Virus record (IMG/VR): IMGVR_UViG_3300046787_000408
Location: 124,001-188,000 of that record
Direction: 5' to 3' (one strand)
Length of the DNA: 64,000 bases
Part shown: positions 1-64,000 of the stretch, in pieces
How positions within the stretch are numbered: the first letter of the stretch is position 1
How the letters are laid out: each line of letters opens with the position of its first letter
The notes under the pieces: generated by a model
Told to the model about the DNA's origin: nothing
Seen by the model: only the letters and a program-made list of their open reading frames with translations
Database searches by the model: none
Made by a program: the position numbers and the translations under genes

Positions 1-2
1 TG

Positions 3-131
3 TATACACAGCCCACAGTGATTTATCAGTATCCACAGCCCATGCCCGAGCGTCAGTGCTATGTGGTACGTGAAACTCGCAACTACAACGGTTCCTACAC
101 CAGAGAGATTCACTGTCATGGCCTACAGTGA
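3..131 (+). CDS. 3' end of a hypothetical protein running in from the left edge
   Basis: Open frame YTQPTVIYQYPQ...REIHCHGLQ* from position 3 to TGA at 129-131, overlapping the iscU start. Confidence 0.55.
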   Translation, partial: YTQPTVIYQYPQPMPERQCYVVRETRNYNGSYTREIHCHGLQ

Positions 132-513
132 CAAAGTAGTAGATCACTACGAAAACCCCCGCAACGTTGGTTCGTTTGACAAAAACGACTTGGACGTGGG
201 CACTGGCATGGTAGGTGCACCTGCATGCGGTGATGTAATGAAACTGCAAATTCGAGTTCAAGATGGAATTATTACAGATGCAAGATTCAAAACCTATGGT
301 TGCGGTAGTGCAATCGCAAGTTCCTCTCTTGTTACCGAGTGGGTTAAAGGCAAGACGTTGGACCAGGCCGCAGCTCTTAAAAATTCAGAGATTGCTGAAG
401 AACTTGCACTGCCCCCAGTCAAAATCCATTGTAGCATCCTTGCTGAAGACGCCATCAAAGCCGCAGTAGACGACTATCGTAAACGTCATGAAAATACAAC
501 ACAGTCACAGTGA
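118..513 (+). CDS. iscU: Fe-S cluster scaffold protein IscU
   Basis: MAYSDKVVDHYENPRNVG start, GAPACGDVM, FKTYGCGSAIAS and LPPVKIHCS motifs (three conserved Cys); ATG 118 preferred over 61. Confidence 0.97.
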   Translation: MAYSDKVVDHYENPRNVGSFDKNDLDVGTGMVGAPACGDVMKLQIRVQDGIITDARFKTYGCGSAIASSSLVTEWVKGKTLDQAAALKNSEIAEELALPPVKIHCSILAEDAIKAAVDDYRKRHENTTQSQ

Positions 514-1060
514 ACATCTAGCAGAATACGCAACTCATCTAAAGAATCTTACCGAGCAAGATAGATATACACGGTTTGGTTATGCCGCATCACCGGCTGC
601 CATTGACTCCATGATCTTGAACATGCTGTATAATCAGAGTCAACATCATTTGTTTACGTATCGCATTGACAATCGTGTTGTGGGCTTTGGGCATTTGGCA
701 CGTGAAGGAGCCGACTGGGAACTGGCAGTTAGTATAGATCATGAGTACCAAGGACGAGGTATTGCCAACGAACTAATGTCACACATGATTGCTTGGGGCA
801 AGGTACACGGAGTTCATTCAGTGTTCATGCATTGTATTACAGACAATCAAAAAATACAACATCTGGCTCGCAAGCATGGATTAAAAACCATGAGTCGTGC
901 CGGGCATGAAATAACTGCACAAGTAGAACTGCCAGATCCCACTGTGCTAGATTATACCGCAAACTTTGTAGCTGAACAACAAGAGCTAGCCCAGGGAATT
1001 GCAAAGCTACAACGCACCTGGCTCAGGAATTGGTTGAAGCCTAGTAATCATGCAGTATGA
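488..1060 (+). CDS. GNAT-family acetyltransferase
   Basis: DRYTRFG N-terminal motif; acetyl-CoA motif A WELAVSIDHEYQGRGIA; N..IQHLARKHG motif B. Confidence 0.85.
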   Translation: MKIQHSHSEHLAEYATHLKNLTEQDRYTRFGYAASPAAIDSMILNMLYNQSQHHLFTYRIDNRVVGFGHLAREGADWELAVSIDHEYQGRGIANELMSHMIAWGKVHGVHSVFMHCITDNQKIQHLARKHGLKTMSRAGHEITAQVELPDPTVLDYTANFVAEQQELAQGIAKLQRTWLRNWLKPSNHAV

Positions 1061-2051
1061 AATCAATCATCTGCATCTTGAACTAAGCTCACTATGCAAT
1101 GCACGATGTCCTTTTTGTCCCAGGACTGTGCAGGGATACCCTGTAAACCAGGGATTCGTTGAGACCAATCTAAGTCTTGCTGACTTTAAAAAAACATTTG
1201 TACCTCCTCGCCTTGGACGAGTGCATCAAACCGTGATCAACGGCAACTTTGGGGACTTTGTAATGAATCCCGAAAGTATAGATATTATCAAGTATCTACG
1301 CCGCAGCCGACACAACATGGATATTCGTATTCATACCAACGGCAGTGCAAGGGATCGTGAATTCTGGCACACTCTAGGTAACATTGGAGTCACAGTACTG
1401 TTTGGTATTGACGGTCTAGAGGACACACATGCCTTGTATCGTCAAGATACCAACTTTGATAATATCATACGAAATGCTGAAACTTTTATAAGTGCAGGCG
1501 GCAATGCTATTTGGAGTATCAATCAGTTTGATCACAACCAAGCACAACTTCCTGAAATTCATGCCCTGGCTGAAAAAATAGGATTCTCAGAAGTGCAGGT
1601 TCGCCCCACTGCACGTGACAACGGACCAGTGTACAATCGTCGTGGACAAAAAGTTGCTGGTATCAAGACTGATTGGAACTGGCCTGATCAGCTGGATAAA
1701 TCTTTTATTGAAATAAAAGTTGCTCAACAAGTTGCTGCACACAAAAAAACAGTCAATATTGCATGCTGGGCAATTCAAGAACGCAGTGTGTACATGGCTG
1801 CTGACGGGCATGTGTATCCTTGTTGTTGGACTGGCCACAATCCTGCTGAGTACAGATCTCCCAACACAGTTTCTGTCTGGAACAACGAGTTGGTTAAATA
1901 TGTTAGACATAACCATGCGCCCACAGTTGGTATAGAAGCAGCATTAGATTGGTTTGACGATCTGGCTGCATCGTGGAATACGCATGACCAACCAAGAGTA
2001 TGTCAACACAATTGCCAACATGATAACACTAACACCATCAGCAGCCCGTAA
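1050..2051 (+). CDS. Radical SAM enzyme with C-terminal SPASM/twitch domain
   Basis: CNARCPFC (CxxxCxxC); C-terminal CWAIQ...DGHVYPCC...CQHNC. Confidence 0.9.
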   Translation: MQYEINHLHLELSSLCNARCPFCPRTVQGYPVNQGFVETNLSLADFKKTFVPPRLGRVHQTVINGNFGDFVMNPESIDIIKYLRRSRHNMDIRIHTNGSARDREFWHTLGNIGVTVLFGIDGLEDTHALYRQDTNFDNIIRNAETFISAGGNAIWSINQFDHNQAQLPEIHALAEKIGFSEVQVRPTARDNGPVYNRRGQKVAGIKTDWNWPDQLDKSFIEIKVAQQVAAHKKTVNIACWAIQERSVYMAADGHVYPCCWTGHNPAEYRSPNTVSVWNNELVKYVRHNHAPTVGIEAALDWFDDLAASWNTHDQPRVCQHNCQHDNTNTISSP

Positions 2052-2340
2052 AATTTCACAAACACTACAAAAACGTGGCCACGGCCACGGCATACGCCTT
2101 GGCGTAAAAACTACAGGATGCTCGGGGCTGGCATATGTACTGGAATTTGTAGATACCCCTAATCCAGAAGATCAGTGCGTAGATTGCAATGGATGTCAAG
2201 TATTCATCGACCCCAAGAGTTGTGTGTACATGCAAGGCATGACTGTGGACTTTGTGCGTAATGGACTGAATGAGGGATTTGAATTCCGCAACCCCAACGA
2301 ACGAGATAGATGCGGATGTGGGGAAAGTTTTAGAGTATGA
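2020..2340 (+). CDS. iscA: Fe-S cluster A-type carrier IscA
   Basis: MITLTPSAA start, TGCSGLAY and CGCGESF motifs. Confidence 0.95.
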   Translation: MITLTPSAARKISQTLQKRGHGHGIRLGVKTTGCSGLAYVLEFVDTPNPEDQCVDCNGCQVFIDPKSCVYMQGMTVDFVRNGLNEGFEFRNPNERDRCGCGESFRV

Positions 2341-3710
2341 TTGAACAAGTACAAGACCAGATGTCCAAGCGCATGCAATGGGCACTAGATCATCCTACAA
2401 TTTGTCTGGCACCATACAACACTATAGATATGCGTCACAGCAGCTACAAAAAACAAGAAATATATCAAACTTGTTGTTGTAATCTTGACGGAGCATTGTT
2501 TGTACCAAGTGCTGGTGATGATGTATTTGCTGAAATCAAACAACAGCAGCTTGAAGGAGAATGGCCATCTGCTTGCTACCGATGCTGGAAAGAAGAGCAA
2601 AACGGTGGACAAAGTGAGAGACTACGTGCATTTGCAGAAATCCCGCAAGATAGATTTGAAAATTTTGTACTAGATCAAACCATTGCTGAATTTGAATTTC
2701 GTATAAAATTCAGCAACCTTTGCAGTCTTGCATGTCGCAGTTGCAGTGCATCTGAGAGCAGTACTTTTGCCAAGATAGTCAATGCCGACACAGACAAATT
2801 ATACGAGATAGATATCAGCGATAATGACGCTCATTGGCAGTTTGTTGTTACTCGTATTCCTGAGTTGATAAAAAAAGCAGAACACTTCTTTGTGCATTTT
2901 ATTGGCGGGGAAACACTGATGCAACCGGGCATGACTCGATTGCTACAATGGATGGTTAGAACAAAATTGGCACCCAGAGTCAATATTAGACTAACCACAG
3001 CAATGACAGTAAACCCCAGTGATGAACTCATGAGTTTGCTGACAAAATTCAACAGTGTAGACATAAATCTCAGTATAGACAGCGTGGGTGAAAACTATCA
3101 ATATGTTCGTTGGCCAGCAAGGTTCTCAAAGATTGAAACCAACCTTGACACATTGATTGGTTATGGGGCAAAGTTAACTGTAAAAAACGGACGAAAAATA
3201 CGTATACCCAAATGGAAATGTGCAGTGAGTCCAGTGTTCAGTTTGAACAACATTTTTTACATTGACAACTGGTTGGATTATTGGCACCAATGGTATCAAC
3301 AACACGGTATTGTGTTTCACAACTTTGTGGCCAATTTAACCATGCAAACCAATCATCTAGATGTACAAGCATTACCTGCACAATATAGACCACAGTTGGC
3401 AGAATCTTTAAGAAGTTGTTTGTCGCATCCTATATTTGTTGCATATCCAACTGAGCTAGGAGCAATCTACAGATTTTTAACAATCACAATTGCAGAGTTA
3501 GAAAACAATCAGCATGAGCCCGAACTGTGGGAAAAGTTTCTGCGTCATACTGCATATTTTGATCAAAAGACTAAACTCACCTTTGCAAAATTCAACGAAA
3601 GGTTGTATAATATATTAAGCACAGATGATCAAGAAAAATTCAAAACTATCTTGATCGATTCCAGCACATCGTCTAGCCTGAGTCAGGCCATGACATTTAG
3701 AAAAAATTAA
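2337..3710 (+). CDS. Radical SAM enzyme with N-terminal twitch/SPASM-like domain
   Basis: N-terminal ICLAPY...CCC...CYRCWKEE; SNLCSLACRSC; FIGGE motif. Confidence 0.88.
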   Translation: MIEQVQDQMSKRMQWALDHPTICLAPYNTIDMRHSSYKKQEIYQTCCCNLDGALFVPSAGDDVFAEIKQQQLEGEWPSACYRCWKEEQNGGQSERLRAFAEIPQDRFENFVLDQTIAEFEFRIKFSNLCSLACRSCSASESSTFAKIVNADTDKLYEIDISDNDAHWQFVVTRIPELIKKAEHFFVHFIGGETLMQPGMTRLLQWMVRTKLAPRVNIRLTTAMTVNPSDELMSLLTKFNSVDINLSIDSVGENYQYVRWPARFSKIETNLDTLIGYGAKLTVKNGRKIRIPKWKCAVSPVFSLNNIFYIDNWLDYWHQWYQQHGIVFHNFVANLTMQTNHLDVQALPAQYRPQLAESLRSCLSHPIFVAYPTELGAIYRFLTITIAELENNQHEPELWEKFLRHTAYFDQKTKLTFAKFNERLYNILSTDDQEKFKTILIDSSTSSSLSQAMTFRKN

Positions 3711-4426
3711 TGTATAATCCCAAGTTTGAATACCATCCCATTCCTCGCGTAGAAGTAAATGGCAAGAGATTTTATGCCACACCTGACGGCAACAAGTTAC
3801 CCAGTGTAACAACTATCCTTGACAAGACCAAGCCTGCTGAAAGTCGTATTGCTCTAGCAAATTGGCGCAAGGCAGTTGGCGAGCAAAAAGCACAGCAGAT
3901 CACAACAGAAGCTGCCAATCGAGGCACACGCATGCACACCTATCTTGAAGACTATGTCAAGAACGGTGAGATTAAAGAACGTACCACAAACCCTTATTCA
4001 TGGGCCAGTCATGCCATGGCGCACGAAGTGGTTACCAAAGGTCTGTGCAATGTTACTGAGTTTTGGGGAATTGAGGTACCACTTTACTTCCCTGCAGTAT
4101 ATGCTGGCACAACTGATGGTGCAGGCATGCACTTGAATCAAGAAGCTATTCTGGACTACAAGCAAAGCAACAAGCCCAAAAAACGAGAATATATTGACGA
4201 CTATTTCTTGCAACTGTGTGCCTATGCCGAAGCGCACAATGAACTGTACGGGACCAAAATCCGCAAGGGTGTGATTCTAATGTGTGTGAAACCAGACATG
4301 GACGAGCAGTTCAACATTACAAAACCGCCACAATATCAAGAATTTGTGTTGGAAGGTGCAGAGTTTGATCGATATCGCAGCCTTTGGTGGCATCGAGTTG
4401 AGCAGTACTACATGCTAAATATGTAA
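3710..4426 (+). CDS. PD-(D/E)XK RecB/Cas4-like phage exonuclease
   Basis: SVTTIL, GTRMH, E(x)n-GTTD, ILDYKQS and QLCAYA motifs. Confidence 0.85.
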   Translation: MYNPKFEYHPIPRVEVNGKRFYATPDGNKLPSVTTILDKTKPAESRIALANWRKAVGEQKAQQITTEAANRGTRMHTYLEDYVKNGEIKERTTNPYSWASHAMAHEVVTKGLCNVTEFWGIEVPLYFPAVYAGTTDGAGMHLNQEAILDYKQSNKPKKREYIDDYFLQLCAYAEAHNELYGTKIRKGVILMCVKPDMDEQFNITKPPQYQEFVLEGAEFDRYRSLWWHRVEQYYMLNM

Positions 4427-4444
4427 TCAATTGAGGATTACACT

Positions 4445-6223
4445 GTGGCCATTTTACAAATATCTAGAATTACCCAACGCAAGGGACTTGAGCAAGATCT
4501 TCCGCAACCGCTAGCAGGCGCTGAATTTGGCTGGGCAGTTGACCAGCGCAGACTGTATATTGGTAACGGGGAACTGGTAGATGGCGCCCCAGTAGTGGGC
4601 AACACTGAAATTCTTACAGAATTTAGTGATCTGCTAGCATATTCTACAGCTTACACATATGAAGGCAACGCTGGTGGCTATGTTGTGCAAACAGGTGCAA
4701 CGTCCGGCAGTCCTATTAGTCAAAGTCTACAGAGTCGATTGGACAGCTATGCTGTGGTTACTGATTTTGGTGCTGTGGGCGATGGTATTACTGATGATAC
4801 CGCAGCAGTTAATCGTGCGTTATTTCAAATCTATTGCCGAGAAGTAAACCCACAAATACGCCGCAGCTTGTTCTTCCCAGCTGGCGTATATCTAATTACT
4901 GGCACACTGTTGATTCCTCCATATGCATTGTTGTATGGTGAAGGTAGTGATTCTAGTATAATTCGTTTTCAAGTTGACACTTTCAGTGGCTCAGGTACCG
5001 TGGGAAATATTGCATATCAAGCAGGTGTGTTGGTCAAATACAGTGGCGACTACTATCGCTCTCTAGGTGAAGTACCAGTAGGTGTAAGTATCGACAATAC
5101 TATATACTGGCAACCAGAAACCTTGCCAGAGTATGTGATCCGTACATCTGACAGTCTACAACAAGTGGGCGGAAGTATTGGTACCAACGGAGGTATTTCT
5201 CCTCGCAACGTTGAAATCACCAACATGAGTGTGCAAACATTAAACGTAGGCGATATGTCTGCGATACCGCCAGCACCGCACAGTATCAGCTTGACAGAAA
5301 ATGCTGAACAAATCACCTATCAGAATGTTAATTTTGTTGGGCCGCTTACTACTGACGATATTTCAGTTAGTACTGATGAACTTAGTTGTGTGCGATTTGC
5401 CAGCACAGGGTCAAGTCCTTGCACCCAGATCAAGTTTGACAACTGTAAGTTTTCCAACGCGGTTTATGCATTTGCTACTGATCAAGTGGTCAAAGGCGTT
5501 ACAGTCAGCAACAGTTACTTTGACACACTGCATCAAGGTGCAGTGCTTGAAACCAATCCTACTGGCGTGCGTTTGGTACAAAACACGTTTGATCAAATCT
5601 ATGCACAAGGTATTGTGTTTGATGGCACATCATTGAACGCTTCTGCGTATAATACTTTCTATAACGTTGGTAATTCGATCTTGGCGTCAGCTGGGTTCTC
5701 TATCATTGATATTGACGGCGATAACAACGTCAGCATTGGTGACATGTTTGAACGCACCACTGCACAATCTGCAACATATCCTAGAATCAATCTAACTAGA
5801 TCCAACAGTATTGCGTTGGGCATGAACATTCGTGGTATTGCATTTACCATTGATGGTGTTAGTAATACCACAGTAGCTAACCAGATGAACCTAGGCAATT
5901 ATCAGCGCACTGCTGGTATTGACTCTGTGTTGGCTGACAACAATGCCGGTACACTGTTTGTGGTTTCTACCAGCACTATCAAGGCATTCCGTGTAGACTA
6001 CACTATTGCTCGAGGTGTTACTTTTAGAACTGGTAGCATGTTGGTAGTAAATGGCACCACTAGCGGTTTCACTTATACTGACGACTATTCAGAAAATGCA
6101 ACAACTGGTGTTACCCTCACAGCCACTGAAGCCAGTCCTGGCGGTAATATCACTGTGGCGTATGCTACAACTTCAACCGGTGCAGCCGGAACTATCACTT
6201 ACTCAATTACACACTTAGCATAA
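4445..6223 (+). CDS. Tail fibre/virion protein: Mtd-N-like N-terminus plus pectate-lyase-like beta-helix
   Basis: ISRITQRKG..DLPQPLAGAEFGWAVDQRRLYIGNG; DFGAVGDGITDDTAA; LFFPAGVYLIT; GTG start; TAAATA upstream. Confidence 0.75.
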   Translation: MAILQISRITQRKGLEQDLPQPLAGAEFGWAVDQRRLYIGNGELVDGAPVVGNTEILTEFSDLLAYSTAYTYEGNAGGYVVQTGATSGSPISQSLQSRLDSYAVVTDFGAVGDGITDDTAAVNRALFQIYCREVNPQIRRSLFFPAGVYLITGTLLIPPYALLYGEGSDSSIIRFQVDTFSGSGTVGNIAYQAGVLVKYSGDYYRSLGEVPVGVSIDNTIYWQPETLPEYVIRTSDSLQQVGGSIGTNGGISPRNVEITNMSVQTLNVGDMSAIPPAPHSISLTENAEQITYQNVNFVGPLTTDDISVSTDELSCVRFASTGSSPCTQIKFDNCKFSNAVYAFATDQVVKGVTVSNSYFDTLHQGAVLETNPTGVRLVQNTFDQIYAQGIVFDGTSLNASAYNTFYNVGNSILASAGFSIIDIDGDNNVSIGDMFERTTAQSATYPRINLTRSNSIALGMNIRGIAFTIDGVSNTTVANQMNLGNYQRTAGIDSVLADNNAGTLFVVSTSTIKAFRVDYTIARGVTFRTGSMLVVNGTTSGFTYTDDYSENATTGVTLTATEASPGGNITVAYATTSTGAAGTITYSITHLA

Positions 6224-6648
6224 TGTGGGCCAAAACTTTTGCTGAACGACTGGCTAGCTGGTCGAATCTTCGTCGCCAGTGCGAAACACTGGATACAGAA
6301 TCTGCCCTTGGGGCCATTAATTCCTGGTGGTTTGAAACGCCATGGACTCCATATCACTTGCACTGGGACGATCGGGCAAATTGGCCCGATCCATGGCAAT
6401 TACTTGATGACAACTTGTACTGTAGCCTTGCTCGGGGCATGGGAATCATGTATACTATAGCTATGTTGGACCGTGAAGATCTGCAGGATGCGGTGCTTGT
6501 AGAGGTGGATGGTGACAATTTAGTCCTGGTCAGTCAAGAAAAATATATATTGAATTGGGACCGAGACACTGTCGTAAATATCAACCTGAGTCCCAAGAAA
6601 ACTCGGCACAGTATTACCCAGTCTCAAATAAAACTACAAATTAAGTAA
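6223..6648 (+). CDS. Hypothetical phage protein
   Basis: TAATG-coupled to the upstream gene, 141 aa. Confidence 0.7.
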   Translation: MWAKTFAERLASWSNLRRQCETLDTESALGAINSWWFETPWTPYHLHWDDRANWPDPWQLLDDNLYCSLARGMGIMYTIAMLDREDLQDAVLVEVDGDNLVLVSQEKYILNWDRDTVVNINLSPKKTRHSITQSQIKLQIK

Positions 6649-6655
6649 GAACAGA

Positions 6656-8977
6656 ATGAAAATTATCACCGTTGTTAAACGCAGTGGCCAGCGTGAACCC
6701 TTGGCCTTGGAAAAATGGCAAACGCAAATTGCCAAAATATGCTCTGGCATTGCTGACGTAAGTCAAAGCATGGTAGAGATCAAAGCACAGTTACATTTTT
6801 ATGATGGTATTACCACCAAAGAAATTGACGAAATTACCTTACGTGCTATTGTGGACTTGATTGACGTTGAGTCTAACCCAGATGTAGGGCATACCAATTA
6901 CCAGTATGTGGCCGGAAAACAACGTCTCAGCATGTTGCGCAAAGACGTTTACGGCAGCTACGAGCCTCCCCACTTATATGAGATCGTGAAGCGCAACGTG
7001 GCCACAGGCCTGTACACTCCTGAACTCCTGGAATGGTACGATGAAGCTGATTGGAACCGCATGAACGACATGATAGATCATGCCAAGGACGAACAATACA
7101 GCTATGCGGCTATTGAACAATTGATTGAAAAGTACTTGGTCAAGAACCGCAGTACAAAGGAAACATATGAGACTCCGCAAGTTCGTTACATGGTTGCAGC
7201 CGCAACTGTCTTTCACAAAGAAGAACCAAACAGCGCAAGAATGCGCTACATCAAAGAATACTATAATGCTGCCAGTGATGGTCTTTTCACTCTTGCTACT
7301 CCTGTGCTGGCTGGGCTTGGCACTCCAACTAAACAGTTTAGTAGTTGTGTGCTTATCCGTAGCGATGACGACCTTGACTCTATTTTTGCTAGTGGCGAGA
7401 TGATGGCCAAGTATGCTAGCAAACGTGCTGGCATTGGCTTAGAGATCGGACGCTTGCGTTCACTAGGTGCACCTATCCGTGGTGGCGAAATCCAACACAC
7501 AGGTATGATCCCATTCTTGAAGAAGTGGTTTGGCGACCTGCGTTCATGTTCACAAGGAGGCATTCGCAATGCTAGTGCAACTGTTTTCTATCCCATATGG
7601 CATCTTCAATTCGATGACCTCATTGTGCTCAAGAACAATCAAGGAACCGAAGAGACCCGTGTCCGACACATGGACTATGGCGTGGTGCTTAGTGCTTTTT
7701 TCTGGCGTAGATTTAAACACAAACAAGATATCACGTTCTTTGACCCTAACGAAGTGCCGGATCTATACGAGGCCTTCTACCGAGATACTGCTCGCTTTGA
7801 AGAACTTTATGTTCAATACGAATCGCGTAAGGATTTGAGAAAGAAAGTCATGAGCGCTGAAGAAGTGTTCAAAGGCGGCATTCTCAAAGAGCGTACTGAT
7901 ACCGGACGCATCTATCTTGTGTTTATTGACAACGTCATGAACCAAGGCCCGTTTGATCCTGAGTACCACACCATTTATCAAAGTAACCTTTGCTGTGAAA
8001 TTCTACTCCCTACTAAGTCTTTTAAACGTCTTGATGATCCTGATGGTCGCATTGCTCTATGCACGTTGGGTAGTATTAACTGGGGAGCTTTCCGCAATCC
8101 AGAAGATATGCGTAGGGCTTGCCGTATTCTTCACAGGAGTCTTAACAATATCCTCGATTATCAAGACTTTTTGAGTATTCAATCCAAGTTGAGTAATGAT
8201 GAGATTCGCCCACTGGGTATTGGTCTTACCAACTTGGCATACTGGCATGCCAAGCGTGGACTACAATACGGTGAAAAGGATGCACTAGCTGAAGTCAAGT
8301 CTTGGATGGAGCACCAGGCCTACTATCTCACTGAAATGAGTGTGGAGCTGGCCAAGGAGCGTGGTCGTTGCGAAGGTAGTGACAAAACACGATACGGACA
8401 AGGTGTGTTCCCGTGGGAATTACGAGCCAACGGCGTTAACGAATTGACCAATTTTACACCTGAACTGAACTGGGAAGGGCTACGTGCTGAAATGCGAGCT
8501 TACGGTGTTCGAAATGCTACCAGCATGGCAATTGCTCCTGTAGAAAGTTCAAGTGTGGTAATCAACTCAACCAACGGTATTGAAATGCCCATGAGCTTGA
8601 TCAGTGTCAAAGAATCAAAAGCTGGTAGCCTTACACAAGTTGTGCCCGAGTACCACAAACTCAAGAACAAGTATCAACTGATGTGGGCACAAAAAGACTG
8701 CGACGGCTATTTGAAAACTGCCGCAGTGTTAGCAGCTTATGTGGACCAGTCAATCTCAACAAACACATTCTACAATCCTGCACACTTTGAAGGCCGCAAA
8801 GTTCCTACTACACTGATTGCCAAGAACTTGATGCAAGCACACATGTGGGGTTTGAAAACATTCTACTACAGCTTGATCAACAAGCAAGGGTCAAAGCAAG
8901 TAGACGAAGCAGCACCAGCAGCACTAGAAGTCATTGATTTTGATGATGAGGAATCATGCGAAAGCTGCAAACTATGA
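6656..8977 (+). CDS. nrdA: Ribonucleotide reductase class Ia alpha subunit
   Basis: N-terminal ATP cone, QFSSCVL, SNLCCEI, LCTLG, KTFYY, C-terminal CESCKL. Confidence 0.97.
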   Translation: MKIITVVKRSGQREPLALEKWQTQIAKICSGIADVSQSMVEIKAQLHFYDGITTKEIDEITLRAIVDLIDVESNPDVGHTNYQYVAGKQRLSMLRKDVYGSYEPPHLYEIVKRNVATGLYTPELLEWYDEADWNRMNDMIDHAKDEQYSYAAIEQLIEKYLVKNRSTKETYETPQVRYMVAAATVFHKEEPNSARMRYIKEYYNAASDGLFTLATPVLAGLGTPTKQFSSCVLIRSDDDLDSIFASGEMMAKYASKRAGIGLEIGRLRSLGAPIRGGEIQHTGMIPFLKKWFGDLRSCSQGGIRNASATVFYPIWHLQFDDLIVLKNNQGTEETRVRHMDYGVVLSAFFWRRFKHKQDITFFDPNEVPDLYEAFYRDTARFEELYVQYESRKDLRKKVMSAEEVFKGGILKERTDTGRIYLVFIDNVMNQGPFDPEYHTIYQSNLCCEILLPTKSFKRLDDPDGRIALCTLGSINWGAFRNPEDMRRACRILHRSLNNILDYQDFLSIQSKLSNDEIRPLGIGLTNLAYWHAKRGLQYGEKDALAEVKSWMEHQAYYLTEMSVELAKERGRCEGSDKTRYGQGVFPWELRANGVNELTNFTPELNWEGLRAEMRAYGVRNATSMAIAPVESSSVVINSTNGIEMPMSLISVKESKAGSLTQVVPEYHKLKNKYQLMWAQKDCDGYLKTAAVLAAYVDQSISTNTFYNPAHFEGRKVPTTLIAKNLMQAHMWGLKTFYYSLINKQGSKQVDEAAPAALEVIDFDDEESCESCKL

Positions 8978-10149
8978 AAACAGTAGCAGTAATTGGTGCT
9001 GGCATCACTGGCATCACCACAGCATATTATCTTGCTCGAGAAGGTTATAGTGTTGCTGTGTTTGAGCAAGAGCCGCATCCTGCAATGCGTACCAGTTTTG
9101 CCAATGGTGGTCAGGTATCTGTTAGCAACTCAGAAGTATGGAACACATGGAGCAATGTCAAGAAAGGCATCAAATGGATGTTCCGGAAGGATGCTCCACT
9201 CTTGATCCGTCCCAGGCTGGATTGGGCACAGTGGAAGTGGATGGCCAAGTTCTTGTACAACACTGCTCGAGGTGCTTACGAAAAAAACACAGCCAAAACT
9301 ATTCGCATGGGGCTTGCTGCCCGAGCCTTGTACGAAGAAATTCAGCAAGAAGAAAACATCAAGTTTGATGCCAGCAAGTGCGGTATCCTGCACTACTACA
9401 AAGATGAACAATACTTTGAAGCTGCCAAACAAGCCAAGAAGATTTACAACGACAACGGCCTAGACTGGAACATCCTGTCTACTACTCAGGCCTACAGCAT
9501 GGATCCTGCCCTGAGCGATGTACCTGTCATGATAGGTGGAGCATGGACCAAGACTGACTGGACTGGCGATATACACAAGTTCTGCTATGAACTTGCAGAA
9601 GTGTTAAAGACCAAATACAATGTGCAGTTTCGTTACAACTGGCAAATCAAACACATTGAAGAAATGTCCTGGTATGACGCAGTGGTTGTTGCCAATGGTG
9701 TTGGCAGTACTGCATTGGCCAAGACTGCAGGCGACTCAATTGATGTGTATCCTGTCAAGGGCTATTCAATCACTATCAACAACGTTGACCCCAAGCTCTT
9801 GCCCCGTGTAAGCTTGTTGGATGATCAGGCCAAGATCGTTACAAGTACATTGGGCAACAGATTCCGTGTTGCAGGTACTGCTGAATTGGCAGGCGAAAAC
9901 TACGACATCCGCAGAGATCGAATCAAGCCTTTGCTGGATTGGGTACATACCAATTTTCCCAAGATCAACACACATGACTACTCCAGTTGGGCATGCTTGA
10001 GACCAATGACTCCTGACATGATGCCTATTGTCAAACAGAGCGACAAAAACGCCAAGGTGTTTTACAATACAGGACACGGTCATTTGGGTTGGACACTGGC
10101 TCCAGCAACTGCTCAAGAAATAACCAACCTAATAAAAAGCAAAATATGA
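8974..10149 (+). CDS. dadA: FAD-dependent D-amino acid dehydrogenase (DadA family)
   Basis: GAGITG Rossmann motif, TSFANGGQ, PVKGYS, LRPMTPD, GHGHLGWT; ATGA-coupled to nrdA. Confidence 0.88.
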   Translation: MKTVAVIGAGITGITTAYYLAREGYSVAVFEQEPHPAMRTSFANGGQVSVSNSEVWNTWSNVKKGIKWMFRKDAPLLIRPRLDWAQWKWMAKFLYNTARGAYEKNTAKTIRMGLAARALYEEIQQEENIKFDASKCGILHYYKDEQYFEAAKQAKKIYNDNGLDWNILSTTQAYSMDPALSDVPVMIGGAWTKTDWTGDIHKFCYELAEVLKTKYNVQFRYNWQIKHIEEMSWYDAVVVANGVGSTALAKTAGDSIDVYPVKGYSITINNVDPKLLPRVSLLDDQAKIVTSTLGNRFRVAGTAELAGENYDIRRDRIKPLLDWVHTNFPKINTHDYSSWACLRPMTPDMMPIVKQSDKNAKVFYNTGHGHLGWTLAPATAQEITNLIKSKI

Positions 10150-11297
10150 TTGACAATAAAATTTTAGAAATCCTTGATAGAGAAGCACAACGGCAAGATA
10201 CTACTATTGAACTGATTGCCAGCGAAAACTTTGCCAGCAAAGAAGTTATGCAACTATCCGGTAGCATCTTTACCAACAAGTACGCAGAAGGTATTCCAGG
10301 CAAGCGTTACTACAATGGCTGCGAGTATGTTGACCAAGTAGAAAACTTGGCTATTGAATACGCTACAAAACTATTCAACTGTGCCTACGCCAATGTGCAA
10401 CCACACTCAGGTGCCAACGCTAACCTAGCAGTGTTCAAAGCTTTCCTAAAGCCAGGCGACTGTGTGTTGGGTATGGACTTGGCTTCAGGTGGACATCTAA
10501 GTCACGGTGCCAAGGTCAACGTGAGCGGTGCATGGTTTGATGCCATCAGTTACGGTGTAGACAACAACGGCTTTATTGATTATCATGCTGTACAAGAAAT
10601 GGCTTCTTTTGCTAAACCCAAAATGATTGTGGCCGGAGCAAGTGCATATAGTCAAGTGATTGACTGGGCTCGCTTTCGCAAGATTGCAGACTCAGTTGAT
10701 GCGATTCTAGTAGCAGACGTAAGTCATTACTCAGGACTGATTGCAGGTGGAGAGTATCCAAGCCCATTCCCTTACGCTGATGTAGTTACATCTACCACAC
10801 ACAAGACCCTGCGTGGGCCACGTGGCGGTATCATATTGTGGAACAATGATGACTACACCAAGAAGCTTAACGGCGCAGTGTTTCCAGGCACACAAGGTGG
10901 GCCACTAATGCACATCATTGCAGCCAAAGCACAATGTTTCTATGAAGCACTACAGCCAGAGTTCAAACTGTATGCCAAACGCATTCGTATCAATGCACAC
11001 GCCATGGCACAAGCATTTCTAGATGCAGACGTTGATGTAGTAAGCGGTGGCACACAATGCCATATGTTCACAGTAGATCTACGCAAAGAGCAGCTGAGTG
11101 GTCGCGAATACGCTGACCTGCTTGAAGCACATGGTATCACTGCTAACAAGAACGGGGTGCCTGGTGAGACTCGTAGTTTTGTAGAAACATCAGGAGTACG
11201 GATTGGCGTAGCAGCCGAAACTACTCGCGGCCATGATGAAGCATGGTTTAAAGAATTAGCTGCCAAAATGGTAGCTATTCTGCGTAATGGAAAGTAA
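10146..11297 (+). CDS. glyA: Serine hydroxymethyltransferase
   Basis: LIASEN, NKYAEG.PGKRYY, QPHSG, GGHLSHG, PLP-Lys motif TTHKTLRGPRGG, PGTQGGPLMH. Confidence 0.97.
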   Translation: MIDNKILEILDREAQRQDTTIELIASENFASKEVMQLSGSIFTNKYAEGIPGKRYYNGCEYVDQVENLAIEYATKLFNCAYANVQPHSGANANLAVFKAFLKPGDCVLGMDLASGGHLSHGAKVNVSGAWFDAISYGVDNNGFIDYHAVQEMASFAKPKMIVAGASAYSQVIDWARFRKIADSVDAILVADVSHYSGLIAGGEYPSPFPYADVVTSTTHKTLRGPRGGIILWNNDDYTKKLNGAVFPGTQGGPLMHIIAAKAQCFYEALQPEFKLYAKRIRINAHAMAQAFLDADVDVVSGGTQCHMFTVDLRKEQLSGREYADLLEAHGITANKNGVPGETRSFVETSGVRIGVAAETTRGHDEAWFKELAAKMVAILRNGK

Positions 11298-11312
11298 AAT
11301 AAAGAGAATAAC

Positions 11313-12413
11313 ATGAGCAAACAACAATACAACCTAGCCGCCAAGACTGACTATTTGAATCGCAAGATGTTTCTAGATCCAGCTGGCCCAGTTACCATTC
11401 AACGTTTTGAAGAAGTCAAGTACAACAAGCTGGCCAAGTTTGAACAAGAAGCACGTGGATTCTTTTGGGTGCCAGAAGAAGTCAGCTTGACCAAAGATTC
11501 GCAAGATTTTAAAGATGCTAGTGACACTGTCAAGCACATCTTTACATCAAACCTGTTGCGTCAAACAGCATTAGACAGTTTTCAAGGTCGTGGCCCTACT
11601 CAGATTTTCTTACCTGTAGTTAGTCTTCCTGAATTGGAAGCATTGATGTTGAATTGGGGCTTCTTTGAAACCAACATTCACAGTCGCAGTTACAGTCACA
11701 TCATTCGTAACATCTACAACGTGCCCAAGGAAGTATTCAATACTATTCATGACACACAAGAGATTGTGGACATGGCCAGCTCAGTGGGCAAGTACTACAA
11801 TGACCTGCATACAATCAACTGCCGCAAGGAAGTGGGCGAGACAGTTACCGAACAAGAACACATTGATGCTATTTGGTTGGCATTGAACGCTAGCTATGCA
11901 CTAGAAGCTTTCCGCTTCATGGTCAGCTTTGCAACAAGTTTGGCCATGGTTGAAAACCGTATCTTTATCGGCAACGGAAACATCATCAGTTTGATTTTAC
12001 AAGACGAGATCGGACACAAAGACTGGACAGCTTGGATTATCAACCAAGTGGTCAAGGAAGATCCTCGTTTTGCTGCTGCCAAGATCCGTTGCGAAGCTGA
12101 AGTTTACCAAATGTATCTGGATGTTATCCGTGAAGAAAAGGACTGGGCTAAGTACCTGTTCAAACACGGTCCGGTGATTGGTCTCAACGCCAACATCTTG
12201 ATTGACTTTGTGGACTACACTGCCAAGAACGCCTTGCATGAGATTGGCATCAAGTATCTTGAACTAGCACCAAAGTCCACACCTATTCCTTGGTTCAACA
12301 AACACGTGGACACCAGCAAGAAACAAACTGCACTGCAAGAGAACGAAAGTACTAACTATGTTATCGGCGTCATGAGTGACTCGCTTGATTATGATGAATT
12401 GCCAAGTCTTTAA
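11313..12413 (+). CDS. nrdB: Ribonucleotide reductase class Ia beta subunit
   Basis: FFWVPEEV, ETNIHSRSY (radical Tyr), EAFRF, QDEIGH diiron ligands. Confidence 0.96.
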   Translation: MSKQQYNLAAKTDYLNRKMFLDPAGPVTIQRFEEVKYNKLAKFEQEARGFFWVPEEVSLTKDSQDFKDASDTVKHIFTSNLLRQTALDSFQGRGPTQIFLPVVSLPELEALMLNWGFFETNIHSRSYSHIIRNIYNVPKEVFNTIHDTQEIVDMASSVGKYYNDLHTINCRKEVGETVTEQEHIDAIWLALNASYALEAFRFMVSFATSLAMVENRIFIGNGNIISLILQDEIGHKDWTAWIINQVVKEDPRFAAAKIRCEAEVYQMYLDVIREEKDWAKYLFKHGPVIGLNANILIDFVDYTAKNALHEIGIKYLELAPKSTPIPWFNKHVDTSKKQTALQENESTNYVIGVMSDSLDYDELPSL

Positions 12414-12991
12414 TGTTTAAATTCAATGACGATTATTTTGCACACAAAATTCCAAATCTAGAACTGTGCAAAAGTATACTTGGGCCAGTCGAACATGCTA
12501 TAGAAATTGGCAGTCACGAAGGTCGGTCTGCTTGCTGGATCATGGAGAACATGTTGACCTCAACTGGTCAACTGTGTTGCATAGATCCATTCAACAGTTT
12601 GCCAACCAAGGCGTTGTTTGAGCAAAATATTGCACACGCTGCTGCCAGTGGCAAGCGTTATGAAACCATAGTAGATTACAGCTATGTGGGACTAGCAAGA
12701 TTGATAGCTCAACGTAGACAGTTTGATTTTATCTATATTGACGGCGCTCATCACAACTGTGAAGTTATTACTGATGCTGTAATGAGTTGGAAGTTGTTGA
12801 GAGATGGGGGTATCATGGTATTCGATGACTATTTTCCTCTAACTGATGGCATGATCCCACCTAGTCCCAAGGCAGCAATTGATTCGTTTCAAGACCTGTT
12901 TTCCAAAGACTTTGAATTGCTGTTTGCTAACACTCAAGTTGGCGTAAGAAAATTTGTTAACGAGCGAGGAGATTTTTATGCAAGTGAATGA
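12413..12991 (+). CDS. Class I SAM-dependent methyltransferase (Methyltransf_24-like)
   Basis: IEIGSHEGRS, FDFIYIDGAH, LRDGGIMVFDDY. Confidence 0.85.
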   Translation: MFKFNDDYFAHKIPNLELCKSILGPVEHAIEIGSHEGRSACWIMENMLTSTGQLCCIDPFNSLPTKALFEQNIAHAAASGKRYETIVDYSYVGLARLIAQRRQFDFIYIDGAHHNCEVITDAVMSWKLLRDGGIMVFDDYFPLTDGMIPPSPKAAIDSFQDLFSKDFELLFANTQVGVRKFVNERGDFYASE

Positions 12992-13388
12992 TGAATGGTT
13001 TAAGGACGGGTTCCAAACTTATAAACACCCTACCCCAATCAGTTACACAACTGCTACTGATAACGGCACAGTAGATACACTAGAAGGACCTGTGGATTAC
13101 ACAGTGGGCCACAAGATTATTACAGGCCCCAAAGGCGAGAAGTATCCTGTTAGCCCTATCAAGTTTAACGCCTACTATAACGACAACAGTGATGGCACAG
13201 CAACACCCAAGAAGATCATGAAAGTTGCAAAGCTTGCTGACCATGACGGTGTTGTGCGAGCGTCATGGGGCAACTTGGAATACACTCGCGGTAATGACTA
13301 CATTGTGAAACACGGGCCTGGTGACTACGGTGTTGTCAAAACAGATATATTTGCAAAAACTTACGATAAATCAAAAGAAGGAAATTGA
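12978..13388 (+). CDS. PGDYG-motif protein with internal duplication
   Basis: TLEGPVDY...IITGPKGEKYPV and ASWGNLEY...YIVKHGPGDYGVV repeats; GAGGAG SD. Confidence 0.7.
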   Translation: MQVNDEWFKDGFQTYKHPTPISYTTATDNGTVDTLEGPVDYTVGHKIITGPKGEKYPVSPIKFNAYYNDNSDGTATPKKIMKVAKLADHDGVVRASWGNLEYTRGNDYIVKHGPGDYGVVKTDIFAKTYDKSKEGN

Positions 13389-13389
13389 A

Positions 13390-13611
13390 ATGAAAGCTAT
13401 TGTATGGAGCAAGGACCAGTGTCCTTATTGTGTTCAAGCCAAGAGTCTATTAGAGAGCCGTGGTATTGAATACGAAGAACGTAATGTGTCCAAAGACTGG
13501 ACCCGAGAACAACTATTAGAAGCTGTGCCAACAGCTCGAACACTACCACAGATCTTCCTAGACGAAGAACATGTGGGCGGATTTACTGAACTTAGAAAGA
13601 AACTAGCATAA
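13390..13611 (+). CDS. grx: Glutaredoxin
   Basis: CPYC active site, TLPQIF, VGGF. Confidence 0.95.
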   Translation: MKAIVWSKDQCPYCVQAKSLLESRGIEYEERNVSKDWTREQLLEAVPTARTLPQIFLDEEHVGGFTELRKKLA

Positions 13612-13916
13612 TGCAAATAGCACTCGAACACAATCAAGTATACACATTCAAAATGAACTCTGGCGAAGAAATGGTTGCCAAAGTAAAAATGTCCGGTGGC
13701 GACTGGATCACTGTAGAAGAACCAGTAAGTATTGCTCCGGGTCCACAAGGCATGGGTCTAGTACCTAGTTTGTTCACCGCAGATCCCAAGGAAGAAATCA
13801 AACTAAATACCAATAGCGTGTCTCTTGTGTCTAAAACAGATGATTCAGTCAAGATGAAATACTTAGAGGCCACAACAGGTATTAAAGTACCTGAAAAGAA
13901 ACTGATACTAGGATAA
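13611..13916 (+). CDS. Small Sm-like-fold phage protein
   Basis: TFKMNSGEEMVAK and beta-rich pattern typical of the conserved phage gene next to grx. Confidence 0.55.
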   Translation: MQIALEHNQVYTFKMNSGEEMVAKVKMSGGDWITVEEPVSIAPGPQGMGLVPSLFTADPKEEIKLNTNSVSLVSKTDDSVKMKYLEATTGIKVPEKKLILG

Positions 13917-13917
13917 C

Positions 13918-14217
13918 ATGCCAGCAGCACAGCGTCGTGGTGATTTAAATGCAGGAGAAGGAGCAGCTCAAGGCGGAGTCGGCTCAGTACGTGTGAATAA
14001 TCTTCCAATTATGATCCCTAATCAGCCTGTGACTGCACATCCTCCTTATGGAAAAAAAGGAGCAAAAACAGTGCATAATGACGGGAGTCAAAAAACAGCT
14101 GGCGGCGTTGCATCTGTTAGAGCTGGTAACAAACCAGTAGTAGTAACCACCAACAAAGACACATGCGGACATGCTCGAGTTGGTGGGTCGCCCAATGTGT
14201 TTGTGGGTGGTCGCTAA
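13918..14217 (+). CDS. PAAR-like tail spike tip protein
   Basis: MPAAQRRGD start, VTAHPP, DTCGH, GSPNVFVG. Confidence 0.85.
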   Translation: MPAAQRRGDLNAGEGAAQGGVGSVRVNNLPIMIPNQPVTAHPPYGKKGAKTVHNDGSQKTAGGVASVRAGNKPVVVTTNKDTCGHARVGGSPNVFVGGR

Positions 14218-16808
14218 TGAGTTATACCCCACTGCAACTGATAGCAGGAGCAGGCGTGCTGGCCAATGTTGGCATTGCTAAACCTGTAGCACTGACCAGT
14301 TCAGTGGCATCTTATTTGTCATTGGCTTTTGTTGAAAACTTGATTGACACAGTATCGTTGGCCAATACCTGGGGAGTTAGTAACAGCATTGTGACCACAC
14401 TACAAACTCTGAGTGCTAACACTTGTCCTGCATTAAGTGCTAGTATTCCCACTGCCTATGCTAACACTGTGGTAAGTGTGCAGGAAGATCCTATTATTCC
14501 TGTGGTAGTTACCGGCGGCTTTGGAAACTTGATCATAAACACTGCTGATAGATATTTAGGCAACGGAGACTTGAGTCAATTTGCCGGGGTGTTTTCGGCC
14601 GCAGTAGGATATCAACAGCAAAGTACTGAATTGATCTACAGTGCAGTAAACGCTACTACATATCTTGGTCCTTCATTCACCAACATGACCAATTTGATCA
14701 CTTGCGACATGACTGGAGTATCTCTTGCACTGCCTGCCTTGGCATCTGATCTTGCACACTTGGGCAATGCATATGGCCTTGGTGAAATTGATCTAGTGCT
14801 TACACCTGCAGGATTGTTGCAACAACTGTCTAGGCAAGCTGGAATTGCACAAGGTACTATTCCTTCTGTTGAAATAGCCTTGCTGGCAGCAGGCCTTACA
14901 CCTGACGAAATTGATCAATTGGCTACTCCATCAGGCACACAAACGTTGACTCTGACAGAATTTGACGTGTTGCAAAAGAAAGCTTATCAGGGCATGCGCC
15001 AAGTCACAGGGGAAGGGCTACAGAATGTCTTGGACATACTAAGCGTTACCACACCTGGATTTGACTCTACCAACCCGTTGGTAAACATGAGTCAATTGCT
15101 GGACCCTGTACAAATATTCCCTGACAGCTATCCCTCTTTGTTGACTCCAACAGCCAGCGGATCTGCACTGATATACCAAGCTGACGCCACAATCAACCCT
15201 GCTATCATTGTTCAGAATCCAACTGGCTGCGACCAGCTGGCCAAGATTATTCCTCCGGACCAAGCAGTGGCCACAAGAGCAGTGGTAGCATCCTTGAGCC
15301 AGATCAAAGGAATTGAAAACATTGACCTGCCAGAACTGGCAGAGGCAGCGGCCAAGATTGAAACACTTAAAGGACTGCCGTTGGTGCAAGACTTGACTCA
15401 GCCAGTGCCAAGTACCACAACGACCTACTATCAAGGTTCTTTTGCTACAGGCACAGGAGAATTTGGTACCTTTACCATCAACGACTTGTTGGGTATTGCA
15501 TCAGGAGCTGGTGTGGCTGATCTAATGAGTGAAGTTACTGCAACTCTAAACTCCATGACACTGACCAGTTTGACCAGCATCTATTCTAACATGCTTGATA
15601 CTGTGCAAGGCGACTACGGTACATTTGCAGGGCCAGTGACTATTCCTAGTGGCCCGGCTGCAGGAGTGTATGCGGATGGTAATGATGCATTCACAACCGG
15701 CTTGATTCCAGCAGCCAATACCATAATTACTGGATTGATTTCCACGTACCCAGTAGAAACCACAACACTAAACTCAGCGTTCAACTCAATCTGTCAACAA
15801 ATTGAAACTGAAGGTGAGAACCAAAGTCGTGCTGGCATAAACTATGACGGTGTAACGCCGAATAGTCAAACCAGTGTGTTGAGTTTTGTGGGCGGCCTGG
15901 CACAGTACGGACAAAGTGATTCTCCCGGCGGCCCAGCTGAGTTTTTGAACACTGTGGCTGACACCAGTTACTTGAGTGGCCAAGCCATTGTGGGTGCATT
16001 GCGCGAAGGTAGAAATAATGCTGCATTGAACACTGCTGGAATCACTGCTATCAATCAAGTGCCAGGTACATGGCCAGGACCTGCTGATGTGGGATCTTCT
16101 GCTACAGTGATAACTGATCAAGTACCAGCACTGGCTCCACCAACTCCACTACCAGCACCTGAGTTTCAAACTCCTGAAAGTTCATTGTCCACTGACTACT
16201 CAGTAGCACAGGCAATAGATCCAACTGCCCCAATGCCAACTCAACAAGTTGCGATTTTGGGTATCAATGGCACTACAAATGCCACGGTGTTGGCTGCACA
16301 GTCATTTTTGTTGCAGGTGAGAATACTGCCAGCAGATAATAGTTTAACAGCAGTGATATCATCTTCAGCATCTGCAACCACTATGTCTGTCCGTGTAATT
16401 GACGCTGCGGCACTAGAAGGTGGAGTGTATTATTCAGTACCTGGATGGATGATTCCTACTTCAGGACTAGCAACTATCACAATCACTGTTGGTAGTGCGC
16501 AGGCCAGTACCTTGGTAAATGCAGTGGCCTCTATCACAACTGAATCAGTCACTGTAAACCAGACTGGCTGGTTCAACACACCCAACAACATTGCCAGCGG
16601 TAGCACCGCGGTGTTGACTATTACTGGTACCGCACTAGCAGCATATACCTATTCTGGTGCGTTTGGCAGCGGATCTGGCACATTGGACTCATCGGGTCAG
16701 GCCACAGTGTCTGGTCTTGCGGCACCACCAGTGGGCACTTACCAGATACAAGTAACGTATCCGGCTACAGGGAATGTGGTAACACAATTGTTTGCAGTGC
16801 ATGGTTGA
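14217..16808 (+). CDS. Large virion structural protein (baseplate/tail associated), C-terminal Ig-like beta domains
   Basis: T/G/A/S-rich ~860 aa, TAATG-coupled to the PAAR gene; start 14217 preferred. Confidence 0.6.
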   Translation: MSYTPLQLIAGAGVLANVGIAKPVALTSSVASYLSLAFVENLIDTVSLANTWGVSNSIVTTLQTLSANTCPALSASIPTAYANTVVSVQEDPIIPVVVTGGFGNLIINTADRYLGNGDLSQFAGVFSAAVGYQQQSTELIYSAVNATTYLGPSFTNMTNLITCDMTGVSLALPALASDLAHLGNAYGLGEIDLVLTPAGLLQQLSRQAGIAQGTIPSVEIALLAAGLTPDEIDQLATPSGTQTLTLTEFDVLQKKAYQGMRQVTGEGLQNVLDILSVTTPGFDSTNPLVNMSQLLDPVQIFPDSYPSLLTPTASGSALIYQADATINPAIIVQNPTGCDQLAKIIPPDQAVATRAVVASLSQIKGIENIDLPELAEAAAKIETLKGLPLVQDLTQPVPSTTTTYYQGSFATGTGEFGTFTINDLLGIASGAGVADLMSEVTATLNSMTLTSLTSIYSNMLDTVQGDYGTFAGPVTIPSGPAAGVYADGNDAFTTGLIPAANTIITGLISTYPVETTTLNSAFNSICQQIETEGENQSRAGINYDGVTPNSQTSVLSFVGGLAQYGQSDSPGGPAEFLNTVADTSYLSGQAIVGALREGRNNAALNTAGITAINQVPGTWPGPADVGSSATVITDQVPALAPPTPLPAPEFQTPESSLSTDYSVAQAIDPTAPMPTQQVAILGINGTTNATVLAAQSFLLQVRILPADNSLTAVISSSASATTMSVRVIDAAALEGGVYYSVPGWMIPTSGLATITITVGSAQASTLVNAVASITTESVTVNQTGWFNTPNNIASGSTAVLTITGTALAAYTYSGAFGSGSGTLDSSGQATVSGLAAPPVGTYQIQVTYPATGNVVTQLFAVHG

Positions 16809-16810
16809 TT

Positions 16811-16839
16811 AAAAAGTAGTACTTGAGTACTACTTTTTT
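16811..16839. promoter_or_regulatory. Dyad element AAAAAGTAGTAC-TTGA-GTACTACTTTTT (two GTANTAC heptamers)
   Basis: Perfect 12-bp inverted repeat; its second heptamer ends 10 bp upstream of a -35 box; variants at 18416, 36522, 45433, 62351, 63260. Confidence 0.7.
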
Positions 16840-16843
16840 TTGG

Positions 16844-16872
16844 TTGACTCAAAATTCCCAATTTGCTATAAT
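16844..16872 (+). promoter_or_regulatory. sigma70-type early promoter (leaderless)
   Basis: TTGACT-17bp-TATAAT, ATG 6 nt downstream. Confidence 0.88.
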
Positions 16873-16878
16873 TAGGGT

Positions 16879-17079
16879 ATGAAAAATGCAACATTGAACC
16901 GCCCAGAACTACTGAACGAATTTGAAGTCATCCTAGTAGGGGACTACATGGAAAAGAATCATCCCAATGTCTTGTACACAATGACACCCGGAAACAACTG
17001 TATTTGGGTGTACTACGGAAGTATTAACATGTACTTTGTGTTTCGTGACGGAAAAATTGCTGACATTCAAATTGACTAA
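16879..17079 (+). CDS. Hypothetical protein
   Basis: 66 aa directly behind a promoter. Confidence 0.7.
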   Translation: MKNATLNRPELLNEFEVILVGDYMEKNHPNVLYTMTPGNNCIWVYYGSINMYFVFRDGKIADIQID

Positions 17080-17082
17080 AAC

Positions 17083-17142
17083 GGTTGACCAAAAATGCCC
17101 AATTTGCTATAATATACACATAGCAAAGCAAAACAGGAGTTG
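17083..17142 (+). repeat. 60-bp promoter-leader-RBS cassette, copy 1
   Basis: GGTTGACCAAAAATGCCCAATTTGCTATAATATACACATAGCAAAGCAAAACAGGAGTTG; near-identical copies at 18447, 45464, 63292. Confidence 0.9.
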
Positions 17143-17433
17143 ATGATGAGCAAAGCAGATCACACAGTTTACATCTACAAAACAGATCGTCGCACCAAGT
17201 CAGGCGAACGTCTGGTCAGCACTAGTGTTTGGCGCAACCGTGATGCTGCCGAAATGAAGCGCGAAGTCCGGGAACTGCAATACGAACTGTGGCCAGTGAG
17301 CAAGGGGTTCCGTATTGAGTTTCACCCCACAATGAAGACTGTGAAGAACTTGATGACTGGTGCAGACGTACAAATTGATCGCGACACACCCTGGTGTTGC
17401 AACCCAGCATCAGAATCTTACTGGAGCATGTAA
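17143..17433 (+). CDS. Hypothetical phage early protein
   Basis: Behind cassette; C-terminal KNLMTGADVQIDRDTPWCCNPASESYWSM. Confidence 0.75.
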   Translation: MMSKADHTVYIYKTDRRTKSGERLVSTSVWRNRDAAEMKREVRELQYELWPVSKGFRIEFHPTMKTVKNLMTGADVQIDRDTPWCCNPASESYWSM

Positions 17434-17434
17434 A

Positions 17435-17581
17435 ATGATGGACCATTTTGTTGTGCGTTATATTCCCGGGGGCATGAGCTTGTATCACAGTGGATACTGG
17501 TTGTGCCGACTGTGGGACTTGAGCAATGGCACAGTTCACGAAGCTCCTATTAAAATGTTGCAAAAGGCAGACTACAAATGA
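17435..17581 (+). CDS. Small hypothetical protein
   Basis: 48 aa, GGAG SD, ATGA-coupled downstream. Confidence 0.55.
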   Translation: MMDHFVVRYIPGGMSLYHSGYWLCRLWDLSNGTVHEAPIKMLQKADYK

Positions 17582-17727
17582 ATGAGAAGCAAATTGAAGC
17601 CTTGTTTGAATGGTTAGATCATCAAACATACAGTGGAGAACCCGGCACTGATGGTGAATACATTCGCATGGAAGAAATGCGTCAGTACCTACCCGAAGCA
17701 ATTAAGAAAATTATGGAGCAGGAATGA
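17578..17727 (+). CDS. Small hypothetical protein (below the ORF-track cutoff)
   Basis: MNEKQIEALFEWLDHQ...KIMEQE*, 49 aa, ATGA overlaps at both ends. Confidence 0.65.
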   Translation: MNEKQIEALFEWLDHQTYSGEPGTDGEYIRMEEMRQYLPEAIKKIMEQE

Positions 17728-17957
17728 ACGAACGAATTCGAGAACTTCGCCGACAGGCTACTTTAGTAGAAACATATACCTCTAACGACGGTTCAATTCA
17801 CGAAGGCAAGAGCGTGGATCTTGAAAAGTTCGCCGAGTTGATTGTGAAAGAATGTTTAACTTTTGTTGAGCCTATGCCAGGGTCAGGCGACATTGACGAT
17901 TTGGCATTGGAAGCGGCCCGTGAAGGTATTAAAGAACATTTCGGAGTTGAAGAATGA
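17724..17957 (+). CDS. MNERI...EKFAELIV family phage protein
   Basis: MNERIREL, EKFAELIVKEC, IKEHFGVEE; paralogue at 18238. Confidence 0.75.
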   Translation: MNERIRELRRQATLVETYTSNDGSIHEGKSVDLEKFAELIVKECLTFVEPMPGSGDIDDLALEAAREGIKEHFGVEE

Positions 17958-18082
17958 TTTCACTATTTTTATATTGTGCTCTAGGTGCTGCCCTGGCCGC
18001 TAGCGGTGTCAGCGTGATTGACAAGCCTTGGCAATTCTTGCTAATCCTGGCCATTGTGCTTGGCATTGACCACGCTCGTTGA
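17954..18082 (+). CDS. Small membrane protein (below cutoff)
   Basis: 42 aa, two hydrophobic segments, ATGA-coupled. Confidence 0.6.
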   Translation: MISLFLYCALGAALAASGVSVIDKPWQFLLILAIVLGIDHAR

Positions 18083-18091
18083 AGGATTAGA

Positions 18092-18241
18092 ATGAACTTG
18101 TGGACCATTATTGATGCTATCATCACAGCACCTGCTTGGATCGTGGGGCATATTGTACAATCGTATGTCAATGCCTACAAGCACGGTGGTGAATGCTATG
18201 TCAAAAACGTGCGAAAATATTGGATGGGCGGTGTCAAATGA
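18092..18241 (+). CDS. Small hypothetical protein (below cutoff)
   Basis: MNLWTIIDAIITAPAW..., 49 aa, AAGGA SD, ATGA-coupled downstream. Confidence 0.55.
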   Translation: MNLWTIIDAIITAPAWIVGHIVQSYVNAYKHGGECYVKNVRKYWMGGVK

Positions 18242-18423
18242 TGAACCAACGAATTCAAGAACTCATGACTCAAGCTGGCACAGACACCAGCGGCAAGTGG
18301 ATGAGCGTGGACAATGCTGAAAAATTTGCTGAACTGATCTTGCAAGAATGCTTGACCGTTGCACTTTACGGGGACGAACATGCTCAAGCGCGAATCAACA
18401 TAAAAACCCTGTTTCAAAAGTAG
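18238..18423 (+). CDS. MNQRI...EKFAELIL family phage protein
   Basis: Paralogue of 17724. Confidence 0.7.
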   Translation: MMNQRIQELMTQAGTDTSGKWMSVDNAEKFAELILQECLTVALYGDEHAQARINIKTLFQK

Positions 18424-18446
18424 TACTTGAGTACTACAAAATTTCT

Positions 18447-18506
18447 GGTTGACCAAAATTGCCCAATTTGTTATAATATACACATAGCAAAGCAAAACAG
18501 GAGTTG
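18447..18506 (+). repeat. 60-bp promoter-leader-RBS cassette, copy 2
   Basis: 58/60 identical to copy 1; TTGACC-17-TATAAT; preceded by the GTAGTAC-TTGA-GTACTAC dyad (18416-18437). Confidence 0.9.
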
Positions 18507-18508
18507 AA

Positions 18509-18865
18509 ATGACAGCCAAAGCACTCAAGAAGTTCACTGCAATCGCAGAGCAAGCCCAAGTACAAATCAACAAGTTCAAGGTGGAACTGGACAAGGATCC
18601 TGCTCATGCGCTGAGCTGGGGCAACGGTGTCTTCCAAAGTGCTGCCCGTCTCAAGGTAGCAGGCATGCTGGTGTATGCATTTACCGAACGTGAAGGCGAA
18701 GTTGTGTGTTCTGTAGAAGCTGCTCGTGAAACACTCCTGGATCGTGTGATGAACAAGGCACGCTACCCTGCCCAAAGCACCAGCCCTACCAGCAACCTGA
18801 TGGAACAGTACGAAGCTGCCGCTTATGCAGAAGCTCTGGACGAACTGCGATACTTCACTGAATAA
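18509..18865 (+). CDS. Hypothetical early protein
   Basis: 118 aa behind cassette. Confidence 0.75.
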   Translation: MTAKALKKFTAIAEQAQVQINKFKVELDKDPAHALSWGNGVFQSAARLKVAGMLVYAFTEREGEVVCSVEAARETLLDRVMNKARYPAQSTSPTSNLMEQYEAAAYAEALDELRYFTE

Positions 18866-18874
18866 GGAGTTGAA

Positions 18875-19150
18875 ATGACTAGCATCAAAGACGTTAATTC
18901 TGCAATCATGTTTGGTAACTTTACCAATACTGAACTCACCAGCATCATCGACGCTGTGAAATATGCTCGTGCTCAACTCACGCAGAAAACCAAACGCAGT
19001 CTCATGCTAGGTGACACTGTGAAGTTTACTAGCAACCGAAACGGTGTGACTTATCGTGGCACCGTTCGCAAAATTGCCATCAAGTTTGTGACAGTTGACA
19101 CTGGTCAAATGTTGTTCAAGGTTCCTGCTAACATGCTGGAGGCAGTGTAA
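18875..19150 (+). CDS. Hypothetical protein, C-terminal SH3/KOW-like beta region
   Basis: TAAGGAG SD; LGDTVKF...GTVRKI..KFVTV pattern. Confidence 0.7.
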   Translation: MTSIKDVNSAIMFGNFTNTELTSIIDAVKYARAQLTQKTKRSLMLGDTVKFTSNRNGVTYRGTVRKIAIKFVTVDTGQMLFKVPANMLEAV

Positions 19151-19563
19151 TGGGACTGGATATGTACGCCTACGTGGCAAGCAAAGCAAAACAGCATGAT
19201 GAGTTTTACGAAAGTGCTGTGTTTGACAAAGAGTCTAACGAAATGGTGAATACTAACGTATCCAAGCCACGTGAAATTGCTTACTGGCGTAAGCATCCTA
19301 ATCTGCATGGTTGGATGGAAAAACTTGCCCAGGACAAGGGACTAAGTTACGATTCATTCAACGGTGTTGAGATGGAACTTACCTACCAAGACCTTGACGA
19401 ACTTGAACGTGCAGTAACACACAAACAACTGCCGGCAACTGATGGTTTCTTCTTTGGTAACCCTTCAGACGAATACTACTACGAAAGTGACCTGGAGTTT
19501 ATCAAGAATGCTCGTGCTGAGTTGTTCTTGGGGCTGAAAGTGTTTTATAATAGTTCATGGTAA
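19150..19563 (+). CDS. Conserved phage protein (YWRK..xLHGW family)
   Basis: MGLDMY start, EIAYWRKHPNLHGWM, LPATDGFFFG, YNSSW end. Confidence 0.75.
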   Translation: MGLDMYAYVASKAKQHDEFYESAVFDKESNEMVNTNVSKPREIAYWRKHPNLHGWMEKLAQDKGLSYDSFNGVEMELTYQDLDELERAVTHKQLPATDGFFFGNPSDEYYYESDLEFIKNARAELFLGLKVFYNSSW

Positions 19564-19585
19564 TACCGGTCCATAAATATTGGCT

Positions 19586-21100
19586 ATGAATTCTGTTGAT
19601 GTAATATTCTGTTCTCTTCCTGCACTTTTTGTTGATAGGCTCCCTGCCGCACCAGCACTACTAAAGGCAACAGCTGAGGACGCTGGATATTCTGCATCCT
19701 CAGTTGATTTAAATCTTGAGTTTTTTATTAACCAAGCAAATCAAAATACGGACAATTACAATCAATTGTCTTTGATCTTTACACCTAACAGTGCAGCCAC
19801 CAAAGAGTCAAGTGAAGCAATGACCCAATGGGTCCAAGATAGTGTACAATACATTAAAAAAGTCAATCCTAAGATTATTGGGTTAAGTGTGTTCACGGTG
19901 TTTCAACACCGTGCCGCTGTGGCATTATCTATTGCTCTACGCGGCGCAATGCCTGAATCAAAAATTATAATGGGCGGGTATGGGCTGAATGTAAACAGTA
20001 ACGGGTTACAAACTAGTTCACTGATAAAGAAATTTGATTTACTAAAACCGTTTTGGCAACTGGCCAAAGAAAAAAATTTAGCTGATGAAGTATTTCTTGG
20101 CACTGCTCTAGAAGATCTAGTCAATTACTTGCAACGTACACTGGGCGGATCCAACAACTTCCGTGAAAAATATCAAAAGGAAAAACCGGTACTGTTTAAC
20201 ACTCCGGTGCCCAATTACGACGATTATAAATTAGACAAATATGTTTGGAATGATGGTCCAGCATTGCCTATAACCGGTAGCCGCGGGTGTGTTCGTGATT
20301 GCACATTTTGCGATGTTGGGGGGCAATTTGGAAAGTTTACATTTAGAACCGGCAAAGATATTGCCAATGAGATAATTGAATTATCTCAAAGATATAACGT
20401 TAATACATTTGACTTTACTGACAGTTTGGTCAACGGTAGTTTAAAATCGTTCCAAGAATGGTTGAGACCAATTGCAGGATATAATGATTCTGTAGAAACA
20501 TATAAAAAAATAAAATGGTACGGGCAGTACATTTGCCGCCCGCAGACTGAAGTATCAAACACCATTTATGATTTGATTGTTAGATCCGGTTGTGTAAATC
20601 TTACCATTGGTGTTGAAAGTGGTAGCAATGAAGTACTCAAGGCCATGAACAAAAACATGACCACCGAAGATGTACTGGCAGAGCTAGAGCAATTTAAAAT
20701 ACATGGAATACAAGGACAGTTACTGATGCTGTCAGGCTTTTATAACGAAACACCAGAGAGATATAACGAAACATTAAAATTCATTGTTAAGTTACAACAT
20801 TACATAGCCTCTGGTGCAGTTTCGGCTATTAGCATGGGCCCACCGCTGTATATAAATGAGCTGATGCCATTGCATCACTTGGCAGAGGAAGTAGGAGTCA
20901 TATTAGATCCAACTGATACCAAGAATTGGTCTATTGAAGGTGACCCATCTAACACACTGGTTGAACGGTATTATCGCCGTCTTGTTGCGCAACTTGTGCT
21001 GGACAAGCTTGGAGTGCCAATGAACGGAAATTCAATACTTAATATGTTTCAATCAAAATTGAGCCTAGAAAAAATGAAAAATCAAATAATCAATGTATAA
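19586..21100 (+). CDS. B12-binding-domain radical SAM enzyme
   Basis: N-terminal PAAPALLKA...VDLNL...IIGLSVF...IIMGG; SRGCVRDCTFC; FTDSLVNG; IGVESGS; TAAATA 6 nt upstream. Confidence 0.88.
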   Translation: MNSVDVIFCSLPALFVDRLPAAPALLKATAEDAGYSASSVDLNLEFFINQANQNTDNYNQLSLIFTPNSAATKESSEAMTQWVQDSVQYIKKVNPKIIGLSVFTVFQHRAAVALSIALRGAMPESKIIMGGYGLNVNSNGLQTSSLIKKFDLLKPFWQLAKEKNLADEVFLGTALEDLVNYLQRTLGGSNNFREKYQKEKPVLFNTPVPNYDDYKLDKYVWNDGPALPITGSRGCVRDCTFCDVGGQFGKFTFRTGKDIANEIIELSQRYNVNTFDFTDSLVNGSLKSFQEWLRPIAGYNDSVETYKKIKWYGQYICRPQTEVSNTIYDLIVRSGCVNLTIGVESGSNEVLKAMNKNMTTEDVLAELEQFKIHGIQGQLLMLSGFYNETPERYNETLKFIVKLQHYIASGAVSAISMGPPLYINELMPLHHLAEEVGVILDPTDTKNWSIEGDPSNTLVERYYRRLVAQLVLDKLGVPMNGNSILNMFQSKLSLEKMKNQIINV

Positions 21101-21704
21101 TTTAGATCATCTGATTCCGTTAGACATACTTGAGATGATGCAACTAGATAGGTTTGATTTTGTATTAACCTTGACATCAGAACCATGTAATAGTCGATGG
21201 CCCAACGCCAAAGTATCTGTAAACAATGAAGTTGTATTCGATGGGATAATAAAAGAATATCAACAAATCAACTATAATGCCAAATTTGATAATATCAATG
21301 AGGTATATGTAGATATAGAATATTACAATAAACAAGATAATGATACAACAGTTGATGCAAATGGTAGTATTATTGAAAACAAATCAATAACAATATCCGA
21401 GCTAACAGTAAATGATATCAACTTGGTCAAGACCAGGACTATCTATAATTTGGGATTTTTCCACCAGAATTTATCTCCAGAAAAACAACAGTATTTTATT
21501 GACCACGGAATCAACTTTGGTCCTAGTCACACCCTGCACCTGGCAGAAAATGGTGTTTGGAAATTGAAATTCCAAATGCCAGTAATGCAAGAGTTTGTTA
21601 GACACAAAGCATCCCAGGCACCAAGCGAGAGATGGCCAAATCCCAAGCTTTTGTCGGAAATTTATGCCTTGATTGAAGACATACGCCGGTTGACCAAAAA
21701 GTAA
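21093..21704 (+). CDS. Hypothetical beta-rich partner of the radical SAM gene
   Basis: Overlaps rSAM stop; KVSVNNEVVFDG resembles VLINGVVIYNG of 44794. Confidence 0.65.
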   Translation: MYNLDHLIPLDILEMMQLDRFDFVLTLTSEPCNSRWPNAKVSVNNEVVFDGIIKEYQQINYNAKFDNINEVYVDIEYYNKQDNDTTVDANGSIIENKSITISELTVNDINLVKTRTIYNLGFFHQNLSPEKQQYFIDHGINFGPSHTLHLAENGVWKLKFQMPVMQEFVRHKASQAPSERWPNPKLLSEIYALIEDIRRLTKK

Positions 21705-21718
21705 AAAAATGCTACAAT
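21690..21718 (+). promoter_or_regulatory. sigma70-type promoter for the ligase
   Basis: TTGACC-17-TACAAT. Confidence 0.75.
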
Positions 21719-21751
21719 ACTAGTCAAGTAACAAGAACCAAGGGGTTAAAT

Positions 21752-23119
21752 ATGATTGATTATGCAGACGAAAGGTTTAACGGCGTCATGAGTTCCAGCT
21801 GGATTCGTGATCTGGAGAGTAGTGACAGCCGGATCCATAAAGAAAAAGTCATCGAAAAAGCCCTGATGGCCGCAAAGTTGGGCAGTGCTGATGCACAAAT
21901 TTTCTTGTTCAATTGTTATCAAGCCTACAATCCTTTCTACACATTCAACATAAAACAAGTACCAGAGACCAAAGGCTTGACCAACCAGCTTAATCCGTGG
22001 CCAGTGTTTTGGGCCTTGCTGGAAAATCTGCGTACCCGTAGCATCACTGGTGGCGCGGCCCGTGCTAGAATTCAAGAAGTTTCTGAGCAATTTGACAGCG
22101 AAGAATGGAACTTGGTGTGCCGTCCTGTGATCATCAAAGATCTACGTTGCGGTATTTCTGAAAAGACCATCAACAAAGTTGTGGGCAAAACAGAGTGGAA
22201 AATCCCTGTGTTTGGTGTTCAGCTGGCACAAGACAGTACTGATCAGCCCAAGAAAATGAAAGGCATCAAGCGTCTCGAAGTCAAGCTGGACGGCGTGCGT
22301 GTGATTGCTGTGGTAACTGGTGCCACTTGCACACTGTACAGTCGCAACGGCAAAACTTTTGAAAACTTTCCGCAGATTGCTGAAGCAGTCGAAGACGCTC
22401 GCAAGGCGTTTCAATACGGTCGCGGTACTGGCGGTAACTTTGTGCTGGACGGTGAGATTGTGGGCGAGAGCTTTCAAAAGCTCATGAAGCAAGCACACCG
22501 CAAGAGTGATGCCCAAACTGATGGTATGGTGTATCACATCTTTGACATTATTCCTTTGGATGCACTCAAAGAAGGCCACTGGAACGTAAAACAACAAGCT
22601 CGCTTGGAATGGTTAGATGCAGCTCGCGACGCTTTGGAACAGACCACTTGTTTGCGAATCATGCCTGGCATGAATGTGGATCTAGACACCGCAGAAGGGC
22701 ATGACGTCATGCGCCGTTTTGCTGAAGCAAGTGTTGAGCAAGGCTACGAAGGCATCATGATCAAGAATCTAGATGCTCCTTATATTTGCAAACGTAGTGA
22801 TTCATGGATGAAATGGAAACCCACAATCACAGTGGACTTGACCATTGTGGGTTTTGAAGAAGGAACTGGTCGCAATGAGGGCCGGTTGGGTGCTATAATT
22901 TACGAAGGAGTTGACAATGAACGAAACATTCGGGTTAATGTTGGTACTGGCTATAGTGATAGCGATCGTGATGAGTTTTGGGCCGCACGGGATCGGTTAC
23001 TTGGTGTCATCGGTGAAGTTGAAGCTGATGCAGTTACGCAAAACCAAGACGGAACATACTCACTGAGATTCCCCCGTCACAAACGATTCCGTGGTTTTGA
23101 AGCAGGAGAAAAACTGTGA
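21752..23119 (+). CDS. lig: ATP-dependent DNA ligase
   Basis: EVKLDGVRV (KxDG), VLDGEI, YHIFD, YEGIMIK, WMKWKP, SLRFPR. Confidence 0.95.
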   Translation: MIDYADERFNGVMSSSWIRDLESSDSRIHKEKVIEKALMAAKLGSADAQIFLFNCYQAYNPFYTFNIKQVPETKGLTNQLNPWPVFWALLENLRTRSITGGAARARIQEVSEQFDSEEWNLVCRPVIIKDLRCGISEKTINKVVGKTEWKIPVFGVQLAQDSTDQPKKMKGIKRLEVKLDGVRVIAVVTGATCTLYSRNGKTFENFPQIAEAVEDARKAFQYGRGTGGNFVLDGEIVGESFQKLMKQAHRKSDAQTDGMVYHIFDIIPLDALKEGHWNVKQQARLEWLDAARDALEQTTCLRIMPGMNVDLDTAEGHDVMRRFAEASVEQGYEGIMIKNLDAPYICKRSDSWMKWKPTITVDLTIVGFEEGTGRNEGRLGAIIYEGVDNERNIRVNVGTGYSDSDRDEFWAARDRLLGVIGEVEADAVTQNQDGTYSLRFPRHKRFRGFEAGEKL

Positions 23120-23232
23120 AGACTTTTTTTGCAGTTACTGGATTTTTGTTTTGGGGTATGTTTGCGTTGGGATCAATCAATGCAATTGACTTCCATGTGT
23201 GTGCCAAGGCACCAGGACAGTGTACAAAATGA
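23116..23232 (+). CDS. Small hydrophobic protein (below cutoff)
   Basis: GTG start after AGGAG, 38 aa, coupled at both ends. Confidence 0.55.
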   Translation: MKTFFAVTGFLFWGMFALGSINAIDFHVCAKAPGQCTK

Positions 23233-23423
23233 GCAAAAAAATTGAAATTGACTCTGACACCGCAGATCGCATTACTTTGATCGCGCTGAAAGAACAGCGC
23301 AAGTATCTCAAAAAAGAGCTAGCACAGTTCAACAAAGGCGAGTACTTGCATCCTGAAGATGTTGTATACAATACTCGCCTGGTGCAGTCTCTGGATCTTG
23401 TTATCAAACATTATGGTGGTTAA
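23229..23423 (+). CDS. Hypothetical protein
   Basis: MSKKIEIDSDTADRIT..., ATGA-coupled. Confidence 0.7.
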   Translation: MSKKIEIDSDTADRITLIALKEQRKYLKKELAQFNKGEYLHPEDVVYNTRLVQSLDLVIKHYGG

Positions 23424-23822
23424 ATGAAAGTTGGTCTTAGCCTTAGTCGTTGCATTCGCGACATTGTAGAAAAACGTGTTAATATCAAAGATGTGCTGAT
23501 ACTGATTACTCGCACAGACTTTGATCCCACGGTAAAAGAACAGTGGGGAAGCATTTGGGAAGGCTACAACACAATCAATCCTGAATGGTATGGTCTGGAT
23601 CACGACGTGGTGTTTGATGTAGTCATGACTTTGTGGAGTACTGGTCGTATTCACCAGCCACGCAAGTTTGATGCATACCCGCAACGTCGACGAGAGTTTT
23701 GGCTGGAAACTGTGTTGCCTGACTCAGAACTAGAATCTCGCCCGGCTGTGAAAGAAGCATGGGATCAGTTCCAACTGTTGGCCGGGCTTACTAGCACCAA
23801 AATAGACAAGAGTTACCAATGA
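23424..23822 (+). CDS. Hypothetical protein
   Basis: 132 aa, MKVGLSLSRCIRDI. Confidence 0.7.
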   Translation: MKVGLSLSRCIRDIVEKRVNIKDVLILITRTDFDPTVKEQWGSIWEGYNTINPEWYGLDHDVVFDVVMTLWSTGRIHQPRKFDAYPQRRREFWLETVLPDSELESRPAVKEAWDQFQLLAGLTSTKIDKSYQ

Positions 23823-24289
23823 AGAAGATCTACTATGTCAAAGAAGGTCGCAGGTACAAACCTGTGGCCGAGTACGACAACGATCTCATGGATAGTTTTC
23901 ACAAGGGCAATCATCTTGTGATGTGCTATCCAGGTGGTACTAGTCGCAGGTTCGATATTGATCCAGACCTGGCACCCATGATTGCGGCAGGGCGAGTGGC
24001 TGAAGATGCTATGTGCAAGGCCATGATGGATGCTAGTGAATTAAGACCACAGCGAACTCCTCTTACAGAAGGACAACGCAAGGCCTGGAAGAAATTGGCC
24101 AAAGAGTTTGGCGATGAGCTCTGCACCTTGCAAGGATCTAGCACACGTGATATTGTGGAAGCTGGAGTAAAGGCCATGCAGGAAGAAGCACTCAAACTAA
24201 TGCAACACCAAGCAGTTCGTGAGGCCTACGAACAGTTTCAGCTAGTATGTGAATTGACCAAAAATACCAAAACAGTTGACACCCGCTGA
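23819..24289 (+). CDS. Hypothetical protein
   Basis: 156 aa, ATGA-coupled. Confidence 0.7.
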   Translation: MKKIYYVKEGRRYKPVAEYDNDLMDSFHKGNHLVMCYPGGTSRRFDIDPDLAPMIAAGRVAEDAMCKAMMDASELRPQRTPLTEGQRKAWKKLAKEFGDELCTLQGSSTRDIVEAGVKAMQEEALKLMQHQAVREAYEQFQLVCELTKNTKTVDTR

Positions 24290-24304
24290 TTGTTTGAGTA
24301 TAAT
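24276..24304 (+). promoter_or_regulatory. Consensus sigma70 promoter
   Basis: TTGACA-17-TATAAT, with no credible ORF start for ~190 nt downstream. Confidence 0.85.
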
Positions 24305-24310
24305 TACTGT

Positions 24311-24479
24311 GCATGCTGGAAGTATATCGTGGTTGCGGGGGGTTTAAAAACCCGTGGCTGTCCGCGTAATGGCCACAAGATGTGACACTGACCTCGACGA
24401 AAGTCAAAACCGGCTGGTACCCGGGAGTAAGCCAAGGGGATAAAAACAGTGATAAGTGTCTTGTACATGTTAACATTTT
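24311..24479 (+). ncRNA. Candidate structured non-coding RNA, family unidentified
   Basis: GC-rich intergenic stretch behind a consensus promoter; stems GTGGCT/GGCCAC, ACAAGA/TCTTGT, CACTG/CAGTG, GAC-GAAA-GTC, GGCT/AGCC, GCATG/CATGT. Confidence 0.5.
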
Positions 24480-24493
24480 GATCTCTAAATATT

Positions 24494-24781
24494 ATGTCAA
24501 ATTCCCTAAACTCACTTAAAGAAACGGCTTCCAGCATGCACCCTCATCGTGTGCTGTTTGAACTGGTTACAGTACAAGACTGGTACAAGGTTATTCACGA
24601 AGCCAATGCCTTGTACGGTTCTCACAACTGGAAAGGTCAGCCGCGAGTCAAGCGCAAACTAGAGCAAAATCACTGGCTGAAAAAGACAGTCCCAGTATGG
24701 TTTGATGTACCTGATCCTGCGTTTGCAACCTGGGTGTCTGTTAAGCACAGCTTGATCGCCAAGAACGTGGTCACTAAATAA
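24494..24781 (+). CDS. Hypothetical protein (distant LRW-family-like C-terminus)
   Basis: TAAATA 2 nt upstream of ATG; WFDVPDPAFATWVSVK. Confidence 0.65.
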   Translation: MSNSLNSLKETASSMHPHRVLFELVTVQDWYKVIHEANALYGSHNWKGQPRVKRKLEQNHWLKKTVPVWFDVPDPAFATWVSVKHSLIAKNVVTK

Positions 24782-24784
24782 TCA

Positions 24785-26377
24785 ATGTTTCTTAGTTATA
24801 TCACTTTGGCTGTAGCACTGAGCCTGTCAGTTATTGCTGCCTACTACTCAATTGCAGGCCTGGCTGCTATTTTTGCTGCGGCCGTGATTCCCATTGTTGT
24901 AATGGGATCAATCCTAGAACTAGGCAAAGTTGTGGTCACACTGTGGCTGCATGAGTATTGGCGGCAGTGCCGTTTTCTCATGAAAATGTACTTGGTGCCT
25001 GCTGTGGCAGTGCTAATGCTAGTGACCAGCATGGGCATCTTTGGTTTCTTGAGCAAAGCACACTCAGACCAAAGCCTAGTGTCAGGCGATGTACAAAGCA
25101 AAATTGCAGTCTACGACGAAAAGATCAAGGTATCACAGGACAATATAGATGTTAATCGCAAAGCACTTAAACAACTCGATGAGGCGGTGGACCAAGTCAT
25201 GGGCCGCTCGAGTTCAGAAACGGGTGCAGACAAAGCCGTTGCTATACGCAAATCCCAAGCGAAAGAAAGAACTAGACTACTGGCTGAAATTGCAGCCGAG
25301 CAGAAAACAATTAGTGATCTCAGACAAGAACGAGCTCCCATTGCGGCTGAAGTACGCAAGGTTGAAGCTGAAGTAGGTCCTATCAAGTACATTGCTACAC
25401 TGATCTACGGTGACAACCCAGATGCCAACTTGCTGGAAAAAGCAGTGACATGGGTTATTATGTTGTTGGTTATAGTGTTTGATCCTTTGGCCATCATGAT
25501 GCTGTTGGCTGCAACAGAAAGTCTAAAGTGGGAAAAGCAAAGACTGTTTGACTTGCTCAAGATGCCTGTGCCGGAGCCAGAACCTGATCTTAAAGTGGTC
25601 AATCAAATGCTGGCCGCCGCGGCAACGATTCCTGAACCACAGGAGCCGGTTGTAGAGCCAAAGTCTGGGCCCATGAAGTTTTTTGATCCAGGCGAGCATC
25701 CCAAAGACTACGACGAGACTGAGGTGCCGGTGCCAGAACCTGTACCAGAGAAAACCCTACTAGAACAGCATCCGTATCTTGGACTAGGATTTTCAAACTT
25801 TAAAGATCTCAAGCCAATGCCGTATATACCCGAAAGAAAACTAGAAGTATATTCGGGCAACCCTGATGATTTCAAAGAGCCATGGAGTGAAGAAGACCGG
25901 CTACGTTTGGCCGCAGTTATGGAAACATTCCTTGACAAGAATCAAGATGAAGATCCTGAACTAAGCGATGACCATCCCAGTGTCAAAGCAGCCATGGTCA
26001 AATGGAAATTGGCCAACCCAGGTGCCACTCTCAAAGAACAACGTGCAATGTTTGCTCGTGGCGAGATTGCTGAATTACCTTGGCTAGCTCTAATTGATAA
26101 CAATGCTAGTGAATCAGGTTTTGGGTTGACATTGCCAGCTACTGCTCACAAAGGCGATACCTGGGTATTAACTAGTACATTGCCTAATCGGGTATATAAG
26201 TTTAATGGTAACAAGTGGATTTCAGTTGACAAAACTCAAACAGATAACTATACTTACAACGAAGCATACCTGGACCACCTAATAGCCAAGCTAGAATCTG
26301 GTGAATACGATATAGAATTGCTCAGCAGTAATGAGCAAGAACAGATTACTCAACGTCTACAAAAGAAAACAATATGA
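24785..26377 (+). CDS. Membrane protein: N-terminal TM helices, coiled coil, Pro/Glu-rich linker
   Basis: Hydrophobic N-terminus, heptad region, VFDPLA TM segment, PEPEP repeats. Confidence 0.7.
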
Positions 26378-27564
26378 AATCAAACGACTCTATCTACAAT
26401 TGCAGTTTCTGTGGCAAACACAAAGATGTTGTGACCAAACTAATCGTGGGCGTAAATGTCGCCATCTGTAACGAATGTGTGGACCTGTGCCAAAACTTAC
26501 TGGTAGACACCCCGGTAGAAATCACAGCCCCCAGCACACCCAGCCTGGATCCGCGCAAGATTCGTGAGCATCTAGACCAGTATGTGATTGGACAGGATCA
26601 AGCCAAGATCCTGTTGAGTGTGGCTATTGCCAATCACTACAAGCGCATTGCCAATCAAGATCCCGAACACGAAATTGAAAAAGCCAACATTCTCATGCTT
26701 GGCCCCACAGGCTCGGGCAAAACACTTTTGGCACGTACCGTGGCTCGGTATCTTGACGTGCCGTTTGTGATTGCAGATGCCACCAGCTTGACCGAAGCTG
26801 GATACGTAGGCGACGATGTGGAAAGCTTGATCTCAAGATTGTTTGCTGCATCAGGCGGTGACATTGAAAAGACACAACGTGGTATTGTGTTTGTGGATGA
26901 GATTGACAAGATCAGTCGCAAAAGCGAAGGCACTAGTATCACTCGTGATGTGTCCGGAGAAGGTGTGCAACAAGCCTTGTTAAAATTGGTAGAAGGTACC
27001 AAGTGCAGAGTCATGCCCACAGGCGGACGCAAACATCCTTCGGGGGAAACAGTAGAAATTGATACTACCAATATCTTGTTTATTGCAGGCGGCGCATTTG
27101 TAGGCATGGAAAATATTGTCAAGAGCCGTGTGAAAGGCACCAGTATTGGTTTCAGTGCTGATGTACGTACAGATGAAAAAGCTCAGCTGAGCCAGACCAC
27201 TCCTGATGACTTGGTACGCTTTGGCTTGATCCCTGAATTTGTGGGACGTTTTCCAGCTTGGGTTGCACTGCAAGAACTGGACAAAACAGATCTTGTGCGT
27301 ATTCTTAAAGAAGTCAAACACAACTATGTGAGTCAGTATCAGTGGTTGTTCAAGCAAGATGAAGTTGAGCTGGAGTTCTCAAAAGACAGCTTGGACTTGA
27401 TCGCTGAGCGCACTATCAAGAACAAAACAGGCGCACGTGGCCTGCACAGTGAACTAGAGCGTGTGTTGTTACCGCACATGTACAATCTAGCTCGCTATCG
27501 CTCAGATGGTATCAAGCATGTGGATATTGATCAAGCTCTGGTAAATAGTCCCAAGGAACTCTAA
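26374..27564 (+). CDS. clpX: ATP-dependent Clp protease ATP-binding subunit ClpX
   Basis: C4 zinc finger CSFC...[16 protein letters not shown] pore loop, [22 protein letters not shown] loop, TGARGL. Confidence 0.97.
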
Positions 27565-27570
27565 AGGATT

Positions 27571-27795
27571 ATGGAAAAATTACACGGTAGATCAGTATTG
27601 GTACAGGATGGCAACGTAGATCGTGCCTTGCGCAAGTTCAAGAAAAAGATAGCTGCTTCGGGGCTGTTGAATGACCTGCGTGATCGAGAGCACTATGTTA
27701 AGCCTACCACGGCTCGCAAACTCAAAGCAAGTGCTGCCAAGAGCCGCTGGCGCAAGAAAATGCGTGAACAAGAACTGCCCAAAAAACAGTTTTAA
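27571..27795 (+). CDS. rpsU: Ribosomal protein bS21
   Basis: VLVQDGNVDRALRKFKKK...REHYVKPTTARK; small and basic. Confidence 0.9.
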   Translation: MEKLHGRSVLVQDGNVDRALRKFKKKIAASGLLNDLRDREHYVKPTTARKLKASAAKSRWRKKMREQELPKKQF

Positions 27796-28031
27796 TGTAT
27801 ATTGAGTTTAGGTACAAACCTTCAAATATTCTCACAGCCGCAATCAACCATGAAATGCATGCATGGTCAGATCGCTACAGTATTCCTTACTTTACCAAAA
27901 CAGTCAAGTATGGCAAAAGATTCACGTTTGATGATGATGCACACTACAGTTTCTTTGCCATGACTTGGAATCCCACAATGTCTTTGCCCGAATACCACTT
28001 GATTGAACCAATGAAAATTGACAGAAAATGA
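27795..28031 (+). CDS. Hypothetical protein (LRW-family-like)
   Basis: FTFDDDAHYSFFAMTW motif; TAATG-coupled. Confidence 0.6.
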   Translation: MYIEFRYKPSNILTAAINHEMHAWSDRYSIPYFTKTVKYGKRFTFDDDAHYSFFAMTWNPTMSLPEYHLIEPMKIDRK

Positions 28032-28040
28032 GATTTCCTG

Positions 28041-28115
28041 TATAAATACATTTGTAGTGCCGATGGTCGGGCTACATTTCAAAACGTCATACTTGCTTAA
28101 TAGGAGAAAAACATG
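28041..28115 (+). promoter_or_regulatory. TATAAATA late-type promoter plus ROSE-like two-hairpin leader of hsp20
   Basis: TATAAATA at 28041; hairpin TGTAGT-G-CCGA-TGG-TCGG-GCTACA; SD hairpin CTTGCT-TAAT-AGGAG with bulged G. Confidence 0.65.
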
Positions 28116-28568
28116 ACAAAAACTCTAACCCTTCGTTCTTTCGACATTCCTGCAATTCACAAATTTGGTATCGGTTTCGATAACATGTTTGATGAACTCA
28201 TGCGTGTAAGTGCCCAACAAGGCAATACCAACTACCCACCTTATAACATTGTGCAAGTCAATGAAGACGAGTACATGATCAGTGTGGCTGTAGCAGGCTT
28301 TAGTCTTGACAACCTAAGCGTGACCAAGGACAAAAAAGTCTTGATCATTGAAGGCAAGCAAACTACAGGCGATGTTGCTGATGAAGAAGTAGTCAACTAC
28401 TTGCACAAAGGCATCAGCGAGCGCAGTTTCCGCAGAGAATTTCAATTGGCAGATCATGTGGAAATTACCAATGCACACCTTGAACTTGGTATCTTGAACG
28501 TGCGTTTAAAGCGTGAAGTCCCAGAAGAAGCCAAGCCAAAGAGCATTGCGATCACTTATACTTCTTGA
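28113..28568 (+). CDS. Small heat-shock protein, Hsp20/IbpA family
   Basis: IGFDNMF, NYPPYNI, ISVAVAGF, YLHKGISERSFRREFQLA, GIL motif. Confidence 0.95.
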   Translation: MTKTLTLRSFDIPAIHKFGIGFDNMFDELMRVSAQQGNTNYPPYNIVQVNEDEYMISVAVAGFSLDNLSVTKDKKVLIIEGKQTTGDVADEEVVNYLHKGISERSFRREFQLADHVEITNAHLELGILNVRLKREVPEEAKPKSIAITYTS

Positions 28569-28581
28569 TCACAACGTAAAT

Positions 28582-28610
28582 ACAGTGGCAAGGCAACTTG
28601 CCACTGTTTA
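28582..28610 (+). terminator. 11-bp hairpin ACAGTGGCAAG-GCAA-CTTGCCACTGT
   Basis: Perfect stem, GNRA loop, short T tail, after the hsp20 stop; a TAAATA lies just upstream, so it may instead be a 5' stabiliser. Confidence 0.55.
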
Positions 28611-28618
28611 GGAACACC

Positions 28619-29323
28619 ATGGCTAGAATAGAACACAATCTTATCTCTGCTGAAGAGATCAAGTTATTCAAACAATATTACAACACATTTTCTGCAGACA
28701 AATATGTAAATGCCACCACAAACGGTGAGGTCGCAGACGGTTGTGCCATGAATGATCAAGAACCTATAATTGATCATAGGCTGTTGATCGAACCTTCAAA
28801 AAGTCAGCAATGTTGGGATATTGTACAAAGAGTCACCCATCACTTTTTGCCCGGATGCGAAAATATATGGGCCAACTATCAGCGCCAAAGTTTGCCTCAC
28901 AGAACACATGTGGACGATTACTGCAAACATTTTGATGTCCCTACATATACTATTATTATTGCACTGGATACACATCCTGAATTCAATGTAATACTATGCA
29001 AAGAAGAAGCAGATAGTAACGCCCATCTAAGTCAGATGTTAAAGGATTGGGCTACACCTGCACCTGATCCAGCAACCAAGATCTGCAACATCAGTGAAAC
29101 AGAAGATCTTGAACATTCAATTGACCCAGTTCATCAGCAATACTTTCTAGACTGGTTGACACCCGATGGTGTTTTCCGTTATACTGCTGGTAGTGGTGTA
29201 TTCTTCTTGGCATCACAGATACATTGCTCAGGAAACTGGCACAAGTACAACAAGTTTATCAACAAAGACCTCGTGCAAATTCATGCACACTACAACAAAG
29301 GAACAAGCAATGTCTCAATCTGA
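28619..29323 (+). CDS. 2OG-Fe(II) oxygenase-like protein
   Basis: HRTHVDD (HxD) and distal IHCSG His; sits between hsp20 and clpS. Confidence 0.55.
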   Translation: MARIEHNLISAEEIKLFKQYYNTFSADKYVNATTNGEVADGCAMNDQEPIIDHRLLIEPSKSQQCWDIVQRVTHHFLPGCENIWANYQRQSLPHRTHVDDYCKHFDVPTYTIIIALDTHPEFNVILCKEEADSNAHLSQMLKDWATPAPDPATKICNISETEDLEHSIDPVHQQYFLDWLTPDGVFRYTAGSGVFFLASQIHCSGNWHKYNKFINKDLVQIHAHYNKGTSNVSI

Positions 29324-29621
29324 AACAAAAACACGTATCAAACCTTCTGAGGCAGTGAAAGAACCGCCAATGTACAAGGTGATTTATCTCAATGACAACC
29401 AAACTACCATGGAGTTTGTTGTAGAAAGTTTGATGGAGTTTTTTGACTACAACGAAGAAACTGCGTTTACTATTACCACAGATATTCACGAAGAAGGTTC
29501 AGCAGTGGTAGCAGTGCTACCATTTGAAATTGCTGAACAAAAAGGAATTGAAGTCACAGTGAGCGCTCGAGCTCTAAGTTTCCCGTTGCAGATCAAACTT
29601 GAGCCAGATACTGTTCAATAA
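29310..29621 (+). CDS. clpS: Clp protease adaptor ClpS
   Basis: PPMYKVIYLNDNQTTMEFVV, IHEEGSAVV, EIAEQK, FPLQIKLEP. Confidence 0.93.
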   Translation: MSQSETKTRIKPSEAVKEPPMYKVIYLNDNQTTMEFVVESLMEFFDYNEETAFTITTDIHEEGSAVVAVLPFEIAEQKGIEVTVSARALSFPLQIKLEPDTVQ

Positions 29622-30406
29622 TCCACAGTGATTCGCAAGGGGTAGTACACATGCTGACCCCAAGCTGAGTTACATCTGCCTCTACAGTTGTTGACATAGC
29701 GAATCCCTCCTCGAACCTGATCCACTGATCCAGGATAGTGGCCAAAGCACCAAGTGTGTATTTTGTGTTCGCTATCAACAGTCAGTGCCTGTTGCATGAG
29801 CCTGTTGCCCATGGTATTGAATGCGAGTTTACCTTCAAGATTGATATCATGTGCAATCAGCACAGGGTCAGGCACAGTGTGAGTAACCATTACAATTTTC
29901 TTGACATCTGGATGAGTTTGTAGTCGCTTGACTGAATTTACCATGTACATGGCATCTGTGTTGGACATTCTACTAATGGATTTGATTGCTTCGTTACTGA
30001 GGTTGCGCTGCTCTTGAAATTGCTGTGCGCTGCCAGTGGGGTCAATCCCAAGATCAAAATCAAACCCCCACCAGCCGCTGGTGCCCAAGATTGCCACACC
30101 GTCTACCACAACCACATTGTCTTGAAGATATACCACATTGGGTATTCGATTGATTTTGTGGGCTAGATCTGCATAGCTGTAGCTCAGGTTCTCTAGATGT
30201 TGTTCATGTTCGTCATTGCCGTCAATATAAAACACGGCTTGATAGCTACGGCCCAGTTCTCGCAAGGTTTCAACAGTGTGCCTGCGATCACGACTGATGT
30301 TTCCAGCTACTATACAGATTGGACTGGTAGGCATTACTTTCCAGTCAACTGCGGGCCACGTTTCCACGTGCAAATCAGAAATTAAGTCAAATGTAAAAGT
30401 CATCAT
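29615..30406 (-). CDS. Metallophosphoesterase-fold protein with degenerate motifs
   Basis: ISDLH, AGNI (not GD), GNDEH (not GNHE), THTVP, GHYP (not GHTH). Confidence 0.7.
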   Translation of the reverse strand: MMTFTFDLISDLHVETWPAVDWKVMPTSPICIVAGNISRDRRHTVETLRELGRSYQAVFYIDGNDEHEQHLENLSYSYADLAHKINRIPNVVYLQDNVVVVDGVAILGTSGWWGFDFDLGIDPTGSAQQFQEQRNLSNEAIKSISRMSNTDAMYMVNSVKRLQTHPDVKKIVMVTHTVPDPVLIAHDINLEGKLAFNTMGNRLMQQALTVDSEHKIHTWCFGHYPGSVDQVRGGIRYVNNCRGRCNSAWGQHVYYPLRITVDY

Positions 30407-30427
30407 ACATATTTAAAAGGAAAATAC

Positions 30428-30790
30428 ATGTACATTATTTTTGGAGACACCGCTACTCAAATTCCCGACGGTCATACTGTGTTAGAGTTGGATACTGTTC
30501 GCCGACCACCGGACAACATCCCTGTGACTGCATACTGTGTGATTGATAAAATTCCCTTGCAGGAATTTCCTATTGCTGAAGCCAACAAAAAACTACATGG
30601 CGAGTTGTTACAGCATTATCGAGCTCAGGAATGGGACCAATGCGGACAAGCTATTCAAACCTTGTTGGGCAAATGGAACTGTGAGCTAGACAGCTTTTAT
30701 GTGAACCTTGGTCAGCGTGTGGAACATTACCGCAGCAATCCTCCGCCAGCAGACTGGGACGGAACCTATACCAAAGCTGCCGGTAAATAA
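30428..30790 (+). CDS. Hypothetical protein resembling the helical C-terminal domain of class III adenylate cyclases
   Basis: LQHYRAQEWD...YVNLGQR...PPPADWDG pattern. Confidence 0.55.
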   Translation: MYIIFGDTATQIPDGHTVLELDTVRRPPDNIPVTAYCVIDKIPLQEFPIAEANKKLHGELLQHYRAQEWDQCGQAIQTLLGKWNCELDSFYVNLGQRVEHYRSNPPPADWDGTYTKAAGK

Positions 30791-30811
30791 TAAACTATAT
30801 CAGGAGTTGAT

Positions 30812-31660
30812 TTGAAAACAGCAAGAATCGTGCCGGTAGGCGCACATCGTATTGGTAATGCTTGCCTGTCTTTGCAGTTTGATCTTAACCTTGACCAGTT
30901 TGACAACACTTATATCGTGAGCCCTTTACCGGGTAGCCGATTGCAAAAAGTGTTTGAACACTACAACATCAACACCACAGGGTTTGTGTATCTCACAGAC
31001 CAAGACTTGATCAATTCATACCCGCAAATCAACAACTGGTACCTTACCAATGATTACCGAGGTAGTTGGTTGTTTCAACAAGCGCTGAAATTAGCCAGTA
31101 TAGACTACGTGGATGCAGATCTTGTGTTTGTGCAAGACGCTGATACATTTTGCACCCAGCCCTACTCTTGCCTAGTTGACCAAGAACTAAATCTATTTTA
31201 TCAACCCAACATTAGTCATCACTGGGGATATTATAAAGCTGCTGAGAATCTCACTGGCTTGCCAAGACCCTATCCGCATTCGTTTGTGTGCGACATGATG
31301 CCAGTGCTCAAAAAAGACTGGCTCAGCTTACGGAATCAAATTACCAGCACATTCTCAGGACACTGGTTAGATACAGTTATTGATCAAACCCCTTGGGATT
31401 ACAGTGCTGGAGTCAAGTGGTTTAGCGAATATGAACTGTTGGCCAATTGGTCTGGTTATCAAAATCCCAACATTGTTTTGACTCAGCAACAACGATTTGA
31501 ATTCAAGAATCTTGAAGCACTTACTCATCGAGATTTCCCGCCAGTGTTTAACGTGATCAGTGACAAGAATCCCATGGGACAGATTCTACCATTTGACTAT
31601 GCTACAGACACTGTGTACAATCTTGATGCTGTACTAGATCGTTTGAATCGCAACGCCTGA
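30812..31660 (+). CDS. GT-A-like / nucleotide-diphospho-sugar transferase-like protein
   Basis: WLFQQALKL, VFVQDADTF (DxD), FSEYELL; TTG start. Confidence 0.55.
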   Translation: MKTARIVPVGAHRIGNACLSLQFDLNLDQFDNTYIVSPLPGSRLQKVFEHYNINTTGFVYLTDQDLINSYPQINNWYLTNDYRGSWLFQQALKLASIDYVDADLVFVQDADTFCTQPYSCLVDQELNLFYQPNISHHWGYYKAAENLTGLPRPYPHSFVCDMMPVLKKDWLSLRNQITSTFSGHWLDTVIDQTPWDYSAGVKWFSEYELLANWSGYQNPNIVLTQQQRFEFKNLEALTHRDFPPVFNVISDKNPMGQILPFDYATDTVYNLDAVLDRLNRNA

Positions 31661-31666
31661 GTGTTT

Positions 31667-31688
31667 ATTTTGCCACCCACGGCAAAAT
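31667..31688. terminator. Hairpin ATTTTGCC-ACCCAC-GGCAAAAT
   Basis: 8-bp stem in an intergenic region. Confidence 0.4.
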
Positions 31689-31764
31689 CCCATAAATTAA
31701 ATTATCGTAGTGGTTGTTCAAACCACCTGTAAGTTGTATAATCTATCTAAAGGAACACTCATAC

Positions 31765-33003
31765 ATGAAAAAAATTGGATTTATCGGAATCGGTAAACTT
31801 GGCCTTGACTGCGCCGAAGTTATGGCTGAAAAGCATGAAGTTCGTGGCTACGACATTTACCCAAGAACCAGTAGCACAGTAAAAGTCTGTGATATTGACG
31901 AATTGGTAAACGAAAGCGAATGGATCTTTATCGCAGTACCTACACCACATGCTGAAGGCTACGATGGTTCAGTACCTTCAAGCCACATGACACCACGAGA
32001 CTTTGGCCATGATGCTGTGATTGATGCCATCAACAAAGTTAATCAGCATGCTAAGACCAGCAAGAAAGTTGTGCTAATCTCCACAGTGCTACCAGGTACT
32101 ACACGTGCCAAGTTTGTACCACTGTTGGACAAGAAACATCAGTTCTTGTACAATCCGTATTTGATTGCAATGGGTTCTGTAAAGTGGGACATGGCCAATC
32201 CTGAGATGGTTATCATTGGTACAGAAGATGGCGAGCTTACCGGCATTGCAGGCGAACTGATTGCCTTGTACAAAACAATCATGAACAACGACCCACGCTA
32301 CGAAATTGGTACCTGGGACGAATGTGAAGCTATCAAGATCTTCTACAACACCTACATTTCAGCCAAGGTTGGTATCGTTAACATGATCCAAGACTTTGCA
32401 ATGAAGATTGGCAACATCAACGTTGACGTTGTTACTAATGCTCTTGCACGAAGCACCATGCGTTTGCAAGGTCCCAAGTACATGACAGCAGGCATGGGCG
32501 ATGCAGGTGCATGCCACCCACGTGATAACATTGCACTACGTTGGTTGGCAGAACACTACGAAGTGGGCTATGACTTGTTTGACACAATCATGCATGCTCG
32601 TGAAATCCAGGCCCGGAACTTGGGCTTGTTCCTGGTTGAGCAAGCAAAAGCCACAGGACTGCCTATTGTGATTCATGGCAAAGCATACAAGCCAGATGTT
32701 GAATACTGCATTGGCTCATACTCAACCTTGGTTGGGCACTATGTCAAAGAAGCAGGCATGCCTGTGGTGTATGTTGATCCTCTTGCAGATAACATGGACG
32801 AAGTAGTCAAAGAAGTCAGCGGCCCAGCTGTGTTCCTTTGGGCACACAACCGCAAGATCACTTATGAATACACAGGCGAACAAAAAGATACACAGGCCTA
32901 CTGCGATATCCAACCTGGATCAGTTATTGTTGATCCATGGCGCAAACTAGCATCTACACCTGAGTACAAAGTTGTTCATTATGGCAACACCCGCGGCGTT
33001 TAA
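31765..33003 (+). CDS. UDP-glucose/GDP-mannose dehydrogenase family protein
   Basis: IGIGKLG Rossmann motif, IAVPTP, ISTVLPGT, YNP, KIFYNTY, GACHPRD (catalytic Cys), GKAYKP. Confidence 0.92.
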   Translation: MKKIGFIGIGKLGLDCAEVMAEKHEVRGYDIYPRTSSTVKVCDIDELVNESEWIFIAVPTPHAEGYDGSVPSSHMTPRDFGHDAVIDAINKVNQHAKTSKKVVLISTVLPGTTRAKFVPLLDKKHQFLYNPYLIAMGSVKWDMANPEMVIIGTEDGELTGIAGELIALYKTIMNNDPRYEIGTWDECEAIKIFYNTYISAKVGIVNMIQDFAMKIGNINVDVVTNALARSTMRLQGPKYMTAGMGDAGACHPRDNIALRWLAEHYEVGYDLFDTIMHAREIQARNLGLFLVEQAKATGLPIVIHGKAYKPDVEYCIGSYSTLVGHYVKEAGMPVVYVDPLADNMDEVVKEVSGPAVFLWAHNRKITYEYTGEQKDTQAYCDIQPGSVIVDPWRKLASTPEYKVVHYGNTRGV

Positions 33004-33010
33004 ATACCAC

Positions 33011-33499
33011 ATGGATCAGTTCTGGGATGATGAGTTTAAAACTCTAGACTACATCTCAGAACCCTTCAACGATCCAGCCACAGTGGCATTGTGGCAGCAA
33101 CAAGGATACCACAACAAGATTTGTGGAGACTTGTGCGACATGCGTCACAGACTACCCACCTGGGCCAATCGATTCATCAATATCTACACTGAACTAGGAT
33201 GGAAAGATATTGGCCTGGCCTTTTACAGAATGCCCACAGGCACAGTGATGCCAGTTCACAGTGATCTATACAAACGCTATATTGAACTGTTTGATTTGCA
33301 AGGCCGCGAACACACTATCAAACGTGCGTTGTTGTTGCTAGAAGACTGGAAGTCCGGGCACTACCTTGAAGTTGACAATAAAGCATACACAAACTGGCGT
33401 GCAGGTGATGTGGTAGAGTGGGTGTACGACACTCCGCACATGGCCGCCAACCTTGGTCTCGAAGACCGTTACACTTTGCAAATTACAGGACACGTATGA
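33011..33499 (+). CDS. 2OG-Fe(II) / Asp-Asn beta-hydroxylase-like oxygenase
   Basis: MPVHSD (HxD), WRAGD, PHMAAN, RYTLQITG; TAAATA 4 nt upstream. Confidence 0.65.
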   Translation: MDQFWDDEFKTLDYISEPFNDPATVALWQQQGYHNKICGDLCDMRHRLPTWANRFINIYTELGWKDIGLAFYRMPTGTVMPVHSDLYKRYIELFDLQGREHTIKRALLLLEDWKSGHYLEVDNKAYTNWRAGDVVEWVYDTPHMAANLGLEDRYTLQITGHV

Positions 33500-34413
33500 T
33501 ATCCAGTTACGACGAATACAGCACACTGAAAAAAATTGTGGTTGGTGATGCTACCTATGCCAACTGGCCTGTTCATGATCCAGTGTTCAGTGCCGAAGCT
33601 GAACACACTCTTTGGAAAGAAACTCCACTGCCCTCGGGACCGGTACCGCAACATATCATTGACGAAGCCAATCAAGATCTCCAGGGCTTATGCAATATTT
33701 TGGTTCAGCACGGTGTAGAAGTTGTTCGCCCCAGTACTTTAAATTTTCAAACACACGATGGTATGTACAACTACTGCCCTCGAGATCGATTCATTGTGCA
33801 TGGCAGTACAATTATTGATCCGGCCATGATGTATCCTTGCAGAGACATGGAATATCAGTGCTACATTGACATACTAGAACAAGCAGAATCAATTGTTCAC
33901 ATGCCACGAAATGCAGGCATGGTAATGGATGCAGCCAATGTGTTACGGGTGTCCAAACACAAGTGGCTGTTTTTAGAATCTTCTTCAGGAAACCGTGCCG
34001 CATACGAATGGTTGTGCAATCAGGTGCCAGATGTGGAGATTGAGTTGTGCAACTTTTATGCAGGGGTGCATATTGATTCAACTATTGTGGCGCTAAATGC
34101 TGATACATTTATTGTAAATGGCAGTAGAGTCAGCAATGCTACCTTGCCCAAAATGCTACAAGATAAAACAGTGTTGTATGTAAATCAAGTGGTGCCTCAA
34201 GGGTTCCATGAATACCCTTACGCATCAAAATGGATTGCCCTAAACATGTTGAGCATCAATCCACATACGGTGATTGTGGATGCTGCCCAAACTGAATTAA
34301 TTCACAACCTGGAAAACCAACTGGGCATGACTGTTATCCCACACACTTTACGACACAGCCGAACTTTGGGTGGTGGTTTTCACTGTACAACACTGGATCT
34401 TGTGCGTGGTTGA
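33496..34413 (+). CDS. Amidinotransferase (glycine / inosamine-phosphate amidinotransferase family)
   Basis: SYDEYSTLKKIVVG, CPRD, DAANV, HID, GGGFHCTTLD (catalytic Cys). Confidence 0.9.
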   Translation: MISSYDEYSTLKKIVVGDATYANWPVHDPVFSAEAEHTLWKETPLPSGPVPQHIIDEANQDLQGLCNILVQHGVEVVRPSTLNFQTHDGMYNYCPRDRFIVHGSTIIDPAMMYPCRDMEYQCYIDILEQAESIVHMPRNAGMVMDAANVLRVSKHKWLFLESSSGNRAAYEWLCNQVPDVEIELCNFYAGVHIDSTIVALNADTFIVNGSRVSNATLPKMLQDKTVLYVNQVVPQGFHEYPYASKWIALNMLSINPHTVIVDAAQTELIHNLENQLGMTVIPHTLRHSRTLGGGFHCTTLDLVRG

Positions 34414-34438
34414 CCAATATTCAGCTTTGTTGTATAAT
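34410..34438 (+). promoter_or_regulatory. sigma70-type promoter (leaderless uvsE)
   Basis: TTGACC-17-TATAAT, ATG 6 nt later. Confidence 0.85.
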
Positions 34439-34444
34439 ACAAGC

Positions 34445-35476
34445 ATGAATACACCTAAATTTGGCTTTTGTTGCAAGTGGCTTAATGACCCGTCCGAATG
34501 TGGCGGCATGAAAGTCAATGCAAAAGATCGGGACCTTAACGGGCGTTCAACTACCATGCGCTGGCTTCGCGAGCACAAGAGTGAGGCTGAACAACGTCAG
34601 TGGGACATTATGAATCACAATGCTCGTGCGGCCTTGCTCATGATTGAGCGTGTGGCCACACTGCCACTTGAGCGCAGAATGGTGCGACTGGGTTCAGAAA
34701 TGTTGCAAGGTTACACACACGAAGACTGGATCCCATTCTGGCAACAGGCAGATGTGCAAGCACACTGCGAAAAGATCTTTGCTCCTGTAGGTGCTCGTGC
34801 CCGAGAACTAGGCGTGAGGCTCAGCTTCCACCCCGGACAGTTTTGTGTGCTGGCCAGTGAAAGTGACGAAATTGTTGAACGAAGCATCCTAGAATTTGAG
34901 TATCATGCAGACATGGCTCGTTGGATGGGCTATGGTGCTACATGGCATGATCATGGATTCAAGATCAACGTGCATTTGAGCGGCAAAGGTGGTGTCGCTA
35001 AATTCCTGCAGACCCTAGGTCGCCTTACTCCAGAGGCCAGGAATTTGATTACCATCGAAAATGATGAAATGACTAATGGACTCGATTCTACTTTACTTGT
35101 GGCTGAGCGTGTTGCTCTTGTTTTGGATGTACACCACCACTGGATCAACTCAGGCGAATACATCAACCCTAATGACTCTCGTGTTATGCGGGTGTTGGAG
35201 TCTTGGCGTGGTGGGCGTCCTGTTCTTCACTACTCAGTTAGTCGTGAAGATATTTTGGTTGGGCATGATCGAAGCGTTCGACCAGACCTTGCTCAACTTC
35301 TTGATGCAGGCTTTAAAAAGCAAAAGCTCCGGGCTCACAGTGATATGATGTGGAACACAGCATGCAATGACTGGGTCTTGGGCTTTGCTGATCAATTTGA
35401 TATTCAATGCGAGGCCAAGGGCAAAAATCTTGCCAGCCAACAAGTGTACGACCAGTATGTTGCACAGCACTCTTGA
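34445..35476 (+). CDS. uvsE: UV DNA damage endonuclease UvsE/UvdE
   Basis: RLSFHPGQF, IENDE, LDVHHH, LHYS, AHSD, CEAKGK. Confidence 0.93.
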   Translation: MNTPKFGFCCKWLNDPSECGGMKVNAKDRDLNGRSTTMRWLREHKSEAEQRQWDIMNHNARAALLMIERVATLPLERRMVRLGSEMLQGYTHEDWIPFWQQADVQAHCEKIFAPVGARARELGVRLSFHPGQFCVLASESDEIVERSILEFEYHADMARWMGYGATWHDHGFKINVHLSGKGGVAKFLQTLGRLTPEARNLITIENDEMTNGLDSTLLVAERVALVLDVHHHWINSGEYINPNDSRVMRVLESWRGGRPVLHYSVSREDILVGHDRSVRPDLAQLLDAGFKKQKLRAHSDMMWNTACNDWVLGFADQFDIQCEAKGKNLASQQVYDQYVAQHS

Positions 35477-35738
35477 TTGGATCCGTAGTGACTTTAAGTC
35501 TCACCGAGTTCGCTTTGTTGTTGAGCTTCTTGCTTGGGCTATCAGTATTGGTTGCAGTATTACTATGGCACTCACAGTCCCCAATCCTCCGCTTCTTGCT
35601 CTTTATCCCGTTTGGATCTCTGGTTGCGCTATGTATGCTTGGGCTAGTTGGACTCGGAAATCTTTTGGCATGCTCGCTAACTATATTCTGTTAACCACAA
35701 TTGATAGTGTTGGCCTGATTCGTATGTTGATCCAATAA
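35457..35738 (+). CDS. Small membrane protein
   Basis: Three hydrophobic segments, 93 aa. Confidence 0.7.
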   Translation: MLHSTLDWIRSDFKSHRVRFVVELLAWAISIGCSITMALTVPNPPLLALYPVWISGCAMYAWASWTRKSFGMLANYILLTTIDSVGLIRMLIQ

Positions 35739-35765
35739 AAAAGCCCCTTTCGGGGCTTTTTATTT
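35737..35765. terminator. Bidirectional intrinsic terminator
   Basis: AAAAAAGCCCC-TTTC-GGGGCTTTT between convergent genes. Confidence 0.9.
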
Positions 35766-36071
35766 TTGTGCCGGCTTGCGGGCTCGGGGTTTTTTGGCTG
35801 ATGTAATTGCAGCTGGCGTTGTGGCCGGCTTGGCTGCTGGTTTTGCTACTGGCTTGGCTCGTGGTTTACGAGCAGGTTTAGCAGTGGCTTCGACTCGATC
35901 GTTGGCTGGTTTACCAACTTCAGCAGGTGCGGCCACAACAGGTGCAGCCTCCATCACTGGAGCAACCTGTACAGGTGTTTCCACTTTGTAAGGTACTGCT
36001 TCTGGTTGTACTGCTGGCGCCTGTGCCGCAGGGCTGGGGTTTTTAAACCAATCAAAAATTGCTTTTAGCAT
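35760..36071 (-). CDS. Ala/Lys/Pro-rich protein with a histone-H1/PhaF-like basic tail
   Basis: AKPARKPRAKPVAKPAAKPA...AKKPRARKPAQK; AGGAG SD and TAAATA upstream on the minus strand. Confidence 0.7.
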   Translation of the reverse strand: MLKAIFDWFKNPSPAAQAPAVQPEAVPYKVETPVQVAPVMEAAPVVAAPAEVGKPANDRVEATAKPARKPRAKPVAKPAAKPATTPAAITSAKKPRARKPAQK

Positions 36072-36158
36072 AAAGTTCTCCTATGCAGTATTTACTATCG
36101 ATACAGCAGACACTGTAAAATTAGTGAATGATCACTAAACAGATGCAAGAACGCGATC

Positions 36159-36177
36159 TATGTTGCACTGCAACATA
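36159..36177. promoter_or_regulatory. Perfect palindrome TATGTTGCA-C-TGCAACATA, PhaR-box-like operator
   Basis: 9-bp arms, TGC-N3-GCA core, overlaps TAAATA (36176-36181) upstream of the phasin-like gene. Confidence 0.6.
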
Positions 36178-36257
36178 AATATATGTTACAATAACACATA
36201 GGACGCTGGATAGGCCGGGTTCTATAACTAACTCGCTTAAATTAGGAGAAACACATG
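36176..36257 (+). promoter_or_regulatory. Late-type promoter plus second ROSE-like leader
   Basis: TAAATA; hairpin ATAGGAC-G-CTGG-ATAGG-CCGG-GTTCTAT; CTCGCT-TAAATT-AGGAG. Confidence 0.6.
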
Positions 36258-36530
36258 TTTACAGCAGACGCAATCATCGACACCGTGCAAAACGGTAAAA
36301 AGCAATTTGTCAACACTTTCGTTCAGAACGAAACTGCAAAAGACGCAATGGTTAAATTCATTGACGCTCAAGCTGACTACACCAAGAAGGCAGCTAAAGT
36401 TGGAATGGACACATTTACCACTTTGACTTCAGAAGCAGTCAAAGCCGGACAAGAAGCCATGAAGTTTGATTACACCAAATTTGGTGAAGGCATTATGAAA
36501 GCTTACACAGCTACTACAGCCAAAAAGTAA
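36255..36530 (+). CDS. Phasin-like small amphipathic helical protein
   Basis: 91 aa, Ala/Lys/Thr-rich, no Cys or Trp, helical pattern resembling PHA granule proteins. Confidence 0.5.
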   Translation: MFTADAIIDTVQNGKKQFVNTFVQNETAKDAMVKFIDAQADYTKKAAKVGMDTFTTLTSEAVKAGQEAMKFDYTKFGEGIMKAYTATTAKK

Positions 36531-36547
36531 TACTAAAGTAGTACTTT

Positions 36548-36572
36548 AAAAGCCCCAAATTTGGGGCTTTTT
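36548..36572 (+). terminator. Intrinsic terminator
   Basis: AAAAGCCCC-AAATTT-GGGGCTTTTT. Confidence 0.85.
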
Positions 36573-36575
36573 CAC

Positions 36576-36630
36576 GGTTGACCAAAAATGCCCAATTTGC
36601 TATAATATACACATATTAACGCAAAAGGAG
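36576..36630 (+). promoter_or_regulatory. Promoter cassette variant
   Basis: TTGACC-17-TATAAT-ATACACATA...AAGGAG; first 40 nt match cassette copy 1. Confidence 0.88.
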
Positions 36631-36636
36631 CCAGAC

Positions 36637-36912
36637 ATGAAAGCACTTCAAGCCTACATTGACAACAAGAACAAATACATGGCATTGTTCCAGGGCAAGC
36701 GCATTGATCCCTTGTACGAAGTTCAAACTGCCGCTGGTCGTAAGCGTGTGGCAGAGACAATCGACTGTGCTCTGAGCCCAGAAAATCTAAGCTGTGATGG
36801 TGAACTGCCCCGTGCAGAAGTTAACCGTCGCTATCGTGAACTCACAGCGGCCGCAAAGGACTTGATCAAACTTGACCCTAGCATGGCTCAGTATATGTAC
36901 GAATTTGGTTGA
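36637..36912 (+). CDS. Hypothetical early protein
   Basis: CALSPENLSCDGE motif; behind cassette. Confidence 0.75.
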   Translation: MKALQAYIDNKNKYMALFQGKRIDPLYEVQTAAGRKRVAETIDCALSPENLSCDGELPRAEVNRRYRELTAAAKDLIKLDPSMAQYMYEFG

Positions 36913-36957
36913 CTCAAAATGCCCAATTTGTTATAATATACACATAGCAACAAGGAG
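36907..36957 (+). promoter_or_regulatory. Promoter cassette variant
   Basis: TTGACT-17-TATAAT-ATACACATAGCAACAAGGAG. Confidence 0.88.
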
Positions 36958-36963
36958 CCAGCA

Positions 36964-37104
36964 ATGCAACGTGAAATTGGTTACATGGAAGGGTATCGCA
37001 TGATGCGAGCAGTAGGCGCAGACTGGCTGAGTTCTGTGTTTATGGCCTTTGTTTGGGTCCTGCGTGGCGACCAAATCACTGTTGAGAATGGGAATGACGA
37101 ATGA
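36964..37104 (+). CDS. Small hypothetical protein (below cutoff)
   Basis: MQREIGYMEGYRMMRAVG..., 46 aa, behind cassette RBS. Confidence 0.65.
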   Translation: MQREIGYMEGYRMMRAVGADWLSSVFMAFVWVLRGDQITVENGNDE

Positions 37105-37496
37105 ATCTAACCAAATTTAGTCGTGATCGTATGATGGTAACTGCCAGTCGTTGGACAGTGCCTCGGGATTACTTTGATCCCATGTACAATTACTTGGTGC
37201 ATGGTTTTGCTCCGGGAAGCTTCTGGTCAGCAGTGTTGGCCAATGACTTTATGCGGGCCGTACAGCACAGCCATCCTAGCAACACCATCGACGCCCTGAA
37301 ACACACTGTGGGCTGGATTCAGGACAGTTTTCCCGAGCAAAGCTACGGTGACAGTGATAAAGTTATTCTTTGGCAGGGGCTAGAGCCTATCCAACGTCGC
37401 CGAATCCTGGAATCCACAGACATGATCTACACCGAACACCAAGAAGTCATGTTGGCTCTGCAAGGCAAGCAATCATATGAACCCATGCTGTACTGA
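37101..37496 (+). CDS. Hypothetical protein
   Basis: YLVHGFAPGSFWSAVLANDF motif. Confidence 0.72.
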   Translation: MNLTKFSRDRMMVTASRWTVPRDYFDPMYNYLVHGFAPGSFWSAVLANDFMRAVQHSHPSNTIDALKHTVGWIQDSFPEQSYGDSDKVILWQGLEPIQRRRILESTDMIYTEHQEVMLALQGKQSYEPMLY

Positions 37497-37525
37497 TTGA
37501 CCAATAATTCCCGTTTTGCTATAAT
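37497..37525 (+). promoter_or_regulatory. sigma70-type promoter
   Basis: TTGACC-17-TATAAT-ATACACATA..AAGGAG. Confidence 0.88.
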
Positions 37526-37550
37526 ATACACATAAAGAAAGGAGCACATC

Positions 37551-37748
37551 ATGACATACACAGTGGCAAGAATGAATGGACGATGGGTTCATGTGATGCG
37601 TTTTGCTCGCAATGTGGCCTTTAGTGCAGAACGTGATTGGTTCATGGTGTGTTTCGATTGGGAACAACCCAACCGACGCCGCTCACATTTTCGGTGGGTG
37701 CCTGCCAGCACTCGTTTTGACGCCGTTCGAGAATTTGTAGGAGCATAG
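37551..37748 (+). CDS. Hypothetical protein
   Basis: 65 aa behind promoter and RBS. Confidence 0.7.
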   Translation: MTYTVARMNGRWVHVMRFARNVAFSAERDWFMVCFDWEQPNRRRSHFRWVPASTRFDAVREFVGA

Positions 37749-37749
37749 C

Positions 37750-37995
37750 ATGGGCTGGGTAGTTTACGATGTTGATTCTGGTCGCATGATCAAGTATTAC
37801 AAAAAGCCTGGCCCTGCTAAGTCTGAAGTAACACGACAGCGAAAGTTCAATTCAGAAATGCAAGCATCGTATGGCAACCATCGAATGCTCGAGTACGCAG
37901 CCTGCTCCTATCGTGACTATGAAGGACAACTCATGGGTCTGCGTGGTGCAGACTTTAAATTCTGGCAATTTTGCAACGCACAACCCAACACTTGA
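37750..37995 (+). CDS. Hypothetical protein
   Basis: AGGAG SD, 81 aa. Confidence 0.7.
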   Translation: MGWVVYDVDSGRMIKYYKKPGPAKSEVTRQRKFNSEMQASYGNHRMLEYAACSYRDYEGQLMGLRGADFKFWQFCNAQPNT

Positions 37996-38020
37996 CCAAT
38001 AATTCCCATTTTGTTATAAT
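37992..38020 (+). promoter_or_regulatory. sigma70-type promoter (near-leaderless)
   Basis: TTGACC-17-TATAAT, ATG 9 nt later. Confidence 0.85.
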
Positions 38021-38029
38021 TACACTACT

Positions 38030-38179
38030 ATGAAGCCCATATCCTTTACACTGCAAGCACCGCGACAGCGTCGACATCAAGCACTGTTTGATCAAAACCT
38101 GCCGTTTCGTGGCCGTGTGGAACAGCCCAAAACAGTGTACAAGCGCAAACCCAAACACAAAAAACAGGAGCAAGAATGA
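38030..38179 (+). CDS. Small basic protein, ArfA-like (below cutoff)
   Basis: MKPISFTLQAPRQRRHQALFDQNLPFRGRVEQPKTVYKRKPKHKKQEQE*, 49 aa, own promoter, ATGA-coupled. Confidence 0.55.
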   Translation: MKPISFTLQAPRQRRHQALFDQNLPFRGRVEQPKTVYKRKPKHKKQEQE

Positions 38180-38358
38180 CTGAATCTAAATTAGATGGAC
38201 GCTCCTCTGTTGAGGTGGAGCTGGACCGTGAAGAATGGTATCAGCTCATGATGCTAGCACATGAACGTGATATCACCTTGAATCAACTAGTGGAACAAAT
38301 CTTGCGTGACTTTATCCAGGAGCATCACAATGGCACGTTGCCTGCACCTACCGTTTAA
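38176..38358 (+). CDS. Ribbon-helix-helix-like small protein
   Basis: VEVELDREEWYQLMMLAHERDITLNQLVEQIL pattern. Confidence 0.6.
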   Translation: MTESKLDGRSSVEVELDREEWYQLMMLAHERDITLNQLVEQILRDFIQEHHNGTLPAPTV

Positions 38359-38569
38359 GCAAAATAATCCACGCTCGGTACGTGGTGCAGTCAAACGGGG
38401 ATGGCATGTGGTTGAGGTCGACTTGCGTAAACGTGATGTCAGCTGGATGGCCTTGTGCTTGTGGGCCGAACGTGGCCTTGGTGGGTATTGGGTTGCTAGT
38501 CATTGGCTCAAACAGTTTGCATTTGAGTCCGGAGCAGACGCAGTGGCATTCAAACTAAAGTGGGCATGA
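38330..38569 (+). CDS. LRW-family small protein (isolated copy)
   Basis: LW..G...FAFESGADAVAFKLKWA*. Confidence 0.7.
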   Translation: MARCLHLPFKQNNPRSVRGAVKRGWHVVEVDLRKRDVSWMALCLWAERGLGGYWVASHWLKQFAFESGADAVAFKLKWA

Positions 38570-38570
38570 T

Positions 38571-39161
38571 ATGAAAAAGTTGATTTTTGCATTGTGTGCG
38601 ATTCCTTTGCTGGCCACAGCACAAGACTCTTGTCACCTAACCAGCCGAACTGACACACGAGCCACCACAGTGTTGAAACAAGTAGTGGTCCTAGAACAAA
38701 CTGTTACTCGCGAACAGTATGGCTGGCAACGGTGTCGTGCTAGAGTGCAAGCGCAGGCCGACAACACTGTGTATACCGGCGAAGGTAGTTTTAGTTGGGC
38801 CGATGGTAGAAGCATGGAAGAAAGTTGCGGCATGGCCCAACAACGAGCCAAAGATTCTATCCTGGAACAACTGGGCAGTCTGCAGATCAGCAGTAACAAG
38901 GCCATGGTGTGTAATGATGGCGTCATAGCCGAGCCCGGCACCCCTGTTGTCAAAACAAAATTTGCTGTGGGCTATGTGGGACAAAGACACGAATTTCCTG
39001 TGTACAATCATGGACGCAGAGCGTTCAGCCACAGTCGCCATCCGGGTAGCACTTGCCTACAGTTTATAAATCAAGTTGGTGCCATTGGCGGCACCATTTG
39101 CCAGACCAGCCAAAACCTTTGGGTAGTGGTTGACATCATTAACCCTTATCGTGTACAATAA
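38571..39161 (+). CDS. Secreted hypothetical protein
   Basis: Signal peptide MKKLIFALCAIPLLATA; several Cys. Confidence 0.7.
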   Translation: MKKLIFALCAIPLLATAQDSCHLTSRTDTRATTVLKQVVVLEQTVTREQYGWQRCRARVQAQADNTVYTGEGSFSWADGRSMEESCGMAQQRAKDSILEQLGSLQISSNKAMVCNDGVIAEPGTPVVKTKFAVGYVGQRHEFPVYNHGRRAFSHSRHPGSTCLQFINQVGAIGGTICQTSQNLWVVVDIINPYRVQ

Positions 39162-39188
39162 CACATTCTAACTTTTTGAAAGACATCC

Positions 39189-39767
39189 ATGCGTAAACTT
39201 TTGATCTTGATCCCTGTTGTGGCTCTCATGGCAGCATGCAGTTCAACTCCTACAGAAACTTATGACCGCAGGGCTTATGAAGCTGAACAAAAGCGTGAGC
39301 AATATGCAGAACGAGCTATTGACAAAGCACCCAAGTGGATGACCGAATTGCCCAAATCCAATGCCGCAGTTTATGCCAATGGCACAGCAGTGAGTGGAGA
39401 CTTTAGCATGGCAGATGAAAAAGCCAAGACTATTGCATTTGGTAAAATCTGTATGGCAGCAGGTGGCGAAGTTGACAAGAACAGTCGAATGTTTCGTGCA
39501 GATGTAGGCGAACAAAGCGTTGAAAACAGTTCGGTTGCAATTCGCTCAATGTGTCGCACTGTGGACGTAACTGGCGCCGAAGTAGTAGAGGTCAAACGTT
39601 TGTCAGAAGGCAGTCGATTCCGTAGCTATGTGCTGGTAGCATTGCCCACAGGCACAGCCAATCCTATTCAGCAACGACGAGATCAGAATCGAGCACAGCG
39701 AGCGGCACAGGCGCAGAGTGATGCAGCATTTCGTGAGCTAGATGCTAGACCGCGACGCCAAGACTAA
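39189..39767 (+). CDS. Lipoprotein (LPP20-like)
   Basis: Lipobox MAAC after a hydrophobic signal; APKWM motif. Confidence 0.75.
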   Translation: MRKLLILIPVVALMAACSSTPTETYDRRAYEAEQKREQYAERAIDKAPKWMTELPKSNAAVYANGTAVSGDFSMADEKAKTIAFGKICMAAGGEVDKNSRMFRADVGEQSVENSSVAIRSMCRTVDVTGAEVVEVKRLSEGSRFRSYVLVALPTGTANPIQQRRDQNRAQRAAQAQSDAAFRELDARPRRQD

Positions 39768-39780
39768 CAGTCCATAAATA

Positions 39781-39803
39781 AAAGCAGCCCCAGGCTGCTT
39801 TTT
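39781..39803 (+). terminator. Intrinsic terminator
   Basis: AAAGCAGCC-CCA-GGCTGCTTTTT. Confidence 0.75.
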
Positions 39804-39813
39804 CATTTATACT

Positions 39814-40386
39814 ATGACACAAACAACAGAAATTCTTGAATCCAATCATACTCAATCTCTCAATGACAATGGTATGTATGTGTTCATGGGCGAGGTAACA
39901 CAAGAGGCTATCTGTCCTATTATAGAGTGGATCTTGCACGAAAACTTTGTGACCAAGAAAAAGAAAAAAGAACTGTTGTTGATGATCTGTAGCGAAGGTG
40001 GCGATACCAGTGCGGCATTTGCCTTGATTGATGTAATGCGTAGCAGTGCCATTCCTGTCAAGACTGTGGGGCTGGGCATGATTGCCAGTGCTGGATTGTT
40101 GATGTTTATTGCAGGAACACCAGGGCGCAGGATACTCACTCCCAACACTAGTATTTTAAGTCATCAGTTTAGCTGGTACAATGAAGGCAAGGCACACGAA
40201 CTGTTTGCCACAATGAAAGAGTTTGAGCTTACCCAGGCTAGAATGTTGGCCCACTATCAGGCCTGCACTGGGCTAACAGCTGAACAGGTGCGTACCAGTT
40301 TATTGCCACCCCAAGATGTATGGCTGAGTGCGCAAGACGCATTGGCCTTGCATATTTGTGACTTTGTGGCAGAACTAGCCCGTTAG
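39814..40386 (+). CDS. Divergent ClpP-family protease subunit
   Basis: MICSEGG, IASAG (Ser), ILSHQF (His), QDVWLSA (Asp). Confidence 0.85.
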   Translation: MTQTTEILESNHTQSLNDNGMYVFMGEVTQEAICPIIEWILHENFVTKKKKKELLLMICSEGGDTSAAFALIDVMRSSAIPVKTVGLGMIASAGLLMFIAGTPGRRILTPNTSILSHQFSWYNEGKAHELFATMKEFELTQARMLAHYQACTGLTAEQVRTSLLPPQDVWLSAQDALALHICDFVAELAR

Positions 40387-41249
40387 GCTTGTCCGGTCCA
40401 GACAGCATACAAGCCAGCTTCTGAGTTGTAGTTACTGCCGTATACTCGACTCAACTTGGTGTTGACCACTGCTTCCAGTTCTGTGCCTGTTGTGTTTGGC
40501 TGAACGTCAAACGCAAAGTAGTCATACCCATCTCTGCCTTTGCCCATATGTTGGCCACCTAATTGTCCCATGATAATGTCAATATTCTTGTTGGCCTGTG
40601 CTGGTGTTGTATTACTAAATCTGTTTCGTTCTGCATTAGGGTCTATGTCATCTTCATCTATAGCAAAGTAACCCTTCATTTGCACCCCAGGAATGCCAGC
40701 CAAGCTGACCCAGTTTCGTCTGCCACCAGGTGTTTGACTTGTGCCTGCCAAGAGTGGACGCTTGAGAATTGTGAGCACAATACCGTACAGGGCTTTGGCT
40801 AGACTCATGCCGCGATAGTCTTCATCTACTGTGATAGTATCGACTTGTACTGCACCTTTGAGCGGGAAACTATTCACGCTGCTTACTGACAGTTTGCCGA
40901 TCAACTGTCCAGGAGTATTCAAGTCTCGCTGGCTGCGTTGCCAATCCCAAACTCTACGCTCATACTGGTAGACAGTCTCTCTTCGGTCACGAACTGGTTT
41001 GGGTTGAACACCTCTTTCTTTTTGAGCAAGAAAGTCTTTACCGTTTTGATCCCAAAGTTTGATATCAATGCCACCATATCTACCTTCGCTAGTTGAATAA
41101 AGTAAACCACTACCACCGGGTAGTTTCTTTATTTGCTTGCCCGTCTGCTTGTCAGTTAGCGAAGATTTACCACCCGAATACGCCCCTTGGGGGATTCTTT
41201 CAATTTCGTCCAGTTCCTGGTTTTCGTTTAAAAATTCATTTGCTCTCAT
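40383..41249 (-). CDS. Hypothetical protein with C-terminal GNAT-like motif, possibly virion-packaged
   Basis: MRANEFLNE start; VDTITVDEDYRGMSLAKALY; SQTPGG..NW. Confidence 0.55.
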   Translation of the reverse strand: MRANEFLNENQELDEIERIPQGAYSGGKSSLTDKQTGKQIKKLPGGSGLLYSTSEGRYGGIDIKLWDQNGKDFLAQKERGVQPKPVRDRRETVYQYERRVWDWQRSQRDLNTPGQLIGKLSVSSVNSFPLKGAVQVDTITVDEDYRGMSLAKALYGIVLTILKRPLLAGTSQTPGGRRNWVSLAGIPGVQMKGYFAIDEDDIDPNAERNRFSNTTPAQANKNIDIIMGQLGGQHMGKGRDGYDYFAFDVQPNTTGTELEAVVNTKLSRVYGSNYNSEAGLYAVWTGQA

Positions 41250-41250
41250 G

Positions 41251-42873
41251 TTAGATCCTTGCAGCTCGGCCCAGTACTTCGGGGCTCATGTTGGGTTGTG
41301 CAGTGGACTTGGCAGTTCGTGCTCCAGGACCTCGCAGTCGAGGTGTTTGTGTTACTGCATCAAGCTTGTCAGTGTCACCAGGTCCCATGTTATCACCTAG
41401 TTCACCTGCGGTGCTGTCGCCAGGTGCATCTGTTGTTGCTGTGTGTTCTTTGTTGTCAACAACTTTTGGTTCTTTGTTGATGTTAAACACCAACTTGCCT
41501 GCGGAGCTAGATGTTGAACTATAACTCTTTTGTGCCTCTAGCGTAACTTCAGTAAACAACTTGCTAGGCCAAACAGTAGTAAAGCCTTGGATAATAAATT
41601 GTCCATCTTTAGACTTGGTAGCATCAGTGTACATCTGAACAAATGCTGAGTTGTTTAAAATGTCTGCGGCTGCGTCAGAAAAATTAGTTTTCATATTGAT
41701 CTCGTTGCAGACCTTGTAGGCAATAGAACTCACCAAGTGATTTAATGGAACTACTTTGCTAGGATCGTCAGCTGTGCGATCTTTGTAGATCTGTTTGAGA
41801 TTCTTTGATATTGGGGCTTGACTGATGTCGAAATTTTTAACGCCAGCATACTGTTTGAGTGACATTACTTGTGGAATTTCATCTTCATTAATGATACCAA
41901 ACTGCACAGCTAGATTTAGTGGCCCTGAATTGTGATCACCGTTGTGAATGGTTTTAAGAATAGCAATCACCTCCGGATAATTCTGTGCAAATTGGGTCAT
42001 ACCAGCGGCTTCTAATTCGCGTACAGCAGTCAATAGGTTCACAGAACTTGCCATGGCACCTTTAGCACCCTTGCTTGACAATTTGATTTGTTTGCCTTCA
42101 GGACTGACCAGCAATGAGTCATACAGCTCGCCAGAGACGTTTTGGTTAAAACTAACCACACAGTCAGAAAATCCATTTTTCCCCATGAAAATTTCAGCAG
42201 CCTTGGCAGCATTTCCTTTGACCTGCCCGCCGTTGATCAACACAGCTGGTTGCAGCATTTCGCAAAAGTAGTCTCGGAAACCTTTGAAATCCATCCCTTC
42301 GCCGTCTACTGCTACTGGGAATTTTGGGGAACTCATAATAGTTGCAGCCGCTCGGTATTCAGCACTTTGCTCACCAAACTTGGCACCAATCTGTGCTAGA
42401 ATGCTGTCAGGAGTTTGACTCTTGAACTCAGTGAGTACATCACTGGGTTTGTATCCAGCTTTTTCTTTGGATCCACGAGCATCAGTTTGACTAAAGTTTC
42501 CAGGAATATCTTTGGTTTGAAAAAATGTGTTTTGAGTTCTAACAGGCTTGATGTCTTGGGCAAATTTTGCTAGATATCGAGTTCCAACCGCAGTGTTAAA
42601 TGCCGCAATACCAAATGCTTTTAACCTTGCATTGGGCTGATTGACTTTTTCAATCGGATGTCCTACTGATTGTTCAACTTGATCAAACGCTGCCATCATT
42701 TCCTCGGTGGAATTGAAACTGCCAACTTCTGGGTAAAATGTTAAGTTTTGGAAAGTAATTTTGTCGTCAGACGAAGTACCACCTGATCGGGCATATACTT
42801 CTCCGGGGTTGCGGGCGCTAAGTCCACGTGATTCGGTAAGGATGTTATCGAGTAAATTGAGTAGGTCTCTCAT
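41251..42873 (-). CDS. Hypothetical protein with possible PD-(D/E)XK nuclease motif, possibly virion-packaged
   Basis: MRDLLNLLDNILTE start; LYDSLL...IKLSSKG; AGGA SD and TAAGTA upstream on the minus strand. Confidence 0.55.
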   Translation of the reverse strand: MRDLLNLLDNILTESRGLSARNPGEVYARSGGTSSDDKITFQNLTFYPEVGSFNSTEEMMAAFDQVEQSVGHPIEKVNQPNARLKAFGIAAFNTAVGTRYLAKFAQDIKPVRTQNTFFQTKDIPGNFSQTDARGSKEKAGYKPSDVLTEFKSQTPDSILAQIGAKFGEQSAEYRAAATIMSSPKFPVAVDGEGMDFKGFRDYFCEMLQPAVLINGGQVKGNAAKAAEIFMGKNGFSDCVVSFNQNVSGELYDSLLVSPEGKQIKLSSKGAKGAMASSVNLLTAVRELEAAGMTQFAQNYPEVIAILKTIHNGDHNSGPLNLAVQFGIINEDEIPQVMSLKQYAGVKNFDISQAPISKNLKQIYKDRTADDPSKVVPLNHLVSSIAYKVCNEINMKTNFSDAAADILNNSAFVQMYTDATKSKDGQFIIQGFTTVWPSKLFTEVTLEAQKSYSSTSSSAGKLVFNINKEPKVVDNKEHTATTDAPGDSTAGELGDNMGPGDTDKLDAVTQTPRLRGPGARTAKSTAQPNMSPEVLGRAARI

Positions 42874-42934
42874 TGTGTTTCCTGGAAGATTATAGTATAC
42901 TTATCCTAGTGCATTACTTAACATAGGAGAATTT

Positions 42935-43558
42935 ATGCCCAGTTTGATCCCCATGGTTGTTGAACAAACCTCTAAAGGCGAGCGCAGTTATGACATCTAT
43001 AGTCGCTTGCTCCGAGACCGTATTATTATGCTGGACACTGATGTTAACGAACACTCGGCCAGTTTGATTGTGGCTCAGTTGTTGTTTTTGGAAAGTGAGG
43101 ACTCTGCCAAAGATATCAGCTTGTATATCAACAGTCCCGGCGGACTGGTAACTGCAGGATTGGCTATATACGATACTATGCAATTTATTCGTCCAGACGT
43201 GCAAACCATTGTGATTGGCCAAGCTGCCAGCATGGGTAGTTTTCTAGGCCAAGCTGGTGCCCCGGGCAAGCGTTTTGTACTGCCTGAGTCGCGTACCATG
43301 ATTCACCGTGTTAGTTCAGGTACACCGGGCACACGTGGCTCAGTACATGTACAAGAGCTGCAATTTGAAGATGCCAAACGCACTTACGACGAAAGCCAGC
43401 GTATCAATCAGCGCCTTACTGAGTTGTATGTGCGTCACAACACAGCAGGCAAAACCTATGATGAACTGTTTGAAACCATGAAGTTTGACACGTTCCTTAG
43501 TGCAGAACAAGCAGTTGAGTTTGGTCTTGCAGACAAGGTGGTCCAAAAGCGTGTTTAA
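42935..43558 (+). CDS. clpP: ATP-dependent Clp protease proteolytic subunit ClpP
   Basis: [49 protein letters not shown]. Confidence 0.96.
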
Positions 43559-44825
43559 GCAAAACTTTTGCTCTAGCCCTTGGATTCACATGCGCATTAC
43601 CAATGATGGTAGCATGGTGTATTGCCGCTGGAGCAACAAGTTTAACGGTACTGCCAACATACGAGATGTTGATCCTGTAGATTTTTTCCAGCAACACATG
43701 GCTCCACTACGGAGAGATTTGTTACAAGGCCATCAGTTGCCGGGCTGTAATGAATGTTATCAAATGGATCAACATGGAAAAATTTCAGGACGACAACGGC
43801 AGTTGCTAAAAACTGGTGTTCGCTTGGAGCAGTTTGAAAAAACCATGCAAAGCTCGCCCTGGTCGCAAGAATGGGCCAGCAATTACAACACCGGAGTTAC
43901 AGAACAGTTGCCCCAAGATTGGCAAATTGATCTAGGCAACTACTGCAACAGCGCCTGTGTATTTTGCTCGCCACGTGACAGTTCTCGCCTGGCTGCAGAA
44001 TGGAAAAAGATTGGGTTGATTGATCAGCTGCCACAGTCAAATTGGACTGATGATTCTGCGTTGGTTGATAAATTTACCAATCTACTGCGCCAATCCAAAC
44101 ATGTGCAGTACTTGCATTTTATTGGCGGCGAAACAGTAATAACGCCAGCCTTTAAGACCATACTGAAATCGCTGATAGCTGCTGGGTTAAATCACACAGC
44201 CACCATTGGGTTTACCACCAATCTAACTGTATGGGACCAAGAAGTTGCTGACTTACTGTGTGAGTTTTCGGGAGTCAATCTGGGCATGAGCGTGGAGGCG
44301 TTTGACCCAGTTAACGATTATGTGCGCTGGCCATCCAGGATAGAGCATGTGATGGCCACACGAGATAAATGGGTAGACCTAGCACGCCAACAAAATTGGC
44401 TGGTGCAATTACGGGTTACACCCACACTGTTGACCATTTCTCGATTGTTGAGTGTGTACCAATATGCATGGCAGCAAAATATTGCTGTGGAAAGCTGTAA
44501 TTTTTTGCAAAGGCCAGACTATCTGCGACCATCAGTATTGCCACTTGAGTTTAGACAACACTGTGCAAACCACCTACAGGACTGGGCTGGTCAATTTAGC
44601 AAGCACGATTCCCTAGTGATCAACACCCGAGATCCCAATGCTGCTCAACAGCAAATTTTACAAGATCTGCAGAGCTATGCAAACTATCTTGTGCATGAGC
44701 CAGACGAAAGTTCAAGACTACCGGATGCAATAGCATTCTTGAAAAAACTAGAAGGCAGTCGCAAAAACTCTATTTTGAATTATTTGCCCGAATATGAACA
44801 ACTATTTAGATCTGCTGGATACTGA
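43551..44825 (+). CDS. Radical SAM enzyme with N-terminal twitch/SPASM-like domain
   Basis: FCSSPWIH...YC...CNECY; [11 protein letters not shown]; FIGGETVI; paralogue of 2337; GTG start. Confidence 0.88.
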
Positions 44826-45141
44826 CCTTGAGATCAGCATTGAGCTGGTGTTGAAATCAACTGATGGTCATGCACAAGTCTTGATCAACGGTGTTGTGAT
44901 ATACAACGGCAACGTGACGGGAACAGTTAACTTGTGTCACACTGTTCCAGTGCTACACCCAATTGCACTAGAAGTGCATCATCGTGGTGTATATCTGGAC
45001 AGTTTGAAATTTGATGGGTGGGAATCAAGACCCCAGTATGCTTGGGAAATCAACAATGTGTTTTGTCTAGATACCAAGGTGCCATTTTATCAATGGCAAC
45101 ATACTGCAACAGCACAGGGCTGGTTGTTGACCCCTCAGTAA
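44794..45141 (+). CDS. Hypothetical beta-rich partner of the radical SAM gene
   Basis: Overlaps the rSAM end; VLINGVVIYNG. Confidence 0.6.
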   Translation: MNNYLDLLDTDLEISIELVLKSTDGHAQVLINGVVIYNGNVTGTVNLCHTVPVLHPIALEVHHRGVYLDSLKFDGWESRPQYAWEINNVFCLDTKVPFYQWQHTATAQGWLLTPQ

Positions 45142-45230
45142 TCCCAGCGCCCTTGGTTGATTCGTTGCGCCGCACGAGCTTGGCCAATTTCTTGCAGAAT
45201 TTCGTAGACTATAGCAAACATACGTTTCAT
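45135..45230 (-). CDS. 31-aa micro-protein (below cutoff)
   Basis: MKRMFAIVYEILQEIGQARAAQRINQGRWDY*, ATGA-coupled to the upstream minus-strand gene. Confidence 0.55.
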   Translation of the reverse strand: MKRMFAIVYEILQEIGQARAAQRINQGRWDY

Positions 45231-45385
45231 AACAGACCTCCGCGGTTCATTTTGGAGTACTGACGCTCCAGGTATTCTACTTCAGCAACCGAAGTAGGAC
45301 GATGAGATTGAATATAACTATCCAATCGGGTTTGATAATTTTGTGCAAATAGTTGGGTAAACCATGCAAGTATAGCAGTGAACAT
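45227..45385 (-). CDS. Small protein, DUF3563-like
   Basis: LDSYIQSHRPTSVAEVEYLERQY; AAGGA SD and TAAATA upstream on the minus strand. Confidence 0.55.
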   Translation of the reverse strand: MFTAILAWFTQLFAQNYQTRLDSYIQSHRPTSVAEVEYLERQYSKMNRGGLL

Positions 45386-45463
45386 TTTGTGTTTTTCCTT
45401 CTCAGTATTTACCACTAGTGGTTTCTACTGATAAAAGTAGTACTCAAGTATTACAAAATTTCT

Positions 45464-45523
45464 GGTTGACTCAAATTGCCCAATTTGCTATAATATACAC
45501 ATAGCAAAGCAAAACAGGAGTTG
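45464..45523 (+). repeat. 60-bp promoter-leader-RBS cassette, copy 3
   Basis: TTGACT-17-TATAAT-ATACACATAGCAAAGCAAAACAGGAGTTG; preceded by GTAGTAC-TCAA-GTATTAC (45437-45454). Confidence 0.9.
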
Positions 45524-45526
45524 ACC

Positions 45527-45778
45527 ATGCAAATCAAGCGTTTCAAACAAGCCCAGCGTTTTCGTGTTATTGTTGGTCCCGCATGTTTTTATGCCACAGC
45601 AAAGCAAATTCGCAATGGGGTTGGTGACTTTGTAAACTGCAATGCCGCAACCCAAAAGGCCCTGGAGACACTGGAATTTCAACGTAGCGGCGGCTACAAG
45701 AACGCCGGAGTGCTGGAGTTTTCAACCGGGCTTGCAGGTACATGGGAAGGTCTGAATGTGCAACTCAACGTGGCCTAA
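45527..45778 (+). CDS. Hypothetical early protein
   Basis: Behind cassette. Confidence 0.72.
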   Translation: MQIKRFKQAQRFRVIVGPACFYATAKQIRNGVGDFVNCNAATQKALETLEFQRSGGYKNAGVLEFSTGLAGTWEGLNVQLNVA

Positions 45779-45788
45779 GGAAAACAAA

Positions 45789-45896
45789 ATGAAACTATAC
45801 ACTGTGCATTGGACTCAAACTTACAACACTTGGCCAGAGCCTGTAATGGATCTCACTCAAGCTCGTGAACTGTTAGCAAGGATCATGGCAAAATGA
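45789..45896 (+). CDS. Small hypothetical protein (below cutoff)
   Basis: MKLYTVHWTQ...IMAK*, 35 aa, TAAGGA SD. Confidence 0.55.
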   Translation: MKLYTVHWTQTYNTWPEPVMDLTQARELLARIMAK

Positions 45897-46099
45897 AACT
45901 GGTAATCAACCATTTATATTCTGAAAATGCAGACGGCCGCATCAAGTCTGTGCGTGGTGGACGCGATCTGCAAAAGGCTCGCACACTCGAGCGTCAAGGG
46001 TTTGCTCGTGTAAAACTAGTGAGCAACACATTTGCTGGCTACGGTGGTAGCCGTGATGTTGGTTACATTCTCAACAAATACGAAGTGACATTTCTATGA
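45893..46099 (+). CDS. Hypothetical protein
   Basis: AAGGA SD, ATGA-coupled. Confidence 0.65.
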   Translation: MKLVINHLYSENADGRIKSVRGGRDLQKARTLERQGFARVKLVSNTFAGYGGSRDVGYILNKYEVTFL

Positions 46100-46458
46100 A
46101 ATGGTTTGCTGAAACAACTGACTACAAAGACTCTGTGCCCAACGGTATCTACTTGCTGGATGACAGCAAGACCAAGATGTATGCATTCAAGCCCCGCGGC
46201 ACAGACGACATCAAAACGTTCAAAAACTTTATCCGCATTGACACCCGTGGTCGCAAGTTTGTTGTGAACCCGGTGCAGTTCGAAACCAAGGTCAAAGAAC
46301 CTGCACCCGAAGGTCGCTCATGGACAGTGAAAGGTAGCAAAGGCGATGAATACAAAATCACAGAGCACAGTGGAAATCTATCATGCACATGTTCCGGTTT
46401 CCGATTCCGTGGCGACTGTAAGCACGTCAAAGATCCCAGTATTCGTCAAGCGGTTTGA
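46096..46458 (+). CDS. SWIM zinc-finger protein
   Basis: VKGSKGDEY.I...SCTCSGFRFRGDCKH (CxC...CxH). Confidence 0.85.
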   Translation: MKWFAETTDYKDSVPNGIYLLDDSKTKMYAFKPRGTDDIKTFKNFIRIDTRGRKFVVNPVQFETKVKEPAPEGRSWTVKGSKGDEYKITEHSGNLSCTCSGFRFRGDCKHVKDPSIRQAV

Positions 46459-46474
46459 TGTCAACAGTGTAGAC

Positions 46475-46630
46475 ATGTTCCGGGATGGGCACTGGGCTGA
46501 AATGATTGAATGGTGTGAGAACAATCTCTATCACGGCGGCCACTACGAGCCCAACTGGCATGCACAGTATCCCAGCTTTTACTTTTGGGACGAAAAGGAA
46601 TATTCACTGTTCCTGTTGAGGTGGTCATGA
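46475..46630 (+). CDS. LRW-family protein, array member 1 (start uncertain, may be upstream)
   Basis: EWCENN...FYFWDEKEYSLFLLRWS*. Confidence 0.7.
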   Translation: MFRDGHWAEMIEWCENNLYHGGHYEPNWHAQYPSFYFWDEKEYSLFLLRWS

Positions 46631-46839
46631 CAGCAAGATACAGTCGCAGCCGAGATCTCCTCCATCGTGTGACAGTGCCGCATTCGGGCGGTTGGGTGTG
46701 GGGCAAGGATCAAAGGTTTGTGTGGTGCGAGCAAAACTGTCAAGACAATTACAGGGGTGCCATGTTTCGTCGGGATCAAACTGTGTGGCATTTTAAATCC
46801 CAACAGGATGCTGTGTTGTTTGCGCTGAAGTGGGGTTGA
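46627..46839 (+). CDS. LRW-family protein, array member 2
   Basis: WCEQNC...WHFKSQQDAVLFALKWG*. Confidence 0.75.
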   Translation: MTARYSRSRDLLHRVTVPHSGGWVWGKDQRFVWCEQNCQDNYRGAMFRRDQTVWHFKSQQDAVLFALKWG

Positions 46840-46841
46840 TC

Positions 46842-47087
46842 GTGAAGTTAAATGTAACCAAATTCCGCAGTGTTGATTATTACATCGTTGAAATAGACGA
46901 AGACCATCAGTCTGGCGATACATGGTATGAACGCAGTTTTCCAGATGTTGATTCCTGGTGCGAGCACACATTTGGCGAACAAGACTTGTGGGGAGAAACT
47001 CCTGTCACAGGTTGGAAGCGTATGCGTAATCAATATTTCTTTACAGAAGAAGGCAAACGCGATTGGTTTGTTATGAGGTGGTCATGA
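46842..47087 (+). CDS. LRW-family protein, array member 3
   Basis: WCEHTFG...YFFTEEGKRDWFVMRWS*; GTG start. Confidence 0.75.
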   Translation: MKLNVTKFRSVDYYIVEIDEDHQSGDTWYERSFPDVDSWCEHTFGEQDLWGETPVTGWKRMRNQYFFTEEGKRDWFVMRWS

Positions 47088-47314
47088 CAGACAACCGCTT
47101 GCATAATGTACCAGTGCGATTGAAAACAAGAAACTTGATATGGAATACAGAAGCCCGACTTATCGAACTCAACGAATTACGAGCATGGTTAGACGAAATT
47201 ACAGAGTGGCAACCGGACATGTATGAACTAAAGTTTCACAGTTCCGGACGTCAATGTGTTGCATGGTTTGCTGATGAACAGCATGCCGTGCTTTGTGCTT
47301 TGAGGTGGACATGA
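47084..47314 (+). CDS. LRW-family protein, array member 4
   Basis: WLDE...WFADEQHAVLCALRWT*. Confidence 0.75.
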   Translation: MTDNRLHNVPVRLKTRNLIWNTEARLIELNELRAWLDEITEWQPDMYELKFHSSGRQCVAWFADEQHAVLCALRWT

Positions 47315-47541
47315 GAGTAAATATTGAACCTTATTGGAAAAAGCTGGCCAATTGGTATTGGGAAAATGCTGGCGGCTACGAAGGTGTTGGCATGAGTATC
47401 TGGGACATGCTTGAACGTGATTACAGTGCTCGAAAAGTTTACCACGGTGAGCGTGGTGGCAAACTTGGCCTAAAGAAACAAATGATTGTTGAGTTCCCTA
47501 GCGAGCAAATGTATACCTTGTTTGCATTGAGGTGGTCATGA
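47311..47541 (+). CDS. LRW-family protein, array member 5
   Basis: VEFPSEQMYTLFALRWS*. Confidence 0.75.
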   Translation: MRVNIEPYWKKLANWYWENAGGYEGVGMSIWDMLERDYSARKVYHGERGGKLGLKKQMIVEFPSEQMYTLFALRWS

Positions 47542-47855
47542 TCACAAGCATTTGGAGACACGAAGATGACGTTTGCCCCAGAGTCAGCGGGCATTACCTG
47601 GCCTATAAATTGCCATCCCTGGGTGATGACGAAGAGGGCTATGGATTGTATTACTGGGACAACTATTATACAGAATGGCGAGAGACCCAGGCTCCGCACT
47701 CTCACTCTATCCGAGTCAGCATCTGGACTCCTTGCCCCGACCATGATCCGGGTACCCATATTTCACGACAACCAGTGCAGGCAGAAATTGAAGCCTGGCG
47801 CAATGTGTGCAATGCAATTGACCAATACAACTTGATCACAAAGTTAACACAATGA
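47538..47855 (+). CDS. Hypothetical protein (DUF551-like pattern) within the array
   Basis: W...CP..SGHYL...YYW...W...IWTPCP. Confidence 0.6.
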   Translation: MITSIWRHEDDVCPRVSGHYLAYKLPSLGDDEEGYGLYYWDNYYTEWRETQAPHSHSIRVSIWTPCPDHDPGTHISRQPVQAEIEAWRNVCNAIDQYNLITKLTQ

Positions 47856-48280
47856 ACATTATCAAAGATGTAACTGAAGGCATAGAACCTTTCCCGTTCC
47901 TTTCGTACCAACAAGCACTCTGGGACCGACTGAATCAAGGTGGATTCAAACAGGGTCAAATATCTTTGTATGCTTCGGGTCGGCGGACTGGCAAGAGTCT
48001 CTATCAGAAAATGGTGCTCAACAAATTGTATGGTACTAACCTTTGCAAAGAAATTGTATTACCCATGAAGCCAGAACCCAAGTACAAGTTCAGTCGTGCC
48101 AAGTGGTATGAAGCAAAACTACCCGGTGACGGACAGGCAGTATTTGCTTGGTGTACTGAACAATTTGGTCCCGAGCCATACTACCCCGATGCTTGGTCAC
48201 GCTGGTACTTTAACGTGAATAGAACATTTAGATTCCGTGATGCCAAAGACTACGAATGGTTCCTGTTGAGGTGGGCATGA
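47852..48280 (+). CDS. LRW-family protein fused to an N-terminal P-loop remnant, array member 6
   Basis: GGFKQGQISLYASGRRTGKS, then WCTEQFG...FRFRDAKDYEWFLLRWA*. Confidence 0.72.
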   Translation: MNIIKDVTEGIEPFPFLSYQQALWDRLNQGGFKQGQISLYASGRRTGKSLYQKMVLNKLYGTNLCKEIVLPMKPEPKYKFSRAKWYEAKLPGDGQAVFAWCTEQFGPEPYYPDAWSRWYFNVNRTFRFRDAKDYEWFLLRWA

Positions 48281-48477
48281 CAGTAACACTACCCTATGAT
48301 CCTGATTGGAAAGCTTTGGCATGGGCTAAAGAATATTGTTCAAGTTATATCACCAACAAGGCCAGTAATACCACAAGACTAAAGCCGGTGTCTGGTGGTT
48401 GGGTTAATGATTCTAGCATTGTTTATTATTTTAGTGATGAACAAGATGCTGTAATGTTTGCATTAAGGTGGTTATGA
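48277..48477 (+). CDS. LRW-family protein, array member 7
   Basis: WAKEYC...YYFSDEQDAVMFALRWL*. Confidence 0.75.
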   Translation: MTVTLPYDPDWKALAWAKEYCSSYITNKASNTTRLKPVSGGWVNDSSIVYYFSDEQDAVMFALRWL

Positions 48478-48713
48478 CCGAAACTCAGCAACAATACAGT
48501 CATTTGGATTATGAAGTCATGCTTCAGAAGGACCAGTGTCGTAAAGTCATGCGATGGTGCGAAGAACAACACGGTCCACGATGGGAAGCTATAGGCAATA
48601 GATCTGGTGTATGGACGGTATTTTGGGCAGGCAGAGGACACACTGATCAGTATAGATTCTGTTTTGCACATGAAAAAGATATGATGATGTTTGTATTAAG
48701 GTGGTCAAAATGA
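48474..48713 (+). CDS. LRW-family protein, array member 8
   Basis: WCEEQHG...FCFAHEKDMMMFVLRWSK*. Confidence 0.75.
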   Translation: MTETQQQYSHLDYEVMLQKDQCRKVMRWCEEQHGPRWEAIGNRSGVWTVFWAGRGHTDQYRFCFAHEKDMMMFVLRWSK

Positions 48714-48943
48714 ATTCTAAACAACGACGAGCAGATCGCAAAGAGTGGCGCTATGAGGTCACCATCAACGATTCACAATCCTTTGTGAATTATGACGCTA
48801 TGTTTGATTGGTGTGTTGCCAACTACGGCAACACTCGCGGTATCAGTCCCAACGGTTGGCGTGAAAAACATGGGCATTTTGGCACTTGTTGGCAGTTCAA
48901 CGATTCACGTAAGGCCATGGCATTTGCACTAAAGTGGAAATGA
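48710..48943 (+). CDS. LRW-family protein, array member 9
   Basis: WCVANYG...WQFNDSRKAMAFALKWK*. Confidence 0.75.
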   Translation: MNSKQRRADRKEWRYEVTINDSQSFVNYDAMFDWCVANYGNTRGISPNGWREKHGHFGTCWQFNDSRKAMAFALKWK

Positions 48944-48959
48944 ATTTTATAAGTACTTT

Positions 48960-49631
48960 ATGAAATTTAACTCTCAAGTTATCCCTGACTTTTTAAGTGA
49001 ACAAGAAATTGCCTTGATTGAACAAGTGGTCGAAGCCAATCGAACAGAGTCTGACACTTACCGCGACATCAATCCAGTCTCAGGCCACAGTGCTGTGACA
49101 CACAGCATTCACCTAAACCATCCGTCTTATCGTGCTGTGGCTAACATTTTGGTACCCCGGTTTCAGCAACAGTTTGGTCCGGATATTAGTCTAGACAATG
49201 CACACATTTTGGATGCCTATGTTCCTTATGGTATCCACACTGATGTCATGAGTGCTGGATTTGATCCCAATGGCACCAAAGATGCTGCTTGGACCTTTAT
49301 CATTCCCTTGGACAATTATGATTCTAGTACCTTGGTATTTTCACAGCAACACGATACCATCAAGACCCTAGATCGCTGGATCGCTGAAACTGGGGCAGTA
49401 CCACATGGCATTGATGATGATTTGCATCAACAGTATTTGACACACGTGGATCGATTGGATTTACGGTACTTGGATGTGGAAGATATTTTTCCTTGGCGCA
49501 AGGGCAGTTTGTTTGCTGCATCTAGGCGAAAGTTTCACACCAGCGATAATTTCCCAGCCAAAGGAGTCAAATGCAAACGAGCTATTGTTATTTGGTCAAC
49601 TGTACCAAAGCAATATAATCAAAACACTTGA
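48960..49631 (+). CDS. 2OG-Fe(II) oxygenase-like protein
   Basis: YGIHTD (HxD), WTFIIPL, FHTSD; TAAGTA 4 nt upstream. Confidence 0.55.
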   Translation: MKFNSQVIPDFLSEQEIALIEQVVEANRTESDTYRDINPVSGHSAVTHSIHLNHPSYRAVANILVPRFQQQFGPDISLDNAHILDAYVPYGIHTDVMSAGFDPNGTKDAAWTFIIPLDNYDSSTLVFSQQHDTIKTLDRWIAETGAVPHGIDDDLHQQYLTHVDRLDLRYLDVEDIFPWRKGSLFAASRRKFHTSDNFPAKGVKCKRAIVIWSTVPKQYNQNT

Positions 49632-49656
49632 TTATGTTCAACAGCTAGTATACAAT
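49628..49656 (+). promoter_or_regulatory. sigma70-type promoter
   Basis: TTGATT-17-TACAAT. Confidence 0.6.
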
Positions 49657-49713
49657 AGTGACATGCTGCATGGGGCAGCTATATTTGATTTAACTTAATT
49701 CGAAAGAACCATT

Positions 49714-49983
49714 ATGCGTTTTAATCCAGAAACCAAAACATTCAAACTGTTTACCGCTCTTCGCACAGGCGAAGCCATCACTCCCGCAGCCGCTGCCAAG
49801 CGTTTCGGTATCAAGAACATGAGCGCTGAAGTCAGCCGTGTTCGTCAAGGAGGTTTCGCAGTGTATGCAAACACTCGCGTGGCCGGCAATGGTGTCAAGG
49901 TCACCGAGTACCAAATGGGTAAGCCAAGCCGCAAGTTGATTGCTGCCGGCTACAAGGCCATGGCATTGGGCTTGGTTGACTGA
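49714..49983 (+). CDS. Winged helix-turn-helix DNA-binding protein
   Basis: LRTGEAITPAAAAKRFGIKNMSAEVSRVRQGGFAVY pattern. Confidence 0.7.
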   Translation: MRFNPETKTFKLFTALRTGEAITPAAAAKRFGIKNMSAEVSRVRQGGFAVYANTRVAGNGVKVTEYQMGKPSRKLIAAGYKAMALGLVD

Positions 49984-50001
49984 TAAGCAGTTAGTATTAC
50001 C

Positions 50002-50030
50002 AAAAAGCCCGCTAATTTGGCGGGCTTTTT
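50002..50030 (+). terminator. Intrinsic terminator
   Basis: AAAAAGCCCGC-TAATTTG-GCGGGCTTTTT. Confidence 0.9.
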
Positions 50031-50031
50031 C

Positions 50032-50060
50032 TTGACCATTCGTGCAAGATACTGTATAAT
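50032..50060 (+). promoter_or_regulatory. sigma70-type promoter
   Basis: TTGACC-17-TATAAT-ACACATGTAAAGGAG. Confidence 0.85.
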
Positions 50061-50080
50061 ACACATGTAAAGGAGATAGT

Positions 50081-50533
50081 ATGTTTTTGAAACTACTGGA
50101 AAAATTGGGTCGCAAACGCATTGTGTTGGACCGTGTGGACAACGAACCCTACCTGGAACGCTACTACCTGTTTCTCAAAGACCGTGAGCGTTTTCCCTTC
50201 AATGTGTTCTTGCACAAGTTTCTCAAGAGTGACCCAGACGATGTACATGATCATCCCTGGCCCTATGCAACCCTGATCCTGAAAGGTGGATACTATGAAT
50301 GGCTTCCTCAATTTAACAGCAAAGGCGAAAAAATCGGTGAGCTCCAAGTTTGGCGAGGACCCGGCCATTTTCGTATATCTCGCGCTAACAGCTATCATCG
50401 TATTGAGCTTGACCCTGGGGTAACAGCATGGACCTTGTTCATGCCCGGTATCAAACAACGTGACTGGGGCTTCTTGGTCAAGAACAAATGGGTACAGTGG
50501 GAACAATATTTGAAACAAAGGAAGGCAGCATGA
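50081..50533 (+). CDS. Cupin-like phage protein
   Basis: LHKFLKSDPDDVHDHPW..ILKGGYYE...YHRIEL. Confidence 0.75.
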   Translation: MFLKLLEKLGRKRIVLDRVDNEPYLERYYLFLKDRERFPFNVFLHKFLKSDPDDVHDHPWPYATLILKGGYYEWLPQFNSKGEKIGELQVWRGPGHFRISRANSYHRIELDPGVTAWTLFMPGIKQRDWGFLVKNKWVQWEQYLKQRKAA

Positions 50534-50820
50534 ACTGGCTCAAACGACGACTTCGCAACTGGCTCAATGATCCAGATGCACCCGAGGAGGTCTATGCTAC
50601 TACTAAATCAAGCAACCGACTAGTATCTCGCAGTGACATAGACAGCGAAGACGGTCTCAGCATCACTGTGCGCAATGCAATTGGCGGACGTATTGTGACG
50701 TTCCGACACTATGACCGCAAAACAGATCGAAGCAATCACAAGCTATATATTGTGCCCGACGATCAAGACTTTGAACGTGAACTGGGCAAGATGATCACAC
50801 TGGAAAGCATGCGAGGTTGA
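50530..50820 (+). CDS. Hypothetical protein
   Basis: AIGGRIVTFRHYD motif; ATGA-coupled. Confidence 0.7.
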   Translation: MNWLKRRLRNWLNDPDAPEEVYATTKSSNRLVSRSDIDSEDGLSITVRNAIGGRIVTFRHYDRKTDRSNHKLYIVPDDQDFERELGKMITLESMRG

Positions 50821-50821
50821 T

Positions 50822-51160
50822 ATGGAATATTTTTTGGCATTTTTAGCGGGTATGATAACAGCAATGTTGATCTTGCGATGGGCTGTTCGCCGTGTGATTG
50901 ATCGTGTGGTAGACCGATTGCTGCCAGAAGTAGTCCAAGAAACTGATCAAGATGACGGCATTCGACTCAAATTAGAGTTTGACCAAAACACTTATTTCAC
51001 GTATAATACAGAAAACAATCAGTTTGTATGCCAGGCAACAACCGTGCAACAGTTGCGCGAACGCTTGAGTGAAATGTTTCCGGGACAAACTGCCACAATT
51101 GTTGAAGGTGATCCAGTAATACTGGCCGCTTTGCAACAAGAACTTGAACGCACAAAATGA
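50822..51160 (+). CDS. Hypothetical protein with N-terminal TM anchor
   Basis: Hydrophobic N-terminus; GAGG SD. Confidence 0.7.
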   Translation: MEYFLAFLAGMITAMLILRWAVRRVIDRVVDRLLPEVVQETDQDDGIRLKLEFDQNTYFTYNTENNQFVCQATTVQQLRERLSEMFPGQTATIVEGDPVILAALQQELERTK

Positions 51161-51969
51161 AAATTTCAATTGCATCAGATCTACACCTTGAGTTTGGAGA
51201 CTTGGACTTTGACAACAGCGAAGGTGCTGATGTTTTGATTCTCAGCGGAGATATTCTAGTAGTAGAAGATCTGCGTGACTATGACGCCAACAACATCATG
51301 GGCGAAAGCACCAAGAGTCAGCGTTGGCATCAGTTCATGCAACGATGCAGTGAGCGATTCCCACATGTGATCTATGTGCTGGGCAATCACGAACACTATC
51401 ACGGTAACTTCAGCAAAAACAAAACTCGCTTGGCAGAACGTTTGGCCTACTTGCCCAACTTGCATGTACTGGAACGTGATGTGTTTCGGGTAGACGACGT
51501 GACCTTTATTGGTGGCACATTATGGACTGACATGAACAATGGTGATCAGCTGACCATTTATCACATGCGCACCATGATGAACGACTTTCGTGTGATCTGG
51601 AACGAAGCCAAGGCTCGTAGATTCTCGCCCCAGGATGCATTTGAAGAACACTTCAAAACCAAGCAGTATATCAGCACTATTGTAGAAGGCAAAGCGGACC
51701 AAAAGTTTGTGGTATGCGGACACCATGCCCCCAGTCACCTTAGCATTCATGCACGGTACGGCAACGACCAAATCATGAACGGTGGCTACTACTCAGACCT
51801 AAGTGAGTTTATTTTGGATCGTCCGCAGATTTGTCTTTGGACGCATGGACACACTCACCATCCTTTTGACTACATGATTGGCGACACTCGTGTGGTTTGT
51901 AACCCACGTGGCTATATTGGTCACGAACCGGAGGCAGACTCATGGCAACTGAAAACAGTGGAGATATAA
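51157..51969 (+). CDS. Calcineurin-like metallophosphoesterase
   Basis: SDLHLE, LSGDI, LGNHEHY, GHHAP, HGHTH, NPRGY. Confidence 0.92.
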   Translation: MKISIASDLHLEFGDLDFDNSEGADVLILSGDILVVEDLRDYDANNIMGESTKSQRWHQFMQRCSERFPHVIYVLGNHEHYHGNFSKNKTRLAERLAYLPNLHVLERDVFRVDDVTFIGGTLWTDMNNGDQLTIYHMRTMMNDFRVIWNEAKARRFSPQDAFEEHFKTKQYISTIVEGKADQKFVVCGHHAPSHLSIHARYGNDQIMNGGYYSDLSEFILDRPQICLWTHGHTHHPFDYMIGDTRVVCNPRGYIGHEPEADSWQLKTVEI

Positions 51970-52094
51970 AGCCGCCTTTGTTTCAGAGCATGTTGGCTCG
52001 CCTGGAACATATACGCACCAAACGACGACTCAAGGCAGCGTTTGCGCGAAAGCCTAGACCTGCTAGAGTCAAACCCAAGGATGAAAATGAATAA
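51942..52094 (+). CDS. Small basic protein (below cutoff)
   Basis: GGAGG SD, MATENSGDIKPPLFQSMLARLEHIRTKRRLK..., 50 aa, fills the gap. Confidence 0.5.
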   Translation: MATENSGDIKPPLFQSMLARLEHIRTKRRLKAAFARKPRPARVKPKDENE

Positions 52095-52341
52095 TCAAGA
52101 AATTCCAGCAAAAGGCCAACGCGGTATTCTGATATCAGGATTTGGTGGCGGAGTATACTTTAGACAGTATGCTGAGGATCATTCGTTTGTGGACTACGAA
52201 GTCACCAACTATGATGTGGAGATCGAAATCCTAGACCCGCATGCTGCCTTGATACGCAATGAGCGTGGCGATTTCTTGGACTATACTGCGGAGAGCATGC
52301 GTGTCGTATCAAAAAGTAACACTAACAGCAAAACAGATTAA
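52081..52341 (+). CDS. Hypothetical protein
   Basis: FVDYEV...EIEILD pattern. Confidence 0.65.
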   Translation: MKMNNQEIPAKGQRGILISGFGGGVYFRQYAEDHSFVDYEVTNYDVEIEILDPHAALIRNERGDFLDYTAESMRVVSKSNTNSKTD

Positions 52342-52501
52342 AGAGTTGGCAGTGTGGATCTCACTCAATGGCAGTATTGAGCGAGTGACCATTGAAGAAA
52401 CCAACGACTCTGGGATTGGCCTCAACCACACAGCGATTTATCATACTCAACAAGTTGAACGCACATACTCTCAAAACATAACAGACGTAGGAGCCTGGTA
52501 A
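52301..52501 (+). CDS. Hypothetical protein
   Basis: GTG start; ends DVGAW*; TAATG-coupled. Confidence 0.6.
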   Translation: MSYQKVTLTAKQIKELAVWISLNGSIERVTIEETNDSGIGLNHTAIYHTQQVERTYSQNITDVGAW

Positions 52502-53211
52502 TGAAAATCTATCTATCAAAACCCCGAGATCACTGGATCTCACCATATACCATGTTGGACTACATGTTTTTCTGGACCGACTGGTCAAAGTGCAGTCGAG
52601 ACAAAAGTATTCGCGGCCTTGACGACCGCACTTATGTGGAGCGTCCAGAATGGTGCGAAAAGTGGAGTGACCGCTTGGTGCCCCTCAGCAAGGCAATTCA
52701 CTGGGTATGGGATCGAGTGCATCCTGAAATCAAGATTGTCAAGATTGATTACTGGGATACCTGGAGCATGGACCATACTCTGAGTCCTATTATCCTGCCC
52801 ATGCTCAAGCAACTCAAAGAAAAGAAACATGGTAGTCCATTTGTGGATGACGAAGATGTGCCCGAACACCTGCGTAGCACAGCGGCACCGCCCAAAGAAA
52901 ACGAGTGGGACACAGATGAAAACCACTTCAAGCGCTGGGACTGGGCCATGGACGAAATGATCTTTGCGTTTGAGTGCAAAGTAGATGATAGTTGGGAAGA
53001 TGCTTTCCGTTCAGGCGAACATGACATCAAATGGATTCCCGTAGACGCAGCCGGCAACGAAGTGCCCAAAGGAGAGCACAAGTACTATCAAATGGGTAAA
53101 GGTCCCAATGACACTTACCAGTGCGACTATGATGCCATGAAGGTGGTGGAAGCTCGTATCCAAAACGGATTCCGACTGTTTGGCAAGTACTACCAAGCAC
53201 TTTGGGATTGA
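52501..53211 (+). CDS. Conserved hypothetical phage protein
   Basis: KIDYWDTWSMDHTL..IILPML, RWDW, GFRLFGKYYQALWD. Confidence 0.75.
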   Translation: MKIYLSKPRDHWISPYTMLDYMFFWTDWSKCSRDKSIRGLDDRTYVERPEWCEKWSDRLVPLSKAIHWVWDRVHPEIKIVKIDYWDTWSMDHTLSPIILPMLKQLKEKKHGSPFVDDEDVPEHLRSTAAPPKENEWDTDENHFKRWDWAMDEMIFAFECKVDDSWEDAFRSGEHDIKWIPVDAAGNEVPKGEHKYYQMGKGPNDTYQCDYDAMKVVEARIQNGFRLFGKYYQALWD

Positions 53212-53236
53212 CCATTGACCAACAGTGTGTTACAAT
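53208..53236 (+). promoter_or_regulatory. sigma70-type promoter (leaderless)
   Basis: TTGACC-17-TACAAT, ATG 5 nt later. Confidence 0.75.
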
Positions 53237-53241
53237 AGCTT

Positions 53242-53931
53242 ATGACTACTCAAGACTTGACACTAGACTGGGACGACTTTAAAGCGGTATTCAAGCCCGA
53301 ACCCGAGCCGGACGTGACATTCAAAGATGACCCTGTTGCCCTGGCCTGGGCAGTGTATCGTTTGTATTTGAAAAATCCAGCAAACCGCTGGGCTGACTTT
53401 GCTGACGTTGAAGTCACTGCGGAAGATCGTGCAGTAGCACAAGAAATTCGCAGTTACTACACTGGTCGCATCTTGATGGATACCATGAAGTCCAAAAACC
53501 CCATGAGCGAGTTTAGAAAAAAGCTGTACGGACTTTTAATTGGCGAAACTGGACTCAAGAAAAAAGACATTGGCCTGCTGTATAGACTGCCGTACTTTTA
53601 TGTTGAAGACACTGATCTGGACCAAGTTATTGCACAAACCCAGTCAGCATCTGTAATGTTTGGTAAGGAGTTGGCAGGCACATTTACTTTGATCAAGCGC
53701 ATACTGGTCAGTCGACGCTCTGGGGACTATGTACAGTTTTGGCTACGACATCACAAGCGCATGGATCCGTTTTTGATTGTGGTCAAGACAGACAATCCCT
53801 TGTTGAATTTGCTGGAGAGCGTACTGGAAAATCCAGTACAGTTGAGCGCAACAGCATACCACAAAACGCACCGCGGATACCACCGCAACAGGTATTTTCA
53901 TCAGCTTGGCAACGTCAAGCTGGTAAATTAA
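53242..53931 (+). CDS. Hypothetical protein
   Basis: 229 aa behind promoter. Confidence 0.72.
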   Translation: MTTQDLTLDWDDFKAVFKPEPEPDVTFKDDPVALAWAVYRLYLKNPANRWADFADVEVTAEDRAVAQEIRSYYTGRILMDTMKSKNPMSEFRKKLYGLLIGETGLKKKDIGLLYRLPYFYVEDTDLDQVIAQTQSASVMFGKELAGTFTLIKRILVSRRSGDYVQFWLRHHKRMDPFLIVVKTDNPLLNLLESVLENPVQLSATAYHKTHRGYHRNRYFHQLGNVKLVN

Positions 53932-53947
53932 TTTAAAGAAGGAAACT

Positions 53948-55048
53948 ATGAGCTATCTATTTACAAGTGAAAGCGTGTCAGAAGGACACCCAGATAAAAT
54001 TGCCGATGCAATTTCAGATGCAATTCTTGACTTGGTCATGGCCAAGCAAGATCCAGCATTGCGATGTGCATGCGAGACTTTGGTCACAACCAACCGTGTG
54101 ATTATTGCTGGTGAGTACAAAGGTGTACTGCATCCTGCTGAAGTTGAAAGTGCTGTACGCAAAGTGATCAAAAACGTGGGCTATGAACAGTCAGGCTTTG
54201 ACTGGCGCACTGTTGAAATCACCAACTTGTTGCACGGACAAAGTGCTGATATTGCCTTGGGCACTGATAACTTTGGTGCAGGCGATCAAGGCTTGATGTT
54301 TGGATATGCTTGCAACGAAACTGACACTTACATGCCCAGTGCCATTTACTGGAGTCATCGTATTGTAGAGCAATTGACACAAGCCCGCAAAGACGGCGTT
54401 CTAACATTTTTGGGCCCTGATGCAAAAAGTCAAGTAACCTTTGAATACAATGACGACGGTTCACCCAAACGCATTGCCAAGGTGGTATGTAGCACACAAC
54501 ACTCAGAAGAAACCAGTATTGAAACTGTGCGTAATGTAGTAGGTGCATTTATCAAAAGTGTTTTGCCCGGAAAGTATGTAGATGATCAAACAGAATTCTT
54601 TATCAACCCTACTGGTCGATTTGTTATTGGCGGTCCCGATGGTGATACTGGGCTTACTGGCCGTAAGATTATTGTTGATACCTATGGTGGCTATAGCCCT
54701 CATGGTGGGGGAGCCTTCAGTGGCAAAGATCCTACTAAGGTTGATCGAAGCGCTGCCTACATGATGCGCTACATTGCCAAGAACATTGTGGCTAGTGGTA
54801 AAGCACCTTGGGCTACTTGTCAAATCAGCTATGCAATTGGACTTGCACAACCCATGAGTTTTTATGTTGAGTGTGAAGACCTAGCACTAGCACGTGAACT
54901 GACTGAGTTGATTCCCACCTTGGTTGATTTGACCCCTGCAGGTATTATCAAGCGTTTTGACCTGTTCCGTCCAATCTACAGTGGCACCACAAACTATGGT
55001 CACTTTGGCCGGGCTGACTTGCCTTGGGAACGACTGGACTTGTTCTAA
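53948..55048 (+). CDS. metK: S-adenosylmethionine synthetase
   Basis: FTSESVSEGHPDK, GAGDQG, GLTGRKIIVDTYGG, GGGAFSGKD, VDRSAAY. Confidence 0.98.
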   Translation: MSYLFTSESVSEGHPDKIADAISDAILDLVMAKQDPALRCACETLVTTNRVIIAGEYKGVLHPAEVESAVRKVIKNVGYEQSGFDWRTVEITNLLHGQSADIALGTDNFGAGDQGLMFGYACNETDTYMPSAIYWSHRIVEQLTQARKDGVLTFLGPDAKSQVTFEYNDDGSPKRIAKVVCSTQHSEETSIETVRNVVGAFIKSVLPGKYVDDQTEFFINPTGRFVIGGPDGDTGLTGRKIIVDTYGGYSPHGGGAFSGKDPTKVDRSAAYMMRYIAKNIVASGKAPWATCQISYAIGLAQPMSFYVECEDLALARELTELIPTLVDLTPAGIIKRFDLFRPIYSGTTNYGHFGRADLPWERLDLF

Positions 55049-55068
55049 CCCAACAAGTTGAAAACACT

Positions 55069-55302
55069 GTGTTGACTATAAACCGAGTGTTACTTGAGCA
55101 TATCACACCAACTGAAGCTATAGAGTTCAAGCTTCAGTTGGTGCGTGATGGCCTGATCCTGGATCAAGATTTTTGCTGGGCATACCACCAAGCATATTAT
55201 GATAATTTTTCTAGTGATGCTGTGATCCCCAGGCATGCTACGTTTGATTTTAAAGACGGTGCCACAGCAACATTTTATCAGCTCAAATGGATCAAAACAT
55301 AA
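55069..55302 (+). CDS. LRW-family-like protein (start uncertain)
   Basis: FDFKDGATATFYQLKWIKT*. Confidence 0.6.
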   Translation: MLTINRVLLEHITPTEAIEFKLQLVRDGLILDQDFCWAYHQAYYDNFSSDAVIPRHATFDFKDGATATFYQLKWIKT

Positions 55303-55311
55303 CTAACAATA

Positions 55312-55542
55312 ATGCTGGCCACTGCACTCCCGGATCGTGAAAAAAACAGCTTTGCTCACAGCAAAGAAATTACCAAACCTTTTGGCAGTTTAGACAACAT
55401 AATTTGCTGGTGCAAAACTGAACTCTTAGATGAATGGCGTTGGGAACTGATTGAAGTTAGCACAGATCAACGACCCGGACGATACGTGTTTTATTTTGAT
55501 AGCGAACGAGATCTGTTTGCTTTTGTATTACATTGGTCATGA
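55312..55542 (+). CDS. LRW-family protein
   Basis: WCKTEL..EWRW...FYFDSERDLFAFVLHWS*. Confidence 0.72.
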   Translation: MLATALPDREKNSFAHSKEITKPFGSLDNIICWCKTELLDEWRWELIEVSTDQRPGRYVFYFDSERDLFAFVLHWS

Positions 55543-55543
55543 C

Positions 55544-55572
55544 TTGACCACAATTGAATCTTTTGTTACAAT
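55544..55572 (+). promoter_or_regulatory. sigma70-type promoter
   Basis: TTGACC-17-TACAAT. Confidence 0.75.
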
Positions 55573-55598
55573 AACAGCATTACAACACGGAGTTCACT

Positions 55599-55865
55599 AT
55601 GAGTTTGCCCAAGACTGTGACCATGACACGCACTGGCGGACGTTACTGGCGTGCATTGGCATTTAGACTGGTCATGACTTGGCCAGTTCTGCCTTTTGTG
55701 CTGATCATGCTACTGGTAGCAATCATCAATCCTTTTTGGTTTCGTGATTCAATGTTTACCTGGATTGAACGTCAAATAAATGCATTTTCGCGATGGCGTG
55801 ACTACCGCCAATATGCCATATATCTAGGCGCCGATCCTAGAATGTGGCATACACTAAAGGGATAA
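55599..55865 (+). CDS. Small membrane protein
   Basis: One TM segment; GGAG SD. Confidence 0.7.
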   Translation: MSLPKTVTMTRTGGRYWRALAFRLVMTWPVLPFVLIMLLVAIINPFWFRDSMFTWIERQINAFSRWRDYRQYAIYLGADPRMWHTLKG

Positions 55866-55866
55866 T

Positions 55867-56145
55867 ATGAAAATTATCAAGCTGAATCGTCGTTATCGAG
55901 TACACAAAGATCACGGCTATCAAGCAGGGTTGCGCTTTAACGGCCATAGTCAACCCACACAAGAAAAGATTCAAGCAATTGAATCTGTGTGTCGTGGTAT
56001 TTTTGGCAACAGCGGATGGTTCCCTGCGACATCGGATTGGACCAGCTATCGTGCCAAACCCAACGGCACTAGACCTTGCCCTTATTTTATTATGTTTCGT
56101 CGTGAGTCAGACATGACCATGATTTTGTTGAAAGCTCAATTATGA
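55867..56145 (+). CDS. LRW-family-like protein
   Basis: IMFRRESDMTMILLKAQL*. Confidence 0.6.
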   Translation: MKIIKLNRRYRVHKDHGYQAGLRFNGHSQPTQEKIQAIESVCRGIFGNSGWFPATSDWTSYRAKPNGTRPCPYFIMFRRESDMTMILLKAQL

Positions 56146-56381
56146 ACAAAAAGCAAATCACCCTGGATAACCTAACACCAGAACAAGCAGAGATGATGGA
56201 TATTCTGTGGAGTCTGTCTGACTTTGCTGATGTGGAGGCTTGGCAATCAACGCTTGATCCAGCAGAGTTGGAAATGAGCAACACACTCATGAGACTGGTG
56301 ATTCTAGAAACTGTAGACGACATCTTTGCTGAAGATGTAGCCCAAGCAGCCAACTACCTGAAACGTTTTCGCTTGCAATGA
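56142..56381 (+). CDS. Hypothetical protein
   Basis: ATGA-coupled, acidic and helical. Confidence 0.7.
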   Translation: MNKKQITLDNLTPEQAEMMDILWSLSDFADVEAWQSTLDPAELEMSNTLMRLVILETVDDIFAEDVAQAANYLKRFRLQ

Positions 56382-56722
56382 TTGACGACGAAGATCCTCG
56401 CCCCCAGCAGTTTGCCATCATGTGGGACTGCTACGGACTTGAAGCCTGTGAACGTGTACCCAATCCGGCTGATGCAACATTCGCCTTGCTTAAAGGTAAG
56501 AAGCCTCCTGAGTTACCTAATCTGTTGCATTGGCAACTCCGAGCACGTTATAATACTCAGAGGCACTACGAAATTTACATTATCACTGCCACTGCGGGTA
56601 TTGACACAGACGATATTCGTGAGATGTTTGAAAACGATCCACAATCGGCTGCTGACACAATTAGGCGTATTGGTTACAAATTTCACAGTGATCGTGAGAC
56701 AAAAGAAAGAGAAATTACATGA
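56378..56722 (+). CDS. Hypothetical protein
   Basis: MWDCYGLE...RARYNTQRHYEIY motif. Confidence 0.72.
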   Translation: MIDDEDPRPQQFAIMWDCYGLEACERVPNPADATFALLKGKKPPELPNLLHWQLRARYNTQRHYEIYIITATAGIDTDDIREMFENDPQSAADTIRRIGYKFHSDRETKEREIT

Positions 56723-57450
56723 ACCTACACAGACTACTAGACCGCTTGGAAGAGTGGTATCGCTATCCACAACCTACACAACAGCAAAAACAACTGCTAG
56801 GCCTGTACACCGATGTGATTGATACAGAGTTTACTGCAACTCGATTGGCCAGTGAGGAATCTGCTAGATATGTACTAGAACACATGCGAGCCGTTCCCAA
56901 CTTTGACACTGACTATGACCTTCACAAGTGGGTGTGCGAAACACAATTGCACCCCAGCTTGGACCGCGGTATGGTCTTGGAGTTTGGTGTTGCTACTGGT
57001 CGTACACTGAATCAGTTTGCATACTGGTTGCCAGATCAAATGGTGCATGGCTTTGATGGATTTGAAGGCTTGCCTGAAGACTGGACCAGCAGAATGCGCA
57101 AGGGATTCTTTGCAAGAAGCAAACTTCCTAGAGTTCGTAGCAACTGCAAGTTGCACGTTGGATGGTTTGATCAAACACTACCAGGCTTTGTACTACAACA
57201 AGGTCGGCGTCCTGTGCAATTGTTGCACGTGGATTGTGATTTGTACTCCAGCACAGTTACCGTTTTAAACAACTTGAAAGACAACCTTGTACCTGGCACA
57301 GTGATCATCTTTGACGAGTACATGAACTATCCCGGATGGCAATTGGACGAGTTCCGCGCTTGGCAAGAGCATGTGGCCAAGCACAAGATCAAATATGAAT
57401 ACATTGGGCGAGTCAGCAAACATCAAAAGGTTGCAGTACGTATCTTGTAA
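56719..57450 (+). CDS. TylF/MycF-like SAM-dependent O-methyltransferase
   Basis: LEFGVATG, GFDGFEGLPEDW, GWFDQTL, LHVDCDLYSS, IIFDEY. Confidence 0.88.
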   Translation: MNLHRLLDRLEEWYRYPQPTQQQKQLLGLYTDVIDTEFTATRLASEESARYVLEHMRAVPNFDTDYDLHKWVCETQLHPSLDRGMVLEFGVATGRTLNQFAYWLPDQMVHGFDGFEGLPEDWTSRMRKGFFARSKLPRVRSNCKLHVGWFDQTLPGFVLQQGRRPVQLLHVDCDLYSSTVTVLNNLKDNLVPGTVIIFDEYMNYPGWQLDEFRAWQEHVAKHKIKYEYIGRVSKHQKVAVRIL

Positions 57451-57469
57451 ACCAAAGTATTACTTTTTG

Positions 57470-57497
57470 AAAAACCCGCAAATTATGCGGGTTTTTT
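57470..57497 (+). terminator. Intrinsic terminator
   Basis: AAAAACCCGCA-AATTA-TGCGGGTTTTTT. Confidence 0.88.
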
Positions 57498-57507
57498 CAT
57501 TTAACAG

Positions 57508-57536
57508 TTGACCTATTTCTATAGTTTTGTTATACT
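57508..57536 (+). promoter_or_regulatory. sigma70-type promoter followed by a ~90-nt structured leader
   Basis: TTGACC-17-TATACT; leader hairpins CGGTG/CACCG and ACAAC-GTGAC/GTCAC-GTTGT. Confidence 0.7.
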
Positions 57537-57631
57537 ATGGATACGGTGAAAGATTGCACCGGCTAATCAAAACACAACAACGTGACATGGGGTCACCGAG
57601 TTGTAACGATTACGAACTAAAGGAAATCACA

Positions 57632-58822
57632 ATGGCAACAGCTACTGCATCTTACGCGGCTACTAAAAATGCTCGCTACTCTAACTCTGCTTCTAACCTG
57701 ATTGACCTGGTACAACGCTACAACGATACCGTTGCCGCACTGCCAGTCCAAGCACAGCGCAATTGGCAAAGCAAACTGGCCAAAGCACTGGCAACATTTA
57801 AAAAGAACCACCCTGGACTCAAGAGCGTTAACGATCGCTCCAAGTTTCGTTTGTGCAAGAGTCTTGTTTGTAAACTCAAGGACATTGTGATTGATACCAC
57901 AATGCAACGCGAGCCAAACCTGGACTGGATCATTACCATCATTACCAACTTCCGTGCATACCAAGCACAACCTATTCAGGTGTATGGTACTGCCAACGGG
58001 CAATGGGGTGGGTGGGATGGCCAGCACACTTCTATTGCACTGTACTTGATTGCAACTGTTGGACTGGGCGAACCGTTTGAAGACGTTGAAGTTCCAATCA
58101 ACATTTACGACATCACAAGCCGTGGCGAGATTCGCGGTAACTTTATCAACAACAACACCACAGTTGGTAAAAACGCAGGCAAAAAGCCCTTGGACATCAT
58201 TGACATCTTTATGCAAAAGATTTATGGTGTTGAAGTTGACGGTGTCAACGAGCCCGAGTGGATTGATGCACACACCAAGTGGAAGCACATTGCCAACGCA
58301 GGCATGTTCTTGACTGCTGAAAAATTCAACGATACTGATCAAGTTGGTGCGATTAGTCGTCTCAACGAACTTGATGACGCTTCAGTAGAAGTGGTGCGAC
58401 AGTTTGCAGTGTATGGCAAGTACATTGTTGACAGTCAACAACGCCCTATCAACAGCAAGGAAATTCCTATCATTATTGAGTTTTTGAACTTGTGCGAGCA
58501 ACAGGATATCAGCTACAGTGACGCAGAGATTGAAGACTTGGCTCAACATTGTATTGACTTGTTCCAGGCCAACTTTGATGCCAAAGGTGTTTTCTGGAGC
58601 ACAGCACACCAAGCCAACTTGAATGCTTATAACAAAACCTACAAGGGTATTGCCAAGCACATGTGGCCTGATGCTCCGCGCAACAGCAAGAACACACCAC
58701 AAGGTACTGCATTTTTCTGGCACCAGTTGAAAACCACTTGGGCTCCAACACAAGGCAAGGGTTTTAAGTTTCCCAAGCAACCGTTCTCTGTGTACACACC
58801 TGACGTCAAGGACTTGTTCTAA
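57632..58822 (+). CDS. ParB/Srx-fold (DGQH-motif) protein
   Basis: IDTTMQREPN...QPIQVY...WDGQHTSIAL; AAGGA SD. Confidence 0.7.
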   Translation: MATATASYAATKNARYSNSASNLIDLVQRYNDTVAALPVQAQRNWQSKLAKALATFKKNHPGLKSVNDRSKFRLCKSLVCKLKDIVIDTTMQREPNLDWIITIITNFRAYQAQPIQVYGTANGQWGGWDGQHTSIALYLIATVGLGEPFEDVEVPINIYDITSRGEIRGNFINNNTTVGKNAGKKPLDIIDIFMQKIYGVEVDGVNEPEWIDAHTKWKHIANAGMFLTAEKFNDTDQVGAISRLNELDDASVEVVRQFAVYGKYIVDSQQRPINSKEIPIIIEFLNLCEQQDISYSDAEIEDLAQHCIDLFQANFDAKGVFWSTAHQANLNAYNKTYKGIAKHMWPDAPRNSKNTPQGTAFFWHQLKTTWAPTQGKGFKFPKQPFSVYTPDVKDLF

Positions 58823-58823
58823 T

Positions 58824-59375
58824 ATGAAAACGCTAATGGAACGTGTCAACAGTTTTGCACAAAAGAAGCCTACTCCAGTCAAACGTGGTGGTGCAAGTTA
58901 TGATGCTACTCAACAATTTTGCAAAAGCGAGATTGAGCGGTATGTGGCAATGTACAAACAACTCAAGGTAGAGGATCAGACTGCACGACTTATTCGTGAC
59001 ATGATTGATGTGTTGTTGCGCCGATATCATGGATATAGTATCAAAGAAAACATTGGTGCTCACTACTACGAAACTGGACTGGCACATAACACCAAGACTG
59101 AATTTGAGCATGTGATTCCTGCTTCGGTAGCTCGTGATTTGTTGTTGTTTGATCGTATCACAGTTGACGAAGCTCTCAACATTCCAACCTGCCGCTTGAG
59201 TGCCACCAAGCACAAAAAGTTGAATTCAACCAAGTTAGGGTCAACTACACCGGACATTTACTGGTTCTGGCAACGTTATCAGTCCCTGGGTATCCAAGTG
59301 GAAACACATGACGGTACTCCAGTTGATACTGTGACCTGGAACTTGGACAGTCATTACAAACATTTTGAGGTATAA
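58824..59375 (+). CDS. Putative HNH-type nuclease
   Basis: EFEHVIP ... C..S..KHKKLN; directly downstream of the ParB-like gene. Confidence 0.5.
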   Translation: MKTLMERVNSFAQKKPTPVKRGGASYDATQQFCKSEIERYVAMYKQLKVEDQTARLIRDMIDVLLRRYHGYSIKENIGAHYYETGLAHNTKTEFEHVIPASVARDLLLFDRITVDEALNIPTCRLSATKHKKLNSTKLGSTTPDIYWFWQRYQSLGIQVETHDGTPVDTVTWNLDSHYKHFEV

Positions 59376-59376
59376 C

Positions 59377-59610
59377 ATGAGTCAACTTGAACTTCACGGA
59401 CGAGCATGGACAGTATTTGATCCTGCAAATCAACAACATCGTGCTTGGTATTATGATTTTGTAAAAAGCGGCACCTGGGGTCGATGCCCAGTTAGATTTG
59501 TAGTGCCAGAGGACCACGGTAACTTGGTCACAATGATACAACGCAATCTTGTGACCTACTACGTTACACAGGAATTTCAACGCAAACGAAAACGCCGTAG
59601 CGCAGGCTAA
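59377..59610 (+). CDS. Conserved hypothetical phage protein
   Basis: VFDPANQQHRAWY..FVKSGTWGRCPVRF; GAGGT SD. Confidence 0.72.
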   Translation: MSQLELHGRAWTVFDPANQQHRAWYYDFVKSGTWGRCPVRFVVPEDHGNLVTMIQRNLVTYYVTQEFQRKRKRRSAG

Positions 59611-59644
59611 TTTGACTGGGAGCTCATGGGGCGGTAAATATTGT

Positions 59645-61615
59645 ATGACCACTTTGAGAACCGCTATCAACAACAAAGTCTTTGCAATACAGCCAGCCCC
59701 GGCCCCAACACTAGATGTAGTTCCGTTACCACAATCCGATTGTCCACATACTCAAATGTTGAGTGCAGTGGAATCTCTCAGCAAAGGTCGTGCGCAAAAG
59801 AATCTAAGTTCAGTAATAATTCACCCAACTACTCGAACAAAACGAGTTGCAATGGTTATGACTCCTTTTTGGAGCGTGGATATTGCCCCTTACAACATTG
59901 CTAGACTCACTGCACTAGCCAAGCAAGCTGGCTTTGCAACATGTGCTTATGACCTTAATGTGGAAGCATATCACGAACTTGGCGAAGAACTGTGGAGCCC
60001 ATATACTGACTGGAAATGGGACAAAGAAGAACCATACTGGAGTCAAGTGCATCCAGTGATTGAGCCAGTGCTACTAAAGCACATTGATCGCATAGTAGCG
60101 TTTGCACCTGACATTATTGGTTTTAGCCTGTACTACACCAACAACAACTGTGCCAATTGGGTTGTGGAACGCTTGCGAGAACGTTTGCCCAACGCAGTGT
60201 TTCTAGCAGGTGGTTCACAGGCCATACAAGAAAAAGTCAAACGTCCCGAACTGTATGACCACATTGTGGTTGGTGAAGGCGAAATGATTTTTCTAGATAT
60301 ACTTGAAAAAGTTGAAACTGGCAAAGTTATACCAGAGCATATACTACGTCATCCCAAAGAACAACGCATAGATCTAGATTCCATGCCTTGGCCTGACTAC
60401 AGTGACTTGCCCTTGGATCTGTACAGACTTGGCACTTCAGTGGGCTCAGAAATCAGTCGAGGATGTGTGGCCAAATGTCAGTTCTGCAGTGAAACTACGT
60501 TTTGGCGTTATCGTGGTCGTTTGGCTGGTAATGTTGTGGACGAGATTGAATACCAGTATCATACGTTTGGTGTTAGAACCATTTGGTTTATTGACAGTTT
60601 GGTCAATGGCAATCTCAATGAACTACGTGCATTTGCTCGTGGAGTCGTTGAAAAAGGACTAGTGGATCTGCACTGGGTAGGCTACTGCCGCAATGACGGT
60701 CGCATGGATCTGGAATATTTTCAAGACCTCAGAGCCAGTGGCTGCGACATGTTGAACTTTGGTGTAGAGTCAGGTAGCCAAAAAGTGTTGGACATTATGA
60801 AAAAGAATGTCAAGCGCGAGTCTGTAGAACAAAATCTTCAAGACATAACCACCGCAGACATTAGTGCATTTACCAACTGGTTTGTGGGATTCCCCGGAGA
60901 AGATCGTCAAGACTTTGCAGACACCATGACCCTGATGTGGCGCACTCGCAAGACCAACATTGCAGGATACGCTGTGCAGACCTGTAATGTGCTGCCGGAT
61001 ACTCCGTTGAGTCAGAATAGAGAAAAGTTTGGAATCAGTCCTGGTCACTTTGGTGCCTTGTGGACTACAGAAGACTATACCAACACTGCCGCACACAGAC
61101 TAGTGCGACTCAAAAGTGTTAACATTCTGATGAACCACATGCGGCGCCATGTAAAAGATCTCAAATACTCACAAAAGATTGAACGCCCCGGAGTGGAAAC
61201 TCACTACACATTGGCCTACAATCCCTCCAATTCCAGAGATGTTATTCCCTACGAAACAAACTTTGATTACAACATTATCAAAACCAACATCAATCCAGTA
61301 GCCGATACCTTGGTCAACGAAATATGGCCACTGTTGCGAGTGCTTTGGCTTGCTCTAGGTGAGTTTGAATTGACCTTGCAGTTTGATCATGAGCAGGATC
61401 TTGCAGAGTTTGGCCCAGTGCGTGTGTTCCACGAAGGTGCCCGATACAATGCCACACACTGGTTCAAGATAAAACGCAACGGTGATTGGCATGCCAAGTT
61501 TGAGTATGACCTTGATGCTCGCGGACCAAATGGCTTTGCTGATGTTAACGGATTCCATTATGGGTTTAGACTGGGCTGGGAAAAACGTGACAACTGGGCA
61601 AGACCACAAGGTTGA
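59645..61615 (+). CDS. B12-binding-domain radical SAM enzyme
   Basis: APYNIARL...DIIGFSLY...FLAGG...VVGEGE; SRGCVAKCQFC; FIDSLVNG; FGVESGS; WFVGFPGE; TAAATA 4 nt upstream. Confidence 0.9.
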   Translation: MTTLRTAINNKVFAIQPAPAPTLDVVPLPQSDCPHTQMLSAVESLSKGRAQKNLSSVIIHPTTRTKRVAMVMTPFWSVDIAPYNIARLTALAKQAGFATCAYDLNVEAYHELGEELWSPYTDWKWDKEEPYWSQVHPVIEPVLLKHIDRIVAFAPDIIGFSLYYTNNNCANWVVERLRERLPNAVFLAGGSQAIQEKVKRPELYDHIVVGEGEMIFLDILEKVETGKVIPEHILRHPKEQRIDLDSMPWPDYSDLPLDLYRLGTSVGSEISRGCVAKCQFCSETTFWRYRGRLAGNVVDEIEYQYHTFGVRTIWFIDSLVNGNLNELRAFARGVVEKGLVDLHWVGYCRNDGRMDLEYFQDLRASGCDMLNFGVESGSQKVLDIMKKNVKRESVEQNLQDITTADISAFTNWFVGFPGEDRQDFADTMTLMWRTRKTNIAGYAVQTCNVLPDTPLSQNREKFGISPGHFGALWTTEDYTNTAAHRLVRLKSVNILMNHMRRHVKDLKYSQKIERPGVETHYTLAYNPSNSRDVIPYETNFDYNIIKTNINPVADTLVNEIWPLLRVLWLALGEFELTLQFDHEQDLAEFGPVRVFHEGARYNATHWFKIKRNGDWHAKFEYDLDARGPNGFADVNGFHYGFRLGWEKRDNWARPQG

Positions 61616-61640
61616 CTGCTAGATGTAACTGTGCTATAAT
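61612..61640 (+). promoter_or_regulatory. sigma70-type promoter
   Basis: TTGACT-17-TATAAT. Confidence 0.8.
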
Positions 61641-61668
61641 ACGATCAATAAACTACTAGAAAGTCCCT

Positions 61669-62091
61669 ATGTTGTATTTTTCATATGGTATGAACACCAA
61701 CCCTAAAGAAATGGCACAACGCTGTCCAGGCGCAAAGTCGCTTGGGCATGCTCGCTTGGTCAATCACTCGTTTCGATTTGCACGACATGCAGATGTAGAA
61801 CCGTGTGCTGACAGTTTTGTAGACGGAGTGTTGTGGGAAATCACAGACGAACATCTAAAAGCACTGGATCAACTTGAGGGCTATCCTTTCTACTACGATC
61901 GCGTGGTGAGTTCGGTTGTGCATGGTACTAGAACCTTTCATGCTCTAGTGTACCGCATGCAGTCGGGTCATCAAATTGATAAACCCACTCGTGGATATTA
62001 TGAGTTGGTCTATAACGGTTACCAAGCACACAATGTGCCCACAGACCAGTTGGAAAACAGCTTGGAATTTCGCGACATTGAATTTGGTTGA
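61669..62091 (+). CDS. Gamma-glutamylcyclotransferase (AIG2-like)
   Basis: LYFSYGMN, GVLWEI..EHLKALDQLEG..Y, ALVYRM. Confidence 0.88.
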   Translation: MLYFSYGMNTNPKEMAQRCPGAKSLGHARLVNHSFRFARHADVEPCADSFVDGVLWEITDEHLKALDQLEGYPFYYDRVVSSVVHGTRTFHALVYRMQSGHQIDKPTRGYYELVYNGYQAHNVPTDQLENSLEFRDIEFG

Positions 62092-62116
62092 CCAATAATT
62101 CGCAAAATGCTATAAT
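62088..62116 (+). promoter_or_regulatory. sigma70-type promoter (leaderless)
   Basis: TTGACC-17-TATAAT, ATG 5 nt later. Confidence 0.85.
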
Positions 62117-62121
62117 ACAGC

Positions 62122-62352
62122 ATGAAAAAAGATTTAAACTGGTATCTAAAGTGGATCGGAACTGTGATCCTGATTGTGGGCACGGCTGTCAACAGCATGG
62201 GATTTTATCCCGAAGGCCCAATAATTCTAGCCCTGGGCGGGGTAATTTGGTTGGTGGTTAGCATACGTTGGCGCGAAGCCAGTTTGATTGTGACTAATGC
62301 CGTAATGTTGTCCACAGGACTTGCAGGTCTTGCTTGGCACTATTTTAAGTAA
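62122..62352 (+). CDS. Small membrane protein
   Basis: Three hydrophobic segments; LKWIGT start. Confidence 0.72.
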   Translation: MKKDLNWYLKWIGTVILIVGTAVNSMGFYPEGPIILALGGVIWLVVSIRWREASLIVTNAVMLSTGLAGLAWHYFK

Positions 62353-62370
62353 AAAGTACTAGTTTTTTCT

Positions 62371-62426
62371 GGTTGACCAAAATTTGCCTTTTTGCTATAA
62401 TATACACATACAGCAACAAACAGGAG
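62371..62426 (+). promoter_or_regulatory. Promoter cassette variant
   Basis: TTGACC-17-TATAAT-ATACACATA...ACAGGAG; half dyad GTACTAG upstream. Confidence 0.88.
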
Positions 62427-62432
62427 TAATTC

Positions 62433-62879
62433 ATGGGCACTCGTAGTCGTATCGGCGTTATGCATGGTGACAAGTGTAAATCAGTTTACTGCCACTGGGA
62501 TGGTTATCTGGATCATAACGGCAAGATCCTGCAAGAGCACTTTGACAGTGCCAAGGCCAATCATTTAGTAGCCTTAGGTGACGTTTCTAGCCTGGACCGC
62601 AACGTTGAGATTCCCGAAGGCGTAGAACACACATTTGACAACCCGGTCAAAGGCATCACTAGTTTTTACGGTCGTGACCGTGGCGAGACTGGTGTTGAGT
62701 TCCGAGTGGATCACACCTTTGAAGATTTTCTGCGCCGTGCCGAAGGTTGTGGTGCCGAGTACTACTACATCATGAAAGACGGTGTATGGTATGTTGGCGA
62801 CACCTACAGCGGCACCCACTTGAGCAACAAGCTGACTCCACTGAGCGAAGCACTGGTGTGGGAGGCAATTGCTCGATGA
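62433..62879 (+). CDS. Conserved hypothetical phage protein
   Basis: MGTRSRIG, VYCHWDGY, ALGDVSSL, EYYY...W. Confidence 0.75.
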   Translation: MGTRSRIGVMHGDKCKSVYCHWDGYLDHNGKILQEHFDSAKANHLVALGDVSSLDRNVEIPEGVEHTFDNPVKGITSFYGRDRGETGVEFRVDHTFEDFLRRAEGCGAEYYYIMKDGVWYVGDTYSGTHLSNKLTPLSEALVWEAIAR

Positions 62880-63268
62880 GCGGATATCAAACAATCCTGC
62901 GTATTCGACGCATTGAAGAAACTGTAAACAAACTTGGGTTCATGTTGTCTAATTCCCGGCATGGATGGGACAACAGCAATCCTGACATGGTGGCCCTCAA
63001 ACCACGTGACGAAGATGCAGTGCCAATCTACAGCCGAGATGCTGAGGTGTTTCGTGGTACTCTAGAAGAGCTGGAAGTTTGGTTGCGAGGTGTGGAGTGG
63101 GCACGGGAGTATGACACCCATCTGCGAATCAGTGACAACGAAAAGCGAGCCAAGCACGAGGATCGTGAGCGCCGCAGAATTGCAGAAATGCGCAAGCAGG
63201 AACAACAGAAAATGATCTTGGGTGTGCTAAAGGCATCAGACCGCGAAAACAGCCGGGTAAAAAAGTAA
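62876..63268 (+). CDS. Hypothetical protein
   Basis: GGAGG SD, ATGA-coupled. Confidence 0.7.
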   Translation: MSGYQTILRIRRIEETVNKLGFMLSNSRHGWDNSNPDMVALKPRDEDAVPIYSRDAEVFRGTLEELEVWLRGVEWAREYDTHLRISDNEKRAKHEDRERRRIAEMRKQEQQKMILGVLKASDRENSRVKK

Positions 63269-63291
63269 TACTTTATAGTACTACTTTTTCT

Positions 63292-63350
63292 GGTTGACCA
63301 AAATTTCCCAATTTGTTATAATATACACATAGCAAAGCAAAACAGGAGTT
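63292..63350 (+). repeat. Promoter-leader-RBS cassette, copy 4
   Basis: TTGACC-17-TATAAT-ATACACATAGCAAAGCAAAACAGGAGTT; preceded by GTAATAC-N6-GTACTAC. Confidence 0.9.
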
Positions 63351-63354
63351 TGAA

Positions 63355-63561
63355 ATGGGTTTTGAAACAGTGGTTCTTGACAAGGTTGCAAAGGTTCTCA
63401 AATCTGACAACCGAGCTGAGTTCTTTTGTGGTACGCTCAGCGTGATTTGCACTACGCCAGAAGCTCTCAAAATCTTCAAACAACTAAACAAAGAATACAA
63501 CAACAAGGTCCAAATGAATCCCGATGGGTCTTATGGTTATACCTTTGACTTCACTGCTTGA
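63355..63561 (+). CDS. Hypothetical early protein
   Basis: Behind cassette. Confidence 0.72.
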   Translation: MGFETVVLDKVAKVLKSDNRAEFFCGTLSVICTTPEALKIFKQLNKEYNNKVQMNPDGSYGYTFDFTA

Positions 63562-63570
63562 GAGACTGTG

Positions 63571-63834
63571 ATGAACATTGAAATTGAATACGATCTAACA
63601 GGCAGTGTTGTGCCCGACTATAGCATGTACTCTGAAATTGGCAATGTTGCAGTGCATGCCGTTGTGGTGGCTGCTAGAGCCAACCAGTTGACTTGGGCCC
63701 AGACCGTCCAGGCACTGCGTCTGCTGGCCGAGCAGGATCATTTTGGTGAGGCCATGGACACTGCGGTTCGCGAGTGCGTTTACGATGCCTTGGGCATTGA
63801 AGATCAACCTTTTTACGTAATTGGGAAAGTTTAA
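63571..63834 (+). CDS. Hypothetical protein
   Basis: YSMYSEIGN.AV...EAMDTAVRECVY motif. Confidence 0.7.
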   Translation: MNIEIEYDLTGSVVPDYSMYSEIGNVAVHAVVVAARANQLTWAQTVQALRLLAEQDHFGEAMDTAVRECVYDALGIEDQPFYVIGKV

Positions 63835-63835
63835 C

Positions 63836-63964
63836 ATGCGAAATTTAATCATTGGTTTTGTTCTGGGCCTGATCGTGGCCACTGTGGGCTTTGGTGGTAT
63901 CGCCCGTATCCTGGACAATGGTGTGGAAACAATCAAACACCAAAGCAAAGAATTGGCTCAATAA
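63836..63964 (+). CDS. Small membrane protein (below cutoff)
   Basis: MRNLIIGFVLGLIVATVGFGGIARILDNG..., 42 aa. Confidence 0.6.
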   Translation: MRNLIIGFVLGLIVATVGFGGIARILDNGVETIKHQSKELAQ

Positions 63965-64000
63965 TTTGAGCAAAAAGAATCAAAATTCTAGCAAAAAGTG

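What the first reader, a model, noticed from the sequence alone, without database searches (positions are those of the whole stretch)
24276..24490. Promoter-driven structured non-coding RNA candidate
Seen: a TTGACA-17-TATAAT consensus promoter fires into ~185 nt with no credible ORF, and the next gene has its own TAAATA. The stretch is GC-rich and folds by eye into nested stems: closing GCAUG/CAUGU; GGGUU-UAAA-AACCC; GUGGCU/GGCCAC, whose loop CCGC could pseudoknot with upstream GCGG; ACAAGA/UCUUGU and CACUG/CAGUG enclosing a junction of CCUC/GGGG, GAC-GAAA-GUC and GGCU...AGCC. I do not recognise it as tRNA, SRP, 6S, tmRNA or a known ribozyme. Inference: an early, abundant phage sRNA, ribozyme or protein decoy.
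Basis: partly seen in the sequence, partly recalled or inferred. Interest (0 to 1): 0.65.

Follow-up and report, generated by a model that had tools for sequence, protein, structure and literature searches.

The report
Conserved pseudoknotted leader RNA, jumbo phage
A perfect bacterial-type promoter in an uncultured freshwater jumbo phage fires into a 183-base non-coding leader whose multi-helix, pseudoknotted fold is kept by compensatory mutations in about 100 related phages, always just ahead of the same small gene, so it is a real RNA element not found in Rfam whose function is still unknown.

Summary
The promoter is real: TTGACA-17-TATAAT at 24276-24304 scores 12/12, and it is also 12/12 in 74 of 113 distinct relatives. 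The 183 nt between the predicted start (about 24311) and the next gene (ATG 24494) are non-coding.

Across about 100 distinct homologues from IMG/VR and metagenomes, eight helices are supported by covariation: P1, P0, HA, H2a, H2b, P3, P4 and H5. P1 is a long-range helix; HA is a pseudoknot.

- Core: 25 pairs, 93% paired against 79% in shuffles and 33-45% when partners are slid.
- P1: 97% paired, with compensatory changes in all five pairs.

Rfam 15 and ARAGORN find nothing. The element is single-copy in its genome. A sequence-pattern scan of 185,579 prokaryotic species genomes gave only chance matches. It always lies directly 5' of one 95-106-aa gene (p95), which heads a conserved p95 / membrane protein / ClpX operon. 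In most relatives the last hairpin carries the gene's SD and AUG.

In one metatranscriptome, contigs lie on the leader and essentially nowhere else in 2.8 kb.

Verdict: a new family of structured 5' leader RNA, most likely cis-regulatory and aptamer-like. A stable trans-acting RNA is not excluded.

The parts
24276..24304 (+). Sigma-70-type promoter: -35 TTGACA (24276-24281), 17-nt spacer, -10 TATAAT (24299-24304)
   Evidence: 12/12 match. A homologous promoter scores 12/12 in 74 and 11/12 in 18 of 113 distinct relatives.
24311..24315 (+). Predicted transcript 5' end, conserved GCAUG (start inferred 7 nt after the -10)
   Evidence: G1, C2 and A3 are invariant in 74 aligned relatives. The start itself is inferred; the first RNA contig begins at 24322.
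24335..24339 (+). P1 5' strand (GCGGG), pairs with 24361-24365
   Evidence: Long-range helix. In 71 distinct main-group sequences all 5 pairs show compensatory changes and 97% of cells are paired, on a MAFFT alignment. Complementary strands are also present in the window's clade.
24340..24353 (+). P0 hairpin GGGUU-UAAA-AACCC. Its last CC is the start of the conserved CCGUGGC. It is much longer in most relatives.
   Evidence: 95% paired against 86% shuffled, and 6 of 8 pairs have compensatory changes. The base pair G-C changes to A-U seven times.
24356..24359 (+). HA 5' strand GGCU (pseudoknot with 24430-24433)
   Evidence: HA was not part of the covariance model, yet it is 99% paired, with GC/GU/AU at one pair and AU/UA at another. 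RNAalifold picks it independently.
24361..24365 (+). P1 3' strand (UCCGC)
24366..24385 (+). Conserved unpaired stretch (GUAA...; consensus UAGGUUGCGA), fold unresolved
   Evidence: Near-invariant columns. No consistent local helix was found.
24386..24390 (+). H2a 5' strand CACUG (pairs with 24447-24451)
   Evidence: three of five pairs carry compensatory changes (CG/AU/GU, UA/GC).
24392..24395 (+). H2b 5' strand CCUC (pairs with GGGG 24436-24439)
   Evidence: all 4 pairs have compensatory changes; 94% paired.
24396..24405 (+). P3 hairpin GAC-GAAA-GUC (GNRA loop)
   Evidence: 99.7% paired and all 3 pairs covary. Stem length varies, with insertions of up to 25 nt in distant relatives.
24406..24409 (+). 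Invariant A-rich joining strand (UCAAAAC in the family)
   Evidence: Three of these A's (positions 55-57 of the element) are invariant in 105 sequences and a fourth is nearly so.
24410..24424 (+). P4 hairpin CCGG-CUGGUAC-CCGG
   Evidence: 4 of 5 pairs have compensatory changes. Loop and length vary, up to a 32-nt insertion.
24425..24433 (+). Conserved GAGUA plus HA 3' strand AGCC (24430-24433)
   Evidence: G76, U77, A78 and G80 are invariant. Pairing shown.
24436..24451 (+). H2b 3' strand GGGG (24436-24439), linker AUAAAAA, H2a 3' strand CAGUG (24447-24451)
24452..24468 (+). AUAAG (family consensus AAAGG, which is the SD in most relatives) plus hairpin H5 GUGU-CUUGU-ACAU (24456-24468)
   Evidence: 99% paired, 3 of 4 pairs covary. 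In most relatives the 3' strand follows the AUG start. The hairpin is kept in the window although the start has moved.
24467..24481 (+). Mini-ORF AUG UUA ACA UUU UGA (MLTF*), present only in the window's closest relatives
   Evidence: L001, L021, L175, L178. Function not tested.
24494..24781 (+). p95: 95-aa gene always found behind the RNA. No SD upstream in the window.
   Evidence: No Pfam or PHROG match. AF2 model has a generic ferredoxin-like fold.
24785..27564 (+). Rest of the conserved operon: 530-aa membrane / coiled-coil protein (24785-26377) and a ClpX homologue (26374-27564)
   Evidence: p530 follows p95 in 157 of 159 loci with room. ClpX zinc finger plus AAA_2 domains.

Best explanation
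The region encodes the 5' leader of an early operon (p95, a membrane protein, ClpX) of an uncultured freshwater jumbo phage.

Proposed course of events:
1. Host sigma-70 RNA polymerase starts at about 24311 (inferred).
2. The first ~160 nt fold into one compact RNA (shown by covariation):
   - Helix P1 closes a junction that holds hairpin P0 and the single-stranded GGCU.
   - A second junction, closed by H2a/H2b, carries hairpins P3 and P4.
   - The two halves are locked together by the pseudoknot HA (GGCU/AGCC).
   - Hairpin H5 follows 4-5 nt after H2a.

The fold looks like an aptamer: about 45 invariant or nearly invariant nucleotides, most of them in unpaired joining strands, an A-rich joining strand, and peripheral stems of freely variable length.

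Inferred mechanism: the folded leader acts in cis on its own mRNA. The strand AAAGG between H2a and H5 is the ribosome-binding site in most relatives, and the AUG sits in H5. Whatever stabilises the fold (a small ligand, or a protein, possibly p95 itself) would therefore set how often ribosomes start on p95 and, through it, on the operon. The fold probably also makes the 5' part of the message unusually stable.

The window's lineage has moved the start codon 27 nt downstream but keeps the whole fold.
For: Shown:
- Perfect promoter, conserved in relatives.
- Non-coding: no 3-periodicity in length; only short ORFs.
- Covariation for eight helices: 93.4% paired against 78.6% shuffled and 33-45% slid, with 19 of 25 pairs showing compensatory change; P0; P1; HA recovered independently by RNAalifold.
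- Distant members keep the core while P3 and P4 carry 21-32-nt insertions.
- Strict linkage to p95: 175 loci by nhmmer. By an RNA-only pattern, 64 of 66 have p95 within 60 nt and the other two lie at contig ends. A distant member also has it.
- Single copy in the 300-kb genome.
- SD and AUG lie inside or beside H5 in most relatives.
- The operon is conserved.
- Other promoters of this phage have leaders of only ~25 nt with AGGAG.
- The leader is as conserved as the adjacent coding DNA: 71.5% against 68.5% identity to the window.
- RNA-library contigs from two strains lie on 24322-24528 and essentially nowhere else in 2.8 kb.

Inferred: the transcription start point, cis action, control of translation, and any ligand or protein partner.
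Against: - No ligand, protein partner or switch was demonstrated.
- No conserved alternative pairing that would free or occlude the SD was found. The CCUN strand of H2b covaries away from anti-SD complementarity.
- H5 is only 4-6 bp and weak.
- H5 and the AAAG strand are retained in lineages where they no longer hold the start codon. They therefore serve the fold, not only initiation.
- The motif is tied to one gene family only, which is unusual for metabolite riboswitches.
- Metatranscriptome contigs covering the leader but not the ORFs fit a stable separate RNA at least as well. Contigs cannot show ends, strand or level.
Confidence: 0.5

Rival explanations
1. The leader is, or gives rise to, a stable non-coding RNA that works in trans. 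It could be an abundant early phage RNA that binds a host or phage protein (possibly forming a particle with p95), released by processing or by stopping shortly after the p95 start.
For: - In the one informative RNA library, three contigs from two strains lie only on 24322-24528, while 2.6 kb of flanking genes are empty apart from a 48-nt piece of a more distant relative.
- The fold is far more elaborate than a simple operator: eight helices, including a pseudoknot and a long-range helix.
- The promoter is consensus-strength.
- H5 and the AAAG strand are conserved even where they no longer carry the start codon.
Against: - No terminator-like site between the RNA and p95.
- Never found away from p95.
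- One copy per genome.
- In most relatives the RNA overlaps the SD and AUG.
- Contigs cannot show RNA ends or abundance, and a second RNA run showed nothing on the leader.
Confidence: 0.25
2. The fold acts on transcription or mRNA survival rather than on translation. It could be a promoter-proximal RNA that modifies RNA polymerase (processive antitermination, as the put RNAs of phage HK022 do; this comparison is from my own knowledge). Alternatively it could be a 5' stabiliser that protects the long operon mRNA from RNase E.
For: - The conserved sequence begins at the predicted +1 (GCAUG invariant).
- It heads a ~3.3-kb operon.
- It is retained when the start codon moves.
- The leader is preferentially recovered in RNA contigs.
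Against: - No terminators to be overridden were identified inside the operon; a near-consensus promoter lies before clpX instead.
- The size and pseudoknotted junction architecture exceed what 5' stabilisers need.
- No similarity to any described antiterminator RNA in Rfam.
Confidence: 0.13
3. The RNA is a self-cleaving ribozyme of a new class that processes the 5' end of the operon mRNA.
For: - Pseudoknotted core with many invariant unpaired nucleotides.
- The order of strands (HA-5', H2-5', hairpins, HA-3', H2-3') is loosely reminiscent of nested-pseudoknot ribozymes.
Against: - No hit to any ribozyme model in Rfam 15, even at E<=10.
- The topology differs from HDV-like ribozymes: both hairpins lie before HA-3'.
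- The RNA contig 24322-24429 runs uninterrupted through the 5' half.
- No positive evidence for cleavage.
Confidence: 0.05
4. The conservation is not due to an RNA function. It reflects a promoter-proximal DNA element or an overlooked small protein.
For: Short ORFs exist on both strands. In most relatives the 3' 25 nt of the conserved block is the N-terminus of p95.
Against: - Compensatory base-pair changes in 30 of 40 tested pairs, strand-specific.
- Indels are not in multiples of three.
- Variable-length stems.
Confidence: 0.02

Closest known systems
Orphan riboswitch candidates tied to one gene family (for example the yjdF motif, PMC4793209)
   Same: - A complex, covariation-supported fold in a 5' UTR.
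- Highly conserved junction nucleotides and variable peripheral stems.
- Almost exclusive association with one downstream gene of unknown function.
- Ribosome-binding site next to the closing helix.
   Different: - No sequence or structure match (Rfam negative).
- Found only in phages, not in cellular genomes.
- No ligand known.
- No conserved switching helix found.
Autogenous translational operators of phage genes, for example the T4 gene 32 pseudoknot leader (as summarised in PMC10690425)
   Same: - A pseudoknot-containing leader directly 5' of a phage gene.
- It overlaps the translation start.
- It is gene-specific.
   Different: - Much larger: about 160 nt with eight helices.
- p95 has no recognisable nucleic-acid-binding domain and only a generic ferredoxin-like fold.
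- Binding was not tested.
Candidate structured RNAs predicted from IMG/VR (8,495 'DNAVirus_X' csRNAs, PMC10690425)
   Same: Same data source (IMG/VR) and the same kind of object: a covarying intergenic motif within 25 nt of a gene start.
   Different: Those models are at most 151 nt long, with a median of 65. Whether part of this RNA is among them could not be checked, because the supplementary files are not held. It is not described in the paper's text.
Promoter-proximal cis-acting RNAs that modify RNA polymerase (HK022 put; from my own knowledge)
   Same: Located immediately downstream of a strong early phage promoter, and acts (if at all) on its own transcript.
   Different: put consists of two simple stem-loops of about 70 nt. 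There is no sequence or structural similarity, and no evidence of terminators downstream here.

Membership tests
Any Rfam 15 family (4,227 models, including riboswitches, ribozymes, 6S, SRP, RNase P and phage motifs) | Covariance-model score at or above the family's gathering threshold | tested here: not met
   No hit in the whole window. Only noise (E about 1, well below gathering scores) in 24150-24600 and in 14 relatives' loci.
tRNA / tmRNA / tRNA-like | Cloverleaf or tmRNA fold detectable by ARAGORN | tested here: not met
   No genes found in the window or in 8 related loci. The tRNA-like-looking GUUCAAUGG is in fact one strand of helix P1.
Riboswitch (generic kind) | Conserved structured aptamer supported by covariation | tested here: met
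Riboswitch (generic kind) | Located in the 5' UTR of the gene it controls, with an expression platform overlapping the SD or a terminator | tested here: inconclusive
   The position is met in all loci. The SD and AUG are adjacent to or inside H5 in most relatives. No conserved mutually exclusive pairing and no terminator were found.
Riboswitch (generic kind) | Specific binding of a small-molecule or ion ligand | not testable with these tools
   Needs in-line probing, ITC or similar.
Riboswitch (generic kind) | Association with genes of a coherent metabolic or transport function, usually several gene families | tested here: not met
   Only ever upstream of p95, a protein of unknown function.
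Autoregulatory protein-binding leader | The downstream gene product binds its own leader | not testable with these tools
   p95 has a generic ferredoxin-like fold (Z <= 6.3) and no known RNA-binding domain.
Autoregulatory protein-binding leader | Structure overlaps the ribosome-binding site of the regulated gene | tested here: met
   In most relatives H5 includes part of the SD and follows the AUG. This is not so in the window's own lineage.
Independent sRNA gene | Own promoter and own terminator or defined 3' end, separable from neighbouring genes | tested here: not met
   A promoter is present, but no terminator-like site lies between 24304 and 24959 on the + strand. The RNA is never separated from p95. 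The 3' end cannot be read from contigs.
HDV-like / other self-cleaving ribozymes | Family-specific nested pseudoknot topology and catalytic core; self-cleavage | tested here: not met
   No Rfam ribozyme model matches, and the strand order differs. Cleavage itself is not testable here.

The most novel reading that the evidence does not exclude
The RNA is the aptamer of a new, phage-only riboswitch or ribonucleoprotein class. It would sense a host metabolite or a phage protein and so time expression of an early ClpX-containing operon. That would be the first complex regulatory RNA family known to be specific to jumbo phages. Alternatively, it could be a new ribozyme class.
Probability: 0.25. Interest if true: 0.8.

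Novelty: new member of a known kind. Interest (0 to 1): 0.6.

Why it matters
Structured regulatory RNAs of phages are poorly charted, and almost nothing is known for the huge uncultured freshwater phages. Here the family is large (over 100 distinct sequences), the covariation is very clear, and the architecture is intricate: two junctions tied together by a pseudoknot and a long-range helix.

The RNA is driven by a consensus promoter and heads an operon that ends in a phage ClpX. It is therefore a well-defined, directly testable candidate for a new riboswitch, RNA-protein switch or stable early RNA.

Because the promoter is a perfect sigma-70 consensus, the whole cassette can be tested in laboratory bacteria even though neither phage nor host is cultured.

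Tried and rejected
- **Rfam:** gathering and permissive thresholds, on the window and on relatives. Nothing found.
- **ARAGORN:** nothing.
- **Single-sequence folding:** the MFE is not better than shuffles. The MFE structure (-45.6 kcal/mol) differs from the comparative one (-23.6 kcal/mol).
- **MAFFT plus RNAalifold on whole leaders:** uninformative.
- **Local hairpin in the 'Hb' segment** (core columns 9-31): register inconsistent, 21-53% paired. Rejected in favour of P1.
- **Closing helix 5' AGAG / 3' CUCU around the whole leader:** 4 invariant pairs, 11 + 8 uncompensated changes, and 32% pairing at the next position. Rejected.
both sides are essentially invariant, and the pairing fails in the L002-type relatives.
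- **Switch in which CCUN pairs alternately with the H2b 3' strand or the SD:** rejected, because CCUN covaries with its H2b partner while the SD stays AAAGG.
- **5'-terminal hairpin GCAU...GUGC / AUC-AAAGA-GAU:** inconclusive, 62-99% per pair with little covariation.
- **p95 function:** no Pfam or PHROG match. The Atlas gives only viral hypothetical proteins. Foldseek gives weak ClpS-like rows at E about 1. VIA-align gives a generic ferredoxin-like fold, Z <= 6.3.
- **Cultured phages:** no DNA match and no p95 match.
- **Prokaryotic genomes:** the pattern gave 93 hits, about the number I estimated from the pattern's specificity, and none is a real member.
- **Supplement of PMC10690425:** not held.
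- **RNA run X21:** only fragments of distant relatives on neighbouring genes; uninformative.

Full report
**What is at the coordinates.**
The window is bases 124001-188000 of a 299,983-bp IMG/VR virus record, about 81% complete. It is a jumbo phage from freshwater metagenomes; every sequencing run that holds the stretch and names a habitat is lake, freshwater or freshwater sediment.

TTGACA (24276-24281) - 17 nt - TATAAT (24299-24304) is a 12/12 sigma-70 consensus, the only perfect one in the 64 kb. The upstream gene ends at 24289 and the next gene (95 aa, here 'p95') starts at 24494. If transcription starts 7 nt after the -10 (at 24311, inferred), the leader is 183 nt.

Only short ORFs overlap it. 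The region is not notably GC-rich: 0.50 against about 0.46. Its minimum-free-energy fold is no more stable than shuffled sequence (z = +0.47).

**Homologues.**
Searching IMG/VR and metagenome contigs with the two flanking proteins gave 254 loci. Iterated nhmmer found a ~137-nt conserved block, window 24352-24486, in 175 of them (109 distinct sequences). It is always on the coding strand and directly 5' of the p95 homologue. Of the 14 p95-search loci without it, about five lack upstream DNA and most of the rest look like divergent relatives.

The promoter is conserved too: 12/12 in 74 and 11/12 in 18 of 113 distinct upstream regions. It is followed by an invariant GCA(U)G.

Core length ranges from 113 to 167 nt with no 3-periodicity, so the block is not coding. 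It is as conserved as the adjacent coding DNA: 71.5% against 68.5% identity to the window.

**Structure.**
I built a covariance model from helices visible in the alignment (R1) and re-aligned 99 distinct sequences (A3). Results for 25 pairs:
- 93.4% of cells are standard pairs, against 78.6% when partners are shuffled and 33-45% when partners are slid by 1-3 columns.
- 19 pairs show compensatory double changes.

The helices, in window coordinates:
- H2a: CACUG 24386-90 / CAGUG 24447-51
- H2b: CCUC 24392-95 / GGGG 24436-39
- P3: GAC-GAAA-GUC 24396-405
- P4: CCGG-CUGGUAC-CCGG 24410-24
- H5: GUGU 24456-59 / ACAU 24465-68
- HA (pseudoknot): GGCU 24356-59 / AGCC 24430-33

HA was not in the model, yet it is 99% paired, with GC/GU/AU and AU/UA exchanges. 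RNAalifold selects it on its own.

Two more helices join the 5' part to the core, both tested on plain MAFFT alignments:
- P0, a hairpin whose base uses the CC of the invariant CCGUGGC. Window: GGGUU 24340-44 / AACCC 24349-53. It is 95% paired and 6 of 8 pairs are compensated.
- P1, a long-range helix between the strand just 5' of P0 and the segment after GGCW. Examples are GUUCA/UGAAC, GUCUA/UAGAC, GUUCGA/UCGAAC, GUCUUC/GAAGAC and GUUUGC/GCAAAC. It is 97% paired and all five pairs are compensated.

Distant relatives (L010, L012, L013, L323) keep the unpaired core sequences (CCGUGG, GUAA, AGGUGNGGCAC, AAAAC, GGGAGUAWGCC, AAAG + hairpin). Their P3 and P4 carry insertions of 21-32 nt. That is the usual signature of a functional RNA core with dispensable peripheral stems.

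Not supported:
- GUGGCU/GGCCAC, found only in the window's nearest relatives and competing with HA;
- ACAAGA/UCUUGU;
- the closing GCAUG/CAUGU;
- my own candidate closing helix AGAG/CUCU.

**Context.**
An RNA-only DNA pattern recovered 66 true elements from IMG/VR. In 64 of them p95 follows within 60 nt, and the other two are at contig ends. A similar, slightly stricter pattern gave only chance matches in one genome each of 185,579 prokaryotic species. No cultured phage encodes p95. The element occurs once in its own genome.

p95 is followed by a 530-aa membrane / coiled-coil protein in 157 of 159 loci, and then by a ClpX homologue with a ClpX zinc finger and an AAA_2 domain. The genes upstream of the promoter vary.

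The phage's other strong promoters fire into ~25-nt leaders with a canonical AGGAG. This long leader is therefore exceptional within its own genome.

**Relation to translation.**
In most relatives the invariant AAAGG that follows H2a is a well-spaced Shine-Dalgarno sequence. The p95 AUG sits at the loop / 3' strand of H5, and the protein has an 11-12-residue N-terminal extension (MSV.IE...).

In the window's lineage, and in the most distant lineages, that AUG is absent. p95 starts 27 nt further on (24494) without any SD. Yet H5 (with compensatory changes), the AAAG strand and the following GAUCUCU are retained. The window and its three closest relatives have a 4-codon mini-ORF there (24467-24481).

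H5 and the AAAG strand therefore belong to the RNA's own fold. In most lineages they double as the ribosome-binding site.

**Expression.**
In one freshwater metatranscriptome (X20, Logan contigs) three contigs lie on 24322-24429, 24401-24508 and 24401-24528. One is identical to the window; two come from an L175-like relative. The other 2.6 kb laid are empty except for a 48-nt conserved piece.

Contigs cannot prove transcription, ends or abundance, and a second RNA run was uninformative. Even so, uniform DNA carry-over would not single out the leader. This is suggestive evidence that the leader RNA is more abundant or more stable than the rest of the operon mRNA.

**Interpretation.**
- Firm (about 0.9): this is a genuine, conserved, structured non-coding RNA, and a family absent from Rfam 15.
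- Most likely (about 0.5): it acts in cis as an aptamer-like leader. The supporting facts are the strict physical and evolutionary coupling to one gene, the RBS placed at the exit of the closing helix, and the absence of a terminator. A bound factor (a small ligand, or a protein, possibly p95) would then set translation and/or stability of the p95 / membrane-protein / ClpX mRNA.
- Main rival (about 0.25): a stable early RNA acting in trans or as an RNP. This is favoured by the RNA-contig pattern, the complexity of the fold, and its retention after start-codon relocation.
- Smaller shares: polymerase-modifying or mRNA-stabilising roles (about 0.13) and a new ribozyme (about 0.05).

p95 gives no functional lead. 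It has no Pfam or PHROG family, and its AF2 model (pLDDT 79) is a generic ferredoxin-like beta-alpha fold.

**Novelty.**
The closest known things are single-gene orphan riboswitch candidates such as yjdF (PMC4793209) and phage autoregulatory pseudoknot leaders such as T4 gene 32 (summarised in PMC10690425). A large screen of IMG/VR predicted 8,495 short candidate RNAs (PMC10690425). Whether a piece of this one is among them could not be checked.

I rate it a new member of a known kind (structured 5' leader RNA) with an unusually rich and well-supported architecture.

Noticed in passing
window 16844, 17085, 18449, 34410, 36578, 36909, 37497, 37992, 45466, 50032, 50979, 61612, 62088, 62373, 63294 (all + strand): Many near-consensus promoters of the form TTGAC[CT]-17-TATAAT. 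Several are followed by the same ~30-nt leader ATACACATAGCAAAGCAAAACAGGAG... This is a repeated promoter-plus-short-leader cassette that seems to drive much of this part of the genome from host-type promoters.
   Followed up: partly
window 24456-24496; L005:2960-3010, L088:4555-4600, L002:2960-3005: The p95 start codon has moved between lineages. In most relatives the AUG sits inside hairpin H5 with an AAAGG SD, giving an 11-12-residue N-terminal extension. The window's lineage and the most distant lineages start 27 nt downstream with no SD. The direction of the change is not resolved.
   Followed up: partly
window 24467-24481: A four-codon mini-ORF (MLTF*, or MLKF* in L021, L175 and L178) ends 12 nt before the SD-less p95 AUG. 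This raises the possibility of termination-reinitiation coupling in this sub-lineage only.
   Followed up: no
L088:4395-4420 and most main-group loci (5' end of the leader): A conserved purine-rich, SD-like AAGGAGAU / AAAGAGAU lies 8-16 nt from the predicted 5' end of the RNA. It shows no convincing pairing partner and its role is unexplained. The window has GGAAGUAUAU instead.
   Followed up: partly
window 26226-26254: A near-consensus promoter (TTGACA-17-TATACT, 11/12) lies inside the 3' end of the 530-aa gene, about 120 nt before the ClpX homologue. ClpX may therefore also be transcribed on its own.
   Followed up: no
window 24785-26377: The N-terminal ~250 residues (membrane plus coiled coil) of the 530-aa protein have homologues in cultured jumbo and large phages: Pelagibacter phage Mosig at 43% identity, and Xanthomonas XacN1 and Xoo-sp13, Stenotrophomonas, Ralstonia RsoM2USA and Salicola SCTP-2 at lower identity. 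All are annotated as hypothetical.
   Followed up: no
between the p156 homologue and the promoter in related loci (e.g. L025:3445-4400, L027:3445-5640): The distance from the upstream 156-aa gene to p95 is about 200 nt in 42 loci but 700-2400 nt in about 30 others. Variable genes are inserted just upstream of the conserved promoter, so the promoter-leader-operon unit behaves as a module.
   Followed up: no
L323:600-680 (- strand): In a distant relative a strong intrinsic terminator (AAAAGCCACUUUGCAGUGGCUUUUUUG) lies immediately upstream of the leader's promoter. This confirms that the leader begins a new transcription unit there.
   Followed up: no

What the first reader, a model, noticed from the sequence alone, without database searches (positions are those of the whole stretch)
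28041..28115. ROSE-like RNA thermometer upstream of phage hsp20
Seen: the leader has a 5' hairpin (TGTAGT-G-CCGA-TGG-TCGG-GCTACA) and a 3' hairpin in which CUUGCU pairs with the SD AGGAG, leaving a bulged G and a U-G pair, 6 nt before ATG. Established: ROSE elements control small heat-shock genes in Proteobacteria through a U(U/C)GCU motif paired with the SD. Inference: this is a phage-encoded temperature-gated translation switch on a late-type (TATAAATA) transcript.
Basis: partly seen in the sequence, partly recalled or inferred. Interest (0 to 1): 0.65.

Follow-up and report, generated by a model that had tools for sequence, protein, structure and literature searches.

The report
ROSE-like leader on phage hsp20
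A giant freshwater T4-like phage carries, in front of its small heat-shock gene, a folded RNA leader related to the bacterial ROSE thermometers; the same leader turns up on phage hsp20 genes across many aquatic phages, which suggests these viruses gate their own chaperone production by heat or protein stress.

Summary

Rfam's ROSE_3 model (Pseudomonas ibpA type) matches this spot end to end but below threshold: 20.8 bits against a cut-off of 43. Relatives reach 32-34 bits.

The leader is kept in all 80 related jumbo-phage loci, with compensatory changes in hairpin I and a near-invariant anti-SD. A model built only from marine phage leaders finds it at 42 bits. It finds just one other site in the 300-kb genome: a second copy at 36198-36254, before a 91-aa gene.

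Relatives place the same leader before dnaK and groES-groEL. 71 of 75 marine T4-like hsp20 loci have it too.

The genome is T4-like (gp23, gp55-like) and NATAAATA is enriched upstream of genes, so a late-type transcript is plausible.

Temperature gating itself is inferred by homology. Nearest-neighbour folding is not decisive, and Hsp20 self-repression through the leader is a live rival. I found no report of this element in phages.

The parts
28018..28023 (+). TTGACA, a -35-like hexamer 17 bp upstream of TATAAA. It may allow host sigma-70 use, but this is weak.
   Evidence: Read from the sequence. Several relatives also have TTGACA-17-TATAAA. The consensus scanner did not flag it, because the -10 lacks T at position 6.
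28041..28048 (+). TATAAATA box, a T4/cyanophage-type late promoter motif. It places the RNA 5' end at about the base of hairpin I.
   Evidence: ATAAATA occurs 34 times in the 300-kb genome: 21 intergenic, 29 upstream of a same-strand gene. A gp55-like gene is present. The box keeps a fixed distance to hairpin I in relatives.
28053..28076 (+). Hairpin I: six pairs, a bulged G, four pairs (CCGA/UCGG) and loop UGG. It is a stable 5' stem-loop.
   Evidence: MFE fold. Compensatory changes at 5 pairs in 53 jumbo-phage leaders, and at all 9 pairs in 91 phage leaders; 0 of 500 shuffles reach the observed values. The apex UGCC..GGG nearly matches the ROSE_3 consensus.
28077..28085 (+). Single-stranded A/U-rich linker, variable in length and sequence among relatives.
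28086..28090 (+). GUCAU, the 5' arm of an outer helix that pairs with AUGAC (start codon plus two bases).
   Evidence: MFE and centroid folds from 4 to 50 C. Invariant in 46 of 49 distinct leaders, although the flanking linker varies. The GUCAA variants carry ACU instead of ACA at codon 2, which moves the helix outward by one step.
28092..28097 (+). Anti-SD CUUGCU (ROSE motif UUGCU). G28095 is the bulged G.
   Evidence: 99.6% of cells are pair-capable in both alignments, and U-G alternates with C-G at the third pair. RNAalifold predicts this register.
28098..28101 (+). Loop UAAU of hairpin II.
28102..28106 (+). Shine-Dalgarno AGGAG, 6 nt before the ATG.
28113..28117 (+). AUGAC: the start codon plus two bases, forming the 3' arm of the outer helix.
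28113..28568 (+). hsp20 gene (151 aa), an IbpA-type small heat-shock protein. It keeps the residues that E. coli IbpA needs to bind its own 5' UTR: R93 corresponds to R104 here, and Y34 to Y41.
   Evidence: Pfam HSP20 5.8e-15. Alignment with Salmonella IbpA/IbpB and Pseudomonas IbpA. PMC10474464.
28582..28607 (+). An 11-bp inverted repeat just after the stop codon, probably a transcript-end hairpin. The T-run on the + strand is weak.
   Evidence: the scanner reported it on the - strand; sequence.
36174..36192 (+). Promoter-like boxes of the second copy: CATAAATA (36174-36181) and TGTTACAAT (36184-36192).
   Evidence: Conserved in the orthologous leaders of five related genomes.
36198..36254 (+). 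Second ROSE-like leader. Hairpin I' is 36198-36225 (AUAGGAC-G-CUGG-AUAGG-CCGG-GUUCUAU). The anti-SD CUCGCU is 36232-36237 and the SD AGGAG is 36244-36248. ATG is at 36255.
   Evidence: R1 22.9 bits. The independent model R2 gives 30.2 bits, E 3.5e-4, one of only two hits in the genome. Rfam ROSE_3 gives 21.3 bits. Orthologous copies are present in G001-G005.
36255..36530 (+). 91-aa gene under the second leader. It is predicted to be all-helical and belongs to a virus-only family of unknown function.

Best explanation
This is a phage-borne, minimal ROSE-type translational control leader.

The hsp20 mRNA most likely starts a few bases after the TATAAATA box, so hairpin I sits at its very 5' end. 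There it would stabilise the transcript and help the weak downstream structure to fold. This role for hairpin I is inferred.

Downstream, CUUGCU pairs imperfectly with the SD AGGAG, with a bulged G and a U-G pair. GUCAU pairs with the start codon. At low temperature the 30S subunit is therefore kept off.

Because this structure is marginal, warming opens it and Hsp20 is translated. About -6 kcal/mol is predicted for the whole of hairpin II at 20 C and -3 at 37 C. The SD/anti-SD core alone is far weaker than in Pseudomonas or Salmonella.

The same device is reused in this phage lineage on a 91-aa gene, and in relatives on dnaK and a groES-groEL cassette. It therefore acts as a small phage heat-shock regulon.

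Shown: the sequence, homology to ROSE_3, conservation, covariation of hairpin I, pair-capability of the SD helix, and the association with chaperone genes. Inferred: the transcription start, occlusion in vivo, and the temperature response.
For: Homology to ROSE_3:
- ROSE_3 is the only Rfam family hitting the site. The match is full length, with the model's AUG on the start codon.
- The same holds for relatives at 23-32 bits, and for Melnitz at 34.1 bits, E 3.5e-4.
- Positive controls behave: Pseudomonas ibpA 69.2 bits, Salmonella ibpA with ROSE_2 94.9 bits.

Conservation and structure:
- All 80 related loci keep the leader.
- Hairpin I covaries, and the SD helix is 99.6% pair-capable, with U-G/C-G alternation.
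- RNAalifold recovers the register with the bulged G.

Specificity:
- Model R2, built without any sequence of this lineage, hits only the two leaders in 300 kb, at 42.4 and 30.2 bits. It hits once per genome, at hsp20, in cultured phages.
- The anti-SD/SD pattern is found twice per genome and never in the control.

Context:
- The leader also precedes dnaK and groES-groEL in relatives.
- The SD and AUG are among the more occluded in the genome, rank 10 of 140.
- Hairpin II cores are graded: phages -0.6 to -3.9, Pseudomonas and Salmonella about -6 kcal/mol at 20 C. That fits cooler habitats; the window's runs are freshwater.
- Experimental precedent exists for two-hairpin ROSE-like thermometers: PMC3669281.
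Against: - No experiment bears on temperature.
- All Rfam scores are below the 43-bit cut-off.
- In this copy the ROSE register has only about 0.7% of the predicted ensemble. ViennaRNA prefers a shifted 3-bp pairing.
- Predicted opening is gradual and occurs at high temperature: the SD G's are 0.12 unpaired at 37 C and 0.35 at 50 C.
- Single-sequence z-score is only -1.48.
- The SD helix has no true compensatory changes. It could hardly have any, because the SD is fixed.
- Hairpin II lacks the upper G-C pairs that matter in P. putida.
- A virus of lake bacteria rarely meets abrupt heat shocks, so heat may not be the physiological signal.
Confidence: 0.55

Rival explanations
1. The leader is chiefly an operator for Hsp20 itself, as with IbpA-type self-repression. 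Free Hsp20 binds its own structured 5' UTR and blocks translation. When aggregating proteins (for instance the late flood of capsid proteins) titrate Hsp20 away, translation rises. On this view the element senses protein load rather than temperature. This may act together with thermal melting.
For: - E. coli and other gamma-proteobacterial IbpAs repress their own translation through the ROSE-type 5' UTR. This needs R93 and an aromatic residue at position 34 (PMC10474464).
- The phage Hsp20 and other phage Hsp20s keep both residues. IbpB, which lacks the activity, does not.
- The apex of hairpin I (UGCC-loop-GGG, closing U-G, bulged G) is nearly invariant from Pseudomonas to cyanophages while the lower stem covaries. 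That pattern is expected of a recognised site.
- A late-type promoter would put expression at the time of bulk structural-protein synthesis.
Against: - No binding data exist for any phage Hsp20.
- R93 is widely conserved in alpha- and gamma-proteobacterial IbpAs, so its presence is weak evidence.
- The same leader precedes dnaK, groES-groEL and a 91-aa gene. That would require Hsp20 to act in trans on several mRNAs. This is possible, since E. coli IbpA also acts on rpoH mRNA (paper title and abstract only, PMC10410725).
Confidence: 0.22
2. The leader is a constitutive expression cassette with no sensing. It would be a 5' stem-loop that protects the mRNA, followed by a strong ribosome-binding site. 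In this case CUUGCU is conserved for another reason, such as inheritance of the whole cassette or a site for some other factor.
For: - 5' hairpins are known mRNA stabilisers (discussed in PMC3669281).
- Predicted hairpin II is very weak: core -0.6 kcal/mol at 20 C.
- The SD helix has no true compensatory changes.
- In some metagenome contigs the promoter plus hairpin I is joined to other downstream sequence, which hints at cassette shuffling.
Against: - CU(U/C)GCU stays at a fixed short distance from the SD across phage leaders whose linkers and loops have diverged completely. It stays even where the downstream gene differs.
- It occurs nowhere else upstream of an SD in six genomes, apart from one in-gene site in the window's own genome.
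- The same motif is functional in bacteria.
Confidence: 0.15
3. The resemblance is due to chance: an AT-rich phage leader that happens to contain a hairpin and a hexamer complementary to the SD.
For: The single-sequence fold is not significant (z -1.48). The Rfam E-value is 0.068, below the cut-off.
Against: See the conservation, covariation, independent-model and pattern-specificity results.
Confidence: 0.02

Closest known systems
Short ROSE-like RNA thermometers of Pseudomonas ibpA (Rfam ROSE_3, RF02523; Krajewski et al. 2013, PMC3669281)
   Same: - Two hairpins only.
- A stable hairpin I at the 5' end, with nearly the same apex (GAUGCCGA..UCGGGUC).
- The SD in hairpin II paired with U(U/C)GCU in the same register, with a bulged G.
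- Sits directly before an IbpA-type gene.
- Leader of about 60 nt.
   Different: - Scores 20.8 bits, against 69 for a true Pseudomonas member and a cut-off of 43.
- Hairpin II lacks the two to four loop-proximal pairs, so its core is about 5 kcal/mol weaker at 20 C.
- The start codon is predicted to be paired (GUCAU/AUGAC), whereas it is free in Pseudomonas.
- The promoter is a T4-type TATAAATA box, not sigma-32.
- It is carried by a virus and reused on genes other than small heat-shock genes.
Classical ROSE (rhizobia) and ROSE_2 (enterobacterial ibpA)
   Same: The anti-SD U(U/C)GCU with a bulged G opposite the SD, located in small heat-shock gene leaders.
   Different: Those elements have three to four hairpins and a long thermosensing hairpin. 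Here ROSE_2 gives no hit, while Salmonella ibpA scores 94.9 bits.
Short leaders of Shewanella/Photobacterium ibpA (seen here)
   Same: AUUGCUU-loop-AAGGA, with the loop directly after the anti-SD, as in the phage form. These are also aquatic organisms, often cold-adapted.
   Different: They are bacterial and have different upstream hairpins. They were not analysed further here.
Known phage RNA thermometers: lambda cIII, SPbeta blyA, and a fourU element before a sigma-70 gene of a gut phage (listed in PMC11182007)
   Same: Temperature-sensitive mRNA structures encoded by phages.
   Different: They have unrelated structures and none is ROSE-type. They control lysis-lysogeny or lysis genes, not chaperones.
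IbpA self-repression through its 5' UTR (PMC10474464)
   Same: An IbpA-type protein with R93/Y34 equivalents, downstream of a ROSE-type leader.
   Different: It is untested for any phage protein.
Promoter-stem-loop cassettes of T4-type phages (PeSLs; from my own knowledge, not checked here)
   Same: A promoter followed by a conserved stem-loop, which may move between gene contexts.
   Different: PeSLs are many-copy early-promoter repeats. Here there are only two copies per genome, and each is tied to an anti-SD/SD module.

Membership tests
ROSE-like RNA thermometers (general definition) | Located in the 5' leader of a small heat-shock (alpha-crystallin) gene | tested here: met
   The leader ends at the ATG of an ORF with Pfam HSP20 5.8e-15.
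ROSE-like RNA thermometers (general definition) | SD in the 3'-proximal hairpin, paired with a U(U/C)GCU motif | tested here: met
   CUUGCU 28092-97 faces AGGAG 28102-06. The variant UCGCU occurs in the second copy and in most marine phages. The helix is 99.6% pair-capable, and RNAalifold predicts it.
ROSE-like RNA thermometers (general definition) | A bulged G opposite the SD | tested here: met
   G28095. The G is invariant in the aligned leaders.
ROSE-like RNA thermometers (general definition) | One or more stable hairpins 5' of the thermosensing hairpin | tested here: met
   Hairpin I at 28053-76, supported by covariation.
ROSE-like RNA thermometers (general definition) | Translation repressed at low temperature and released by heat; hairpin II melts | not testable with these tools
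   Only nearest-neighbour predictions are available. Hairpin II is -6.4 kcal/mol at 20 C and -3.0 at 37 C, and the SD G's open gradually.
Rfam ROSE_3 (RF02523) | Covariance-model score at or above the gathering cut-off of 43 bits | tested here: not met
   20.8 bits for the window. Relatives score 23-32, Melnitz 34.1, and the second copy 21.3. The control, Pseudomonas ibpA, scores 69.2.
Rfam ROSE_3 (RF02523) | Start codon single-stranded | tested here: not met
   AUG is predicted to pair with GUCAU from 4 to 50 C. This is a prediction only.
Rfam ROSE_3 (RF02523) | Sigma-32 promoter upstream | tested here: not met
   No CTTGAA..CCCCAT-type boxes are present. Instead there is TATAAATA with TTGACA 17 bp upstream.
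Rfam ROSE_3 (RF02523) | G-C pairs clamping the SD/anti-SD core on the loop side | tested here: not met
   The loop UAAU follows directly after C96-G103 and U97-A102. Compare the consensus CuGAuuauUCaG.
T4-type late transcription unit | TATAAATA-type box upstream, a gp55-like sigma in the genome, and the motif enriched before genes | tested here: met
   The transcription start itself has not been mapped. A metatranscriptome contig of a relative begins near 28058 and has no coverage upstream, but that is only a hint.
IbpA-type self-regulating sHsp | Arg at the position of E. coli R93 and an aromatic residue at Y34 | tested here: met
   R104 and Y41 in the alignment with Salmonella IbpA. IbpB has Q at the Arg position.
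IbpA-type self-regulating sHsp | The protein binds its own 5' UTR and represses translation | not testable with these tools
   This needs a binding assay and a cell-free translation assay.

The most novel reading that the evidence does not exclude
T4-like phages of aquatic bacteria, including the cyanophages for which hsp20 is a core gene, carry their own ROSE-derived regulon. One cis element, with a sequence-conserved hairpin I apex, is placed on hsp20, on dnaK, on groES-groEL and on a 91-aa helical protein.

On this reading it works mainly as an Hsp20-titrated sensor of protein aggregation. It would tie chaperone synthesis to the load of virion proteins late in infection, with temperature only modulating the set point.
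Probability: 0.2. Interest if true: 0.85.

Novelty: new variant of a known kind. Interest (0 to 1): 0.7.

Why it matters
Very few RNA thermometers are known in phages. A 2024 paper lists lambda cIII, SPbeta blyA and one fourU element. None is ROSE-type and none controls a chaperone.

Here a ROSE-derived leader appears in several phage groups:
- It is a standard part of hsp20 in this jumbo-phage lineage: all 80 loci examined have it.
- 71 of 75 marine T4-like viral loci have it.
- It is present in cultured phages: S-CAM9, P-RSM1, Melnitz and Sinorhizobium phage Phosso by model hit; HTVC115P by a weaker model hit (23.6 bits); HTVC008M by eye only.

hsp20 is a core gene of marine cyanomyoviruses (PMC3037559), and its role and regulation are unclear. 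A conserved sensor in its leader gives a direct, testable handle on when and why these viruses make their own chaperones. It also bears on how infection responds to water temperature. The cultured phages offer ready experimental systems.

The element also extends the ROSE family to a minimal, low-stability form and to new client genes.

Tried and rejected
- DNA search of the region against 50,697 phage records found nothing.
- ROSE_3 at the gathering threshold on the whole genome found nothing, and nothing in the 14 control genomes either, so that call was uninformative.
- Single-sequence folding statistics and the genome-wide ranking of SD/AUG occlusion are suggestive only (z -1.48; rank 10 of 140). 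I do not lean on them.
- Melting in silico from 4 to 50 C does not show a sharp transition.
- The consensus sigma-70 scanner did not call the TTGACA-17-TATAAA pair. I keep it only as a weak possibility.
- A regular expression meant to find further promoter-plus-hairpin-I copies was badly designed and missed even the known site, so I discarded it.
- The best bacterial hit, a Haliscomenobacter MAG at 56% identity, has the phage-type leader and phage-type upstream sequence. I take it for a phage contig binned into the MAG, not a donor or proof of host.
- The other bacterial IbpAs are 40-48% identical and come from alpha- and gamma-proteobacteria. No donor can be named.
- The 91-aa protein gave no Pfam or PHROG family. 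Atlas leads point to phasin and PHB families but score under 0.9. The profile search against PDB found nothing credible. The AlphaFold model is poor (pLDDT 59), so no fold search was made.
- Two papers on large aquatic phages with chaperones or bS21 describe other lineages.
- The third CTYGCT-AGGAG site of the genome (G000 14680, minus strand) lies inside a coding region, with no hairpin I and no promoter box. I set it aside as chance.
- The costly protein searches were not used, no other genetic code was needed, and read laying was given 1,101 letters.
Full report
**1. What is in the sequence**

The stretch 28041-28117 reads, in order:
- TATAAATA, 28041-48
- four bases
- a hairpin, UGUAGU-G-CCGA-UGG-UCGG-GCUACA, 28053-76
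- a nine-base A/U-rich linker
- GUCAU, 28086-90
- A
- CUUGCU, 28092-97
- UAAU
- AGGAG, 28102-06
- AAAAAC
- AUGAC, 28113-17

The ATG opens a 151-aa ORF, 28113-28568, with a clear Pfam HSP20 domain (5.8e-15).

Its neighbours are:
- a ClpX-like ATPase, 26374-27564
- ribosomal protein bS21, 27571-27795
- a 78-aa ORF that ends ten bases before the TATAAATA box
- ClpS, 29370-29621

An 11-bp inverted repeat follows the hsp20 stop codon at 28582-28607.

**2. What kind of genome this is**

- The window is part of a 299,983-bp virus record, estimated 81% complete.
- It has a T4-type major capsid gene (Pfam Gp23, 325 bits).
- It has a gp55-like late sigma factor: 33% identity to T4 gp55 over residues 21-115, E 5.6e-7.
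- ATAAATA occurs 34 times in the genome. 21 sites are intergenic, although only 11% of the genome is non-coding by my crude gene call. 29 lie within 150 nt upstream of a same-strand gene, often only 5-25 nt before the start codon.
- A late-type (N)ATAAATA promoter class is therefore real in this phage, and the hsp20 box is an exact TATAAATA.
- TTGACA lies 17 bp upstream of TATAAA. Host sigma-70 use cannot be excluded, but the -10 lacks the conserved final T and the scanner did not call it.
- Relatives mostly carry a composite box, TATAATAAATA.
- Sequencing runs that hold the stretch are freshwater and lake metagenomes.

**3. Is it ROSE-like?**

A permissive Rfam scan of 27800-28400 gave one relevant hit: ROSE_3 (RF02523) at 28051-28118. 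It covers model positions 1-69 of 69, at 20.8 bits against a cut-off of 43, with E 0.068.

The alignment puts hairpin I on hairpin I, ACUUGCU on ACUcGCu, AGGAG on aGgAG, and the model's AUG on the start codon. The apex of hairpin I, UGCCGA-GUCGGG, matches the consensus almost letter for letter.

The same family, and no other family that recurs in a meaningful way, hits the orthologous leaders of relatives:

| Leader | ROSE_3 bits |
|---|---|
| L021 | 31.9 |
| L004 | 31.8 |
| L080 | 26.9 |
| L010 | 23.0 |
| Methylophilales phage Melnitz | 34.1 (E 3.5e-4) |
| Phage C48C1 | 26.8 |
| P-RSM1 | 21.8 |
| S-CAM9 | 20.0 |

Controls behave as expected. A Pseudomonas ibpA leader scores 69.2 bits with ROSE_3, and Salmonella ibpA scores 94.9 bits with ROSE_2.

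In the whole 64-kb window the only ROSE_3 hit listed is the second copy described below. There are no spurious hits.

The element is therefore a consistent, sub-threshold relative of ROSE_3. By Rfam's criterion it is not a member.

**4. Conservation and covariation**

*The related lineage.* The Hsp20 protein recovered 80 IMG/VR loci at 76-87% identity, many on contigs of 320-364 kb. All 80 keep the leader, in 49 distinct versions.

*Hairpin I* changes by compensatory substitutions:
- CCGA/UCGG to CCCA/UGGG to CUCA/UGAG
- GUAG/CUAC to GUGG/CCAC
- an entirely different stem in L054

*The rest of the leader.* The linker varies freely. GUCAU, CUUGCU and AGGAG stay.

*Pair counts on the lineage alignment.* On the covariance-model alignment of 53 leaders, 5 of the 9 pairs of hairpin I show double changes, and no shuffle in 500 reaches the observed values. 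That alignment leans towards the structure. The SD helix is 99.6% pair-capable, with only one-sided changes (U-G to C-G or U-A). The outer helix is 97% paired.

*An outer-helix shift.* The three GUCAA variants carry ACU instead of ACA at codon 2. That moves the outer helix outward by one step. It counts as a single evolutionary event.

*An independent model.* I built a second model, R2, only from marine phage leaders, using no sequence of this lineage.
- It hits the window's leader at 42.4 bits (E 3.1e-7).
- It hits one other site in the 300-kb genome and nothing else, even at E up to 10.
- In whole genomes of cultured phages it hits once, at hsp20: S-CAM9 55 bits, P-RSM1 41.3, Melnitz 39.5, Phosso 24.7. 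HTVC008M gives no hit.

*The 91-leader alignment.*
- All nine pairs of hairpin I show compensatory changes.
- The SD helix is 99.6% paired, with C-G in 78 leaders and U-G in 11 at the third pair.
- RNAalifold, which predicts its own structure, returns hairpin I and the ROSE register with the bulged G.

**5. More copies, and what they control**

It has:
- the boxes CATAAATA and TGTTACAAT
- a hairpin of the same design, with a lower stem, a bulged G, CUGG/CCGG and a five-base loop, 36198-36225
- CUCGCU, 36232-37
- AGGAG, 36244-48
- ATG at 36255

Each of five near-complete relatives has exactly this pair of copies.

*Pattern specificity.* The plain pattern CTYGCT-N3-9-AGGAG-N4-10-ATG occurs exactly twice in each relative and never in the reversed control. 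In the window's own genome a third match lies inside a gene, without a hairpin or promoter, and is probably chance.

*The gene after the second copy.* It encodes a conserved 91-aa protein. The protein is predicted to be all-helical and belongs to a virus-only family. It has no Pfam or PHROG match. Phasin-like leads are weak, and the structure model is poor.

*Relatives with other chaperone genes.*
- In relative L054 a promoter-plus-leader copy precedes dnaK (Pfam HSP70, 848 bits). A second, diverged leader precedes hsp20.
- In L004 and L018 a copy, followed by a 14-codon ORF, precedes groES-groEL (Cpn10 3e-29, Cpn60 1.9e-74). This cassette sits between clpX and the hsp20 leader.

The element is thus tied to chaperone genes, not to hsp20 alone. 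The window's genome has no Hsp70 gene.

**6. Spread beyond this lineage**

A scan seeded with a cyanophage-first Hsp20 alignment returned 80 further viral loci. In 71 of the 75 with usable upstream sequence, the leader has:
- a TATAAATA or TATAAT box
- a hairpin GGAUGCC-loop-GGGUCC
- CUCGCU
- a short loop
- AGGAG

The same design is visible by eye in pelagiphages HTVC115P and HTVC008M, in cyanophages S-SSM6b and S-SCSM2R, and in Sinorhizobium jumbo phage Phosso.

The nearest bacterial IbpA genes are 40-48% identical and come from alpha- and gamma-proteobacteria. They carry ordinary ROSE leaders. Shewanella and Photobacterium have a short form, AUUGCUUAAUACAAGGA, that resembles the phage one. 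No donor can be named.

**7. Energetics**

*Whole leader.* ViennaRNA keeps the same minimum-energy fold from 4 to 50 C: hairpin I, the outer helix GUCAU/AUGAC, and a 3-bp CUU/GAG pairing. The three SD G/A/G positions go from 0.01 unpaired at 4 C to about 0.1 at 37 C and about 0.3 at 50 C.

*Hairpin II with the outer helix.* It is worth -6.4 kcal/mol at 20 C and -3.0 at 37 C. The exact ROSE register holds about 0.7% of the ensemble. From my own knowledge, the solved ROSE helix contains non-canonical pairs that the nearest-neighbour model does not score.

*Isolated SD/anti-SD core at 20 C:*

| Source | kcal/mol |
|---|---|
| This window | -0.6 |
| Jumbo-phage relatives | -0.9 to -2.1 |
| Marine phages | -1.4 to -3.9 |
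| Pseudomonas | -6.1 |
| Salmonella | -6.4 |

This grading fits sensors tuned to cooler water, but it is an inference.

*Ranking within the genome.* Among 140 genes of the genome with a recognisable SD, hsp20 ranks tenth for combined SD and AUG occlusion.

**8. Transcript evidence**

All runs available are assembled contigs, which cannot prove an RNA end. In one freshwater metatranscriptome, contigs like this stretch (one is a clear relative, one nearly identical) cover it only from 28058 onward. The deepest contig carries Illumina adapter sequence plus ten unmatched bases immediately 5' of 28058. There is no coverage at all over 27600-28043. That is what a transcript starting at the base of hairpin I would give, but I count it only as a hint.

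**9. Mechanism and rivals**

*Preferred explanation: a thermolabile ROSE-type block of the SD and start codon.* It rests on homology to experimentally proven two-hairpin thermometers. In those, hairpin II alone confers regulation and hairpin I stays closed (PMC3669281).

*Main rival, which may act together with it: IbpA-type self-repression.*
- E. coli, Cedecea and Vibrio IbpA bind their own ROSE-type 5' UTR.
- This needs R93 and an aromatic residue at position 34 (PMC10474464).
- The phage Hsp20 keeps both, as R104 and Y41. So do the Melnitz protein and the two cyanophage-type proteins aligned, P-RSM1 and viral contig L139. IbpB does not.
- The near-invariant apex of hairpin I, from Pseudomonas to cyanophages, would suit a protein-recognition site.
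- For a virus, sensing the protein load late in infection makes at least as much sense as sensing heat.

*Other rivals.* A purely constitutive leader and chance are much less likely, for the reasons given under the rival explanations.

**10. Novelty**

Full-text searches found no paper that links cyanophage hsp20 with a thermometer. None describes a ROSE-type element in a phage.

A 2024 paper counts lambda cIII, SPbeta blyA and one fourU element as the known phage thermometers.

The library misses many subscription journals, so absence there is not proof. I rate this a new variant of a known kind: ROSE-derived, but viral, minimal, driven by phage promoters, and extended to new client genes.

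Noticed in passing
window 36174-36530: A second ROSE-like leader (hairpin I', CUCGCU, AGGAG) sits before a conserved 91-aa, all-helical, virus-only protein. An orthologous pair of leaders is present in five near-complete relatives.
   Followed up: yes
L054:980-2931 and L004:774-2900: Relatives carry the same promoter-plus-leader module before dnaK (L054). In L004 and L018 it comes before a 14-codon ORF followed by groES-groEL. In both cases the cassette is inserted just upstream of the hsp20 leader.
   Followed up: yes
window 26374-29621: A proteostasis and translation cluster: clpX-like, ribosomal protein bS21, a 78-aa ORF, hsp20, a 234-aa ORF and clpS. One paper reports Hsp20 as the commonest neighbour of phage bS21 genes (PMC9723584).
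   Followed up: partly
G000 whole genome (e.g. 28713, 37681, 68880, 110659): (N)ATAAATA boxes lie 5-25 nt before many start codons, which implies very short late leaders. The 60-nt structured hsp20 leader is the exception. A gp55-like gene is at G000:19007-19285.
   Followed up: partly
L189 (contig NZ_JBBAKG010000031.1, labelled a Haliscomenobacter MAG): A 70-kb contig binned into a Bacteroidota MAG carries an hsp20 56% identical to the window's. Its leader and upstream sequence are of the jumbo-phage type. It is probably a phage contig in the bin and at most a weak host hint. The phage's strong SD use argues against a Bacteroidota host.
   Followed up: partly
L004:2921-3003, L075:2921-3003: Rfam freshwater-2 RNA (RF02980) gives weak hits (27 bits, cut-off 49.9). 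They rest mostly on the shared ribosome-binding string AAGGAGAAAACAAAUG. That motif may stem from the same group of freshwater phages.
   Followed up: no
window 49971-50033 and 57426-57500: Sub-threshold Trp_leader matches (32.5 and 27.1 bits, cut-off 41). They are probably terminator-like hairpins rather than attenuators.
   Followed up: no
window 28036-28078 (run X20): In lake metagenome contigs, the promoter box plus hairpin I of relatives is followed by other sequences. One continues with another CUUGCU-AAGGAG leader, and two continue with unrelated sequence. This suggests that the promoter-hairpin module moves between contexts.
   Followed up: no
L067:2935-3012: One relative has AGAAG instead of AGGAG. 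This keeps pairing with the anti-SD (U-A instead of U-G) but weakens the SD. It is either a sequencing error or a natural down-mutant.
   Followed up: no
G000:C1 about 14590-14680, minus strand (outside the window): The only other CTTGCT-N-AGGAG-N-ATG site in the genome lies at the end of an upstream gene, with no hairpin I and no promoter box. It is probably chance.
   Followed up: yes

Follow-up and report, generated by a model that had tools for sequence, protein, structure and literature searches.

A freshwater jumbo phage gene for a small, predicted all-helical protein lies behind a consensus operator of the PHB-sensing repressor PhaR

A freshwater jumbo phage drives a small, highly conserved, predicted helical protein from a promoter that copies the phasin promoter of its candidate hosts, including a consensus binding site for PhaR, the repressor that senses PHB storage granules, so the phage probably reads the host's carbon stores. 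The site was examined in a 64,000-nt window (positions 124,001 to 188,000 of IMG/VR record IMGVR_UViG_3300046787_000408, a jumbo-phage record of 299,983 bp that is 81% complete). The original prediction described two divergent small genes around a PhaR-like operator and proposed that the phage reads host carbon storage through host PhaR, with a phasin-like protein coating PHA granules and an AKP-tailed protein tethering them. All of the sequence features it described are present where it placed them. Its interpretation is supported only in part: PhaR gating is well supported, a phasin-like product is plausible, and the granule tether is unsupported.

A consensus PhaR operator over a sigma70-type promoter

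The two genes share a 183-bp control region containing a perfect 19-bp palindrome (36159-36177), whose 17-mer ATGTTGCACTGCAACAT (36160-36176) has the arms ATGTTGC and GCAACAT around the spacer ACT. This 17-mer fits the Herbaspirillum seropedicae PhbF motif TG[N]TGC[N]3GCAA exactly on both strands, the B. diazoefficiens PhaR motif TGCRNYGCASMA at 11 of 12 positions and the R. eutropha PhaR motif YTKNTGCRNYGCANMAR at 15 of 17 positions, and it also fits the R. sphaeroides motif cited in that literature. The R. eutropha study accepts up to three mismatches and describes palindromes with a single central spacer nucleotide, and the B. diazoefficiens study lists as a site TGCATTGCAACA, which is the core of one phage relative (locus L005).

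Cellular phasin genes carry the same type of site, and the phage palindrome is the consensus of the sites found upstream of them. Upstream of 27 Phasin_2 genes, some of which lie in phaR-phaP clusters, TGC-N3-GCA occurs at 4.0 per kb in the 300 nt upstream, against 0.64 per kb elsewhere in the loci, with flanks that match those of the phage, for example ATGTTGCATCGCAACAT. On a matrix built from those sites the phage palindrome scores 24.4 bits, above all 33 training sites (maximum 23.7), and the next best hit in the phage genome scores 18.3 bits. The flank-only score is 12.2, against 6.2 for the next best of the 114 TGC-N3-GCA cores in the genome. An independent test set came from the genus of a Polynucleobacter MAG into which one phage contig was binned. 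In this genus 21 of 29 phasin loci carry sites of 17 bits or more, 69-179 nt upstream of the phasin domain, with none of 14 bits or more elsewhere in those loci, and two of the sites have arms identical to those of the phage. Loci from one genome flagged as unpublished were left out.

The palindrome is embedded in a sigma70-type promoter on the plus strand that was not part of the original prediction (36163-36192), with a -35 TTGCAC (36163-36168), an 18-nt spacer and an extended -10, TG-n-TACAAT (36184-36192). The -10 is conserved in relatives and follows 10 nt after the box, whereas in phaP promoters of the candidate host genus the box is followed after 8-9 nt by TATAAT or TACAAT. A TAAATA element (36176-36181) lies inside the spacer and overlaps the right arm of the palindrome by 2 nt. 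The predicted transcript start is near 36199 from the sigma70 promoter and near 36188 from TAAATA, and the predicted end is at 36571.

Conservation of the palindrome in orthologous loci had been named in advance as one of the checks on the reading, and the palindrome is conserved. Of 63 distinct relatives, 32 have a site of 20 bits or more and 42 a site of 15 bits or more, all at -89 to -101, while 182 kb of their flanks hold none of 15 bits or more. The N3 spacer varies freely but keeps R-N-Y. The remaining 21 relatives lack a good box, some having replaced it with unrelated sequence, yet keep the gene, the -10 and the leader hairpin, indicating that PhaR control is dispensable for the function of the gene. 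The 15-bp core of the palindrome is unique in the phage genome. TGC-N3-GCA cores as such are common there (228 on both strands, mostly in coding sequence), and the 16 matches to TG.TGC...GCAA are nearly all inside genes and reflect composition; only this site is intergenic and symmetric, which led to rejection of the idea of a wider phage regulon of PhaR boxes.

No PhaR was found in the 81%-complete phage record; the repressor would be the host's. The host is unknown, and its only links are GC content (45%), the single phage contig in the Polynucleobacter MAG and two others binned into a Bacteroidota MAG. PhaR was found in 23 of 26 and Phasin_2 in 26 of 26 genomes of the candidate genus, but the Bacteroidota MAG has neither, which leaves undecided whether the infected cell supplies PhaR. 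Searches of the record also found no PHB depolymerase (PhaZ), PHB esterase, PhaC, Phasin_2 or other PHB gene that would point to a granule programme.

The 91-residue product

The rightward gene (36255-36530, plus strand; 91 aa) is preceded by an AGGAGA Shine-Dalgarno site (36244-36249). Its AlphaFold2 model (mean pLDDT 85) consists of three helices (residues 2-22, 26-70 and 73-89), which are moderately amphipathic (muH 0.32-0.44), as expected of a small phasin. The family is phage-specific and very widespread, with more than 1,400 clusters at 90% identity and 182 representatives at 50%, on contigs of up to 360 kb from many lake, wetland, estuary and wastewater samples. It was found only on viral contigs: no cellular homologue was detected in 400 genomes of the class, apart from a mis-binned phage contig. 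Searches of GenBank phages returned no DNA similarity and no tblastn match to the 91-aa protein or to a Polynucleobacter phasin. Metatranscriptome contigs of relatives cover the gene, one starting at 36206 and one spanning 36231-36543, although these are assembled contigs rather than raw reads and do not prove transcription or a start site.

Homology to phasins is not shown. A structural match to phasin families had been set beforehand as a test of the reading, and fold searches of the model against AFDB clusters, the PDB and the Atlas returned only generic helical hits, including two 'phasin domain' entries at E of about 1; a sequence profile search of the PDB found only designed helical bundles. 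No family model reaches its cut-off, and the window protein has no Phasin hit in Pfam at E of 1 or less and none in NCBIfam. Among 47 family members, 13 hit Phasin_2 (PF09361) at E of 0.1 or less, against three or fewer for any other family, but the best reaches only 8e-4 at 20 bits, and the hits, at 14-20 bits, stay below the curated cut-off of 24.9 and fall in two different registers. Profile-profile comparison with 27 cellular Phasin_2 domains was null (hhalign probability 0.7%), and reversed sequences score as high as real ones in both directions. In favour of a phasin-like product are the phaP-like promoter, the size and helicity, and the nearest language-model neighbours: of the 100 nearest named Atlas clusters, 70 carry Phasin_2, four carry PHB_acc and one carries PhaE, although the Atlas scores of 0.87 count only as a lead. 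An HU/IHF-like identity (Bac_DNA_binding, PF00216) was rejected, as the hit reaches 17.2 bits against a cut-off of 22.4 in only one of 47 members and the model has no beta strands and hence no beta-ribbon arms.

The leftward AKP-tail gene

The leftward gene (35760-36071, minus strand; 103 aa) has its own AGGAGA (36077-36082, minus strand) and TAAATA phage-type promoter element (36089-36094, minus strand), both conserved in relatives. Its family forms 73 phage-only clusters, and it encodes an N-terminal amphipathic helix (MLKAIFDWF; 11 residues, muH 0.66), an invariant PYK-E motif, a P/A/V-rich linker and a polycationic AKP/KKPA tail. The last 41 residues are 80% A+K+P+R, with 13 K+R and no D or E, and the tail is conserved in all 22 aligned relatives. 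This tail is of the same compositional type as the AAKP/PAKKA tails of the granule-nucleoid tethers PhaF of Pseudomonas and PhaM of R. eutropha, but no phasin or PhaM-like N-terminal domain was found, and Pfam, PHROG and NCBIfam searches returned no hit. In relatives the N-terminus alternates between an amphipathic and a transmembrane-like helix, and the protein looks like a membrane-anchored polycationic protein. It is adjacent to the 91-aa gene in only 30 of 63 relatives, with no association with the PhaR box (18 of 42 loci with a box and 12 of 21 without). A complex prediction of the 91-aa protein with residues 1-50 of the leftward protein scored 0.00 and counts neither for nor against an interaction.

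A proposed PhaR-gated circuit and its alternatives

The evidence is best explained if the rightward gene sits behind a copy of a host phasin promoter. In a host without PHB granules, free host PhaR dimers would occupy the box and block host RNA polymerase, whereas in a host that holds or is making PHB, PhaR would be sequestered on the granule surface and the phage gene transcribed. In this view the mRNA is monocistronic, starts with a conserved stem-loop that probably stabilises it, carries a strong Shine-Dalgarno site and ends at a strong terminator. The product would most likely act as a phasin-like coat on PHB granules, its dose following the granule surface through the same PhaR feedback that controls host phasins. 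The leftward gene is treated as a frequent neighbour rather than as part of the circuit. The analysis itself establishes the sequence features, their conservation and their identity with cellular phaP operators and promoters; PhaR binding, repression and its relief by PHB, granule binding and any benefit to the phage are inferred, and neither PhaR-DNA binding nor granule binding has been measured. The probability of this reading is put at about 0.58, with odds of about 0.75 that host PhaR binds the site and about 0.45-0.5 that the product binds PHB granules.

The main alternative, considered unlikely, keeps the PhaR gating and all of its operator evidence but gives the product a role away from granules, PhaR serving only as a read-out of carbon and energy status that sets the level of, for example, a chaperone-like, nucleoid-associated, membrane-associated or virion-associated protein. 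The lack of significant phasin homology, the many non-phasin genes in bacterial PhaR regulons, the retention of the gene without the box and a conservation (80-97% identity across hundreds of variants) that is unusual for fast-diverging phasins agree with this, while a promoter layout copied specifically from the main phasin gene, the size, helicity and amphipathicity of the protein, its Atlas neighbours and the concentration of sub-threshold hits on Phasin_2 do not. It is less likely still that the palindrome is bound in vivo by a phage-encoded or other host dimeric regulator, or is merely a symmetric -35 region, its likeness to PhaR boxes being coincidental. The unknown host, the abundance of bare cores, the relatives with replaced boxes and the neighbouring dyad, which shows that another, unidentified factor acts in this region, allow this reading, but the match extends over all 17 positions and beats every cellular training site, the site is unique among intergenic regions, follows R-N-Y in relatives and shares position and -10 spacing with cellular phaP promoters, and no PhaR-like protein was found in the 81%-complete phage record.

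Similarly doubtful is the single granule-hijacking module of the original prediction. The recurrent divergent pairing, the polycationic tail and the occurrence of the same kind of tail in some of the cellular phasins sampled (for example loci L033 and L030) speak for it, whereas the missing phasin domain, the N-terminus suggestive of membrane anchoring, the independence of adjacency from the box and a separate TAAATA promoter, with the box about 65-85 bp upstream of it, speak against it. A role of the palindrome as a nucleic-acid hairpin (terminator, attenuator or replication structure) is very unlikely. A terminator scan lists it as terminator-like with an 8-bp stem, and a few relatives show changes that keep the symmetry, but it lies upstream of both transcription units between divergent promoters, has only three GC pairs and no proper T run, unlike the GC-rich real terminators of this phage, and many relatives carry asymmetric arms that still fit the PhaR matrix, such as GCAGCAT and GCCGCAT.

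Relation to known systems

The closest known system is the PhaR-PhaP autoregulatory circuit of PHB-accumulating proteobacteria (R. eutropha PhaR, H. seropedicae PhbF, B. diazoefficiens PhaR and R. sphaeroides PhaR), which shares the operator sequence (TGC-R-N-Y-GCA with TGT/ACA-type flanks and a single central nucleotide), its placement over or next to the -35 of a sigma70 promoter and a downstream gene for a small amphipathic alpha-helical protein (predicted in the phage). It differs in that the phage circuit would be split between two genomes, with one box rather than the two or three seen at many cellular phaP genes, a product that is not a recognisable Phasin_2 member and is far more conserved than cellular phasins, a phage-specific 5' hairpin in the leader and a TAAATA element overlapping the box. 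Phage genes under host regulators of physiological state include those behind PhoB boxes before cyanophage pstS/phoA, NtcA sites in T4-like cyanophages and LexA boxes in prophages. Here the signal would instead be a storage polymer, read through a repressor titrated by a physical surface rather than by a small molecule or phosphorylation. No report of PhaR boxes or phasin-like genes in phages, or of a link between phages and carbon-storage granules, was found in the papers searched.

Given how common the family is, a PhaR-gated, granule-directed function would be an overlooked and widespread way in which viruses exploit bacterial carbon reserves, with a bearing on carbon turnover in fresh waters. 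The box also gives a host-range clue, namely hosts with PhaR, for phages that have no assigned host. A more speculative and unlikely possibility, which the data do not rule out, is that a large and abundant group of freshwater jumbo phages senses host PHB stores through the host repressor PhaR and answers with a phasin mimic that takes over the granule surface, for instance to speed PHB mobilisation and fuel replication in carbon-starved cells, while hundreds of replicating genomes, each with a consensus-strength box, together titrate PhaR and de-repress the host's PHB regulon. This would be the first viral programme aimed at a bacterial storage organelle.

Other features of the locus

The second dyad, TTAGTGA-N4-TCACTAA (36121-36138; spacer ATGA), is unique in the genome and present in 46 of 63 relatives, conserved at a fixed position, with conserved arms and a variable spacer. 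It is an operator-like site without an assigned binder, and is not enriched in 26 genomes of the candidate host genus (10 matches, against 31 for the reversed control pattern). No tRNAs were found in the window.

Further features were absent from the original prediction. A 5'-UTR stem-loop (36198-36225, plus strand) has a 7-bp outer stem, a bulged G, a 4-bp inner stem and a 5-nt loop (MFE -14.4 kcal/mol, z = -2.3). Nothing in Rfam came near the gathering scores, but compensatory changes occur in nine loci and in 59 distinct relatives. Rho-independent terminators flank both genes: a GC-rich hairpin with A/T runs on both sides (35738-35761) is a bidirectional terminator ending the leftward gene and the upstream plus-strand gene, and a 12-bp perfect stem followed by a T run (36548-36571, plus strand) ends the 91-aa gene. 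TAAATA is the most enriched hexamer upstream of ORFs in this genome (10.4-fold, 70 hits), mostly at -40 to -10.

Genomic context and architecture of the control region

The region lies at bases 124001-188000 of a 299,983-bp IMG/VR virus record, estimated to be 81% complete, which is therefore a jumbo phage. Neighbouring genes include ribonucleotide reductase, DNA ligase, radical-SAM proteins and a UvdE endonuclease, and no GenBank phage resembles the region at the DNA or protein level.

The original prediction described two divergent small genes around a shared control region, with a perfect 19-bp palindrome (36159-36177), a second dyad (36121-36138), and TAAATA and AGGAG motifs, and every one of these features is present where it was placed. 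The control region between the two start codons spans 183 bp (36072-36254), and the 15-bp core of the palindrome and the second dyad are each unique in the genome. The leftward gene (103 aa) has AGGAGA 5 nt before its ATG, a TAAATA 6 nt further upstream and a bidirectional terminator at its stop codon, and is a real gene with 73 phage-only relatives, while the rightward gene (91 aa) has AGGAGA and a terminator with a perfect 12-bp stem. TAAATA, present here at 36089-36094(-) and 36176-36181(+), is the most enriched hexamer upstream of ORFs in this genome (10.4-fold, 70 hits, mostly at -40 to -10). It is a genuine phage promoter-type motif, probably a phage-specific promoter resembling the T4 late TATAAATA, although the sigma factor or RNA polymerase that reads it was not identified.

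The genes to the right carry four near-consensus sigma70 promoters (36578-36606, 36909-36937, 37497-37525 and 37992-38020), with TTGACC or TTGACT, N17 and TATAAT, each with an upstream TG. Each precedes a small ORF, forming a cluster of probable early genes with repeated promoter cassettes, and the cassette is highly repeated in metagenomic contigs, with a depth peak at 36584-36617.

The 91-aa protein and its relationship to phasins

The 91-aa protein belongs to a very large, phage-only family of 1,422 clusters at 90% identity, many of them 80-97% identical to the query and located on contigs of up to 360 kb, with 182 representatives at 50% identity. Atlas clusters of the family are viral, and a search of 400 genomes of the class to which a Polynucleobacter MAG belongs found no cellular homologue apart from a mis-binned phage contig. 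An AF2 model built with a 47-sequence alignment predicts three helices at a mean pLDDT of 85, and these helices are moderately amphipathic.

The proposal that this protein is phasin-like was examined in several ways. Neither Pfam nor NCBIfam gave a phasin hit for the protein itself. Among its relatives, 13 of 47 hit Phasin_2 at E of 0.1 or less, far more than any other family, but with scores of 14-20 bits against a cut-off of 24.9 and with alignments falling in two different registers. Comparison with phasin families at the profile and structure level had been put forward with the original prediction as a way of testing it. When 27 bona fide Phasin_2 domains from 18 genomes were compared with the phage family, hhalign gave a probability of 0.7%, and fold searches were uninformative. 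In HMM searches in both directions, reversed sequences scored as high as real ones while shuffled ones did not, and the likeness is therefore that of amphipathic helices in general. On the other side, 70 of the 100 nearest named Atlas clusters carry Phasin_2, 4 carry PHB_acc and 1 carries PhaE, although scores of about 0.87 are leads only. The protein is thus phasin-like in size, fold class and feature space, but it does not satisfy the sequence criterion for membership in Phasin_2.

The palindrome resembles cellular PhaR operators

The strong result of this analysis concerns the palindrome. Published PhaR sites include TG[N]TGC[N]3GCAA, footprinted in H. seropedicae in a paper that also cites CTGC-N3-GCAG for R. 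sphaeroides; TGCRNYGCASMA in B. diazoefficiens, whose listed sites include TGCATTGCAACA and TGCACCGCAACA; and YTKNTGCRNYGCANMAR in R. eutropha, described as degenerate palindromes with a single central nucleotide. The phage 17-mer ATGTTGCACTGCAACAT fits the H. seropedicae motif exactly on both strands, the B. diazoefficiens motif at 11 of 12 positions and the R. eutropha motif at 15 of 17.

This agrees with the sequences found upstream of cellular phasin genes. In the 300 nt upstream of the 27 phasin genes, TGC-N3-GCA occurs 33 times, or 4.0 per kb, compared with 0.64 per kb elsewhere in the same loci, and the flanks are those of the phage site, for example ATGTTGCATCGCAACAT. Two of four phaR genes examined carry such a site upstream, and in two genomes phaR lies directly before the phasins that carry the sites.

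On a matrix built from these 33 sites, the phage site scores 24.4 bits, above every training site, while on flanks alone it scores 12.2, with the next best of the genome's 114 cores scoring 6.2. The next best 17-mer in the 300-kb phage genome, ATTTTGCAACGCACAAC (37968-37984), scores 18.3 bits and lies 7 nt upstream of the -35 of the promoter at 37992, inside the 3' end of ORF 37750-37995, where it may be a weaker second PhaR site or a chance match. The apparent excess of TG.TGC...GCAA in the genome (16 against about 2 expected) lies almost entirely inside genes and reflects composition, only the palindrome site being intergenic and symmetric.

Phasin promoters of a candidate host genus

Phage contigs of this family are binned into bacterial MAGs from a single study, one (L009) in a Polynucleobacter MAG and two (L007 and L008) in a Haliscomenobacter MAG, which probably reflects mis-binning. 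In 26 genomes of the first genus, PhaR was found in 23 and Phasin_2 in all 26. Of 29 phasin loci not used to build the matrix, 21 have a site of 17 bits or more located 69-179 nt upstream of the phasin domain, none of 14 bits or more lies anywhere else in those 3.3-kb loci, and two sites have arms identical to those of the phage. These promoters read box, 8-9 nt, then TATAAT or TACAAT, and the phage reads box, 10 nt, then TACAAT, with TTGCA inside the box serving as the -35 in both. The phage promoter is thus a phaP promoter in design. The Haliscomenobacter MAG has neither PhaR nor Phasin_2, and its two phage contigs have a broken box or none, while the Polynucleobacter-binned contig keeps a 17-bit box; this contrast is an anecdote rather than a test.

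Conservation of the box in phage relatives

Absence of the palindrome from orthologous loci had been named in advance as one of several joint grounds for rejecting the prediction, and this was examined in 80 IMG/VR loci, which gave 63 distinct upstream regions at 63-89% protein identity. Of these, 32 carry a site of 20 bits or more and 42 a site of 15 bits or more, always at -89 to -101 from the ATG, and the three central bases vary freely but almost always keep R-N-Y. The 182 kb of flanking sequence in the same loci holds no site of 15 bits or more. The remaining 21 lineages lack a good box but keep the gene, the -10 and the leader, so that the proposed PhaR control is common but not obligatory. 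Searches of the phage record found no encoded PhaR, Phasin_2, PHB depolymerase, PHB esterase or PHA synthase.

Proposed mechanism

The interpretation offered in the original prediction, a granule-hijacking module read out through host PhaR, is partly supported, its operator component being the strongest part. The sequence features and their conservation were observed directly, whereas the regulatory scheme and the action of the product are inferred from them. In this view, host PhaR represses the 91-aa gene in granule-free cells by occupying the box over the -35, a box that also overlaps the TAAATA element, and in cells with PHB, PhaR would be bound to granules and the gene would be on. If the product coats granules, it would displace PhaR back to DNA, and its amount would then be set by the granule surface, as for host phasins. 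We estimate the probability that PhaR binds this site at about 0.75, while granule binding by the product is more tentative, at even odds or just under. The benefit to the phage is speculative, and could involve mobilising PHB, altering granules that obstruct a large replication cycle, or chaperone-like help.

Phage use of host nutrient regulators has precedents in PhoB, NtcA and LexA boxes. A PhaR box and a phasin-like gene in phages did not appear in literature searches or in GenBank phages. No claim made here rests on the unpublished genome G041.

Leader hairpin, second dyad and transcript evidence

The leader of the 91-aa gene holds a conserved stem-loop with a bulged G (36198-36225), for which compensatory changes appear in 9 loci and, clearly, in 59 distinct sequences from relatives. 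For example, one pair is AU in 32 and GC in 20, and the closing pair is GC in 21, CG in 15 and AU in 14. No Rfam family matches it, the best being ROSE_3 at 21 bits against a gathering score of 43. It would sit at or near the 5' end of the mRNA and is inferred to be a stabilising 5' hairpin. Metatranscriptome contigs of relatives cover the 91-aa gene only, one beginning at 36206 and one spanning 36231-36543, which is weak evidence but fits a short monocistronic mRNA.

The second dyad, TTAGTGA-N4-TCACTAA (36121-36138), keeps its arms and varies its spacer in 46 of 63 relatives, as a protein-binding site would. It is absent from host phaP promoters and not enriched in Polynucleobacter genomes, and its binder, which was not identified, may be phage-encoded.

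The leftward gene

Relatives of the leftward gene share a short N-terminal helix, which is amphipathic (MLKAIFDWF or MFxKIKEFLFGK) in most and hydrophobic (MEIIVLLFLVAV) in some, together with an invariant PYK-E motif, a P/A/V-rich linker and a polycationic AKP tail. Some (P0407, P0440, P0451, P0457, P0460 and P0462; locus L005, 3446-3820) carry a Cys-rich insert of about 45 residues between the linker and the tail, with a conserved CGCGRSxTGxCVGLHKL...EWAxHxDNP motif, which may be a small metal-binding module.

The gene is adjacent and divergent in 30 of 63 relatives, independently of the PhaR box, and has no phasin or other known domain in the Pfam, PHROG and NCBIfam searches. It is interpreted as encoding a membrane-anchored or surface-anchored protein with a polyanion-binding tail, expressed from a TAAATA promoter. 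The PhaF/PhaM-like tethering role suggested by the original prediction is possible but has no support beyond tail composition. A complex prediction with the 91-aa protein gave no verdict, and a two-gene module is considered unlikely. Some cellular Phasin_2 proteins (loci L033, L030 and L022 of the class sample) end in APAKK-type or other K/R-rich tails, so the phasin plus polycationic tail architecture occurs outside Pseudomonas PhaF.

In phage relatives (loci L002-L004, left of the gene pair, and L043-L045, right of it), CsgF, CsgG and FecR-domain genes are carried next to the pair, a ClpP protease gene recurs 2-3 kb downstream, and fatty-acid desaturase genes flank the pair in others, only the pair and its control region being syntenic.
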